From Chiloscyllium plagiosum (taxonomy: Eukaryota), in NCBI RefSeq assembly GCF_004010195.1, contig NC_057719.1, forward strand, positions 1,340,195 through 1,404,194: a DNA stretch of 64,000 nucleotides. The letters run 5' to 3'. Each line of letters begins with the position of its first letter. Positions within the stretch are counted from its first letter, which is position 1. A program made the position numbers and the translations under genes. The notes beneath the pieces were generated by a model. It did not search any database. It was not told where the DNA came from and saw only the letters and a list, made by a program, of their open reading frames with translations. Below are positions 1 to 64,000 of the stretch, one piece after another.

Positions 1-3000
1 GGAACGGATGTTGCAGGTTCCAGGGTTTACATCTTTCATTAAGAACAGGCAAGGCGGTAAAAGAGAGGGAGGTGTGGCCTTGTTAGTCAAGGATAGTATA
101 ACAGTGGCAGAGAGAACTTTTGAAGAGGACTTGTCTACTGAGGTAATGTGGGTTGAGGTTAGAAACAGGAGAGGAGAGGTCACACTGCTCGGAGTTTTTT
201 ATAGGCCTCCACAGAGTTCCAGGGAGGTAGAAGAGAGGATTAGTAAAATTATTCTGGGTAGGAGTGAAAGGAACAGGGTGGTCATTATGGGGGCCTTTAA
301 CTTCCCCAATATTGACTGGAAATGCTATAACTCTAGTATGTCGGATGGATCAGTTTTTGTCCAATGTGTACAGGAGGGTTTCCTGACACAGTATGTCGAA
401 GGGTGGACAAGAGGGGAGGTCACACTGGATCTGGTGCTTGGTAATGAACCAGGCCAGGTGTTTGATTTAGTTGTAAGTGAACACTTTGGTGAGTGACCAT
501 AATTCGGTTACGTTTAGTTTAGCGATTAGATTAGATTACTTACAGTGTGGAAACAGGCCCTTCGGCCCAACAAGTCCACACCGACCCGCCGAAGCGCAAC
601 CCACCCATACCCCTACATTTACCCCTTTAACCTAACACTATGGGCATTTAGCATGGCCAATTCACCTGACCCGCACATCTTTGGACTGTGGGAGGAAACC
701 GGAGCACCCGGAGGAAACCCACGCAGACACGGGGAGAATGTGCAAACTCCACACAGTCAGTCGCCTGAGTCGGGAATTGAACCCAGGTCTCTGGTGCTGT
801 GAGGCAGCAGTGCTAACCACTGTGCCACCGTGCCGATGGAAAGGGATAGGTACATTCCACAGGTCAAGAGTTATCGATGGGGCAAGGGCAATTATAATGT
901 GATTAGGCAAGAATTAGGATGCATAGAATAGGGTAGCAAAATGCAGGGGATGGGGACAATGGAAATGTGGAGCTGGTTTAAGGAACAGATATTGCGTGTC
1001 CTTGATAGGTATGCCCCTGTCAGGCAGGGAGGAAGTGATAAGGTAAGTGAAGCATGATTTACCACAGAAATTGCATCTCTTATTAAGTGGAAGAGGGAGG
1101 CTTATGTGACGCTGAGGTGAGATGGTACAGATGAGGCGATGGAGAGTTACAGATCAGCGAGGAAGGATTTAAAGAGAGAGTTAAGAAGAGCAAAGAGAGG
1201 ACACGAGCAGTCTTTAGCAAATAGAATAAAGGAGAACCCTAAAACCTTCTATACGTATGTGAGGAATAAAAGGATAACGAGGGTAGGAATAGGGCCAGTC
1301 ACAGACAGAAGTGGGAAGTTGAGTGTGGACCCTGTGGAGATCGGAGAGGTGCTAAACGAACATTTCTCATCGGTTTTCACTCAGGAAAAGGAGAATATTG
1401 TAGAGCAGAAGAATGAGGTGTGTGATATTAGACTAGAAAGGATCGAGGTTAGTTACAAACAGGTGTTATCAATTCTAGAAGGAGTGAAAGTAGACAAGTC
1501 CCCTGGGTCGGATGGGATTTATCTGAAGATTCTCTGGGAAGATAGGGAGGAGATAGCTAAGCCTTTGGCTTTGATATTTGAGTCGTCATTGTCTACAGGT
1601 TTAGTACCTGAGGACTGGAGGATTGCAAATGTTGTGCCCTTGTTCAAGAAGGGCAGTAGAGATGACCCAGGTAATTATAGACCAGTGAGTCTTACTACTG
1701 TTATAGGAAAGGTTTTGGAAAGGATTATAAGAGAGAAGATTTATAATCATCTAGTAAGCAACAATTTGATTTAAGATAGTCAACATGGTTTTGTCAAGGG
1801 CAGGTTGTGTCTCACAAACCTCATTGAGGTTTTTGAGAAGGTGACCAAGCATGTGGATGAGGGTAAGGCAGTTGACATAGTGTACATGGACTTCAGTAAA
1901 GCCTTTGATAAGGTTCCACATGGTAGGAGGTTGGAGAAAATGCACAGGCATGGGATTGAGGGTGATTTAGCAATTTGGATTAGAAACTGGCTTTCTGTAA
2001 GAAGGCAGCGAGTGGTGGTTGATGGAAAATATTCAGCCTGGAGTCCAGTTACTAGTGGTGTGCCACAAGGATCTGTTTTGGGACCACTGCTGTTTGTCAT
2101 TTTTATAAATGACTTAGACGCAGGCATAGGTGGATGGGTTAGTAAATTTGCAGATGATACTAAAGTCGGTGGATAGTGGACAGTTTGGAAGTATGTCACA
2201 GGTTGCAGGGGGACTTGGATAAACTGCAGAATTGGGCTGAGAGGTGGCAAATGGAGTTCAATGCAGCTAAATGTGAGGTGATGCACTTTGAGAAGAATAA
2301 CAGGAAGGCAGAATACTGGGTCAGTGGAAAGATTCTTGGTAGTGTGGATGTGCAGAGGGATCTTGGTGTCTATGTACATAGATCCCTGAAAGTTGCCACC
2401 CAGGTGGATAGTGCTGTTAAGAAGGCATACGGTGTGTTAGGTTTCATTGGTAGACGGATTGAATTCCGCAGCCGCAATATCATGCTGCAACTATACAAAA
2501 CGCTGGTGCGGCCACACTTGGAATATTGTGAAGTTCTGGTTGCCATACTTTGGGAAGGATGTGGAAGCATTGGAAAAGGTGCAGAGGAGATTTACCAGGA
2601 TGTTGCCTGGTCTGGAGGGAAGGTCTTATGAGGAAAGACTGAGAGACTTGGGTCTGTTCTCATTGGAGAGAAGAAGGCTAAGGGGGGATTTGATACAGAC
2701 ATACAAGATGATCAGAGGATTAGATAGTGTAGACAGTGAAAGTCTTTTTCCTAGGATGATGACGTCAGCTTATATGATGGGGTAAACTACAAATTGAGGG
2801 GTGATAGATTTAAGACAGATGTCAGAGGCAGGTTCTTTACTCAGAGAATGGTAAGGGCTGCTGCCACATTAGGGAGAATTAAACAATCCTTGGATAAGCA
2901 CATGGATGATTTTGGGATAGTGTAGGGGGAACGAGCTGAGAATAGTTCACAGGTCGGTGCAACATTGCGGGCCGAAGGGCCTGTTCTGTGCTGTATTGTT

Positions 3001-3015
3001 TTATGTTCTATGTTA
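1..3015 (+). mobile_element. CR1-clade LINE, most of ORF2 (APE endonuclease + RT), disrupted by stops, frameshifts and a SINE
   Basis: ORF pieces with [59 protein letters not shown]. 3' end TTCTATGTT-type tail. Confidence 0.95.
527..834 (-). mobile_element. HE1-like tRNA-derived V-SINE inserted in CR1
   Basis: Minus strand: A box TGGCACAGTGG, B box GGTTCAATTCC, V-domain GTGGGTTTCCTCCGGGTGCTCCGGTTTCCTCCCACAGTCCAAAGA, (TAATC)n tail. Confidence 0.9.
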
Positions 3016-3338
3016 CATACAGAGTAAAGCACCTTCTACACTGTCCCCATCAAACACTTCCAGGACAGGGACAGAATGCCAGAGGTACTAACACATATCT
3101 TAATAACTGAATCTCCCACTTACCATTCTGATAGAGAGGGCTGGTTCTGTTCTGGCTGGGAATACCTGTGTAGGTTTCAGGGAGGTTTGAGTGGTTGGTA
3201 TTGCTGTTGTGTTTCTGTGAAAAATTCAGAGGATGAGGTCCATCTGCCAATGGGTCTGAGCTGATGCGTGGGGTACAGTTAGTCATTAAGGAGTGAGGTT
3301 TTTCCCCAGTTACTGATCATTATTTTCTCATTGTTCAG

Positions 3339-3533
3339 GCGCCTTCAGACAAGGAGACCTCCAATAAACACCATCCTGAACCAACGCTCGCCAGTCCTTA
3401 CCTCACTGATCCAGACCCCTCGGGAAAAGTCAGCGTACCTCTTCAAACACCACCACGTGAATCCAAAGTTCCGAGCTGATGTGGCAGACCAGAAGACCAA
3501 GGTGCTGGACCTGAAGCTGGAATTGGCTGAGAG
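3339..3533 (+). CDS. Putative internal coding exon of an unidentified gene (phase 2-2)
   Basis: Acceptor tattttctcattgttcAG and donor AG|GTAAGG. 195 nt, only one open frame (RLQTRRPPINTILNQRSP...KTKVLDLKLELAE), non-repetitive. Confidence 0.65.
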
Positions 3534-3660
3534 GTAAGGGGGCAATCAAAACAAATGAACCCCATGCAGACCAGGTGACTGCTCCTTTCCACACAGAGAA
3601 TGAGGCAGCACAGAACAGGCCATTCTGCCCCAGCGTGCCAATGCTGGCTTTTTGAAATGC

Positions 3661-3752
3661 ATTCCTGAAGAAGGGCTTATGCCCGAAACGTCGATTCTCC
3701 TGTTCCCTGGATGCTGCCTGACCTGCTGCGCTTTTGCAGCAACACATTTTCA
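3661..3752 (+). mobile_element. PLE pseudo-LTR fragment beginning at its hammerhead motif
   Basis: ATTC-CTGAAGA-A-GGGC-TTAT-GCCC-GAAACGTC followed by the conserved pLTR body seen in other copies. Confidence 0.8.
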
Positions 3753-3829
3753 GTTTTTGAAATGCAATCCAATTATTTTGATTCCACCCCATTGGACTTT
3801 GTCCAAAGCCTTGCGATTTATTTTCCTGG

Positions 3830-4036
3830 GGAGAAAAAGAGAACTGCAGATGCTGAAGATCAGAGTCAAAAACTGTGACGCTGGAAAAGCACAGCCGGTC
3901 AGGCAGCATCTGAGGAGCAGGCGAGTCGATGTTTCAGGCCATTCCTAATGAAGAACTATCCCCAGAAGATTCTCCTGCTCCTCGGATGCTGCCTGACCTG
4001 CTGTGCCTTTCCAGCACCACACTCTCGACTCTGATT
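3830..4036. mobile_element. Palindromic mini-PLE (older copy)
   Basis: Inverted pLTR arms plus reverse-complement tail GAACTGCAGATGCTGAAGATCAGAG. No clear TSD. Confidence 0.7.
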
Positions 4037-4062
4037 TCTTTTCTTTGTTTAAGAAGGCAATG

Positions 4063-4500
4063 ACAGAGATTCATATAGCTTATAGCACAGAAACAGACTT
4101 TTCGGTCCAACTTGTCCATGCTGACCAAATATCCTAAATTAATCTAGTTGCATTTGCCAGCATTTGGCCCGTATCCCTCCAAACCCTTCCTATTCGTATA
4201 CCCATCCAGATGCCTTTTAAATGTTGTAATTGTACCAGCCTCCACCACTTCCTCTGGCAGCTCATTCCATACATGCACCACCCTTTGTGTGATAAAGTTG
4301 CCCCCTTAGGTCCCTTCTATATCTTTCCCCTCTCACCCTAAACATATGCCCTCTAGTTCTGGATTCCCCGACCCCAGGTAAAGACCTTGTCTATTCGCCC
4401 TATCCATGCTCCTCATGATTTTATAAACTGCTATAAGGTCACTCCTTAGCCTCTGATGCTCCAGGGAAAACAGCCCCAGCATCCAAACCCTCCGACCCTG
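4063..4500 (-). mobile_element. CR1 LINE 3' fragment
   Basis: Similar to CR1 3' ends at 15015-15705 and 26925-27780. Confidence 0.8.
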
Positions 4501-4782
4501 GCATGGTGGGTATTGTTGCTAGGACTGTTAGACATGACAGGTAGTTGGGTCTGAATCCAATTCGCCAAACAAATCTGGAGTTCAGGGTCTATGATGACCA
4601 TGTTGTTGGGGGAAAATCCGACTGGTTCATGAAGGTCCTTTAGGGAAGGAAATCTGCCATCCTGACCTGGTCTGACCTACATGTGACTCCAGACCCACAG
4701 CAATGTCGCTGTTTCTTAACCGCTCTCTGAGCAGTCAACACTGGTTTAACCAGCAAGACATACACTTAATGCATGAGTTTAA
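4500..4782 (+). mobile_element. Deu-type (SacSINE1-like) SINE
   Basis: Core CCTTTAGGGAAGGAAATCTGCCATCCTGACCTGGTCTGACCTACATGTGACTCCAGACCCACAGCAATG, shared with several other copies. Confidence 0.65.
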
Positions 4783-4820
4783 AGAAGATCTTGGAGAGAT
4801 GAGCTTTCTCTTGCTTTCAG

Positions 4821-4973
4821 TTTTCAGTATATGGAATTCTTGGTGGTGGGAGCTGATTCTGTGAAACGGAGTTGGTCAGATCCTCCAGAATGGCTAACTA
4901 ACAGAGTTACTGAGAATGAAACAGGATGTGACGTAAAGCAAGACCACTGTTTCTCAGAGCCAGTACAACTACA
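4821..4973 (+). CDS. Putative internal coding exon of the same unidentified gene (phase 2-2; donor uncertain)
   Basis: Acceptor ctttctcttgctttcAG. The only long open frame is phase 2, matching the previous exon (FQYMEFLVVGADSVKRSWSDPPEWL...HCFSEPVQL). Candidate donor CA|GTGGGT at 4974. Confidence 0.5.
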
Positions 4974-5184
4974 GTGGGTGGAATGGCCTTCCTCCTGGAT
5001 GAAAATTGCAATGAGTTTTCAGACCCTTCATAGGAGTGAATTCCCTCATCTGCTCCCGGGGAGAAGAGGGCCTGAGACTCTAACCTTCCTGAACCAGATC
5101 AAGGGGGAGAGAACATTCAGGGAATGTGCTGGTGAAGGGTGCACCAGGCACAGAGGCTTTGAGTGAGGTCAGGCTAGGATTCAG

Positions 5185-5390
5185 AGCTGAGAGTGTGCTG
5201 CTTGTAAAGCACAGCAGGTCAGGCAGCATTTGAGGAGCAGGAGAATCGACGCTTCAGGCAGGAATCCTGATGAAAGGCTCTGGCCCAAAGCATTGATTTT
5301 CCTGTTCCTCGAATGCTGCTGGACCTGCTGTGCTTTTCCAGCACCACACTCTCGGCTCTGATCTCCAGCATCTGCAGATCTCACTGTCTC
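5185..5390. mobile_element. Palindromic mini-PLE with 17-bp TSD
   Basis: TSD GTCAGGCTAGGATTCAG at 5168-5184 and 5391-5407. Inverted arms meet at a hammerhead motif. 3' tail ATCTCCAGCATCTGCAGATCTCAC. Confidence 0.85.
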
Positions 5391-5686
5391 GTCAGGCTAG
5401 GATTCAGTCTGCTGGCTGAGTAGTGGGCCAGAGCTCAGTGTCCTGGGTCACACTGGGCACTCAGTCAGATAGAGATACACCTCAACATCTGCACGCCCAT
5501 ATCTCAAAGTCAGTACCCTCATCAGCAGAGGGGTAGGTTACTGCTCATCACTGAGACTCAGGGAATGTGAGATGGTATATCAGAACATGTTACTGGGGCT
5601 TGTGGAAATTGCTGGACAATATTAACGATCTCAAATGCATTTGAAAGGAGAAGTGATGGATTCTATCATTGGCTGTGTATTTCATT

Positions 5687-6372
5687 CTCTCCTGAAGGGG
5701 CTGTCTCTCACTGAGGTACAGCGTCCCCCTCCCTCTCCTGAAGGGGCTGACCCTCACTGGGGTACGGGGTCCCCCTCCCTCTCCTGAAGGGGCGGACTCT
5801 CACTGGAGTACGGGGTCCCCCTCTCTCTCCTGAAGGGGCTGACCCTCACTGGGGTATGGGGTCCCCCTCCCTCTCCTGAAGGGGTGGACTCTCACTGGGG
5901 TACGGGGTCCCCCTCTCTCTCCTGAAGGGGCTGACCCTCACTGGGGTATGGGGTCCCCCTCCCTCTCCTGAAGGGGCTGACTCTCACTGAGGTACAGCGT
6001 CCCCCTCCCTCTCCTGAAGGGGCTGACCCTCACTGGGGTACGGGGTCCCCCTCCCTCTCCTGAAGAGGCTGCTCTCACTGGGATACGGGGTCCCCCTCCC
6101 TCTCCTGAAGGGGCTGCTCTCACTGGGGTACGGGGTCCCCCTCCCTCTCCTGAAGGGGCTGACCCTCACTGGGGTACGGGGTCTCCCTCCCTCTCCTGAA
6201 GGGGCTGACTCTCACTGGGGTATGATGTCCCCCTCCCTCTCCTGAAGGGGCTGACCCTCACTGGGGTACGGGGTCCCCCTCCCTCTCCTGAAGGGGCTGA
6301 CTCTCACTGGGGTACAGGTTCCCCCTCCTTCTCTTGAAGATGCTGAGTCTCACTGGGGTCCCCCTCCTCTCC
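5687..6372. repeat. 46-bp minisatellite, about 15 copies
   Basis: Unit CTCTCCTGAAGGGGCTGACCCTCACTGGGGTACGGGGTCCCCCTCC, with no spacers. Confidence 0.95.
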
Positions 6373-6636
6373 TACTCTCACTACCCTCAGAGGAAAAGAA
6401 ATCTCCTCACCTCTGTCTTAAATATTCGACCTTTACTCTGGAGTCATTGTTTTAAATTAGCTCCCTCTAGGGACTGCGAAGGCAAGTGTTTCTCCCTACC
6501 CCTTATCCCAGATGTAATAATCTACCAGTGAATGGGGTTAAACAGGCACTCTCTGCTCTTCACTCACCAATGTGTCTACCAGTTCTGTCGCCTTGGGTGG
6601 GGGAGTTCTCTTGATGTGCTTTGGTCTGAGCTTCAG

Positions 6637-7782
6637 GGTTGAAACTTTATTGCTGGAACAGCACAGCAGGTCAGGCAGCATCCAGGGAACAGGAGATTCG
6701 ACGTTTCGGGCACAGGCCCTTCTTCAGGAATGAGCAGAGAGTGTTCAGCAAGAGAAGATAAAAGGTAGGGAGGAGGGACTTGGAGGAGGGGCGTTGGAAA
6801 TGTGATAGGTGGAAAGAGGTCAAGGTGAGGGTGATAGGTCGGAGTAGGATGGAGGCGGAGAGGTCAAGAAGAAGACTGCAGGTCAGGAAGGCGGCGCCGG
6901 GCTGGGGGGACCCGGCGGAGACAAGGTGGGGGGAGGGGGGAAGAAGAAACTGGTGAAGTCCAAGTTCATCCCCTGCGGTTGGAGGGTTCCCAGTCGGAAG
7001 ATAAGACGCTCCTCCTCCGACCGTCGGGTTGTTGTGGTTTGGCGGTGGATGAGTCCAATGACCTGCATATCCTCGGTGGAGTGGGAGGGGGAGTGGAAAT
7101 GCTGTGCTACAGGTCATGTCCTTACCTGAGAAGAATATCCTTGTCTTCATAGAAGTACAACAAATTCCTATGTCGAGAGGGCTGCTTTGTCCGAAGAGAT
7201 GGAGTAGACGGAGCGAAATTCTCTGGAACTTAATAAAATGTTTAGAGGGATTGACAGTGGAGATGCAGAGAAGATATATCTCTGTGTTGTAAAGTCTCGT
7301 GCTGGGGGGCCATTGCCTCAGGATAAGGAATAGCTATTCAGGATTGAAATTAACAGCAGTTTCTTTTCTCAAAAGGTTGTGAATCTTCAGAATTGTGTAC
7401 CTCAGAGAATTGTGAGTGCACAGTTGTTGAGCATAATAAAGGATTTGATGGATGAATTTTTGGAGTTTAAGGGAATCAAAAGATACAGTGATAGTGCAGG
7501 AGAGTGAGATTGCAGTATAAAAAAAGGATTTAGAGGCTTGGATTGCTCCCTTTTCTTGCGTTTATATGTTTTCCACCTATCACATTTCCAACTCCCCTCC
7601 TCCAAGTCCCTCCTCCCTACCTTTTATCTTCTCTTGCTGAACACTCTCTGCTCATTCCTGAAGAAGGGCCTGTGCCCGAAACGTCGAATCTCCTGTTCCC
7701 TGGATGCTGCCTGACCTGCTGTGCTGTTCCAGCAATAAAGTTTCAACTTTGATCACCAGCATCTGCAGACCTCACTTTCTCC
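6637..7782. mobile_element. Young PLE insertion with inverted pLTR arms, GIY-YIG C-terminal fragment and captured internal DNA; 16-bp TSD
   Basis: TSD TTGGTCTGAGCTTCAG at 6621-6636 and 7783-7798. Arms 6638-6815 and 7570-7747 are near-identical. Minus-strand peptide RRSEEERLIFRLGTLQPQGMNLDF. Confidence 0.9.
7654..7689 (+). ncRNA. Minimal type-I hammerhead ribozyme motif in a PLE pLTR (inverted twin at 6696-6731)
   Basis: Stem I ATTC/GAAT, core CTGAAGA, stem II GGGC-CTGT-GCCC, GAAA, palindromic ACGT. Predicted cleavage after GTC at 7685. Confidence 0.8.
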
Positions 7783-8010
7783 TTGGTCTGAGCTTCAGTC
7801 AGATTGTGGACCCTAGCTGGATAGCGTGGCTGGGGACAGAATTAAGTTGGACCAGTGCCCCCTCCAGGCTAATGAGTGAACTGACCCTTCAGGATTAGAT
7901 GTGACTGTAAGCACCCTACAAACCAGTGAGAGACCAACATCTTGGAGAAATGAGCCGAGGAGCTGATGGTGAAAAGCCTTCTTTCACACTGTTTGTTCTG
8001 TTTCTTTCAG

Positions 8011-8251
8011 CATTGGGATCATCGGAGAGCCTTTCTCAAATTTCTTTTCAGATACACTCATCCCCATTGATTCTTACATCGAGAATGAAGGGACTGAGGA
8101 GTCAGTGGATGAGGAGGCTCTACTACAAAAGAGTGGATACTCTCATTCAACAGCCATCGAGTCCTCTCTGGGAGATATGAACTCCCATCATCAATATCTG
8201 GACATGTCGAGGGCTACAACTGTAGCTGCAGACTCTGAATACAACCTGTAA
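8011..8251 (+). CDS. Putative terminal coding exon of the same unidentified gene
   Basis: Acceptor gtttgttctgtttctttcAG. Phase-2 frame IGIIGEPFSNFFSDTLIPIDSYIENEGTEESVDEE...ADSEYNL* ends with TAA at 8249-8251. AATAAA follows at 8295. Confidence 0.6.
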
Positions 8252-8294
8252 ATGAGCAGGTTACACAACCAAAACTCACTTTAACCTATTTAGG

Positions 8295-8300
8295 AATAAA
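8295..8300 (+). terminator. Candidate polyadenylation signal of the upstream unidentified gene
   Basis: AATAAA 44 nt after the putative stop codon, followed by T/GT-rich sequence. Confidence 0.4.
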
Positions 8301-8449
8301 CCTTTTACTCTTTGCAAGCAAGTTACTTTGTTGTCTGATTGGGAGTCTCTCCCAATCCCATCCCCTCACTCGGCTCCTGATTCTTATAATCCAAGAAAGT
8401 GAAAGCCAACCCCAAGTTGCAACATTGCTTGTAGACCTGACCACCATCT

Positions 8450-8877
8450 GCACACACTCAGACACACAGACACAAACACACATCCACAGACACATGTACA
8501 CGCACAGACACACTCATGCACAGACACACTCACACACAGGCACGCACACGCGCATAGACACACACGTGCACAGACACACACACACAGGCACGCACACACG
8601 CATAGACACACACGCGCACAGACACACACACACACTTAGACATGCACAGACACACACACAGGCACGCACGCACGCATAGACACACACACGCGCACAGACA
8701 CACACACACAGGCACGCACACACGCAGGCATGCACACACACGACACGCACACACACGCACACAGGCACACACACACACACTTAGACATACAAACACACAC
8801 ACACAGACACACATGCACACATACACAGGCGCACACACACATTAGACATGCACAGATACACATACACACACACACCC
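8450..8877. repeat. Compound (CA)n/(CACG)-rich microsatellite with internal higher-order blocks
   Basis: Direct inspection. Confidence 0.95.
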
Positions 8878-9119
8878 ATTTGAGAGTAGTATCTCTGAAC
8901 TTGAAGGGACTGGCATCGATAAGAACTAAAGGACTTGCGTTTCTGGCAAGCCTTCATTCCAACTTTGTTCTCCCTCAGAAAAGCCAGTGATAAAGGAGTG
9001 GAGCCAGTCTTTTTTTATAAACATTTATTGATGGGAAACAAGCATGCACCACCTGACCCAGACTGTATCTATTCACAGAGCCACAAGGAAATCATTGATT
9101 AATGATCCACCTGGATGCA

Positions 9120-9345
9120 TTAAACTCAGGGGAATACCTACAAGTACCGCTCCGAGCGACTCACCATCCTGACTTGGAAATATATCACCGTTCCTTCACT
9201 GTCGCTGGGTCAAAATTTCTGCCCTAAGGGCATTGTGGGTTCAAGCAGTTGAACTACAGCAGTTCAAGAAGGCAGCTCACTCCCACCTACTCAACTAGAA
9301 ATGGACAATCAATGCTGGCCCGTGTCACACTAGTGAATATTAAAA
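9120..9345 (+). mobile_element. 3' fragment of the L2/CR1-group LINE family also found at 46472-49620
   Basis: CTCACCATCCTGACTTGGAAATATATCACCGTTCCTTCACTGTC matches the reverse complement of about 46640-46685. Confidence 0.7.
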
Positions 9346-9459
9346 GTTGATAGCCATTCAGTAAGAGGGCTATTGTGGGGCAATGATAGTGCCCCAATCT
9401 CTCAGCCAGGGGTCCCAGATTCTAGTCCCACCCATTCTAGAGATGTTTAATTCCATCTT

Positions 9460-10572
9460 CAGTTAAACTTCAGTGATGAGGATAGATTGAAGAAGTTGGG
9501 ATTGTGTTCCTTGGAGAGAAAGCAGCTGAGAGGAGATTTAATAGAGTTTTCAATATCATGATTGGGCTGGACAGAGTAGAGAGGGAGAAGCTGTTCCCAC
9601 TTGAAAAAGGAACAAGAAAGAGGGGGTAAGTTTAAGGTGATGTGCAAAGGAAGCAAGAGTGATGTGAGGAAAAAACATTTTACACAACGAGTAGTTAGGG
9701 TCTAGAGTGCACTGCCTGGAAATGTGATGGAGGCAATTTCAATTGAGGCATTCATATGGGGCACTGGATGGTTATTTGGATCAAAATGGTGTACAGGGAT
9801 ATGGGGAGAAAGCAGGAGATTGGCATTGGGTAGTGATAGCAGTGGGTACTGCAGATGCTGAAGATTAGAGTCAAGGTTAGTGTGGTGCTGGAAAAGCACA
9901 GCAAGTCAGGCAGCATCCGAGGAGCAGGAAAAATCGATTTTGGGCAAAAGCCCTTCATCAGGAATGAGGCTGGGAGCCTCCGGGGTGGAGAGATAAATGG
10001 GAGGAGGGTGGGGCTGGAGGGAAGGTTGCTGAGAGTGTACTAGGTGGATGGAGGTGAGGGTAAAGGTGATAGGTCAGAGAGGAGGGTGAGGCGGATAGGT
10101 GGGAAGAAAGCTTGACTGGACAGGTCATGAGGATGGTGCTGAGCTGGAAGGTTGGAACTGGGGTAAGGTGGGGGGAAGGGAAATGAGGAAACTGGTGAAG
10201 TCCACATTGATGCCCTGGGGTTGAAGCATCCCGAGACGGAAAATGAGGCGTTCTTCCTCCAGGCGTCGGGTGTTGCGGGAGCGGCGGTGGAAGAGGCCCA
10301 GGACCTGCATGTTGGCAGAGTGGGAGCGGGAGTTGAAATGTTCAGCCACAGGGCGGTGTGGTTGATTGGTGTGGGTGTCCCGAAGATGTTCCCTAAAGCG
10401 CTCTGCGAGGAGGCGTCCAGTCTCCCCAATGTAGAGGAGACCACATCGGGAGCAGTTTTTTTTCAGTTGGTTCCGGAGCAAAGAGATTGGGTATTGATGC
10501 TCATTTGAAGAGCCAGTGCATGCATGATGGGCTGAATGGCCTCATTCTGTGCCATAACAATTCTGTGATCTT
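9460..10572 (+). mobile_element. CR1 3' fragment interrupted by a PLE
   Basis: CR1 3' motifs at 9460-9837, resuming at 10486. Confidence 0.7.
9838..10485 (-). mobile_element. PLE 3' fragment (GIY-YIG endonuclease + pLTR + tail)
   Basis: Peptide CSRCGLLYIGETGRLLAERFREH...VAEHFN...LEEERLIFRLG. Hammerhead motif at about 9935-9966 (-). Imperfect 13-bp TSD ATTGGGTA(G/T)TGAT at 9825-9837 and 10486-10498. Confidence 0.9.
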
Positions 10573-11001
10573 AGAACAGATTGATTAGAAACCAACTACG
10601 CAGGGAGCACTCAGGAGGTCTCAAAGCGAATTACAGTAATGCCGAATGAAGTACTTTTCAAGTGGTCATTATTGTAATGAAGGAAACATGGCAACCAATT
10701 TGCATGCAGCAAACTTCCGCAATATGATAATAGCCAAAATTAGTTTTAACAGTGCAATCTTCCTTTTATAATTAACCCAAAAAGAGCCTGTGTTTGACAG
10801 CTTGCCTTCCACCGCCTGTGACAGGTGGCAGGGATCACAGCAGCTCTACAACAGGCTGCTTCCCCCTCTCCCACTCCTACCACCATCAAATCTCTTGCCC
10901 AAAACTTCCAACCTGTGTCTCTATCACCGTTGATTGTTTCCGGTGCCTGAATGAGACTCTCTCATCCAAAAGACGACAAGCAATGTCTGCCTAGATTGTT
11001 G

Positions 11002-11744
11002 TGTTATGGACTCGGCCAGACCACTCAAAACATTCTAAAGCAGGCAGCCCTGACCGTTATTTTGCAATTTGTTTTGATAAGTGTACAGTGAAAATTACCC
11101 GGAGTAAGGTAGCTAGGTTGGCTATCTGGGTTTAAAACAGTCAAAAATTTATTCACAAAATTACGGAATGGAACACAACAGAATAAAGAACACCAACAGA
11201 GCTCAGTCTATCCAAACTAGACTTAATTATGCTGTGTGGAATATTCACAACAGTTCCAATAAACAAACCCCTTACAGACAGTAAAAATGAAACAAAGGCT
11301 TACAGGTTGAAGTTAGAAGGGCAGAAGGAGAGAGAGTCTAGCAGCCTGTTTCCACACAGCTCACAGCTGAACTCCTAACTTAACTTCAGTTTCTAGGACT
11401 GAACTGCTCAGCTAGAAAGCTGACCATGCCCCTTGACTTATATGGGTTACTTCTAAAAACATGAAAGCTTTGGCCTAAAGTCTTACCTGTGCACGTATAA
11501 AAAAAAGGCCTTTCATCTCTGCACCAAACCAGTTGATTCAGAGATTGAGTGGTTTACGACCCCTCTGAGAAAAAACAAGGAAACAGTATTCATACGCTCC
11601 AAAAGCTAGTGCTTCCACTGAAACCTGTTGGACTATAACCTGGTTTTGTGTGATTTTTAACTTTGTACACCCCAGTCCAAAACTGGCATCTCCAAATCTT
11701 GAGAAAAGGAACAGCTTTTAGAAAAAAGCACCAGTGTTGCGACA
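11002..11744 (-). mobile_element. Probable solo LTR (Gypsy-like), carrying a small PLE fragment at about 11590-11700
   Basis: Termini TGTTATG...GCGACA, flanks GTTG/CTTG (imperfect 4-bp TSD), minus-strand AATAAA near 11147-11152. Confidence 0.55.
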
Positions 11745-12224
11745 CTTGGTTCAAGACTCTGCAGTGCAAGCTTGAACACACGACCTTCCAGAGAATTGGA
11801 CCGAGGAATACGAAGTAAAACAGATGAGGAAGAAGTTGTGTGCTCGGTTCCAACAGCTCAAAGTTGAGACAGTAGCACAGCATCTTGGCGATATGCTCGA
11901 CAAGCAAGACAGTGAGATAATAGAATAGTATTAGTTGTGGCAGTATTATTAAAAGACAACATTACAGCAGTTGAATGAACATAAAATATCTCTGTTGGAA
12001 GATAAATGAAAAATAAAATAAATTAAGGTAAAGAACTTAGTGCATTCAATATTCATTAAAAAATGTTAATAGACAAATAATGAAGTTTAAGGCAACAAGC
12101 TCTCCATGTTCTGACTTGTTTCTGTCACACCATAGCAAAACAAATGGGAAGGAAATTGTAAAAGCTGTAATATTCTAAAGCTATCTGTATTTGGAAATTA
12201 TTCCATTAAAAGCTTTTTTAAAAA

Positions 12225-12422
12225 TTACCATAATCTTACCAGACCACTGAGAAAGAGATGATGGGTGGAGTTTAATCTAAGGGTCACCACAGTTCAGGCA
12301 AGGGGAGAGGTTGAGAAGGAGAGTCCTTCAAGGTGACCTCAGCCAGTGTGGGAATTGAACCCATGCTGTTAGCATCACTCTGCATTGCAAACCAGCTCTT
12401 CACCCAACTGAACTAACCAACT
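12225..12422 (-). mobile_element. tRNA-derived SINE (third family; other copies at about 25717-25925, 50862-51062, 52000-52175, 57200-57420, all minus)
   Basis: Minus-strand head GGTTAGYTCAGTTGG...GGGTTCAATTCCC. Shared body GGTCACCAC...CAGGYGAGGGGAGAGGTTGAGAAG. Confidence 0.7.
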
Positions 12423-13199
12423 CCCTGTCATTCAATTAGATTGGAACTTGTTAATGTTTTAAAGAAATACAACGTAAGAGCAGGAGCAGGTTATATGGTC
12501 CCGGAAGGCTGCTCACCTTTTCAAAATAGCAACTCCACCTTGATCCAAGGAACTGGCATGGATAGAGGATTGGCTGACTGGCAGAAGGCAGACAGTAGGG
12601 TTAAACAGTGTTTCAGGATGTTAGCCAGTAACTAGGAGTTCTACAGGGGTCAGTGTTGGACTACAGCTATTCATGTTAATACATTAATGAACTGGACGAA
12701 GGAACTGAATGAATGAATTAGCTTTATTGTCACATGTACTCAAATGAGTGCAGCGAAAGTTCTGCAAGTTGTCGCCTTTGGCACCATCTTAGATACAAAC
12801 ATCCCTTGGTACAGCTTTTTCAGTTTCGGTTCTTAGAAAAATAGAGAAATCAAAAGAAAAGTCTAGCATTGCAGGTTCAGGAATAAATCATAAAACTGAG
12901 AAAAAATTAATAGAGAAATAGTCTTTGGACCCGGTCCACATTAATACCCAGCCTCTGGTCTGCACTGGGCCTTGATCCAGACTGAGCCTGGCTTCACCTC
13001 AGGGCTCACGAGGCTGGGTGATCGCTCCGGAATCATTGTGAGACCGGAAATTTCTGAAGCCTTTCCCTTTAGAAAATAGTCTATGCCTCTATTCTCCCTA
13101 TCAAAGTGCACAACCACACACTTTCCCACATTGTACTCTACGTGCCCCTTCTATGCCCACTCTCCTAGCTTGTCCAAATCTTTCTGTAGCCTCCCCAGG

Positions 13200-13930
13200 T
13201 TGACACGACCATTTATAGTTAAACTAGAAAGAGTGCAGAAAAGATTTGCTAGGATACTATGTGGACTGGGAGGTTTGAGTTATAAGGAGAGGTGACAGGC
13301 TGGGACCTTATTCCCAGGAGTGTAGGATACTGTGGGGTGAACTTATAGAGGTTTATAAAATAATGCGAGGCTTAGATAAGGTAGATAGCCAACAGCTTTT
13401 CCCCAGGGTAGGGAAGTTTAAAACTAGAGGGCATAGGTTTAAGGTGAGAGGGGAGAGATACAATAGAGGTAAAAACAATGACTGCAGATGCTGGAAACCA
13501 GATTCTGGATTAGTGGTGCTGGAAGAGCACAGCAATTCAGGCAGCATCCGAGGACAGGCAAAATCCGAGGACGGGCAAAATGCCCGAAACGTCGATTTTG
13601 CCTGTCCTCGGATTTTGCCTGTCCTCGGATGCTGCCTGAATTGCTGTGCTCTTCCAGCACCACTAATCCAGAGATACAATAGAGTCCAGTGGGGCAATTT
13701 TTTCACGCAGAGTGTGGTGAGTGTCTAGAATGGGCTTTCACTCGTAATGGTGGAGGTGAGTACAATTTTGTCATTTATGAAACACTTGGACAGGTACATG
13801 GATGGGATAGGTATGGAGGGATATACACCAAACACAAACCAGTGGGACTGCATTACTTGCGAAAACTGAGTGGCATGGACAAGTTGGGCTGAAGGGCCTG
13901 TTTCTATGCTGTAAACCTCTGGTTCTATAA
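13200..13930 (+). mobile_element. CR1 3' fragment interrupted by a mini-PLE
   Basis: KLERVQKRF, MRGLDKVDSQQLFPRVG...RGHRFKVRG motifs. Confidence 0.85.
13469..13670. mobile_element. Palindromic mini-PLE with 14-bp TSD
   Basis: TSD GAGATACAATAGAG at 13455-13468 and 13671-13684. Arms meet at the hammerhead stem II GGGCAAAATGCCC. Confidence 0.9.
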
Positions 13931-15014
13931 GTTTGTGCTTTAGCATACAGGCAATTCCTGGGGACCATACACTCTCTCTAAGCAGGTGTTTGGTTTCCCT
14001 GGTCACCTTCAGATTTAAGTTGATAACACACTCTTTCAATGATGTACAATAATGATGCAATAGATCGAATGCAATGATTATTTGTAACTGTCAGCGCATT
14101 ATGAACATTGTTAAGTTCTTGCATGCAAGTGATTTTGTTTGTAAACATTCTGGGAATTGGATCTTTCTAGTTTATGATTTTGTAGCTTTCATACCACTGC
14201 GGCCCAGAAAGGGTCAGAGTGTACAAACACAGATAAGCAGCAGTAAACAGGGTCACAGACAGAAAGAAAAGGGATAAATTCAAAATGAACGACTCTCTAC
14301 TGGAGTGTAAACAGTATTTGGAACAAAATAAATGAACTAACGACCCAAATACAGGTACATGGTATGATTTTATAGGTTTTGCGGAGACATGGGTCAGAAG
14401 GAAATCAAAACTGGGAACTAAATACTGTGTACAGGATATGTGACTTTTTGAAAGGACAGGCAGTAAGGAAAGGGTGGAGAGAGTATCTTTATTATTACAA
14501 AATGGAATAAGTATGATTGACAAGAACTGATCCCAGATTGGATGATGTAGAATCTATGTGGGTGAAGTAAGGAAATAAAAAAGACCAGTTTGCCAGTAGG
14601 AGTAGCCAATATGCCCCTAATGGTGACTATACAGTGGGACAGAGAATACATCAGAAGATAATGGACATATGAAAAAGGCAGTACATTAATCATGGATTTC
14701 TTTAATCTTGATGTAGGTTAGGATTGTCAGATCGGCAGATCCTGCTGTGTGGATGCTGCCTGACCTGCCGTGCTTTTCCAGCACAATTCTAATCTAGATT
14801 ATGTTATAGGTATACAAAATCCTTGAGCCCACTGTGAATACTGTGAACTGACCTGGGCACCACACCTTAGGAAGGATAGATTGACCTTTGAAGGGAAAAC
14901 AACATAAATTTACAAGTGGACTTCAAGGGTTGGGTTATGAGGAGAGATTATATGAATTAGGTTTGTTTTCTCTAGAATTTAGAAGATCAAGGGTGATCTG
15001 ATTGAAGTCAAAGA

Positions 15015-15705
15015 GTCACAGAGATGTACAGCATGGAAGCAGACCCTTTAATCCAACACATCCATGCTGAATAGGTATCTTAAATTAATCTGGTTCAACT
15101 CGCCAGTATTTGGCCCATATTCCTCTAAACCCTTCCAATCCAGATGCCTTTTAAATGTTGTAATTGTACCAGCCTCCATCACTTCCTCTCGCAGCTCATT
15201 CCATACACGTACCACCTTATGTATGAAAAAGTTGCCACTTAGTTCCCTTTTAAATCTTTCTCCTCTCATCTTAAACCTATTTCCTTTAGTTTTGGACTCC
15301 CCTACCCTGGGGAAAAGAATTGGCTGTTCACTCTATCCATGCCCCTCATGATCTCCAGCATCTGCAGACCTCACTTTCTCCTCATGATTTTATAAACTTC
15401 AATAAGGTCAGCCCTCTGTTTCAGATGGCAGGAGAATTGCCCCAACCTATTTAGCCTCTCCATGTAGCTCAAACCTAAGAGCACGCAAAACAAACCTTTT
15501 CACTGTATTTAGGTTCATGTGACAACAATAAGTCAAATCAAATCCTCTAACCGGCAACACCCTTATAAATCTTTTCTGTACCCTTTCAAGTTTAACAACA
15601 TCTTTCCTATAGTAGGGAGACCAGAATTGAATGCAGTATTCTAAAAGTGGCCTAACCAATATTCTTACAGCTGCAACATGACCTCCCAACTCCTACTCAA
15701 TACAC
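15015..15705 (-). mobile_element. CR1 3' fragment containing two micro-insertions (PLE tail at 15353-15379; Rex1-type 3' end at about 15480-15544)
   Basis: LVRPLLEYCIQFWSP and MRGERFKR motifs. Confidence 0.85.
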
Positions 15706-16459
15706 TGAAGTTTTCGAGATATAACAGGAAAATACAGGGTAGGCAGAGATAAACTATTTCTAATAGTTGGGTGTTTGAGCGCTAGGGGGCATAGTCTAAA
15801 CATTAGGTCCAGACTAAAGGAGTGGTAGATGTTTGGAACTCTCTTCCACAAACTGCAGTGGATGCTGGATCAGTTGTCAATTTTAAAATTGAGATGGATG
15901 ATTTTTTTGTTAATCAAAGGTATGAAAGGATGTAAGCCAAAGGATATGGAGTTAGTCCACAGGTTAGCCATGATCTCATTGAATGGTAGAACTGGCTCAA
16001 AGGGCAGAATGGCCTACTCCTGTTCCTGTGATGCTGTTGAATGAAATTAGTGTTTCAAATATCCCAACAATATTCTAAGATTATTTGGGAAAATGCTCCA
16101 ATTTCCTGATTTCTGGGGAATAGGATAGCCCCAGGGTTAGAATCATAAAATTCCAACAGTACAGAAAGAGCACTGAATCAGCACTGAACCTCCAAAGAGC
16201 ATTCTACCCAGACCCACTGCTCACCACCCCATTCCCATAATCCCTCATGGAATTTTTACCGTGGCTAATCTGCACATTGCTGGACACTATGGGACTTTTT
16301 TTGCATAGCCAATCCACCTAACCTGCACAAAAGAGTCGTAGAGTCACACAGCACAGAAATATACCCTTCGGTCCAACTAGTCCATGCTGAACATAATCCC
16401 AAACTAAATTAGACTCACCAACTCCTCCTGGCTCATATCTCTCATATACTTATCAAAGT

Positions 16460-17786
16460 CGGAGGGTGGGTAGGCCACCCTGATGCCAGTTGCCCCGAGA
16501 GCCAGATGGTGGGTAGGCTGTTCTGAGCACTGTCGTCCCGATAAGGGGTAATCGGGACGGGCTGTCCTAGAGGTGGTCAAAAGGTGTCAGAGCAGCCAAG
16601 AGTCAGAAGGTGCGTAGGGGCGGGCTGAGATCCGGAAGGCTTGTGAGCTACCATACACGCTGTCATCCCAGGGAAGGGGACGGGCTGTCCTAGAGGTGGC
16701 CGAAAGGTGTGCCAGGATAGCCCACTGGTCGGAGGTGCAACGGGGTGGGTGAGAGCCCAATGGTACGTAGGGGCAGACCGAGAGCCAGAAGGCGGGTAGC
16801 CGTCCTCGGCGCTGTCACCCCGGGCAGGTACCGGGGCGGGCTGCCCCAGAGGTGGTCGGAAGGTGCTGAGGGTGGTTAGTGAAGCCGGAAGGTGGGTAGG
16901 CCGTCCTGACTGCTGTCACCCTGGGCGGGTACCAGGGCGGGCTGTCCTAGAGGTGGTCGAAAGGTGTCAGAGCAGCCGAGAGCCAGAAGGCATGAACTCC
17001 TGGGTTTCCCCTTATTTCTGGTAGGCAATTTTTTTTTTAATCGTGAATATGGGCACAAAAACTTAAGTAGGCATTCAATGGAGGATATTGCTGTTTTGAT
17101 TCAGTGGTGTTACATTTGTGCAACTCCTCGATGGCAAATGGTGTTCCATTCACATTGATGACCTGGGTTGAAGTGTTTTGAGGCGGAAGATGAGCTGTTC
17201 TTCCTCCAGGCATCAGGTGGTGAGGGAGGATTGGTGCTTCAACTTGCTGGTCTACTGCTCTGGTCTTCAGTATTTAAAACCAATTGATATTTCTGTCGCA
17301 ACAAAGCAGAAATGTGCCTGCAATTGAGTAGTCTAATGATTAATGCTAGATTACCTCTGACTCGAATGCCTAAGTGGCTGAGCCTATAATGTGATGAACC
17401 CTGTAGTGTAAAGAGTTAATTGTTGTCAGGGCGGACCGAGAACTGGAAGGGGCATGGGGTGGACCGAGAACCGGAAGGTGGATAGGGGCGGGCTTCCTTA
17501 GTGGTCGGAAGGTGGGAGGGGTGGGAGCTTGCTGAGTCTGTATTGTCTGCACTTTTGTATGTAACAGTACTGTGTAATGTACAACTGTCATTGCTGTTGT
17601 CTCTTTATATCTTTATGTGAAACTGGGATTTGAAGTTTGTCCTCATGTCCCTGTAAACTGTTTGAACGGTAGGGTTTGGGGCCTGGCTTTGCTGCTCCTC
17701 TCCCTTGTAAAATTGCTGTCTCTTGTATGCAGCTGTAAATGTAACTGTTTGTTGTAAACTGCTTTTGTAATTTGTTTAATAAAATA
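16460..17786 (+). mobile_element. Non-coding composite VNTR-containing insertion with perfect 16-bp TSD
   Basis: TSD ATATACTTATCAAAGT at 16444-16459 and 17787-17802. GC-rich irregular repeats, an internal PLE fragment and a TGTA-rich 3' end with AATAAA at 17778. Confidence 0.75.
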
Positions 17787-18361
17787 ATATACTTATCAAA
17801 GTGTCTTTTGAACATTGCAACTGTGCCTGCATCCATCACTTCCTCAGGACTTTCAGTCCACACAGGAACCACCCTCTGTGTAAAAAAATTGCCTCTCATG
17901 TCTTTTTAAATCTCTCTCCTCTCATCTTAAAAATGTGCTCCCTGGTCTTGAAGTCCCACATCCTAGGGAAAAGATAACTACCATTAACTCTATCTATATC
18001 CCTCATTATTTTATAAACTTCTCTAAGGTCACCTCTCAACTCCTACACTCCAGTGAAAAAGGTCCCAGCTCACCCAGCCTCTCTTTATAACTCAAACCTT
18101 TCATACCAGCAACATCCTGGTAAATCTCTTCTGAACCCTCTCCAGCTTAATAATATCCTTCCTATAACTGAGTGACCAGAACCCTCACCAATGTCCTGTA
18201 CAAACTCAAGATAACTTCTCAACTCCTATACTCAAAGGACTGAGGAAATAAGGCAAATATGCCAAACACCTGTCTTTATGTGATGCAAACTTCAAAGAAT
18301 TCTGGAGATGAACCCTGACAGTACAACACTACCCAAGCCCTACCATTAATTGTATATCAAC

Positions 18362-18763
18362 TAGGCGACAATGAGGACTGCAGATGCTGGAAATCAGAGT
18401 CTGATGAAGGGCTTAAGCCCGAAATGTTGATTCTCCTGCTCCTTGGATGCTGCCTGAGCTGCTGTCCTTTTCCAGCACTACACTCTTGACATTGCTTGTA
18501 TGTTCTGGATCAGTGGTGCTGGAAGAGCACAGCAGTTCAGGCAGCATCCAAGGAGCTTCGAAATCGACGTTTCGGGCAAAAGCTCTTCATCAGGAAAAAA
18601 GGCAGTGAGCCTGAAGCATGGAGAGATAAGCTAGAGGAGGGTGGGGGTGGGGAGAAAGTAGCATAGAGTACAATGGGTGAGTGGGGGAAGGGATGAAGGT
18701 GATAGGTCAGGGAGGAGAGGGTGGAGTGGATAGGTGGAAAAGGAGATAGGCAGGTAGGACAAG
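18362..18763. mobile_element. Rearranged PLE composite (tail, pLTR and a second-subfamily pLTR in mixed orientations)
   Basis: Hammerhead motifs at 18411 (+) and about 18564-18595 (-). Flanks ATTGTATAT/ATTGTATGT. Confidence 0.75.
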
Positions 18764-18861
18764 ATTGTATGTGCCCTACTCTTAATGTTGTACCAAAACA
18801 CAATTCTTCACACATTGAGCTGCATCTGCCATTTTTCAGCCCATTGACCAAGATCCCTTAC

Positions 18862-18998
18862 ATGTGTGAGGAAACCTGAAGAAAGCCCACATAGACACAG
18901 AACATGCAAACTCCATATAGATAGCAGCCCAAGACTGGAATTGAACCTGGGTTTGTGAGGCTGTGAGGCAGTAGTGCTAACCACTGTGCTCCCATGCC
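18862..18998 (-). mobile_element. HE1-like V-SINE 5' fragment
   Basis: Degenerate A/B boxes and part of the V-domain. Confidence 0.7.
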
Positions 18999-19342
18999 AA
19001 GAGCTTGTTATCTAGTTTTGATCCATGACTTTGATATATAACAGGATCCATATTGAGCCAATTGTCACTGTCACAAGTGGATGTTTACTGTATCCAAAAC
19101 AGGCCTCAAAAGTATGTTAGAGTCATATGTCTCTATTTTAGTTACATTCCCTCACCTTTTGCTGTCTAACCATACTGTTAAGAATATTTATGGTTGATAT
19201 TTTTGATGAATGACAAACGTTACAGCCTTTGTATTGTTTATTAGTACAAATATTCTATCCTGTTTGGTTCAGTTATTTGGCAAACTAGATTGATGCCATC
19301 AGCATTGGATTTGATCCCCTGTTCTGGTTGAAATAGGGATCT

Positions 19343-19470
19343 AGGCAGAAGTGGGTACTGCAGATACTGGAGATTAGAGTCAAGATTAGAGTGGTGCTGG
19401 AAAACCACAACAGGTCAGGCAACATCTGAGGAGCAGGAAAATTAACATTTCGGGCAAAAGCCCTTCACCA
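19343..19470 (-). mobile_element. PLE pLTR + tail truncated at the hammerhead core; 14-bp TSD
   Basis: TSD TGAAATAGGGATCT at 19329-19342 and 19471-19484. Confidence 0.85.
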
Positions 19471-19556
19471 TGAAATAGGGATCTGCCTCTTGTGGTTGCC
19501 CTTTGCGCCAGCAGAGAACTTGAAGAATTACAGTTGAGCAGTGGCCTGGAGTATTC

Positions 19557-19745
19557 AGGCAGCAAGGTAGCTCAGTGGTTAGCACTGCTGCCTTACAGTA
19601 CCAGGAGAACTGGGTTCGATTCCACCTTCAAGCTCCTGCCTGTGAGGGGCTTGCACATTCTCCTGGTGTCTGTCTGGGTCAGACAGATGGGGTAGGGGTC
19701 GGGCTAGGATGCAGTCACTGGGGGCCGAATGGCTCGTCTGCACAC
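19557..19745 (+). mobile_element. Degenerate HE1-like V-SINE
   Basis: TAGCTCAGTGGTTAGCACTGCTGCC...GGTTCGATTCC. Confidence 0.65.
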
Positions 19746-20168
19746 TGGCCTGCAGAGGCAGCACATGTTGTTTCTGGTGCGGCCCCTTTAACTGGCAGCA
19801 CGTGGTTACACTCAAACATGGCCTGTGGACCTAAGCAACAAGGAGGGGGGGGGGGCTGGAGTCACAGAATAATAACTTACAATAAACAATTCTGCTCGAA
19901 GTAGGGAGGCTACTTCGCAACGCTGATTATTATAAACTTAAATAAAAAGTGGAGATGTTGGCTGTATTTATTTTAATAATTTGCAGTTTCTCCCTCGCCA
20001 CTCTATTGAGCTCCCCACACAACCCCCCCCCCTTGATAGTTGGTGAATGAGCGATTCCGGGCCAGAGGCTCAGTCTGAGGCTGAACGGCGGCGGGGACGG
20101 AGCCCGGGACCGGGACAGGGACCGGGGCCTAGGGACAGGAGAGGGACCGGGGACCGGAGACTGGAACG

Positions 20169-20249
20169 GAGCCCGAGCCCGGGACAGGGACTGGAGACCG
20201 AGCCCGAGCCCGGGACAGGGACTGGAGACCGAGCCCGAGCCCGGGACAG
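20169..20249 (+). repeat. 31-bp GC-rich tandem repeat (about 2.6 copies) upstream of the BRF1 ATG
   Basis: GAGCCCGAGCCCGGGACAGGGACTGGAGACC at 20169, 20200 and a partial copy at 20231. Confidence 0.85.
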
Positions 20250-20490
20250 AGACCGGGGCCTAGGGACCGGGACCGGGGCCGGGGCCGGGGACCGGAGACA
20301 GGGACAGGAGCCCGCCGGGGGGTGTCTGTGAGGGGGACACCGGGGCCCGGAGCTGAGGCACCTCCCTCGGGGGGTGGGGAGGGAGTGTGAGAGACAAAGA
20401 GGAATTCCCGGCCCCCGATCGCCGAGAAGCCTCGGGCTTTCCTGCGGAGAGTATCGGGAGCCTGGTGGCGGGTCGCCGGGGCGGGTCACC

Positions 20491-20677
20491 ATGTCGAGCT
20501 CCCGGGTTTGCCGAACCTGCGGCTGCACGGACATTGACATTGACCAGGCCCGGGGCGATGCGGTCTGTACGGCCTGTGGCTCCGTGCTCGAGGATAACAT
20601 CATCGTCTCCGAGGTACAGTTCGTGGAGAACAGCGGCGGCGGCTCCTCGGCTGTTGGACAGTTCGTCTCCTCGGACA
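20491..20677 (+). CDS. BRF1: BRF1 (RNA polymerase III transcription factor IIIB 90 kDa subunit), first coding exon (TFIIB-type Zn ribbon)
   Basis: GTCACC-ATG at 20491. Translation [62 protein letters not shown] has CxxC...CxxC and the vertebrate BRF1 N-terminal motif [18 protein letters not shown]. Phase-1 donor A|GTGAGT at 20678. Confidence 0.95.
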
Positions 20678-20905
20678 GTGAGTACATTAAAGCCGCCAGC
20701 ATCACCCCCCCCCCGCTGCACAACACACCACACCACACTCCTGCACTCTCACTTAACATCTATCATTTATTTTGCTGGTGCATTGTTATTGTTTCCGAAT
20801 GCATGCAACATCTACTTTCTGCAACTGCAGAGATTTAACTCCATGATGACTGCACCGTTGAAAGTCTGGGTTCCTGAAACAGGAGTGGACTAGGTGGGCC
20901 AAATG

Positions 20906-21131
20906 CTGAAAAATGTGTTGCTGGAAAAGCGCAGCAGGTCAGGCAGCATCCCAAGGAACAGGAGAATCGACGTTTCGGGCACGAGCCCTTCTTCAGGAAG
21001 GGCTCGCGAAGAAGGGCTCACGCCCGAAACGTAGATTCTCCTGTTCCCTGGATGCTGCCTGACCTGCTGCGCTTTTCCAGCAACACATTTTCAGCTCTGA
21101 TCTCCAGCATCTGCAGATCTCACTTTCTCCA
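20906..21131. mobile_element. Palindromic mini-PLE in BRF1 intron 1, 14-bp TSD (1 mismatch)
   Basis: AG(G/A)TGGGCCAAATG at 20892-20905 and 21132-21145. Arms of about 90 bp pivot at the hammerhead region. Confidence 0.85.
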
Positions 21132-22046
21132 AGATGGGCCAAATGGCCTGTTCCACACTAGGGACTCTGTGAGGAGTACTGTGGGCTAATTGGCTGGCCT
21201 CAATGGACCAATGTGAGCATCCAACTGAGTACCCCATAACCTTTCATCCCTTTAGCCCTAGTTATTTCATCCTTCTTGGAAACATTCGGTCTTTTGCCTA
21301 AACCACTTAGTGCGACAGATAATTCCAAAGGCTTGCCACTCTGGGTGAAGGAATTTGAATTGAATTGAATTGAATTTATTGTCCCAGGCACAGTGAAAAG
21401 CTGTCTTGTGAGCAATACAGGCAGATCCCAGAGTTAAGTAGCATAGATAAGTAAATAATAAGTAAACAGTCACAAAAACATGGATACAGGTGAATGTTAA
21501 GAGTTTGTGAATCCATTCTGTATTCTAACAACAGTAGGGTAGAAACTGTTTTGAAACCGGCTGGTGTGTGTGTGTTCAGGCTTCTGTACCTTCTTGTTGT
21601 GGTTCTGATCGCCGAGCTGGGAATTTGTGTTGCAGACGGTTTGAATCTGTCGCTTCCGGTTGTCATCGTCTCCGAGGTACAGTGAAATACAGTGAAAAAC
21701 ACAGAAATAGAGAACACACACCGGATCATCAACACCACACTCACAGGAATCCAATTCACTAGAGAGGAAGAAAAGGACAACCAACTCCCATTCCTAGACG
21801 TGATGGTACAGAGAACACTGAAAGGAGAATTCACCACAAAGGTATACAGGAAAGCCACACACACAGACCAAGTCCTAAACTACGAAAGCAACCACCCCAA
21901 CACACACAAAAGAAGTTGCATCAAGACACTATTCAAAAGGGCCACAACACACTGCAGCACACCAGAACTGCAAAAAGAGGAAGAAGAACACCTATACAAT
22001 GCATTCGCCAAAAACGGATACCCCCGCAATTTCATCAACAGATGCC

Positions 22047-22056
22047 NNNNNNNNNN
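22047..22056. other. Assembly gap (10 N)
   Basis: Run of n. Confidence 1.
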
Positions 22057-22212
22057 TCTAGGTGACATCCTCAGTGCTTGGGAGCCTCCTGTGAAGCGCT
22101 TCTGTGATCTTTCCTCCGGCATTTGTAGTGGTTTGAATCTGCCGCTTCCGGTTGTCAACGACTACAAATGGCGGAGGAAAGACCACAGAAGCGCTTCACA
22201 GGAGGCTCCCAA

Positions 22213-22252
22213 GCACTGAGGATGTCACCTAGACAGGGGACGAAACGTCTGC
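22213..22252 (+). ncRNA. Minimal hammerhead ribozyme motif in a Poseidon-type pLTR, sense to BRF1 pre-mRNA
   Basis: Stem I GCA/TGC, CTGAGGA, stem II GTC-A-CCT-AGAC-AGG-G-GAC, GAAAC, GTC (predicted cleavage after 22249). Confidence 0.8.
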
Positions 22253-22369
22253 AACACAAATTCCCAGCTCAGCGAACAGAACCACAACAACGAGCACCCG
22301 AGCTACAAATCTTCTCTCAAATTTTGTACCTTCTCCCTAATGGTAGAGGTTGTAGAAAAGCATTCCTAT

Positions 22370-22686
22370 GGGCGGCACGGTGGCGCAGTGGTTAGCACTG
22401 CTGCCTCACAGTGCCAGAGGGCCGGGTTCAATTCCCGCCTCAGGCGACTGATTGTGTGGAGTTTGTACATTCTCCCCGTGTCTGCGTGGGTTTCCTCCGG
22501 GTGCTCCGGTTTCCGCCCACAGTCCAAAGATGTGCAGGTCAGGTGAATTGGCCATGCTAAATTGTCCGTAGTGTTAGGTAAGGGATAAATGTAGGGGTAT
22601 GGGTGGGTTGCGCTTCGGCGGGTCGGTGTGGATTTGTTGGGCCGAAGGGCCTGTTTCCACACTGTAATCTAATCTTAAAAAAAATC
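22370..22686 (+). mobile_element. HE1-like V-SINE, full length
   Basis: A box, B box GGTTCAATTCC, V-domain, TAATC tail. Confidence 0.9.
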
Positions 22687-23201
22687 TTATTCTCAGGATG
22701 GGATGGATCTTTGAGGATGCTGGTGACCTTTCCTTGACAGGGGGCCTGGTAGATGGATTCTGTAGATGGGTGGTTGGCCTTTGTGATTGTCCGGCCCGAG
22801 TTCACCACTATCTGTAACCGTCTCTGATCTTGAATGGTACAGTTGCTATATCAGGTATATATCATCGTCTGCTATCTTGCACTGTCTCTTAAAACCTGTG
22901 GTGTCATTCAGTCCTTGTCATAGTTGCCAGGTGTCTGTCTGGGTTTCTAGTTTGGATCGGTATTGGTCCTTACCTGTCTTAAAGGCTCTGCGAAGGTCAT
23001 ATTTGGATTGCTGATATTTGAGTGGGTTTCCTGATCTGAAGGCCTCATGCCTAGTTTTTAGAGGTTCTGTATGTCCTGAATCATCCAGGGTTTCCTGTTG
23101 GGGAACACCTGGATTGACTTCCTTGGTATACAGTCCTCCACACACTTGCTGATAAAGTCTGTGACGGCGGTGATGTACCCGTCTAACGGGTACATCACCG
23201 T

Positions 23202-23532
23202 GGGTGGCACGGTGGCACAGTGGTTAGCACTGCTGCCTCACAGCACCTGAGACCTGGGTTCAATTCTCGCCTCAGGCGACTGACTGTGTGGAGTTTGCAC
23301 GTTCTCCCCGTGTCTGCGTGGGTTTCCTCCGGGTGCTCCGGTTTCCTCCCACAGTCCAAAAAAGATGTGCAGGGTCAGGTGAATTGGCCATGCTAAATTG
23401 CCCGTAGTGTTAGGTAAGGGGTAAATGTAGGGGTATGGGTGGGTTTCGCTTCGGCGGGTCGGTGTGGACTTGTTGGGCCGAAGGGCCTGTTTCCACACTG
23501 TAATGTAATCTAATGTAATCTAAAAAATCTAA
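23202..23532 (+). mobile_element. HE1-like V-SINE, full length
   Basis: A box, B box, V-domain, TAATC/TAATG tail. Confidence 0.9.
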
Positions 23533-23717
23533 TGTACCTGCGGACTGCTTGAACATGGCCCAATCAGCCGATTCCAGATAGTACCAGAGTTGATCCTCTG
23601 CCTCCTCCGACCAGCACTGGACCTGTATCTGCGAGGGGGTCTCCTGTTTAAGCCTTTGCCTGTAAGCTGGGAGAAGAAATGCGGCATTGGGCTGAGCCAT
23701 ATAGTTGTCGTACAGTG

Positions 23718-23943
23718 TCTAGATTAGAGTGGTGCTGGAAAAGCACAGCAGGTCAAGCAGCATCCGAGGAATAGGAAAATCGATGTTTCGGGCAAAAGCC
23801 CTTCATCAGGAAAGGCTAGTGAAGGGCTTTTGCCCGAAACGTTGATTTTCCTATTCCTCGGATGCTGCCTGACCTGCTGTGCTTTTCCAGCACCAATCTG
23901 ATCTAGACTCTGATTTCCAGCATCTGCAGACCTCACTTTTGCC
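23718..23943. mobile_element. Palindromic mini-PLE, 14-bp TSD (1 mismatch)
   Basis: TAGTT(G/T)TCGTACAG at 23702-23715 and 23944-23957. Arms pivot at the hammerhead region. Confidence 0.85.
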
Positions 23944-24902
23944 TAGTTTTCGTACAGAGCTGTGACGTATCCCGATAGGATGTTTTCTAGTGCATCCATT
24001 AAAAAATGGTAAAAGTGGTTGTGGACATGCTGAATTTCCTTAGCCTTCTGAGGAAGTAGAGGCATTGAGTGTGCTTTCTTGACTGTAGCATCATGGACCA
24101 GGTTGGATTGTTGGTGATACTTCTTGGAACTTGACGCTCTCAACCATCTCCACCTCAGCACCATTGATACAGACAGGGCTATGTTCTCGACTCTGCTTCC
24201 TGGAGCTCCTTCGTTTTGCTGACATTGAGGGAGAGACTTTTGTCTTTACACCATGTTAGTGAGCCGTTGATCTCCTTCCTCTACTGTCCCGTCATTTTTG
24301 ATATCTGACCCACTACGTTGGTGTCATCAGCAAATTCATAAATGGAGATAAAGCTGAATTGGCCACACTGTTGTGAATGTATAAGGAGTACGCACCCTTG
24401 TGGGGCACCCGGGGGTGAGGATTATGGTGAAGGTATTGTGGCCCAATGACCCTGTATCCTTTATTGTGGCCTGTATCCTTAGGCTGTGCCTGCTGATTGT
24501 GGACTCACCAGACATGGATCATCTATCCTGCATTTCCCTTCCTGCTCAAACAGTCCTGCAGTTAAGTCCAGTATATCGTTTGCCTTTCTGATTGCTTGCT
24601 GTACCTTCATCCTTGCTTTCACTGACTAGTGCACATCTCTTTGTACATCAGCATTTCCCAATCACTCCCTGTTAAATTATACTGTCATTCTGCTTTTCCT
24701 ATCAAAGTGGACAACTTCCCATTTGTCCATGTTATATTGCATCTCCTTGCATTTTACCAATCAAATCACCTTGAAACTTGTTTAAATCGCTTTCAAAACT
24801 CAATCCCTAGCCTTGTGTTGTCAGCAAACTTTGAAATATTACATTTAATCTGATCCTTGTAGTACTCCATAATTACCATTTGCTCATATATGCTAGTATA
24901 AT

Positions 24903-25647
24903 TGTGAGATTAGATCTGAAAATAGTGGCATGTGGTGTTGGTTACTTTGGTGAAGTGCAGAGAATTCTGGAACAGCACTGCTCAGAATGTAAGCAGTTGT
25001 GGACCCGAAGTGTGATTGTAAAGTTTGTACTGTGGGGTGTACAGCAGGTAGTTTAAAAATTGAAGACCATTAACTTGTTTGTAGTTCTGAATCAAGGATT
25101 GAGTTGAGTTTTGAAATCAGATTCTGAAAGTTTTTAGGGTAGTTTGAAGGCAATTTGACTCTGGTCAGAAGCAAGCTTTTAAATTTCTCTTTATACAGGA
25201 GTGTGGGGCAATTCTGGGGCAACACACTTACCTCAGTACTAAAGTTTAATCTGTGAAACATTCAAAGCAAGAAAGTTTGGTTTAAAATCTGCAGTTTATT
25301 GGGACTGAGAGTTTATAGTCGAGATGTGGGCGAGTTCATGTCGGTCAGTTTGGGAAAGACTCATTGTCTCCACAGTTCACGGTCAAGAAAATCCCTGTGA
25401 AGTTGGGGTGTAATTTCTCTAAATTTGAATCTCTGTAAGTTGATGGTGTTGGGAAATAAGTTGAAAACTTTGTTTAATCTGTTGTAACATTTTTTAAAAC
25501 TATAGGTTGGTTTTAATTTTTTTGTGGTAATAAATGTATCTTTAAAGATGCTGTGTAGCCTTGTGTAACTGTTTGAAATGACTGACCACCTATCAAGCCA
25601 GACTTATTTCTGGGATCTGATTTGTCCAGCTGGGATTATATATTACA
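24903..25647 (+). mobile_element. Possible old solo LTR
   Basis: Starts TGTGAG, AATAAA at about 25529, ends ...ATTACA. No TSD seen. Confidence 0.3.
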
Positions 25648-26079
25648 CATTCTTCTGAAAATCCTGATACATCATATACACTACTTCTCCCTTATCTATT
25701 CTACAAAAAAGTTATAGTCACCACATTCCAAAGGCTATAGGGCTGCTTTTTAATTAGACAGAGATGACCTATGGTACTTTCACCTGAGGGTTACTATACC
25801 TCAGGTGAGGGGAGAGGTTGAGAAAGAGAGTCCTTCATGGTGACCTCAGCTGGTATGGGAATTCATCCAAGCTGTTACTGTCACCCTACATTATAGACCA
25901 GCCATCCAAACAACTCTGATAACCACCCCTCTCGGTTCTATTTGTTATGTTCTCAAACCTCTTGTAGGTTTGTCAATCATGGTTTCCCCGTCATAAAATC
26001 GATATTTTCTAAATGTCATACTGTCTTTCAATTCCCCCCCTCAGTCGAAGTAAAATGCTCAGATACACAGCATAGTTTT

Positions 26080-26900
26080 ACCTTTTGGGTTTGATGATCG
26101 TGTTGGGAAGAGGGCAGTGTTGTGAGGAGGCAGCTGGACGAGAGACTTTGTTTTGGGGATGTTTTAGACTGAGGCCCATACTCCTACACCTCAGTGAATG
26201 TACCGATGGTTTGTAGATGGGTCTCTGAGCATGCTCACTCATGGTCATCCCCTGCATGCGGCAGCTGTCTGACTGACAGAACCTGCGGAGGTCTTGGTTC
26301 TGACCTGGAGGTGTCAAAGGTCAAACAGTTTCCCACTTGTCCTGTGGGTTTGCTCCATTCTGGCAGGAAGCATCATAGAGAGGGCATGGGGGATAGAGAA
26401 GAACGTGGAGGATAGAGAAGAACATTGGGGCGATGATATGACCCTGTTAACTCCAGTTTGCACTGTATGGAATCTGGGGTGGATCTCTTGGAGAAGATGA
26501 TGGTTTGGATGTCATGGTGACACAGGCAGAAGATGGTGACAAATTTCTGCAGACAGCTGAGTTTGAGGACGATATTCCACAATCCATCACAGTTGACAGA
26601 GTAGAGGTTTTTATGGGATTGAAGGAGGCCATGTATGCAGGATGGTGCAGTGCCCTGCACTTTTCCTGGATGAGCTTTCCCACAATGGACAGTAGGAAAA
26701 TCCCTCTGTTAATCTCCACAGTTGGACCTGTCTCCACCTTGAAGATGGTCGCAGTTAGTGTCTCAATTCCTTCCAGACAAGGCGATGAAGTTGTGTCCTT
26801 TGTTTTAAAGCGATGTCAGTTTTCTCAATTTCAATCCAGGGACCAAAAAGCTTAGCTGAGGTCTCTTACAGAGTACATGGGCCAGGTCAAGTGGATGTCT
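26080..26900 (-). mobile_element. RTE-clade LINE fragment (degenerate RT)
   Basis: Peptides RGIFLLSIVGKL, QEKCR and VNCDGLWNIVLKLSCLQKFVTI resemble RTE RT. Confidence 0.7.
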
Positions 26901-26924
26901 GTGAAATTAGGTAGTTTAAATTGA

Positions 26925-27782
26925 GAGTTATACAGCACAGAAACAGAACCTTTGGTCCAACTCGTCTGCACTGACCAGATATCCCAATCTGATCTCATCC
27001 CATTTGCTAGCATTTGGCTCACATCCTTCTGAACCCTTCCTATTCATATACCCATCCAGATGCCTTTTCAATGTTGTAATTGTACCAGTCTCCACCACTT
27101 CCTCTAGCAGCTCATTCCATACACGTACCACCCTCTGGATGAAAACGTTACCCCCTCAGGTCTTTTTAAAATCTTTCCCCTCTCACCTTAAACCTCGGCC
27201 CTCTAGTTTTGGGCTCCCTATCCTAGGGAAAAGACCTTGGCTATTCACCTATCCATGCCTCTTCATGATTTTATAAACTTCTATAAGGTCACCTGTCAGC
27301 TTCCGATGCTCCAGGGAGAACAGCCCCAACCCCTCCCTATAATTCAAACCCTCCAGTCCCAGCAATATCCTTGTAATACTCTGCAGGGCAACTAGAATTG
27401 TACACAGTATTCCAAAAGTTGCCTTACCAATATCCTATACAGGCCCGGCATGGCATCCCAGCTCCATACCCAATGGTTTGACCAATGAAGATAAGTGTGC
27501 CAAACGCCACCTTCATTATTCTGTCTACCCGCGACTCCACTTTCACAGCACTGTGCACCGACATCCCTCGGTCTCTTTGTTTGGCAACTTTTCCCAGGGC
27601 CTTACCATTAACTATATAAGTCCTGCCCATGTTTGCCTTACCAAAATGCAACACCTCTCATTTCACTAAATTTAAACTCCTTCTGCCTATTGATCAAAGT
27701 CCTGTTGTACTCTGAGATAACCTCCTTCACTGTCCACTACTCCACCTATTTTGGTGTCAGCTGCAAACTTACTAACCATACC
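26925..27782 (-). mobile_element. CR1 3' fragment
   Basis: LHFGKAN...RDRG, VRVWNELLEEVV motifs. Confidence 0.85.
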
Positions 27783-28693
27783 TCTTGTATGATTATGGGA
27801 AGTTCGGGTGGTGAAATCAGAGGAGAGGGAATAAAAAGAATTAAGAATGAAAAAAATAGCCTGGTGCTGAGGGAGGAAATAGTGATGGAGAAAGTTGGCA
27901 TGGTATGTTTTTGCATGGTTTAGAACCAGGAATGAGTGTGAAGCTGAATGATAAGAAACTGCATGGAGCTGGGTGTGTTTTTTGTGTTATACAAGATAGT
28001 CATCAGGGTGATGTGCCCCCCGCCCTCAGCAAGTGAGAGTCTTCAGTTCAGGGAAAAGTGATTATAGTTCATGAGGGCCATGTATCAGTGCAATTATCTG
28101 CAATGTTCATGAATTGTAAGGGCTTTGCTTGGAGTGAGCAGATGTTCTACAGAGAGATGTGGAGTGGCTCAGTGAGCTGATCCACTGGGTAAGTCTGCTG
28201 ATGCAGAGGAGAACTGCACAGGGAGGAGATTAGCCCTGAATAGCTGTATTGGGTGGGCAGGTTGGTGTTGCTGTTCATAATGCGGCAGCAGCCAGTGTCT
28301 CTAGCCTCTAGAGGCAAAGATGCCATGCAAGGCTTAGAAGGCAAGCACATCCTTGGCTACAAAGTTTTTGCGATTTTTTTCTGAAATGTGCAGTAAGAAT
28401 ACACATTCTATTTTTATGTTGGGTTGCTGTACAAGTTCAACTGAATTTAAAATGCTACTATTTATTTCAAGGAAATTGGGTAATGTTAACTGCGCAGATC
28501 CAGCAGATGTTTGTCAACTTTGCAAAAGTTCTGTTATGAGCTGCTGTGCCACAGTGTGTTTTGATCCCAGTATACTGGAGACGTCAAATGCCAGAGAGAA
28601 ACCGAAATTGCTGGAGAAGCTCTGCAGGTTTAACATTTCAAGTCCAGGGACCCTTCAGAACTGATAAGCAGCTTGAAATTTATGCTGTAGATG

Positions 28694-29003
28694 AGATTAG
28701 ATTAGATTAGATTACTTTACAGTGTGGAAACAGGCCCTTCGGCCCAACAAGTCCACACCGACCCGCCGAAGCGCAAACCACCCATACCCCTACATTTACC
28801 CCTTACCTAACACTACGGACAATTTAGCATGGCCAATTCACCTAACCTGCACATCTTTGGACTGTGGGAGGAAACCGGAGCACCCGGAGGAAACCCACAC
28901 AGACACGGGGAGAATGTGCAAATTCCACACAGTCAGTCGCCTGAGGCGGGAACTGAACCCGGGTCTCTGGCGCTGCGAGGCAGCAGTGCTAACCACTGTA
29001 CCA
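28694..29003 (-). mobile_element. HE1-like V-SINE
   Basis: Near-identical to the reverse complement of 22370-22686. Confidence 0.9.
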
Positions 29004-29004
29004 C

Positions 29005-29795
29005 AAAGGTTGGGAGGTGTCGGGGGAAAGGGCAATGGATAGGTGGAGGCCATGACAGGTGAGGACCCAGGGGACCCTATCATTGTTGTGGGACAGTAGA
29101 GAAGGGATGAGGGCAAAAGTGCAGGAGATAGGCCCCTTAGCAGCGCACAGTAGCTGGAAATCTTCGATTTAAGGAGAAAAGTGAAGATTCCGGAGATGTC
29201 CCTGCAGAAGGTAGCATCTTCAGAATAGATGAGACAGAGACACCTAGGGAATGGGATGGATTCCTCACAGGAAGCAGAGTTTGAGGATATATACCAGAGG
29301 TAACTGGGAATCAGTGGATGTGTAATGGATATTGGTGGCCAGCCTATCCCTAGAAATGGAAATAATGTTGAGGAAGGGAGGAGTCATAGATAGACCAGGT
29401 GAAAGTGAGAGCAATTTGGAAATTGGAAGCGAAATGGATATGTTTTTCCATTTCCAAACGAGGGAGAAGCAGCACCAATTATATTGATGTAGCAGAGAAG
29501 GGAGGGTGAGGTTCCTGAGTAGGAACAAGGAATATTCCACGTAGCCCACAAAGTGAAAGGCATAACTGGGGTCCATGTGTGCACCCATGGCCCCACCTTT
29601 GACCTGAAGAAAGAGAGATGAGTTAAAGGAGAAGCCAGCAAACTGGAAATTTGGAAGCCAACATAAAGCATCAGAAAAATTGTGGATGTAGGTGCAGGAG
29701 GGGTGGGGGGAACTGGACAAGGAAAAAGTAACTTCTGTGGGGAAGGAACAGGCAGAAATAATGTGTCTGCCTGGGGTACCCTGTGATGGTCAATC
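29005..29795 (-). mobile_element. Old PLE RT fragments
   Basis: FLQVKGGAMGAHMDPSYAFHFVGYVE, PPFLNI...TNIHY. Confidence 0.7.
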
Positions 29796-29974
29796 ACTGA
29801 ACATATTCACAAGAGGCTGTCAATGTATAGAGTCACAGAATCTCACTGCACAGAAAAGGCCCTTCAGCCCGATGGAGTCTGCACTGACAAAACAGCTCAA
29901 TCTACAGCAGTCCCACTTCCCAGCCCTTGACCTTTAGCTTTACTTGTTATGACATTTCAAGTGTTCATCCAAGT

Positions 29975-31290
29975 AGGCAATGGCTTGGTGTTATTATTGC
30001 GAGACTATCAATCCCAAGATCTAGGGAAAGTTTTGTGGACCTGTGTTGGAATCCTGGTGAAATTTGAATTCGTTAATAACCTGGAAGTAAGAATCTAATG
30101 ATTACCATGAAACCTGCCAGTTGTCAGGGAAAGCCCATCTAGTTTGCTGATGTTTTTTATATATATATACATAGAACATAGAAGAATACAGCGCAGTACA
30201 GGCCCTTCGGCCCTCTGTTGCGCTGATCCAAGCCCACCTAACCTACACTAGCCCACTATCCTCCATATGCTTATCCAATGCCCGCTTAAATGCCCATAAT
30301 GAGGGAGAGTCCACCACTGCTACTGGCAGGGCATTCCATGAACTCACGACTCGCTGAGTAAAGAACCTACCCCTAACATCTGTCCTATACCAACTCCCCC
30401 TTAATTTAAAGCTATGCCCCCTCATAATAGCTGACTCCATACGTGGAAAAAGATTCACACTGTCGACCCTATCTAAACCCCTAATCATCTTATACACCTC
30501 TATCAAGTAAACCCTAAACCTTCTTTTCTCCAATGAAAACAACCACAAGTGCCTCAGCCTTTCCTCATACAATCTTCCTACCATACCAGGCAACATCCTG
30601 GTAAACATCCTCTGCACCCGTTCCAGTGCCTCCACATCCTTCCTATAATATGGCGACCAAAACTGCACACAATACTCCAGATGCGGACGCACCAGAGTCT
30701 TATACAACTGCAACATGACCTCAGTACTCAATTCCTCTACCAATAAAAGCCAGTACGCCATATGCCTTCCTCACCCCACTGTATTTAGCAACACTGTAGG
30801 AAGACAGAGAAGAAATTGTGGTTGTCCTGGTTGGCACTTTTGCATCATCGCTGGCCAACTGATAAGGTCAAGGAGGACTGGAGGTTAACGAATGCTGTGC
30901 CCTAATTCAAGAAGGGCTACAAAACTCCAAGATGAACCTTTGCCATCGACTACTACCCTCTGTCTTCTTCCAGCCAGCCAACTCCTAATCCAAACCTCCA
31001 ACTCACCCTCAATGCCATACCTCCGTATTTTGTGCAGTAGTCTACCATGGGGAACCTTATCAAACGCCTTACTAAAATCCATATACACCACATCTACCGC
31101 TTTCCCCTCGTCCACCTCCTTAGTCACCTTCTCAAAGAATTCAATAAGGTTTGTGAGGCACGACCTGCCCTTCACAAAAATGGAAGAAAATCTCCCAGCT
31201 TCACCTGGTTTGTCATTGACGCTTAACAATTAAGGACAGGCAATAAATGCTGGCTGAACTAGTGATGTACACATGCCATGAACAAATTGG
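29975..31290 (+). mobile_element. Deu-type SINE (29975-30155, 31185-31290) split by a CR1
   Basis: SINE 5' part, and 3' tail GGCAATAAATGCTGGC resuming after the CR1. Confidence 0.55.
30169..31178 (-). mobile_element. CR1 fragment with an internal deletion and filler
   Basis: GRSCLTNLIEFFEKVT...[11 protein letters not shown] and LVRPHLEYCVQFWSP. Confidence 0.9.
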
Positions 31291-31799
31291 GAAAAAAACC
31301 TTTCTGAAGTTTCCTGTCTCGACTGTCCTTGCAGGCAATGACTTCCAGATCGCCATCACCCTTTGGTGAAAAAGTCTTTCCTCAAATCCCCTCTAAACCT
31401 CCAGCCTTTCACTTTAATATGATGACTTCTTGATGTTGAACCTTTAAGGGGAATAGCTGCTTATTATCTATCCTGTCGATACCATTTATAATTGCAGAAC
31501 TACAGCTGTGGTTTAACTCAAATTTCCAGACCGCTCAAACAGCACCTTCCTGTTCTAATAATCTATGCCATGACTATTAAAGGCAAGTGTCCCTAACTAC
31601 TCTCTCAACCTGTACTGCTACTTGCAGAGATCCTTCAGTGCAAGATCCCTCTGTTCTCTGAGCTTCCTAGTGGTCTGCCATTCATTGAGTATTCCCTTGT
31701 TGTTTTTACCAAAGTGCATCACCTCATATTTATCAGGGTTGAATTCTATCTGCCCATCTGACTTAGTCTTCTTTGACGCTTGCTTCCAATGCACTAAGG

Positions 31800-32950
31800 C
31801 AGATCGGTAGATATTGTTTACATTAGCCTTTGACAGGATTCCGCATGGTAGACTAATTCATATGATTTAGGGTGAGCTGGCCAATTGGATGCAAAATTGG
31901 CTTAATGGCAGGAGACAGAGTGATGGTGGAGGGTTGTTTTTCGGATTAGAGGCCTGTGACCACTGATTCACAGGGATCAGTTCTGGGTCCAATTCTGGGT
32001 CACCATTTGTATAAATGATTTAGGTGAGAATGTAGAAGGCATGGTTAATAAGTTTGTGGGTTACACCTAAATTGGTGTTTACAGTGAACAATGAAGAAGG
32101 TCATCTAGCATTTCAAAGAGATCTTAGTCAATTATGTCAATGCACTGAAGAGTGGCAGATGGAGTTTAATTTGAATAAATGTGAGGTATTGCTTTTTGGT
32201 AAAATAAACAAGGGGCAGGACTGATGCAATTAATGGTAAAGCCCTAGGTAATGTTGTAGAACAGAAGAGAACTAGAGTTTTAGGTACATAATTCTTTGAA
32301 ATTTGTGTCACATGTAGACAGGTTCGTAAGGCATATTTAGCATGCTTGCCTTCATTGTTCAGACATTTGGATAAAGGAATTGGGATGACATATTGAGGTT
32401 GTACAGAACGTTGGTGAGGCCTCTTCTGGAGTAATGTGTGCAGTTCTGGTCGCCCTGCTATAAGAAGTATATTGCTAAATTGGAGAGGGTTCAGAAAATA
32501 TTTACCAGGCAGGGAATGGAGGGTTTGCATTTTAAGGAGAGGCTGGATTGGCTAAGACATTTCTCACTGGAGCGTAGGAGGTTGAGGTGTGACCTTATTG
32601 AGGTTTATAAAATAGTGAGGGGCATAGATAAAGTGAATGGCAGGTGTCTTTTTCCCTCGGGTCAGGGAGTTCAACATTGGGGGCATTTTGCAAGGTGAGA
32701 GAAGGATTTGAAAAAGACATGGGGGCAATTTTTTTACACAGGCAGTGGTTTGTGTGGAATGAACTTCCAGAGGAACTGGTGGATGCAGGTTCCGTTACAG
32801 TGTTTACAACTTTCAGAGAAGTTAACGAATAGAAAATGTTTGGAGGGACCTGGGCCTTGCACAGTCAGGTGGGACGAGTTTAGTTTGGGATGATGGTCAG
32901 CATGGACTAGTTGGACCAAGAAGTTGGTTTCTGTGCTGTATGACTCTACA
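31800..32950 (+). mobile_element. CR1 RT-3' fragment
   Basis: Degenerate AFDRIPH, QGSVLG, QFWSPCYKK...LERVQK motifs. Confidence 0.85.
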
Positions 32951-34537
32951 CCAAACTGTTCACTTCAAGGATTTTAAAGCTCTCATATAAGATGCATGTA
33001 AACAAAACCTTTTAAAACATTATTCAGCACAGACTCCAACTCAGAAATGAAACGAATGTTCTTCCCTTCTTAACACACAATATAGACCAGCACATGAAAC
33101 AACATCTATTAATGACCCTTGGTGACATAACCTGAAACTCCAGTATCAGGAGGGGGCAGTATTTTAAAATCCGGGATCACCCTTTTTAGAGATTTGAAAT
33201 GTTTTCAGTGGATTATGTGATTTTGAAATTGTCATTGGACATTTTTAAGGTGAATGTGCATGATTCTTGGTGGCAAGTGAACCTAATGTTAACCCAAGTA
33301 GGTTAGTATGAGGAACTTGGAACACAAACCGATTAGCCATGATCTTTGTGAAGGAGGACTTGAAGGACCCGAAAATGGTTCTTGATTTGTTTTGTATGTT
33401 TGTTTGTATCTGTTTCCTCTCTCTTGCTGAAGCTTCCCGTTACCATCATCTCACTCGATTCCTCTGCTCAGATTGTTTGTCAAAAATCAAATATTGAACA
33501 ACAATGATTTCGTCCAACTGAAATATTGGGAAGATTAAAGTCATTCTCTTCTGTCCCTGGCACAAAATTTCTTCCCTGGCCACCTCTCCCTGAAACCTTG
33601 ACCTTGAGGTGATGTCCTGTGATGCCCTGTTTTCACCTCTGTAACATCACCCAGCTTCCCCTGTTTGGAACCTTCATCCATACCTTTGCTTCCTGGGTTG
33701 ATCTTTGCAGCAAACTCCTGGCCTGTTTCTGCGTTCCACCTTTGGTAAATGTGGCGTCAGCCCAAAATCTGCTTTGTGTTATGCCAACTTGCACAAAGTT
33801 GTGTTTGCTTGTTTGTTCCCTTTTGAGCAGCATCTCAGTTTTAAAATTTTGTTTTCAGATCCCTCCGTGACCTCACCCTGCCCCAATGTGTACGATCACC
33901 TCCAGCTCCAAAGTCCTCTCTGAGATATCGGTGTTCCTTTCACCCTGGCCTCTTGAATGTTTTTGATTTTAAGCACTACACCATTGGTGATCATGCCTTT
34001 ACCTCCCTGGACAAACTCTGGACTTTCTCCCTAAATATCATCCTGCTGTTACATCTTTCAGGTGCTCTTTTAAGAACATTAAAATTAGGAGCAGGAGTAT
34101 GCAATTCAGCCCCTCAAACCTTCTCTGCCATTTAATATGATTATGGCTGATCTCATTTTGACCTTGACTCTTTCTTATCTGCTCTCCATAACCCACTAAA
34201 ACATTACTCATTAAAAATCTGCCCAACTTCTTACATTTTAGCATCTTCCTTTTGACCAAGGTTTAGTTTGATACTCTTGCTAAGTCTTTTGGGCATTTTA
34301 CTACTACGTATCCAATAGTAATTTCATTTTGGACACACATTTGCTGGAACGATGAGGATAACTCCCTTGCTGTTCTTAAAAATAGTGCCACAGGATTTTT
34401 TTGGCCACCTGAGAGAGCACAGACTGGGCAGCAGTTCACCTTTGCATTGGAAATTGGTTTGTCCTTGGATCTCAGACAGATATCTAACAGTCTTTAAAGG
34501 TCAAGTGCTTTGAGTGATAACTACTGAGCCATGATCA

Positions 34538-34910
34538 TAGAATCCCTGCAGGCCATTTAGTCCATTAAGTTCTTACCCATGCTCTGAAGAGCATTTCACC
34601 CAGACCCCCCTTCCCACCCCACCCCACCCCACCCCAATTCCCTTCCCACTCCACCCCAATCCCCTTCCGGTAACCCTTCATTTCCCATGACTAATCCACT
34701 TAGCCTACACATCCCTGGATACAGTGGGCAATTTAGCATGGACAGTCCACCTAATGTACATCTTTGGACTGTGGAAGGAACCTGGAGCACCCAGAGGAAA
34801 CCCATGCAGACACAGAGAATGTGCCAGCTCCACATAGAGAGTCGCACAAGCCTGGAATTGAACCTGGGTTCCTGGCACTGTGAGGCAGCAGTGCTAACCA
34901 CAGTGCCACC
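34538..34910 (-). mobile_element. HE1-like V-SINE (older subfamily)
   Basis: A/B boxes and V-domain on the minus strand. Confidence 0.85.
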
Positions 34911-35002
34911 CAAGTGGATGGATGTTTAGTACTACTCAAACATTCCAAGGTGTTGCCTTTGCTCTGACCTCACTTTGAATTTGTTGGACGTTTTAAAAAA
35001 AA

Positions 35003-35540
35003 ATCCATAGCTGGCTAGGTCAGCATTTATTGCTGATCCCTAATTGCTCAGAGGGTAGTTAAGAGTCAGTGACTTTGCTATGGGTCTGGAGTCACATGCA
35101 GACCAGACCAGGTAAGGATGGCACTTTCATTAAGGGCTTTAATGAACTGGATGGGATTTTCCTGAAATTCAACAATGCTTTGATGGTCATCAATAGACTC
35201 TTATTTCCAGATGTTTTTGTTGAATTTGGATTCTCTGTCCAGGGATGCAGTAGAGGCAGCTTCATTAATTATATTTGAGACCCAGTTGGATGGGTTTTTG
35301 TATGGTAGGGGAATTAAGGTTTATGGGATAATGCAGGTGGGGTGAGCTGAGACAATGGATAGATCAGCCATGATCTTAATGGCAGAGCAGACTAGATGGG
35401 CCAAATGGCCTATTCCCTGCTTCTATTACTGTGAACCATTCCATCATCTGTCACGGTGAGGTTTGAACTCAGATCCCTGGTACATTACCTGGATCTCTGG
35501 ATTAATAGTCAAGTGATAATACCACCAGGCTATCGCCTCC
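35003..35540 (-). mobile_element. Deu-type SINE interrupted by a CR1 3' piece (about 35236-35436)
   Basis: Reverse-complement core and tail CAGCATTTATTGC. Confidence 0.6.
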
Positions 35541-37999
35541 CAAGGGCTGTCAGTTTGTATGCAGCAATATCTGAGGGAGCAGCTGACCAGTCAGTGTGCA
35601 CTGACGGTGTTGAGTGTGAAAGGACTATTGGAAGATCACTGTGCACTGAAACCAGTATTTAAACATCTACCTGAAACCGCAGTCAGAATACTGCATAGAA
35701 TTACTCTGCATTTATAGCACAGGATTAGGCCACTAGCTCAGCTAGTCCCAGCTGATATTAATGCTCCACACTGACATTTCCCATCCTACCACATCTCTCT
35801 CCATTCACCTATCCACTTCCTTCCTTCACACAGTAATCACCTCCCTGTGGTACGGAGTTTCACATTTTCCCTGCTCTCTGGGGAATGATAGTTCTCCTGA
35901 ATTATGTTGTGGATTGATCAGTGACTATCTTACACCTGTGTGGTTTCTCATTTTGGTCTTCCACCCTTGCATATAGAACCATCTCTCAGCAGCCTATATG
36001 TTACATTGGAATGTGTGGGCATTAGAAGCGGAAGTTGTAGCTACAGTGCTCCGCCCAGTAACTAATCGGATCAAAAGAGCATTCCAGGTGGCAGCAGCCC
36101 CTGCCAGTGTGTGAGCAGATGTGAATGATTGAGCGAGCCAGGGGGAAGGTGGGCTCGATTAGGTTTGTTTATTAAACAACAATGACGAAATTTGCAGCAG
36201 TATATCCCATTCACTGAAGTGCTTTGGAAAACCTGGAAGGTGTGAACGTTATTAAGTAAATGCAGTCATTTCTCATTATTTCTTAAGAGCAACAGATTAA
36301 ATTGAGTAGTCTTGGTGAACCTCTGCTGATGTGGCAATTTGTGGATTCCTTTGACAATCCAGTGCTCATTGTGAAAAATTCGAGCAATTTAAAACCAGGG
36401 TATTACTTTCAGTGTGATAAATGGGCACAGCAGCACATGTCTAGCATCTCATACTGTAAAATGTCCTAGGGTGATTCATGGGACCATTATCAAACACAAT
36501 TTGGCAACAAGCCACATAGGTGTTATGAGTTTTGTCAGAGATGAATCTTCTAGAGTGACTTCAGAAGGATATATAGAGAGGTGGAGAGATTTGAGAAAGA
36601 AATTTGAGTGTACTACATAAGCAACCAAAGGCATGGCTAGCAGTGGAGTCACCGAAATCTGGACAGAACTGAGCAGTACATATATATTTTAGAGGGTTGT
36701 TGGCAGGAGGGGTTAGAGTTAAGAAAGGGCATGACTGTGGAGTGCTTTAAAGACAAGGATTGAGTAACATAAAATCTTGGCATTGTGCAACCAGCGACTA
36801 GTGTAGGCGCACAGTGACCAGAACTTAGCAAATTGGCTCATACTCACACTCTGATAGGTTTTGGCATACACCAAGATTTTGACTGGCTTCAGGTCTGTTT
36901 GTTTGAGTCTTCCTGTCACTTAGTTGATTAGTGCACCCCTGAATGAAGCACTAAGCCGCGTTTGGATTTCAGAGAAAGAGAAATCCCCCTAACCATTTGT
37001 TCATTTTATTTTCTTCCTTTACTCCTTTGTGGGATGTGATCGTTAATGGCGAGACTATCATTTATTGTCCTGGAATTGGGTGGTCTGATCGGCTGTTTCA
37101 GAAAGCAGTTAAGAGTCAATCACGTTACTGACTTTCTAGAGTCACACCAAAACAGAGAACTGGAAAATCTCAGCAGGTCTGGCAGGTCTGGGGAGAGCGA
37201 AACAGTTGATGTTTTGTGCCCAGTGTGACTCTTCTTTGGAACTGAAGGAGAGATGGAAAGATGGTGGGTTTTATTCCACAGAAAAAGGTCCGGAGGAGTA
37301 AGTGGAACGAGTCGAGGGTCAGGGGAAGGTGAGAGGGTGATAGAGATCATTGGTATCACAATGATCTCTATCATTGGTATTTTATTACGAGGAAGCATAG
37401 ACAGAACTGTTTACATTGAACCATCTATTGACTTGACGAATTTATTCATGCAGTTTTTACATGGTTTTTAGTTCAAACTCCTGGTGTTATCCTGAGGGAC
37501 TGTTGCATTGTCTGAGGTGTTTTCAGGTTGAGATATTGAACTGAGGATCATTCTTGCTATCCTGGTCAATATTCATATTCATGCACAGTTATCCAAAGAA
37601 TATGTCCACCACATTCCTGGCCAGAGGTATCTCCCTCAACTAGTACTACCAGAACTTGATTGGTGTTTGCTGTACAATGTTGGTCATGTTCTACGTTAAA
37701 TGTTTATGATGTGCAGGATGGATTGATTGCCTTTGTCTAGCGATCCTAGTGGCATTACCAGTGTTGGAGAATTGGCAGTGTGGTTGGATGCTGCATGTCG
37801 TCCATTCATAACATTATGGAGTCACGTCAACAAGAAGCAGCTTTGCAAAATAAGTGTACAGCAGAAGCATTCCTTTAAAACACCAGCCACACACTGTCCC
37901 TTGTGATGGATGGCCCCAACCTGTTGAAAGATGTGGGCAATGACTATTGTACGGTGACTGGTCCCTGGTATAATAGCACTTAGACCTCGAGACTGTAAA

Positions 38000-38890
38000 A
38001 TGTAGGAGCAGAACAAAGCCATTTGGCTTATTGTGTCTAGTCTGCCGTTCAATGAGCTAATGTTCAACTCGACTTTCCTGCCTTTCCCCCATAACCCTTG
38101 ATTCCCTTACTGATTTAAAACTTGCCTATTTCAGCCTCGAATGTACTTTGAGCCATCAAGGCTGGGCCATTCTGCGGTAAAGAATTCCACAGATTCACTT
38201 AAACTGTCCCACATGGGGACTCGGCCTCTCCTCCTCTACCTTGTCAGGTCGGATAAAATCCTCTTCTCTATTTCAATAAGGTCACCTCTCATGCTTCTAA
38301 ATTCCAAGGAGTCCGGGCCCAGCCTACTCGACCTCCTCATAAGACAGTCCCTCCATACCCGGGATCGACCTTGTAAACCTTCCCTGGGCTGTCTGTGAAC
38401 CAGTGTATCTCTCTGTAGATAAGGGGACCAAGCTATTCACAATGCAGTCAAAATAGTGTTTGTATGGTTTTGATAAGACTTCCCTATTGTTATACTCCAG
38501 ACCCTGTGAAATGTTTCATTTGCCTCCTGATTACCAAATAAACTTAGATGCTAGCTTTTTATGATTTGCACACAAAGATTCCCAAATCACTGTGCTTCTC
38601 TTTTCTGTAGCCTGATTACATTTAAACAATATTCAACTCATCTATCTTCCTGTCAAACTGTATAATCTCACATTTCCCCACAGTTTATTCCGTCTAAGTT
38701 TTTCCTCATTCACTCAACCATTTTCCTCTGTAGACTGTGTTTGTCATCTGCACTTGCCTTCCCACCCGTAATCTGCACGTTTAACTATCATACATTCACC
38801 TCCCTTATCCAAGTCAGTCTATATTGTTAATAACCAGCACTGATCCCTGGGGCTTCTCACTAGATGCCATCCTGAAAATATCACCATATC
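38000..38890 (-). mobile_element. Old CR1 fragment
   Basis: Degenerate CR1 3' motifs. Confidence 0.65.
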
Positions 38891-38904
38891 CCAACTATTT
38901 CATG

Positions 38905-39512
38905 ATGTGGAGGAGGCGGTGTTGGACTGTGGTGTACAAATTTAAAAATCACACACCAGGTTATAGTCCAACAGGTTTATTTGGAAGCACCAGCTTTTGG
39001 AGCATCACTCTTTCATCAGGTAGCTGTGGAGCATAAGACACAGTTTATAGCAAAAGATTACAGTGTCATGCAACTGAAATGATGTATTGAACAAACCTAG
39101 ATTGTTGTTAAGGCTCTCATCTTTTAGAATGGGTTGCAGGTTTCGGTTCACTAATATGTAAACCCCAGTACTAATTTTAAGTCACATTCTCGAGATAGCT
39201 TAAGTTTTAATAACAAAAGATGACATCTCAGCTCAGACAATACCTTAAATGTGTGAGGGTAGAGTCTGTCTATATCTCAATTTTGACTCAGAATGGTTCT
39301 ATTTCCAAAGTGGAATTTAGAAAATATTGCATGTATTGACTGCCTGCAAATTGTGCATTTTTGAGCAAAGTAGAATGTATCTGCAAATATAATTCTGTAA
39401 ATACAAATTCTGGTCTTTATGCTCCACAACCACCTGATGAAGGAGCAGCATTCCGAAAGCTAGTGCTTCCAAATAAACCTGTTGGGCTATAAACTGGTGT
39501 TTTGTGATTTTT
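38905..39512. mobile_element. Third PLE family insertion with inverted pLTR arms; 12-bp TSD
   Basis: TSD AACTATTTCATG at 38893-38904 and 39513-39524. Arms at about 38942-39040 and 39412-39514. Same family as the fragment at 11590-11700. Confidence 0.8.
39431..39465 (+). ncRNA. Minimal hammerhead ribozyme motif (third PLE family)
   Basis: Stem I CAC/GTG, CTGATGA, stem II GGA...TCC, GAAA, palindromic AGCT. Confidence 0.7.
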
Positions 39513-40484
39513 AACTATTTCATGTTAATTATCCAGTCGTCTACCCATGCTGGTATATGCGCTGGATACTATGGACTCTTATTAAGTAGTCTATCACGTG
39601 ATACCTTATCAAACATCTTTGATAATTACCACCCAAATCATTTCTTGCTTATTGCATCTTGTGCTAACGAAGCTACCCCACCATCCTTTTCCTTCCTGTC
39701 TGCACTTTTGAAACGTGCATCTCTTGAATATTTAGTTCCCAGCTTTGCTCTCCTGTAACTAGGTCTCTAATGGCTATAAGATCATAGCTAATAGCTTGTA
39801 CTTACGCTGTTACTTCATTAATTTGTTCCAAAAACTATGTGTATTTAAGTAAAGAATCATTACTTTTACCTTTTCACCATTTCTCCCCCTTTTGACTTTA
39901 TTTGCTGTTGTTTTTCTAAGTTTGTAAACTTTTCTGCTTCTGTCACTTTTTGGGTATAATTGCCGAAATTGCTGTGCAAGGCTGCTGTATCCTCTAACTT
40001 TGTAAGCCCAATTACCCCTCCCTGAAACCCTCCCGCCCCAGCCTCTAAGTAGTTAAAAACCTTCTCTATGATAACGGCCAGTTTGCTCAGCCTCCCTGCA
40101 GTCTCCACTCTTGTCCACACAGTTTTCAATAACCTCATAATTACTGTTGGACGACACTGGGACAGAGGCTTCTGAACCCTGAAATGTGGGTCCCTGTACC
40201 TGCCTCGTCTGTGGTCACACCCACCTGGCCCTGATCATGGACGCTCCCGCACCCCCCCCCCCATCTACATGACCTAGACTGAGAGGTGTGCCTGCCTCCT
40301 CCTAACCTCTGCTCACAGCTCTGTGCTGGATGGTCAGAAGGACAAATTTATCACATTTCTTGATGAATGCTGATTATCTGCTATGTAACCATATTACCAC
40401 TGTGACTGTACGCTGGGTGCTTATTCTGAATGTGAGCAGTAGCCCTCGTCCCACGTACCACCACATTCCCAATGTCTGTATATT

Positions 40485-40935
40485 CTAGCAATTTTTGAGA
40501 AGATTTGCAGCACACGTTGCTAATAAGTATGTAAGTTTGCTCGCTGGGCTGGACGGTTTGTTTTCGTCACCATAACTGGGTAACATCATCAGTGAGAGTC
40601 CCGGTGAAGTGCTGGTCGTGTGTCCCGCCTCTCTATTTATAGGTCTTGGTTTCTTATGGTGGGTGATGTTCATTTCCGGTTTGTTTTTCAAGGGGAGGTA
40701 GATCGTGTCTAAATCTGTGTGTTTAGTGATGGAGTTCTGGTTAGAATACCATGCTTCTAAGAATTCTCGTGCTGCCTGTCTTTGTTTCGCCTGTCCTACG
40801 ATGTGCGTCTGATGCCCCAGTCAAAGTGGTGTCCTCCTTTGGCTGTATGTATCGAAACTAGTGGTAGTGGGTCATGTCTTATGGTGGCCAGTTGGTGTTT
40901 GTGTATCCTAGTGACAAGTTTCCTGCGTGTTTGTC
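40485..40935 (-). mobile_element. Poseidon-type PLE 3' fragment
   Basis: Similar to the reverse complement of about 46010-46430, with a degenerate hammerhead. Confidence 0.75.
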
Positions 40936-41289
40936 TCTTTATTCTCTCAACATGCAAGAAGTTTCTCTAGGGTCTTACTGTTCCCTGCCTCTTTAAACTC
41001 TTTCGACCCCAAGTCCCTTCAAGATATCTATGCTGCTCTAATTTTGGCCACTTGTACATTGCCAGTTTTCATTCCAGCACCATTGGTATTTGTACCTTGG
41101 GCCCCAGTCTCTGCAGTTCCCTTCTGCCTCTCTACCCCACTTTCCTTCTTTAAGATACCCAAAGTCTATCTCTTTCTCTTGATTGTCTGACCCAGTTTCT
41201 CTTTGTGTAGTTTTGTGACTAGACTTCATTTTGGAATGCTTCTGTGAGGCATATTGGGATATTTCATTATTGAAGTAATTGTTGCATAA

Positions 41290-42050
41290 GGTTGTAACAT
41301 AAAGAGGAGGCCAGTCAGTCCTTCCAGCTCCCTTCTATCATTCAGTGTGATAATCCTGACTTTCTACATCATTTTCTTAACAGTCCCTGCAAAATCCTCC
41401 TTCCAATGTCTGGGGGCTAGCCTCAAAATTGGAAGAGGTGTCCTACAGACTAGCCGAGCAATGCCTGAAAGTCATATTCGGTGTCATACCATACATTTAT
41501 AAATGTTTAAATAAAAATGTATCAAGCTCCTTCTTGAACACACCTAACAAGTGAACCTCCAGAACTCATTGGGCAAAGAATTCCAACTATTAACCATTCC
41601 CTAAGTGAAGACCTTCCTCCTCGCTTTACTCTTAAATGATCAACTCCTTTATTCTGAAACTGTCGTGTGTTTCTAGCACACACTGCTCCTCCCAGACCCA
41701 TCTTTCCTCGACGAATCTCTCTCCATCCTGTAAGAAAATTTTGTATGAATAAAAACACCCCTCATTCTTCTAAACTGTACAGAATATAGTCCCAGTCTAT
41801 TTAATCTTTCATCATTGTATAATCTCTCCATCCCAGGAATTAGTTTGGTAAAACATGCACTCCCTCTGTGGGTGTATAAGAGGATCAAATCTCTGCGTGT
41901 TCTTATCAATTATCTCTGTACAATTGCATTAAGATGTCTTTGCTCCTGAACTCAAAACAATTTGTTGAAAAGTCCAATTTATCAATTGCTGCCTTAATTG
42001 CTTTCTATGCTTGGCATTTTTAACTTTTAGTGACTCTGGGTCTCTTGTGG
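41290..42050 (-). mobile_element. Old CR1 fragment
   Basis: FTKLIPGMERLYNDERLNRLGLYS. Confidence 0.65.
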
Positions 42051-42053
42051 CAC

Positions 42054-43235
42054 ATAGAACCTAGAACATTCCAGCGCAGTACAGGCCCTTCGGTTCTTGA
42101 TGTTGTGCCGACCAGTGAAACCAATCTGAAGCCCATCTAGTCTGCACCGTTCCATAATCATCCATCTATTTATCCAGTGACCATTTAAATGCCCTTAAAG
42201 TTAGCGGGTCCGCTACTGTTACAGGCAGAGTGTTCCACGCCCCTACTACTCTGAGTAAAGAACCTACCTCCGACATCTGTCCTATATTTATCACCCCTCA
42301 GTTTAAAGCTACGTCCCCTCGTGCTCACCATCACCATCTGTGGAAGAAGGCTCTCACTGTCCACCCTATCTAACCCTCTGATTATCTTGTATGTCTCTAT
42401 TAAGTCACCTCTTAACCTTCTTCTCTCTAACAATAAGACCTTCTCTGCGTACCAGGCAACATCCTGCTAAATCTTGTCTGAATCCTTTCCAAAGCTTCCA
42501 CATCCTCCCTATAATGCAGTGACCAGAAATGTGTGCAATACTCCAAGTGCGGCTGCACCAGTGTTTTGTACAGCTGCAATGTGACCTCATGGTTCTGAAA
42601 CTCAACCCCTCTACCAATAAAAGCTAACACACTGTATGCCTTCTTAACAATCTATCAATCTGGGTGGCAACTTTCAGGTATCTATGCATATGGACACCGA
42701 GATCTCTCTGCTCATCCAGACTACCAAGTATCTTGCCAATAGCTCACTACTCTGCATTCCTGTTACTCCTTCTAAAGTGAATCACCTCACACTTTTCCAC
42801 ATTAAACTCCATTTGCCACCTCTCAGCCCAGCTCTGCAACTTATCTATGTCCCTCTGTAACCTGTAACATCCTTCAGCACTATCCACAACTTCAACTTTA
42901 GTGTCATCCGCAAATTTACTAACCCATCTGTCTACGCTCTCATCGAGATCATTTATAAAAAATGACAAACAACAGTGGCCCCAAAACAGATCCTTGTGGT
43001 ATCTCACTAGTAACTGAACTCCAGGATGAACATTTTCCATCAACCACCACCCTTTGTCGTCTTTCAGCTGGCCAATTTCTGATCCAAACCACTAAATCAC
43101 CCTTAATCCCATTCCTCCATATTTTCTGCAATAGCCTACCATGGGGAACCTTCCCAAACGTCTTACTGAAATCCATATACACCACATCAACTGCTTTACC
43201 CTCATCCACCTGTTTGGTCACCTTCTCAAAGAAGT
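42054..43235 (-). mobile_element. CR1 RT-3' fragment
   Basis: [37 protein letters not shown]. Confidence 0.92.
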
Positions 43236-43499
43236 GGTAATGTTCCTGGTCATAAAGTCAGGATCAAGTTCCATCTGCCCTGAATTTATCAAAACAAAAT
43301 GTCTGAAGTTGATTTTATTTTTAAAAAACGTTTAGCTGATAAACAACAGCATCAAAATTTCTTCAAAGTTCAATGCTTACTAGCCCCATAATATTTAAGA
43401 AATACACAAGTCAGAGATGGAAATACTCCATCACTCAGTTGTGTGAAACTGATATAAAGCTTAAAGAAAGGAATAAAGCTGGACTGACCACTTTGCTAT

Positions 43500-44200
43500 C
43501 CGAAACAACAATGGCAAAAACACCCTGTCAACCTTGGAAAGTCCTCCTTCCCAATGCCATGGGGCTAGTGTCACATTTGAAAGAGCTATCCCACAGACTC
43601 GTCAACGAATGCTTGAAATAGTCATACTCTGTGTCATACCTAATGGTGTCCCAGACACAACTACCACCATCCCATACCAACCAGCAGGACAGACCTAGCT
43701 GAGGAAGTGGCACAATGGTGTACTGTTTGGAGGGAATTGCCTTGAGAGCTCTATTGTTGATTTCCGACTCCATGAAGTCTCCTGGCATCAGGTCAGACAT
43801 GAGTAAAGGAAATGTGTTGATTACCAATAGCTTGGAAAGGGCACAGAATATAATCTGGTTGGGGAGCATCAGTGTTCAGCACTACTGAACTCAATGTGTC
43901 CTTTAGGACACCACATCCATAGACATTGACTGATTCCATCACTGATGTTTAGTAGCAGCAGTTATACCACCTGCAAGATCCTTAGCAGCATCTTCCAAAC
44001 CCATGACCACTGCAAGTTCCCCTCCAAGCCACTCACTGTCCCAACTTGGAAGTATAGCATCATTCCTTAAAATCCTGGAACTTCCTAACAGCATTGTGGA
44101 TATCCCCATACCAGATACGCTGCAGTAGTTCAAGAGGTTGTTCACCACCACCTTCTCAATGACGATTAGAGATGGATAATCAAAACACCTGCAGTCAGGG
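43500..44200 (+). mobile_element. Degenerate L2/CR1-group LINE fragments
   Basis: 3' part similar to 9120-9345 and 46472-46800. Confidence 0.55.
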
Positions 44201-44566
44201 AATTAATCAGAAGTGATTGGGACGTTGAAAATGCTGTTTAACATGGATACGTTCTGTGGCCACAGTTTATAATTTAAATTAATGATTTCGTTTTTAGAAC
44301 GATTAACTGTTAGAGATAATGCAAATAGCATACTTGGGGTGGATATGTTGTTGGTAACAGGCTAATACAACTTTCATAGGAAATGGCAGTAAACCTGCAA
44401 TTGGGTTAAGGCACAAGTTAACTTTAACGTATGCTATGACCTTAGCTAATGGTAATACTGAATACTATCAAAACAGATCTGGATCAGAGATCATCTGTTT
44501 ATTTTGTTTAGTTTGTTATTGTGGTAGTCAAAGACTAACATTCCAACAAGGCTGTCGATTTTCTTT

Positions 44567-44686
44567 GGCAAAAGTAAGGACTGCAGGTGCTGGAGATTAG
44601 AGTGGTGCTGGAAAAGCACAGCAGATCAGGCAGCATCCGAGGAGCACGAGAATCGATGTTTTGGGCAAAAGCCCTTCATCAGGAAA
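44567..44686 (-). mobile_element. PLE pLTR + tail ending at the hammerhead
   Basis: GGGCAAAAGCCCTTCATCAGGAA at its end. Confidence 0.8.
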
Positions 44687-44706
44687 CCCGATGGAGGATT
44701 CAGAGG

Positions 44707-46432
44707 CTGAGTAGTCTGAGCAGTCTGGCAGTCATTTCAGAGATGTATTTGATGTAGGGGAGAGTGGCTAGGGTTTCTGGATGTATTTTGTCTGCTTGTT
44801 TGGGTTTGTTGCAGAGAAATCAGGGCGGCACGGTGGCACAGTGATTAGCACTGCTGCCTCACAGCGCCAGAGACCCGGGTTCAATTCCCGCCTCAGGCGA
44901 CTGACTGTGTGGAGTTTGCACGTTCTCCCCGTGTCTGCGTGGGTTTCCTCCGGGTGCTCTGGTTTCCTCCCACAGTCACAAAGATGTGCACGTCAGGTGA
45001 ATTGCCCGTAGTGTTAGGTAAGGGGTAAATGTAGGGGTATGGGTGGGTTACGCTTCGGCGGGTCAGTGTGGACTTGTTTCCACACTGTAATGTAATTTAA
45101 TCAAAATTTTAAAAATCGGCGGACTGTGTTCATTGGGTACCCATTCGTTTTGAATACACGGTATAGGTGATTTTCCTCTGCTCTGCATTGTTCCTCTGTG
45201 CTTTGCTGCAGTGTGTGTTGGCTCGTTGGAATAATGTTCTGATACAGTTTTGTTTGTGGGTGTTGGGATGATTGCTTCTGTAGTTCAGTATTTGGTCCGT
45301 ATGGGTTGTTTTCCTTTAGACGCTAGTTTGAAGGTCCCCATTGGCTGTTCACTCCAATGCGACATCTAGGAATGGCAGTTTGTAGTAGTTTTCCTCCTCT
45401 TTAGTGAATTTTATGCCAGTAAGGGAATTATTGATGGTCTTGAAGGTTTCCTCTAATTTGTTTCGTTTAGTGATGACAAAGGTGTCATCTATGTAACGGA
45501 CCCAAGGTTTGGGTTGGATGGTTGGCAGAGCTGTTTGTTCGAGTCTCTGCATTACTGCCTCTGCGAAGAACCCTGATATTGGAGATCCCATGGGAGTTCC
45601 GTTGGTTTGTCTGTAGGTTTTGTTGTTAAAGGTGAAGTGGGTGGTAATGCATAGGTCCACTAGCTTGACGATACTGTCCTTGCTGATGAAGTTAATGGTG
45701 TTTGGTGTATGTGTCTTTGGGTCTTCTAATAGTGTAATCAGTGTTTCCTTAGCCAGGTTAATGTTGATTGATGTGAACAAGGCTGTTACATCAAAGGAGA
45801 CCATTATTTCATCCTCTTCTATCTTAGTGTCTTTGGTCTTCAGGAATTCTTGGGTGGAGTGGACCCCTTGGCATCATGGTAGCCCACAAACCCACCAACA
45901 CACTAAAACAGCAGCTAATGAACTTGAAAGACCCTATACAGACAATAAGCAAAACTAATGTCGTTTACAAAATACCGTGCAAGGACTGTAACAAACACTA
46001 CATTGGACAAACAGGCAGAAAACTAGCCGTCAGGATACATGAACACCAACTAGCCACAAAAAGGCATGATCCTCTCTCACTAGTACCCTCACATACGGAT
46101 GAGGAAGGACACCACTTTGACTGGGACAGCACATCCATCCTAGGACACGCCAAACAAAGATACGCATGAGAATTCCTAGAAGCTTGGCATTCCAACCAGA
46201 ACGCTCTCTCAACAAACACATCAAGTTAGATCCCATCTACCACCCCTGAGAAAAGGAACAGGAAGTTACTTCACCACAGGAAATGACATCACCAACCCAA
46301 ACAAACCCAAACATATAACCAGGACTTCTCAGCAGTGCTTCACCTGAGGCCCACTGAAGAGATTATCTAGTAGAGTGGCAAAACGTCTGGAAATGAACTT
46401 CCAGCTCAGCGAGCAAACCTACATCCAAAACT
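44707..46432. mobile_element. Poseidon-type PLE with 5' inversion (RT on - at 44707-45861; GIY-YIG + pLTR on + at 45862-46432)
   Basis: MVSFDVTALFTSI...GTPMGSPISG...WVRYIDDTF on minus. VVYKIPCKDCNKHYIGQTGRKL on plus. Confidence 0.9.
44823..45102 (+). mobile_element. HE1-like V-SINE inserted in the PLE
   Basis: A/B boxes, V-domain. Confidence 0.9.
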
Positions 46433-47017
46433 TATTATGTATAATATGAATTATACCCCTTACTTTCTCATGTTCACTCGTGGGCCATGGGTGTCACTGG
46501 CTGGGCCCAGCATTTATTGCCCGTCCCTAGTTGCCCCTTGAGAAGGTGGGGGTGAGCTGCCTCCTTGAACCGCTGCAGTCCATGTGCTGTAGTTGGACCC
46601 ACAATGCCCTTAAGGAGGGAATTCCAGGATTTTAACCCAGTGACAGTGAAGGAACGGCGATATATTTCCAAGTCAGGATGGTGAGCGGCTTGGACGGGAA
46701 CTTGCAGGGGGTGGTGTTCCCATGTATCTGCTGCCCTTGTCCTCCGAGATGGAAGTGACCGTGGGTTTGGAAGGTGCTGTCTGAGGATTTTTGAGTTTCT
46801 CCAATGCATGTTGTAGACATTACACACTGCTACTACTGAGCATTGGTGTGGTGGAGGGAGTGGGTGTTTGTGGATGTGATGCCAGTCAAGTGGACTGCTT
46901 TTTCCTGGATGGTGTCAAGCTTCTTGAGTGTTGTTGGATCTGCCCCCATCCAGGGCAAGTGGGGAGTGAGTATTCCATCACACTCCTGACTTGTGGACAG
47001 CTTTTGGGGAGTCAGGC

Positions 47018-47133
47018 AGCCTTCATCAGCTTTTACCCGAAATGTTGATTTTCTTGCTCCTCTGATGCTGCCTGACCTGCTGTGCTTTTCCAGCACCACT
47101 CTAATCTGTAGCATCTGCAGTACCCACTTCGCC
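47018..47133 (+). mobile_element. PLE pLTR + tail starting in the hammerhead region
   Basis: GCTTTTACCCGAAATG...AGCATCTGCAGTACCCACTTCGCC. Confidence 0.75.
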
Positions 47134-48184
47134 TGTGTCTCTTAATGGAGATTGTCATTGGCTTGGCGCAAATGCGACTTGTCAGCCCAAGCCTGGATAT
47201 TGTTCAGATCTTGTTGTATTTGAATATGGACTGCTTCAGTATTGGAGGAATCCCAAATGTGCTGAATATTGTACAATCATCAGAAAACCTCTCCCCTTCT
47301 GACCTTAAGATGGAGGGAAGGTCATTGATGAAGCAGCTGAAGATGGCTGGGCCTAGGACACTATCCTGAGGAACTCCTGCAGAGATGTCTTGGAGCTGAG
47401 ATGACTGACCTCCACAACCACAATCATCTTCCTATGTGTCAGGTATGACTTCGACCAGCAGAGAGTTTTACCCCGATACCCATTGATTCCAGTTTTGCTG
47501 GGGCACATTGATGTGACATTCGATTGAATGGAGCTTGATGTCCCTCTCCCCTCTCCTCTGGAATCCAGCTCTTTTGTCCATGTTTGAGCCAAGGCTGTAA
47601 TGAGGTCAGGAGCTGAGTGGCCCCGGGGGAACCCAAACTGGGCGTCACTGAGCAGGTTATTGCTGAGCAGGTGCTGCTTGATAGCACTGTTGGTGACACC
47701 TTCCATCACTTTATTGATGATCGAGAGTAGACTGATGGGGCAGTAATTGGCCGAGTTGGATTTGTCCTGGTTTTTATGTACAGGAAATACCTGGGCAATT
47801 TTCCACATCGTTGGGTAGATGCCAGTGTTGTAACTGTACTGGAACAGTTTGGCGAGGGGAGCGGCAAGTTCTACAGCACAGGTCTTCAGTACTATTGTGG
47901 AACATTGTCAGGGCCTGCAGTCTTTGCAGTATCCAGTACCTCCAACCATTTCCTGATATCATGTGGTGTGAATCGAATTGGCTGAAGACTGGTACCCTTG
48001 GAGGAGGTTGAGATGGATCGTTCCACTTGACCGAAGATTGCTGCAAAAGCTTCAGCCTTGTGTTTTGCATTGACATGCTGGCTCCTCCATCGTTGAGGAG
48101 GGGGATATTTGTGGAGCCGCCTCCAGTGAGTTGTTTAATTGTCCACCACCATTCACAACTGGATGTGGCAGGTCCGAACATTGA

Positions 48185-48965
48185 GCACATGAATTGGGAC
48201 GTCGTGTTGTGGCCGCGCAGGACATTGATGAGGCTGCTTTTAGAATTCTATGTACACTTCTGATCACCTTCGAGAGGTAGCATGTTGTTAAACATAAGAG
48301 GGTGCAGAAATTGGAGAGTTTTGATTGTAGGGAGAGGCTGAATAGATTAGATTACTTACTGTGGAAACAGGCCCTTCGGTCCAACAAGTCCACACCGACC
48401 TGTCTAAGCACAACCCACCCAGACCCATTCCCCTACATTTACCCCTGCATAGCCAATTCACCTGACCTGCACATTTTGGATTGTGGGAGGAAATCGGAGC
48501 ACCCGGAGGAAACCCATGCAGACACGGGGAGAATGTGCAAACTCCACACAGTCAGGCGCCTGAGGTGGGAATTGAATCCGGATCTCTGGCTGGGGCTATT
48601 TTCCTTGGAGCATTGGAGGCTGAGGGGTGATCTTATAGAAGTTCATAAAATCATGTGGAGCATGGGTGGGTGAATAGCCAAAGTCTTTCCCCCAGGCTAG
48701 GGGAGTCCAAAATTAGAGGGCATAGATTTAAGGTGAGAGGGGAAAGATTTAAAAAGGATCTGAGGAGTATTTTTTCACACACAAGTTAGTGTTTGTACGG
48801 AACGAGCTGCTCGGTGAAGTGATGGACAGCATTTAAAAGGCACATGGGTGAGTATATGAATAGGAAGGGTTTAGAGAGATATGGGCCAAGTGCTGGCAAG
48901 TGGAACTAGCTTAGATTGGGATGTCTGGTTGGTGGGGACAGAAGGGTCTGTTTCTGTGCTGAAAT
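48185..48965 (+). mobile_element. CR1 3' fragment interrupted by an HE1-like SINE (48343-48588, -)
   Basis: ERLNRL / LGLFSLEHWRLRGDLIEV flanking the SINE. Confidence 0.8.
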
Positions 48966-49706
48966 TATAGCTGATCTGTTGGCTGTAGGATCACCTCTGC
49001 TCACTTGCGTACCAAACAGTTAGGCAACAAGTAGTCCTGTTTGGTAGCTTCACCAGGTTGACACCTCTTCTTCAGGCATGCCTGGTGGTGCTCTAGGCAT
49101 GCCCTTCTGCACTCTCCACTGAACCAGAGTTGATCTCCTGGCTTGATGGTAATGGTTGAGTGGGGGATATGCTGGCCCATAAGGTTACAGATTGTGTTGG
49201 AGTACAATTCTGCTACTGTTGATGGCCCACAGCAACTCGTGGTTGCCCATCCTTGAACTGCTAGATCAGTTTGTCCTATTTAGCACGGTGATAGTGCCAC
49301 CCAACACAGTGAAGGTTATTCTCAATGTGAAGGTGGGACTTCATTACCCCAAGGACTGTGCAGTAGTCACTCTTACCGATACTGTCATGGACAGATGCAT
49401 CTGCAACTGGTATATTGGTAAGGATGGGGTGAAGTATGTTTCTCCCTCTTAGCTCCTTCACCACCTGCTGCAGACCCAGTCTAGCAGCTGTGTCCTTAAG
49501 GACCCGACTGGCTCGATCATTCGTACTAACGCTGAGCCACTCTTGGTGATGGACATTGAAATTCTCCATCCAGAGTACATTTTGTGCCATTGTCACACTC
49601 AATACTTTTAATATGGAGGAGCGCCAATTTCACCAGCTGAGGCCATTGTTCTGTGACCATCTCCACTTACCCCCCTCTCCATTTGATTTCTGAGGATTGC
49701 CCTGAG

Positions 49707-49773
49707 CTACCTTCACTTATCTGAAGCAATCTACCTTCACTTATCTGAAGTGATCTACCTTCACTTATCTGAA
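49707..49773. repeat. 24-bp tandem repeat, about 2.8 copies
   Basis: CTACCTTCACTTATCTGAA at 49707, 49731 and 49755. Confidence 0.9.
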
Positions 49774-49982
49774 ATTCTGTCTCTGAAATCTCCTCCACCT
49801 ATCTCCCTTTTCAAAAAAAAAAGCTTTTTCTTACTTTTCAAACTCACTTTTCCAACTAAACTGTGTCAACTTGCATCTTTATTTATAGACTCACAGAGAT
49901 GTACAGCACAGATATGTTGAGAGATTATGACACAGTCTGGCACAGGTGGGACTTAAACTCAGGTCTTCTATTTCAGGGGTTA

Positions 49983-50277
49983 TTAGATTAGATTCCCTAC
50001 ATTGTGGAAACAGGCCCTTCGGCCCAACCAGTCCACACCAATCCTCCGGAGAGTAACCCACCCAGACCCATTTCCCTCTGACTAATGCACCTAACTAAGG
50101 GCAATTTAGCACGGCCAATTCACCTGCCCTGCACATCTTTGGACTGTGGGAGGAAACCGGAGCACCCGGAGGAAACCCACGCAGACACTGGGAGGATGTG
50201 CAAACTCCACACAGTCACCCGAGGCTGGAATCGAACCAGGGACCCTGGCACTATGAGGCAGCAGTGCTAACTGCTGA
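49983..50277 (-). mobile_element. HE1-like V-SINE
   Basis: A/B boxes, V-domain, TAATC tail. Confidence 0.88.
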
Positions 50278-50647
50278 GATACGGACACTATTACTACACC
50301 ACAACAGCCCTAGTTCTGTACTCTTATTCCCTTTTATTTATTGACTTTCTTAAATCTCTCATTATTTATTGAAGCTAGCTCACCTTCAAGTGAGTCTCCT
50401 TGTTTTGATGTCCTTAAAGCCAAACGTATAAATGTGATGGTGGTAGGTTCAATTCAAGAGACTATTGGGTGATGATTTATAGTATGCAGGATGTTGGGGA
50501 AAAAGGTAGGAGATTGGTACTAAGTAATAAACCACCGCAGAGATGATGGGCCAAGTGTCATCCTGCTCTGAAAGAATTCTGTAATTCTGTGAAGTATTCA
50601 TGTGGATTTGGTTATTCAGCTTTAGCAGCTGTACTTCTATGATCTAT

Positions 50648-50662
50648 CCACCAGATGGCAGC
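50648..50662 (+). promoter_or_regulatory. Candidate CTCF site
   Basis: CCACCAGATGGCAGC matches the CTCF core consensus and lies in non-repetitive intronic sequence. Confidence 0.5.
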
Positions 50663-51241
50663 ATGTATCCATGAATACAAACCCAGTGCTGGAACTGTTG
50701 AGAATGAGATCTTGTCTCTTCTTGCTGATCATGATTGGAGTGCACTGTACGATATTGATTTATAGCCAGTTATGTACTGCTTTGAAGTGTAGTCACTGTT
50801 GTATTTTAAGGGTATTTGCCATATGAATTTGCAAATTAGGAGCAGGAGTGATTGGCCACTAAAAGTCACCATGGTCTAACAGATCATAGGGCTGCTTGCT
50901 CATTAGTTGTGTTTTAACCTGAGGGTCACCACCCTCTGGTGAGGAGAGAGGAAGAAGGAGAGGCCTTTATGGTAACTCCAGCCAGCGTGGGAATTGAACC
51001 TACACTGTCAGCATTATTCTACATTGCAATTCAGTTGTCCTGCTAACTGAGCAAACTGAACCTCCTAGACTCTTAGGGGCCTCTTCAAATTAGGAGCCAT
51101 TTGATTATTGAGCCTGCTCCATTATTCTATAAGATTGTGGATGTCCAGTTGTTTCCGGTTCCACGTTTCCATCCACAACAACCTTCAGTTCTCCTGCCAA
51201 CCACTGCCTTAAATACAATGAGACAGTCTTCACTGCTTTCT

Positions 51242-51511
51242 GAGGCAGCGTGTCAGAGTCCGATCACCTTTCAAAAACAATAAATCCCCTTGGGTCCAGT
51301 GTGGAAGAGAGGCCTTTGTTTTAAAACTGTTTCTGAGAGTTCTGGACTCTCCTGTAAGATGAAACGACCTTTCCAAGAGGCAGCGTGTCAGAGTCCGATC
51401 ACCTTTCAAAAACAATAAATCCCCTTGGGTCCAGTGTGGAAGAGAGGCCTTTGTTTTAAAACTCTTTCTGAGAGTTCTGGACTGTCCTGTAAGATGAAAC
51501 AACCTTTCCAA
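51242..51511. repeat. 135-bp tandem duplication (2 copies) in a degenerate CR1
   Basis: Units start at 51242 and 51377, with about 3 substitutions. Confidence 0.9.
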
Positions 51512-52474
51512 GTCAGGTGGGGTGTTGGGGTGGTGGTGGTGGTTGGACCAGTCTGGAGGGGGTCTGTGTCAGAGGGTTGTCTCAGCCTAGGGTGGGGGAG
51601 AAAGGAAGGAATAGGATGGACCAGGGAGGGAGGTGACTGGACAGGTGGAGGGTCACGTTTTTGAATTTGACTTCTGCCCTTAAGTTTGGATGTTAAAAGT
51701 TCCACCACAGTGTCATTGGGAGATGCACCTGAAGGCTTGTTTATTAATTGTTGCACACAGTTCAGCTCAACGGCAAGGGCTGGAAGGAGAAGTAGGCCTG
51801 ACATTTTTCAGTTTTTACAGTCAACAAAGTGTTATAGATTATAACAGGTCAGTAAAAACCATGAGAAATTCAGGAAGTTTGCAGGGATTTGCAAAGGGTT
51901 GGTTATGTTTGCCGAACCCAGAACTGTTCCCTGAGGAGGCTACCAGGTGCTGTCAGGATGGCTGAGGGAGGATGTCATATATGGAGTTTTATTGACCGAC
52001 TGGACTATCAGGCTGTTCTCTCATTAGAGAGACATGATTGGTAGTGATTTAACCTGAAGCTGACTCCAGCTTGGGTGAGGGAAGAGATTGAGAAGGTGGT
52101 ATCCTGAGCCAGTTCAGCAATCGAACCTGTGGTGTTGGTGTCACAAACCAGCCATCCAGTCACCTGAGCTAAACCTCCTTAAGCTCCTTTATTTAACTTC
52201 CTCTTCGATATGTCTCTTTACCTTAAACTGTCCTTGAGTTCCACACTCTTAACACAGTCTCTCTGCAAAAATGTTTCTTCTGAATTCACTATAAGATTTT
52301 ACACTTTTAGAAAAAATGCAGGAAATATTTTGACCATAAGACGAGCAGAAGTGGGGCCATTCAGCCCATTGAGTCTGTTCCACCTTTCAGTGAGATCATG
52401 CCTGATCCTCAACTCCCTGTTCTTGCATTTATAAGTCTTAGTGGTAGGACATGGGGAAGGAATATTGAACTGAG

Positions 52475-53110
52475 AATATCACTAGAGCAGTAATTCAGAG
52501 GCCCAGGCTAATGCTCTGAGGCGATGGGTTCAAATCTCATCACAGCAACTGGTAGAATTTACATTAATAAATGCTGGAATTGAAAACTAGTCGCATTAAT
52601 AGAACAAAGAACAAAGAAAATTTACAGGCCAGGAACAGGCCCTCCCTCCAAGCCTGAGCCTGTACACAGTATTCTAAATGCGGCCGAACCAATGTCCTGC
52701 CGGCTCTTATACTCAATACCCCGTCCAATGAAGGTAAACATACCATGTGCCTTCTTAACCACTCTATCCACCTGTGGTAGCCACCTTCAGGGTACAATGT
52801 ACCTGCTCTCCAAGATCTCTCTGCTCATCAACTTTTCCCAAGGCTCTTCCATTTATAGTATAATGTAAAGGGTGGCCTTCAAACCAACATAACCATCCTA
52901 AAGCAAACTCTGGTCCTCCGCTTTTCTTGAGGGAAGGAAATCTGCTGTCCTGACCCGGTCTGGCCCGTGTGCTTTCAGATCTGTAGAAATGTGATTCTGA
53001 ACTGCCCTCTGAAATGGCTGAGCAAGCCTCTCAGTTTAAGGCCAATTCGAGATGGGAATCAAATACTGACTTTGCCACTGGCACCCATCTCCATGAAAGA
53101 GAATGGAAAA
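52475..53110 (+). mobile_element. Deu-type SINE split by a deleted CR1 3' piece (52598-52865, -)
   Basis: GGGTTCAAATC B box, core GGGAAGGAAATCTGC after the insertion. Confidence 0.6.
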
Positions 53111-53424
53111 AAATATCGGGAGAACATTTATTGAAAGTGGGAAAGGAAGGTGGCAAGGGGTCGTCGTTATTTCCATTGGTGAGCAAATCAATGTTGAAAG
53201 CTGCAGAATAAATCCCAGGGATGTAATGGGTCAGATTAGGGAAGCAGTTTTCACCCTGAAAGTGATTGAAGCACTTTGTCATCATTCACATGAGAATATG
53301 TACCATACTGAAGACCTGATACTCCCAGGGTAATCATAAAGTTATACATTTAGTAAGTTGCTCAAAGCTCCCTGTGTTTTCTGTCTGATAGACTCAGGTT
53401 AATAGAAAACCATGACCAGGTTTC

Positions 53425-53636
53425 CATTTTTAAAAATTCTGAAAGAACTACAGATGCTAGAGATTGCTAGGAAAGCTCAGCAGGTCTGGCAGCATCTGTG
53501 AAGATAAATCCAAGTTAAATTTCAGGTCCAGTGACTCTTCCTCAGAACAGTTCTGAGGTCTCGAAATGTTAACTCCGATTTCTCTTCACAGATTCTGCCA
53601 GACCTACTGAGCTTTTCCTGCAATCTCTTGTTTATG
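53425..53636. mobile_element. Older palindromic mini-PLE, 11-bp TSD
   Basis: GACCAGGTTTC at 53414-53424 and 53637-53647. Inverted arms at about 53460-53550 and 53552-53628. Confidence 0.7.
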
Positions 53637-53760
53637 GACCAGGTTTCTACACTCAATGGGTTAATATTTATTGCAAATAAATCAATTCTAACCACAGGCA
53701 AACAAAGCTAAGAATTGTCAATGTATAATTATGCCAGGCTCACTGAAGCTCAATTTCTTG

Positions 53761-54072
53761 GGGTGGCACATTGGCTCAGTGGTTAGCACTGCAGCCTCAC
53801 AGCGCCCAGGACCCAGGTTCGATTCCATCCACGGGTGACTGTCTGTGTGCACATTCTCCCTGTATCTGTGTGGGTTTCCTCCGGGTGCTCCGATTCCTCC
53901 CACAGTGCAAAGATGTGCAGGGCAGGTGAATTGGCCATGCTAGATTGCCCATCGTGTTAGGTGCATTAGTCAGAGGGAAATGGGTCTGGATGGGTTACTC
54001 TTCGGAGGGTCGGTGTGGACCTGTTGGGCCAAAGAGCCTGTTTCTACACTGTAGGTAATCTAATCTAATCTT
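53761..54072 (+). mobile_element. HE1-like V-SINE
   Basis: A box TGGCTCAGTGG, B box GGTTCGATTCC, TAATC tail. Confidence 0.88.
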
Positions 54073-54389
54073 AAAAAAACCTCTACTAGTTGAAACTCCA
54101 ACCGCCTGCTTAAACCCTGACACAGCCAGAGGTACACACGCACATGCAGGGTTCACCCTGTATCCTGACGCAAGTTGATTCCATCATGACTGCTGCAGAA
54201 ACTAACCATTTGTCGGATGTACGTTGACTGACAAATTTGCTGCTGCCTTTTAGGAAATGATGCTTCCCGTAGCCTTGGAGTGTAGTGTGAATGCAAGTCA
54301 TTAACTTCACAACCTATTGGAGGGAGAGAGAATGATTTACTCAAACCAGTTGCTGTGGTATTTGACTTGAGATGATTCAGTATATCACA

Positions 54390-55160
54390 TTTGAGATAAA
54401 CGTGAGGTGCTGCATCTTGGTAAGGCAACCAGGGCAGGATTTATACACTTAATGGTAGGGTCCGGGGTAGTGTTGTCGAACAAAGAGACCTTGGGGTGCA
54501 AGTGCACAGTTCCTTGAAAGTGGAGTCACAGGGAGACAGGGCGATAAAGGTGGTGTTTGGTACATTGGTCTTTAATGGACAGAGCATTGAGTATAGGAGT
54601 TGATAGGTCATATTGTGGCTGCACAGGGCATTGCTTAGGGCATTGTTGGAATATTGTGTGCAATTCTGGTCTTCGTGCTATAGGAAGGTTGTAGTGAAAC
54701 TTGAAATAGTGCAGAAAAGATGTGCAAGGATCTTGTCAGAGTTGGAGGGTTCGAGCTATTAGGAGAGGCTGAATAGGCTAGGGCTATTTTCCCTGGAGCG
54801 TCAGAGGTTAAGGGGTGACATTATAGAGGTTTATAAAATCATGAGGGGCATGGATTGGGTAAAAAGACGACAAGGTATTTTCTCCAGGGTGGGTGAGAGG
54901 AGAAAGATTTAAAAAGAATCTGAGGGCTACCTTTTCACTCAGAGGGTGGTATGTGTATGGAATGAGCTGCCAGAGGAAGTGGTGGAGGCTGATACAATTA
55001 CAGCATTTCAAAGGCACCTGGATGGGTATATGAATAGGAAGGGTTTAGAGGGATATGGGCTGGGTGCTGGCAAATGGGACCAGATGAATTTAGGATATTT
55101 GGTCAGCATGGCGAGTTGGACTGAAGGGTCGGTTTCCGTGCTATGCGACTCCATAACTCT
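54390..55160 (+). mobile_element. CR1 3' fragment
   Basis: VCVWNELPEEVV...RHLDGYM. Confidence 0.85.
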
Positions 55161-55261
55161 GAGAGCACCGTATCTCCTTTCTCACCCTCTTGATCCAAAG
55201 ATTAAAGGATGAGTACTCCTTGGTTATGTTTGATTTAAGACAGTTGAATAGGATAGATTTG

Positions 55262-55571
55262 TTGCCTCATCGGTCAGGGACCAAGGTTTGATTTTACCCA
55301 CTGGCAAGTGTCTGTGTAAAGTTTACACATTATCTGTTTGTCTGCGTGGGTTTCCTCCGGGTTCTCCAGTTTCCTCCCACAGTCCAAAGATATGCAGGTT
55401 AGGTGGCCATGCTAAATTGTAGTGTGGTGTCCAGAGCTGTGTGCAGGCTAGGTGGATTAACAATGGGTTATGGGACAGGGTGGGGAGTGGGTCCGGATGG
55501 GATGCTCTCTCCAGAGGCGAGGTATACATTTGATAGGCCGTGCATTTTTTTTCTGCACTTTAGGGATTCTG
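55262..55571 (+). mobile_element. Degenerate HE1-like V-SINE
   Basis: V-domain GTGGGTTTCTCCGGGTTCTCCAGTTTCCTCCCACAGTCCAAAGA. Confidence 0.7.
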
Positions 55572-56844
55572 TGGTCGAAGTGAATAAGCAGTCCTTTGGT
55601 AGTATAGATTTTGTCTCTCTTTTTAGTAGTACTCATGCTGTTGTCTTGTATACTTCTGAACAAATTGTAGGCTTCCCAAGCTGATTGGGTTATATTTCAC
55701 ACTAAAGGACCCAGAGCATGTCCAGCTGTCCTGTTCTACATGGTCCTGTGGTTGGGCAGTACCTGTTGATCAATCCCAAGTACACTAATAGCAACACCAC
55801 TCATCCACTGGGGATTGTGAACCAGCCATATTGTGACTTTAAGCTTGCTAGAAGTAATATCCAATCATATGCAGGGACCCAATCTCTACAGACAAGAGGA
55901 ATATTACAAGTCTTGTATTTTTCTCGAATTACCCAGCGGCCTTTCATTCTCTTGCTTTCTCCATGGCATTGATCTGTCAGAGACAGCTTGCCAAATAACC
56001 AACGCTCTGTCTCCTGTAGTCTAAATTGTTGTGATGTTTGGAGTTTGGCAATCTTGTGTTTGTCCTGATGAGGGCAAAATGAAAGGCTTCAGCAACACAT
56101 CTCTCTTTAAGTGAACATGTCTGTGCCGTTGTTGCCATTGACTTGTCTGTCCCACAGTGCCTTGAGATGGTGCCAGTGAGCTGCTGCCTTCAGCCACTAC
56201 ATTCCATGTTGCTTGTGGGGTTGACAATGGCTGAGCGCTAGTTATTAGTTAGCCAGGTTGGGTAGGGGGATTGGAGTTACACTTAAACCCAGGCCAGAGA
56301 AGGAGGCACGTTTCCTGACCTCAAGGACGTCAGTGAACCAGTTGAGTGTTATGACAATCTAGTAGCTTCACAGTCGCTTTTACTGAGACCAATCTTTTGA
56401 GATTCTTTGAAATGGATTCACATTTCTCAAAGCAAAGGTGGAGATATGAAATAGACACAGGAAGTGCTGCAGAGCCTCAGCAGATCTGGCAGCATCTGTG
56501 GGGAGAGGAACAGAGTTAACGTTTCAAGCCCAGCTCCTGGGGTCAGAGTTATGCTGTCTGGTTGTTTCCTGTGATGTTATGTTGGCAGTGTTGGTACCAT
56601 GTGAACTTTGGCTGTGCAGAGAATCTGCGTCTCTCTTCTACTTCAACTGTACCTATTCCAAAAGCATTCACCAACGACTTCACACTGCTTAGTCTTCTTT
56701 CCTGCCATTGGTCTTTTTGTTTATCTTATGTGTAGGTTTGTGAATTGAAATTTGTGTTTTGGCATTGACAGCAGGTTTGGCCATGTTGCATTGGCTTCCT
56801 GACGTAAGCTCAATGTTGGACATCGTTCAAAGTCCTCATCTTGT

Positions 56845-58530
56845 TTTTAAAATTTTCCCCTCTCACCTTAAACCTATGCCCTGTAGCTTTGGACTCCCCT
56901 ATGCCCTTTGGTTTTGGACCCCCCCCCCCCCCCACCTAACCTGGGGAAAAGACCTTGGCTATTAACCAGATCAATGCCCCTCATGATTTTATAGAAATTT
57001 GAAGTGAGTGAGTAAAGGTCTGGCAGATGGAGCATAATGTTAATAAATGTGAAGTCATCCATTTTGGTCAGAATAACAATAAAAATGACGACTATTGGAA
57101 TGGTAAAAAATGCAGCATGCCCCTGTGTAGAGGGACGTGCGTGTCCTTTGTGTATGAATCACAGAAGGAGATCTGCAAGTGCAGCAGGTGTTGTGTTGTG
57201 TCACTGTAGTCTTACCAGATCACCGGGGCTGCTCTCTCATTAGAGAGAGAAGGGGTTGGTGGTGATTTAACCGGAGGGCCACCAGACTTCAGGCGATGGA
57301 AGAAGTTAAGAAGAAGTGTCCTTCATGGTAACCTCAAACCAGTGATGGGAATTGGCTCCACGCTGATGGCATCACACTGCTCTGTAAACTAACAATCCAG
57401 CAAACTAAACTAAACCGATTGGTAATTAAGTAGGCAAATGGAATTTTGTCCTTCGTTGCTGAAGGGATTGAGTTTAAAAGCAGGGAGGTTATGTTACAGC
57501 TGTACAGGGCGCTGGTGAGGCCACACCTGGAGTACTGTGCAGTTTTGGTCTCCTTACTTGAGAAAGGATGTCCTGGCCCGGGAGGGGGTGCAGAGGAGGG
57601 TCACTGGGTTGGTTCTGGAAGTTGAGGGGGTTGGCTTATGAGGAGAGACTGCGTAGACTGGGATTATATTCATTGGAATTCAGAAGAATGAGGGGGAATG
57701 TTGTAGAAACGTGGAAGATTATGAAGGGAATAGATGAGATAGAAATAGAGAGGATGTTTCCACTGGAGAGTGAAACTAGGACAAGAGGGCACAGCCTCAA
57801 AGTTAGGGGGAGCAGGTTTAGGACTGAATTGAGGAGGAACGTCTTTACCCAGAGGGTGTAAATCTATGGAATTCCCTGCCCAGTGAAGTAGTTGAGGCTA
57901 CCTCATTGAATGTTTTTAAAGTTGAGATAGATAATTTTTTGAATACTAAGGGAATTAAGGGTTACGGTGACAGTGCAGTAAGTGGAGCTGAGTCCATGAA
58001 AAGATCAGCCAAGATCTTATTGAGTGGTGGAGCAGGCTCGAACAGCCGAATGGCCTACTCCTGCTCCTAACTCTTATGTTCTTATAAACCTCTATAAGAT
58101 CACCCCTCACCCCTCTCTCCAGGGAAAACAGCCCCAGCCTGTTCAGCCTCTCCCTATAGCTCAAACCCTCCAACCCTGGCAACATCCTTTATAAATCTTT
58201 TCTGCACCCTTTCAAGTTTTGCAACATCCTTCCTATTGCACGGAGACCAGAAATGCATGCAGTATTCCAAAAGTGGCCTAACCAATGTCCAGTATAGCTG
58301 CAACATGACTTCCCAACTTCTGTACTCAATGCACTGACCAGTAAAGGCAAGCATTCCAAATGCTGCCTTCACTATCCTATCTACCTGTGACTCCACTTAC
58401 AAGGAGCTATGAACCTGCACTGCAAGGTCTCTTTAATCAGCAACACTCCCCAGAACCTTACCATTAAGTGTGTCGGTCCTCTTCTGATTTGCTTTTCCAA
58501 AATGCAGCTACTCACATTTATCTAAATTAA
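56845..58530. mobile_element. Cluster of CR1 fragments (56845-56995 -, 57000-58082 +, 58083-58530 -), probably one CR1 nested in another
   Basis: YEERLRRLGLYSLEFRRMRG (+), LVRPLLEYCMHFWSP (-). Confidence 0.8.
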
Positions 58531-60370
58531 ATAGGGACTATCTGTATCTGCACCCTGTCAAAATCTAAGAATTTTGTAATCTTCAATCATCTTTACTCAT
58601 TCTTCAAAACTCTGTGGAATACAGTTCCAGCCTTTACAATCTCTCCTTGCAAGACAGTCCTGGCGCTGATCTGGTGAACCTTCATGCACACTCTCCCTAA
58701 CAAGAATATCCTTCCTTCAATTACGAAACCAAAACCAAGACTAAAACTATGTTCTCCAGAGATTTGGAGGGAAAGGTGCGAGAAAGGTTAGATGGGTTCA
58801 GTGCTGGAGGGATGGTTAGTGCTGGTTATCGTCCGGGGGTACAGGCAGTGACTCAGTCTGACAAAGAAGTGCATCACATCATTGATCCCGTGTGCAGTAC
58901 ATGGCTGTTGTGTAATGCAGGAGCGGATTCTGCAGGAAGTGATCATGTGGTTTGCTGTTGATATTTGTAAATGCTGAAATTAAAGTGTTACAGACTTGGC
59001 ACCTGCCTCACTGGCAGCACACGGTGTTAACTTGCCTCACCATGAGGTAATGTTGCTGGATTTACAATGATTCACAAACACCACTGAGGGTGTTGATTTC
59101 CTCACTGTTAATGAATTGATCATGCCAGCACTGATGTCATCGAATTTAATATTTAGACATGAATAAACAAAACAAAAATCCGTCTGTGAGGGATCAGTAT
59201 CCATGCTTGAAGTTACTTCCTCAGTGTAGCCTGGGTCTCAGACAAGTAGGTTTCTGTTCTGTATTTATTGACCAGCTCACCCTACAGACACACTTCCTAT
59301 AAGCCAGTTGGATGGTGTGGTTTGTTAGCGCAGACAGTTGTGTGTTGTCCACTGATACTGTTGCAGATGTCTGAGTCAGCAAGTCATGGCTTTGACTGCC
59401 ACTTCAGACTCTTGAGTACACAATTCAGGCTGATATTCTCAATGCTTTCCTGCATATTGCAGCACTCTTGGAAAGAGCCACCTTTTGGATCAGACAAAAT
59501 CTTGTCTTACTCCCTGGATGGTTGTAAAAGATATCACAGAGAACATGAGAGTGTTCTCCCCAGTGTTGTTGGCCTATATAATGACCAAAACCAGCATTAC
59601 TGAAAGCAGCTTACCCGGTCAGTGCCACACATGACAGCAACGTAACATCAAACATGCATCCTAAATGTAACATCTAAAGTGCTTTGTCTGAAAATAATAA
59701 AGCAGGTATAATACTAAACCACATGGTTATGAGGGTAAATGACCAAAAGCTCAGTCAAAGAGGTGAGTTTTAAGTTGTGTTTGTAAAGGAAGGCGGTGAG
59801 ATGGAGAGGCAGGAGGGGTCAGGGTAGGAATTCCAAAATTACTATATTCAGGTGAAGGCGTTGCATGATGTAGACCAAACTGGGCTCCATCCTCGTGTAC
59901 ATTGCCTTGTCCCAGTTTCTCTATGATAATATGCTGCTGGTGTTGTCTAGTACTCTGATCTCAGAACACAATCCCAGACAATTCTTCAAATTGGATTAGG
60001 GTGAATCGTAGTTACAGTTGAAATATGGACTAGGCAAGAACTGAAAAAGCAGTAGGACTGAAGGGTGAAGTTGTAATGCTTAAGAAAGAAAGGATTTACA
60101 TTGTTTCTTTCCTGCCAGGTTGCCAGGTTTCCGGGTGTCCCCACCCATTTTGTGACCTTCTGGCACTTGTTGAAATGTAGTCTCGGTGTAATGTGGGAAG
60201 TCTGACAACCAAATTGCTCATAGCAAGCTCCCACAAATACTGGGAAGCGAATGAGCAAATGGCAAATCTGTTTTAGTAATGTTGTTTGAGGGATAGGTGT
60301 TGACAGGGAGTGAGTGAATTAGGACAGTAAAACCCAGCCAATTTTCCTGTTCCCATCTGGGGACACACTC

Positions 60371-61165
60371 ATAGAACATAAAACAATACAGCACAGAACA
60401 GGCCCTTCGGCCCTCGATGTTGCGCCGACCTGTGAACTATTCTCAGCTCGTCCCCCTACACTATCCCAAAATCATCCATGTGCTTATCTAAGGATTGTTT
60501 AAAATTTCCCTATTGCGACTGAGTTGACTACATTAGCAGGTAGGGCATTCCATGCCCTTACCACTCTCTGCGTAAAGAACCTGCCTCTGACATCTGTCTT
60601 AAAGCTATCACCCCTCAATTTGTAGTTATGCCCCCTCGTACATGCTGACATCATCATCCTAGGAAAAAGACTTTCACTGTCTATCCTATCTAATCCTCTG
60701 ATCATCTTGTATGTCTCTATCAAATCCCCCCTTAGCCTTCTTCTCTCCAATGAAAACAGACCCAAGTCTCTCAGTCTTTCCTCATAAGACCTTCCCTCCA
60801 GACCAGGCAACATCCTGGTAAATCTCCTCTGCACCTTTTCCAATGCTTCCACATCCTTCCCAAAATATGGCAACCAGAACTGTACACAATATTCCAAGTG
60901 TGGCTGCACCAGTATTTTGTATAGTTACAGCTTGGTACGGTGGCTCTGGAACTCAATCCCTCTACCAATTAACATACTGTATGCCTTCTTAACAGCACTA
61001 TCCACCTGGGTGGCAACTTTCAGGGATCTATGCATATGGATTCCAAGATCCCTCTGCACATCCACACTACTAAAAATCTTTCCATTGATCCAGTATTCTG
61101 CCTTCCTGTTATTCTTCCCAAAGTGCATCACCTCACATTTAGCTGCATTGAACTCCATTTGCCAC
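60371..61165 (-). mobile_element. CR1 3' fragment, same subfamily as 1-3015
   Basis: High nucleotide similarity to 2245-3015. Confidence 0.93.
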
Positions 61166-62010
61166 AACCAGGGCACAAACAGTGCATCTTCTCACGAGGA
61201 AGGGAATGGAGTGGTCAGTAGACTGTACTCCTGGAAACTTGAGTGCTTGGTGTGTAATGGTGCAGTGATAACAATCTCTCCCTCACTGTCAGCAAAACTA
61301 AAGAACGGATCATCAACTTCAGGAAGCAAGGAAGAAGGCACAGCCCGATCCAAATCAACGGAGCTGAGATGGAGATGGTCAAGAGTGTCAAGTTCCTAGG
61401 AGTGACGATCACCAACAATCTGTCCTTGATAACCCATGTTGATGTGATGGTCAAGAAGGCTCAGGAGGCAAAGGAAATTCAGCGGGTCTGTAAGGACAAC
61501 CACAAACTTTAACAGATGCTCCATAAAAAAGCATTCTATCTGGATGCATCACAGCTTAGTACGGCAACTGCTCTGCCCAGGACCATAACAAACTACAGAG
61601 AATTGTGGACACAGCCCAGACCATCACACAAACCAACCTTCCTTCCATTGACTCCGTCTATACTTCTTGATTCTGCAGAAAGATAGCTAATATCGTCAAC
61701 ACCCCTCCCACACTGGTTTTAATCTCTTCTAACCTCTTCTGTTGGGCAGAAGATACAAACGCTTAAACACACACACCAACAGATTGAAGAACAGCTTCTT
61801 CCCTGCTGTTGTTAGACTGCTGAATGGGCCTCTCAGATTTCAAATTGAATGTTGATCTTACTTTTTGTACACCTTTTTTCCAGCTGTAACCTTATATTCC
61901 TCGCTACGTTCAATCCCCCTATGATCTTTCTATGTTATGATCTACTTGTATTGCACATAAAACAAAACTTTTCACTGTACTTAAGTACATGTAATGATAA
62001 ATCAAATTGA
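61166..62010 (+). mobile_element. Rex1/Babar-like LINE 3' fragment
   Basis: Similar to the reverse complement of 23960-24260 and 21352-21600. Ends CACTGTAC...GATAAATCAAATT. Confidence 0.75.
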
Positions 62011-62062
62011 GTCATATGGGGTGCCTGAAAGCTAGTTTGAGGTGATGAGATGTGGCTTTTCC

Positions 62063-62362
62063 TTTTATCCATTCATGGGCTGTGAGTGTCACTGGGTGGA
62101 CTAGCATTTATTGCCCATCTCTAATTGCTCAGAAGACAATTAAGAGTCATCCATGTCACTGGGTCTGGAGTCACATATAGGCCAGACCAGGTACGATGCA
62201 GCTTTCTTTCCTCAAAGGATGGTGATGAACCCACTTGGGTCTTTACGATCAATGACAGTGGTTACATGATTTCCCCCAGGTTAGCTTTTCATTCCAGGGT
62301 TTTGTTAAATTTAAATGCTCACCATCTGCCAGGGTGAGATTTGAACCCACTTCCCCCAGCAT
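62063..62362 (-). mobile_element. Deu-type SINE
   Basis: Reverse-complement core and tail. Confidence 0.65.
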
Positions 62363-63125
62363 CTCCCGAATGGATGTTCAGTTAACTACCTAAACTGAAT
62401 TGAGAAATATCAAGCAGAGCGATATGGCCAGATCGCCTGATATTGGTCAAGAGATAATTAATAACCAGGACACCAAGTAGAACTGCCTGGTTGCCTCCTG
62501 AATACTGCAATGCGATCATCTACCCAAAGGGGAACTGGAAATCTCATTTAATAACCCAACACCTTCAACAGTGGGCGCCACATTCTTCTCCCTGTCTGAG
62601 ATTGAACACGACTGTTAGTGTCCTTGGTGTTGTGTGTGATGAGTGTCTGACTACCTGTTCACTGCCTTACTAATATGGCATATTTCCACCCACATCACAA
62701 TGACCATCCTCTGTGACTCAGACACATCCTGTCCATTTTCTATCTTCTGTAAGTTTAAAATCATCCAAAACTCTGCTGCCAGTGTGTAATTTGCCCCAGA
62801 TACTGTTTACCTACTCCCTCCTGTGTTCTCTGCCTTTTGCTTGACCCTCAGTTAAACATTGTATTGATTTTCAAAATTCTCACCCTTGCTTTTAAATCCC
62901 TTCATGGCCTGCTTTGTGCCTCCTTTTTGTAATCTCCTGAAGCTCACATTTCCAGGGGACTTATTTTGACTTCTTGAGCATCGCTAAAAACTGACATGGC
63001 CCAGTTTAATTGATGAGCTTGCAACAAATTGCAAGGACATAATGGCCAGATTATTTGTCTCACTGATGTTGTTTGTGGGATAAATATTGGCATTTTGTTG
63101 ATTCCTGAAGATGTAATCACTCCAT

Positions 63126-63775
63126 TGTTACGACATGGGGCAAACCCCTCTGCTAATGTAAACCCGACACACAGAGAAGTTCAGCTCGCGCCGTAATCTG
63201 TTACATTCGAGAGGCAAAGAACTATCCCCGAGGTCACTACTTAAAGTAAAAATTAACAATTTTATTCTTTAAGTCCAAAAGGTAACATTAAACAACAGCT
63301 ATTTACAACTCCTTTCTCTGAAACCTATCCTTTACCTCCCACCCTACAATACTGGTCCAATTTAAAAAAAAATCACATTTCAAAACCAGTCAGCTTTGTC
63401 GATTCTCCTTTGTAGATTTTTCTAGCTCAGCTTCGGTCTTCTGCGGCAAAATTTCTTATGAACCGGTACCTTTCAGAAAGCTATTCGGTGAGCAGACTAT
63501 ACTTGTTGGTTTTCTTGGCAGTTTTCCCCCTAACTGTTCAAAATGTCTGGTTTTATACCCCAAAACATCAGATCATTTCATTGGTTTGATATCATCAAAA
63601 CACTAAATTCGAATTTGATTGGATTTTCGTATCTGGAGCATAATTCAAACTGATAGGTCGAATTTGAATTTGTTTTTATTCCATGGCAATGCAAATCCAA
63701 CTATTTGTTTCAACTAAGTATTACATTTTTAAATTGTTCAGGACACTGTGCTTTCAGTCGGTCCTTGCTAGCTCC
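63126..63775 (-). mobile_element. Probable LTR (Gypsy-like); the other end is not resolved in this window
   Basis: Begins TGTTACG, with a layout like 11002-11744 (minus-strand AATAAA about 140 bp in). Confidence 0.45.
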
Positions 63776-63834
63776 CTCTCTCTTTCCTGTCTCCCTCCAT
63801 GTCTGTGTCTGTCTCTCCGTCTCTCTCTGTCTGT

Positions 63835-63890
<56 letters not shown>

Positions 63891-63946
63891 GTCTCTCTGT
63901 CTCTCTGTCTCTCTCTGTGTCTCTCTCTCTCACACACACACACACT

Positions 63947-63985
<39 letters not shown>
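63775..63985. repeat. (CT)n/(CTGT)n/(CA)n compound microsatellite
   Basis: Direct inspection. Confidence 0.95.
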
Positions 63986-64000
63986 TGGTAGCAGCTTGGT

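Follow-up and report, generated by a model that had tools for sequence, protein, structure and literature searches.

A retroposed insert in a shark-like genome joins the ends of an abundant family, with a predicted tandem RNA three-way junction, to an apparently captured host segment

In the window (the whole stretch of 64,000 nucleotides that was analysed), the 3' end of an old LINE is interrupted by an insert of 1,327 bp lying between two 16-bp repeats. The insertion is real and retroposed. Its array and its 3' block belong to one abundant multi-copy family in organisms A, B and C, and its middle of about 430 bases (16993-17423) appears, judging from the sequencing runs examined, to be a one-off capture of host DNA and not a family domain. 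The irregular VNTR noticed by the initial annotation is predicted to be a single RNA three-way junction repeated four times in tandem, which that annotation had overlooked.

The insert had been described as flanked by a perfect 16-bp target site duplication (TSD), with a continuous CR1 3' end after its excision. Within the window, the exact 16-mer is indeed found at 16444 and 17787 and nowhere else. Exact direct repeats of at least 16 nt, 200-5000 bp apart, number 87 in the window, 39 of them outside three tandem arrays; such a 16-mer alone is therefore not rare, and it is the restored host repeat which proves the TSD. When the insert is removed, the flanks align through the junction with two other copies of the host repeat. 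One of these, at 32949-32287, matches in 482 of 676 columns (71%), gaps of 2-5 nt lying close to the duplicated 16-mer; for the other, at 4084-4480, the figure is 270 of 401. Both parts of the description hold. A further homologue of the host repeat, at 2852-2571, is located directly downstream of reverse-transcriptase frames at 1775-2628. The host LINE is presumably CR1-like, a name given from its C-terminal peptide.

Judged by its repeat types, the window resembles shark DNA. No second copy of the composite was found within the 64-kb window. Other features of the window were recorded as well. The first coding exon of a Brf1-like TFIIIB subunit (20491-20676, + strand; Pfam TFIIB zinc ribbon, PDB Brf1 chains at E 1e-8) lies within a CpG island that also contains a GC-rich tandem repeat of 31 bp (20104-20314), and the insert is situated 2,689 bp upstream of the ATG of this exon on the same strand. 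A 46-bp tandem repeat occupies 5687-6359 (14.7 copies, 90% matches), and a 135-bp unit is present in two tandem copies at 51242-51512 (97% matches). An inverted pair at 18401-18593, with 81-nt arms that are 83% complementary and 31 nt apart, belongs to a very common short repeat, while 22386-22670 and 23218-23505 form a near-identical direct duplication with a spacing of about 832-836 bp.

Table 1. Features of the insert and its target site (positions in the window)
Feature	Position	Strand	Evidence
Interrupted host LINE 3' end, distal half	16330..16443	-	Empty-site alignment to 32949-32287 and 4084-4480
Left TSD copy	16444..16459	.	Exact 16-mer
5'-truncated GC-rich family array, four predicted three-way-junction units and short spacers	16460..16992	+	X1 summed depth 11,598-25,907
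Predicted three-way junction unit 1	16516..16597	+	Fold -43.5 kcal/mol, z -6.4; pair table
Predicted three-way junction unit 2	16642..16725	+	Unmodified z -1.0, other lowest-energy fold
Predicted three-way junction unit 3	16797..16880	+	Fold -47.9 kcal/mol, z -2.8; pair table
Predicted three-way junction unit 4	16899..16977	+	z -0.1, other lowest-energy fold; two P1 mismatches
Apparently captured single-copy piece 1	16993..17133	+	X1 1,842-nt contig
Apparently captured single-copy piece 2, Penelope scrap inside	17134..17423	+	X1 249-nt contig; X11 1,564-nt contig
Old scrap, presumably Penelope-like endonuclease C-terminus	17151..17228	-	81% over 79 nt to 10203-10281; peptide match
Start of family 3' part, G-rich remnant	17424..17530	+	Array joints to 17424-17427 in X1, X11, X16
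Family TGTA-rich 3' block ending in AATAAA	17531..17786	+	X1 depth 50,128-218,289; + strand RNA in X21
Right TSD copy	17787..17802	.	Exact 16-mer
Interrupted host LINE 3' end, proximal half	17803..18305	-	Homologous to 2852-2571

The array has a GC content of 64%, and its modules of 80-85 nt recur at 101-156 nt spacing; it was not reported by Tandem Repeats Finder at score 40. All four anchors of the initial annotation were found in place (16559, 16682, 16838 and 16939). The second VNTR remnant and the TGTA-rich tail are likewise present, TGTA occurring 12 times in the 256 nt of the tail block, and the tail was correctly said to end in AATAAA (17778-17783, 3 nt ahead of the right TSD copy) with no poly(A) at the 3' end of the insert. 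The scrap described as a Penelope endonuclease is present too, with similarity to a second stretch of the window (Table 1). It is presumably Penelope-like; a Pfam search with it gave no match, and its depth in X1 reached 585,092.

The insert had also been described as non-coding, and this stands. Its longest stop-to-stop frame is 112 aa. For the 112-aa minus frame of the array, two matches were obtained among 1.84 billion proteins, both to unrelated repeat proteins, and the 64-aa plus frame had no match among longer proteins, which is weak evidence. A coding array was rejected because protein searches with the array frames gave no relative.

The copy state of each part was read from four of 24 matching sequencing runs, aligned to 16150-18100 at 85% likeness. 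These are X1 (organism A), X11 (organism B), X16 (organism C, guessed to be RNA) and X21, a poly(A) single-cell run. The portion of the run read was 84% for X1 and 62% for X11, and contigs drop rare variants. Besides the array (Table 1), the 3' part reached summed depths of 29,556-218,289 in X1, against 11.4, 10.5, 11.9 and 11.9 in the four bins of the middle (inside 17008-17139 and 17272-17403), and in X11 the family parts gave 6,079-13,309 and 3,808-24,921 against at most 9.27 in the middle; the summed depths are inflated by overlapping short contigs and do not equal copy numbers. Depth was higher towards the 3' end of the family, as with 5' truncation. At each of the 8 listed array sites, variants were carried by 13-63 distinct contigs in X1 and 32-65 in X11, and at the tail site 17661 by 100 X1 and 81 X11 contigs. 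The copy number of the family is estimated at hundreds to thousands. Both the array and the 3' part are also present in X16. Organism D, with word shares of 0.08-0.17, was not counted as a family carrier; word shares of runs cannot show whether this locus is present or absent.

Joints leading from the array to 17424-17427 were found in X1, X11 and X16 (four of the 15 listed, out of 547; the letters between the joined parts are not known). The array is thus joined straight to the 3' part in other copies, which are without the middle. The idea of an SVA-like composite family is accordingly upheld for the two ends, which are multi-copy, the 3' block being transcribed as well; in the four runs examined it is not supported for the middle, which is single-copy in X1 and skipped by other copies.

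RNA-seq mapping, proposed in the initial annotation, placed the tail in + strand poly(A) RNA. In the five tail bins of X21, the first mate was on the minus strand at 8.3-63.9 and on the plus strand at 0-5.9. The highest contrast, 63.9 vs 4.1, stands against a balanced right host LINE flank (15.3 vs 13.0), so the reads represent + strand RNA of the family 3' block. Only 36 of 490 X21 reads were at least 95% alike, and they therefore derive mostly from other family copies. X21, of which about 2% was covered, gave no reads on the four unique bins and no pile-up of read ends, and no run recorded as RNA was among the matches of the run search; neither carries evidential weight.

Two side observations concern the family as a whole. 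Its 3' bins (17404-17799) are about 6-13-fold deeper in organism A than in B and the array 0.9-3.2-fold; a recent burst of short family copies in organism A is possible. In addition, one X1 contig with a depth of 68.9 joins the family 3' end (17790) via 33 letters to the array of another copy (16465). About 12 of these letters could, on this one row, represent a target site lying between copies stacked on one another, a pattern seen with target-specific Tx1 elements.

The middle of the insert behaves differently from its ends. Piece 1 is found without interruption in an X1 contig of 1,842 nt (depth 11.6), where it occupies letters 427-566, differs by one gap and no substitutions, and is preceded by 426 non-family letters. 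This contig alone accounts for both bins of piece 1 (11.6 x 65/66 = 11.4; 11.6 x 60/66 = 10.5), and the window junctions 16992/3 and 17133/4 were therefore not seen in X1. Piece 2 is found in a 249-nt X1 contig (17203-17451, depth 11.9) without a difference, and this contig continues into the family 3' part. In organism B, 17201-17423 corresponds to letters 1-245 of a 1,564-nt contig, in which 1,319 further letters follow. The breakpoint 17423/17424 is given by two kinds of rows, the end of the organism B match and the start of the family joints. Between pieces 1 and 2, at least 1.28 kb is skipped, and an intron, a jump or a second locus may account for this. The absence of substitutions in 140 + 249 letters relative to X1 indicates that the capture is young. 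At the donor locus of piece 2, a short family copy would have been inserted in the lineage of organism A. The copy in the window would then be young and probably absent from the X1 individual; the chimeric junctions and the empty-site joint were not among the listed joints (84% of X1, 62% of X11), which proves nothing. A retrocopy had been offered as the alternative to a composite family. The middle does behave as a retrocopied host piece, and the ends are family sequence.

At the 5' junction, related repeat letters lie upstream of 16461-16465 in other copies. The family thus continues beyond this point and the copy in the window is 5'-truncated. The TSD ends in AAAGT, and the family reads AAAG upstream of the truncation point in two of three rows. 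At the 3' junction, one contig matches through the first 4 letters of the TSD; with these shared letters, the TSD length becomes 12-16 bp, and a priming site without poly(A) was on offer. In LTR-mediated retrocopies the TSD is short, 4-6 bp. The bottom-strand nick would be ATAT/GA or AAGT/AT, with no T-run, and endonucleases of the L1/Tx1/Nimb type have a T-rich/purine site. At the internal junctions, no canonical + strand splice signal was found, given the alignment borders. Passages of PMC4245944 give TSD lengths of 15 bp for L1, 10-15 bp for Nimb-2 and 5 bp for ZfL2-1, and name 5' microhomology as common in truncated inserts. The insert shares with L1/Tx1/Nimb-type insertions the 12-16 bp TSD and the 5' truncation with microhomology; in place of the poly(A) tail of such target-primed insertions stand AATAAA, 3 nt and then the TSD. 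The signature of RTE mobilisation was not found: RTE-mobilised retroposons, according to PMC6007223, have a TSD whose first letter is T and which follows a T stretch at a distance of about 10 nt, and the TSD here starts with A, with no T stretch upstream.

The reading preferred for these data, with about an even chance of being correct, is a recent, 5'-truncated target-primed insertion by a LINE of the long-TSD (L1/Tx1) type, made chimeric by a template switch from a donor read-through RNA to a family RNA. A family copy, short and 5'-truncated, would have been inserted beside piece 2 in the organism A lineage, and read-through RNA of this donor locus would have ended at the AATAAA of the family copy and so carried the family 3' end. 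The LINE enzyme may then have primed at the A/T-rich end of this RNA by 4-letter pairing, hence no poly(A), and would have copied the tail, piece 2 and, after the skip of at least 1.28 kb (a splice or a jump), piece 1. Reverse transcription would next have switched to another family RNA, of which four junction units were copied, and the 5' join to the target could have been made by the 4-letter microhomology. The missing poly(A), a nick that is not a T-run, internal junctions with no splice signal and an unexplained skip speak against this scheme. The family sequence continues upstream of 16460 and may represent a 3' UTR belonging to a coding LINE; the non-autonomous nature proposed in the initial annotation is thus one of two candidate readings.

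The blunt, unspliced look of both internal junctions and the family sequence on both sides of the middle, which here needs no RNA switch, would also be explained if a family copy had been inserted first, producing the TSD, and a later break had been repaired from the donor via the shared 3' part, pieces 2 and 1 being copied in. The rare letter at 16646 in the window copy, present in X1 contigs and in no X11 contig, agrees with this, but it could equally derive from a template copy elsewhere; repair would further require a break, an ectopic invasion, a jump of at least 1.28 kb and end-joining, and the TSD is perfect. Such a two-step history is judged unlikely. Less probable still is a young subfamily which includes the middle and was multiplied in the lineage of the window assembly alone, in the strict sense the SVA-like family of the initial annotation. 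The share of the insert words did not exceed 0.64 in any of the listed runs, so that the assembled individual or population is perhaps unrepresented, and the X1 contig of depth 68.9, with a 3' end joined to another array, implies that joined forms can be multi-copy. However, X1 shows the middle at single-copy depth and X11 at that depth or less. Its identity to X1 means that the organism of the window is A or very near, and the window holds no second copy.

A single RNA with no switch, in which family copies flank pieces 1 and 2 in the same direction and a spliced or deleted read-through transcript was retrocopied whole, is quite improbable. Donor-like AAG|GT sites do follow each family spacer, and fusions of spliced host exons to L1 within a single TSD are described in bioRxiv 10.1101/2025.02.02.635956, but the match to the donor contig begins at 16993 and not at 16988-16990 as the nearest splice site predicts, and 426 non-family letters stand ahead of piece 1 in that contig. 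Mis-joining of repeat copies to unique DNA in the assembly is hardly credible. The two chimeric junctions were indeed not seen among the contigs examined, whereas the exact TSD restoring the host repeat and the microhomologies at both outer junctions are unlike mis-joins, and the junction 17423/17424 is present in X1.

The array is the part of the insert in which a repeated RNA structure is predicted. The plan of a unit on the + strand is P1 - (U)GUC - P2 hairpin - G - P3 - RRAA - P1, with P3 of 7 bp and a CYAGA loop; the anchor forms the core of the unit, and position 17424, where the family resumes after the middle, falls within the P1 3' strand of a last unit. The sequences of units 1 and 3 fold into the junction as they stand. 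Unit 2, when three of its letters are replaced by those prevailing in other copies (carried by 70-99% of the depth of those copies), adopts the same junction, with a change from -32.9 to -41.8 kcal/mol, and this rescue may be regarded as the most independent test of the structure. One majority letter in unit 4 did not rescue its fold. The minus strand of unit 1 also folds well (z -5.6).

In the pair table, which was derived from the same four units with the register of P1 set by hand and the outer P1 of unit 2 omitted, 100 of 105 cells are paired, compared with 33-51 after a shift of the 3' partners by 1-3. Two-sided changes occur in seven columns, three in P2 and four in P1. With an automatic alignment limited to the inner helices, 95.7% of 70 cells were paired, and the covariation score was reached by 10 of 500 shuffles, which for four related rows is only suggestive. 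P3 is nearly invariant, with 14 of its 28 cells G-U in a G-rich strand, and has no two-sided support. The excess of G-U over A-C (28 vs 5 cells) is descriptive, as invariant columns are counted four times. RNAalifold on the automatic alignment gave an unbranched consensus fold. The model R1, built from the four units with an automatic structure that is not branched, found those four units and one further match at E 0.16. Some of the paired changes could result from hairpin correction at the DNA level. As the most likely interpretation, the repeated junction would be a cis-acting RNA element of the family, for protein binding, RNP loading or stability, kept by structural selection.

Rfam searches gave three matches at E 1.6-1.9 and one at E 8, all far below the gathering scores. 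With E limits of 5 or 10, Rfam gave no tRNA, 5S or 7SL head, and the 5' end is missing in this copy. The hammerhead core has the form CUGANGA...GAAA and is absent from either strand of the insert; the order GUC, CUG..GA, GAAA at the junction resembles a hammerhead, and this is the sole likeness. Two patterns searched in metagenome contigs gave no match, and two pattern matches in IMG/VR were dismissed as isolated matches of 20-22 nt.

Chimeric LINE insertions are already known, and 16444-17802 is a clean, young example outside mammals. The capture itself is one fossil event; what deserves further work is the tandem RNA junction. The family matters more than the one insertion, being abundant, transcribed and present in several shark-like species, with one RNA fold apparently kept while the sequence drifts. 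Its hundreds of genomic units would form a covariation data set, and an RNA of 85 nt is open to direct assays of self-cleavage or protein binding. A gene-less family would represent an SVA-like system in animals other than apes; a family that is a LINE 3' UTR would represent a reiterated structured cis-element. Either outcome bears on RNA recognition by retroelements and on the formation of retrocopies in sharks. The most far-reaching version, a gene-less LINE-dependent shark retroposon, independent of primate SVA, whose array would be a tandem series of an undescribed functional RNA motif (possibly a new self-cleaving ribozyme, or a signal for loading of the LINE protein by which pieces of host transcripts are captured and moved, as in this copy), is considered unlikely.

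Four motif words from the insert occur in no paper of the literature searched, in which no description of the family or of the junction motif was found; the family may already be named, for instance in Repbase or Dfam. The passages available from PMC5203782, PMC11979771, PMC5499810 and PMC3747384 hold nothing on either. Among known systems, the non-LTR retrozymes, as described in bioRxiv 10.64898/2026.07.22.740005 (see also PMC7229834), share tandem three-way-junction RNA monomers and a Penelope-rich genome; the insert differs in that it lacks a hammerhead core and has a fixed AATAAA tail after the array. The crocodilian Tx1-clade LINEs and SINEU, in the portion of PMC4494074 concerned, have 16-bp TSDs and 5' additions by template switch, as proposed here, and their tandem copies sandwich a target site; SINEU differs in its snRNA head, which the insert is without, and no partner LINE was found here.

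The hominoid elements SVA, LAVA, PVA and FVA, as presented in passages of PMC4432496, likewise have a non-coding GC-rich array with a non-random order of units. They also resemble the insert in the poly(A)-signal 3' end, the TSD, the LINE-type insertion and the joining of host pieces to the array. The part of the family present in the insert, a 5'-truncated copy, contains no CT-hexamer or Alu-like head. The hominoid elements differ in their units of 30-50 bp, as opposed to structured modules of 80-85 nt at 101-156 nt spacing; in addition, the unique middle is not common to the family in the runs examined, and the host here is shark-like. As two defining features, VNTR units of 30-50 bp and, in the runs examined, a shared composite 3' domain, are lacking, the insert is not classed as SVA/LAVA. 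With the LTR-mediated retrocopies in the excerpt of PMC5131818, it shares the order element - host piece(s) - element, explained by template switches, whereas the lack of LTR ends, the 12-16-bp TSD and the terminal AATAAA speak for a non-LTR mechanism. In its working, the insert is closest to the L1 chimeras and 5' transductions with mRNA or lncRNA pieces described in bioRxiv 10.1101/2025.02.02.635956: as proposed for the insert, host RNA of another locus is joined in them to the 3' part of a retroelement, and a single TSD of 14-17 bp encloses the product. The insert differs in that family sequence flanks its host piece on either side, its element part is short and does not code, and neither a poly(A) nor a splice signal at the junctions is present.
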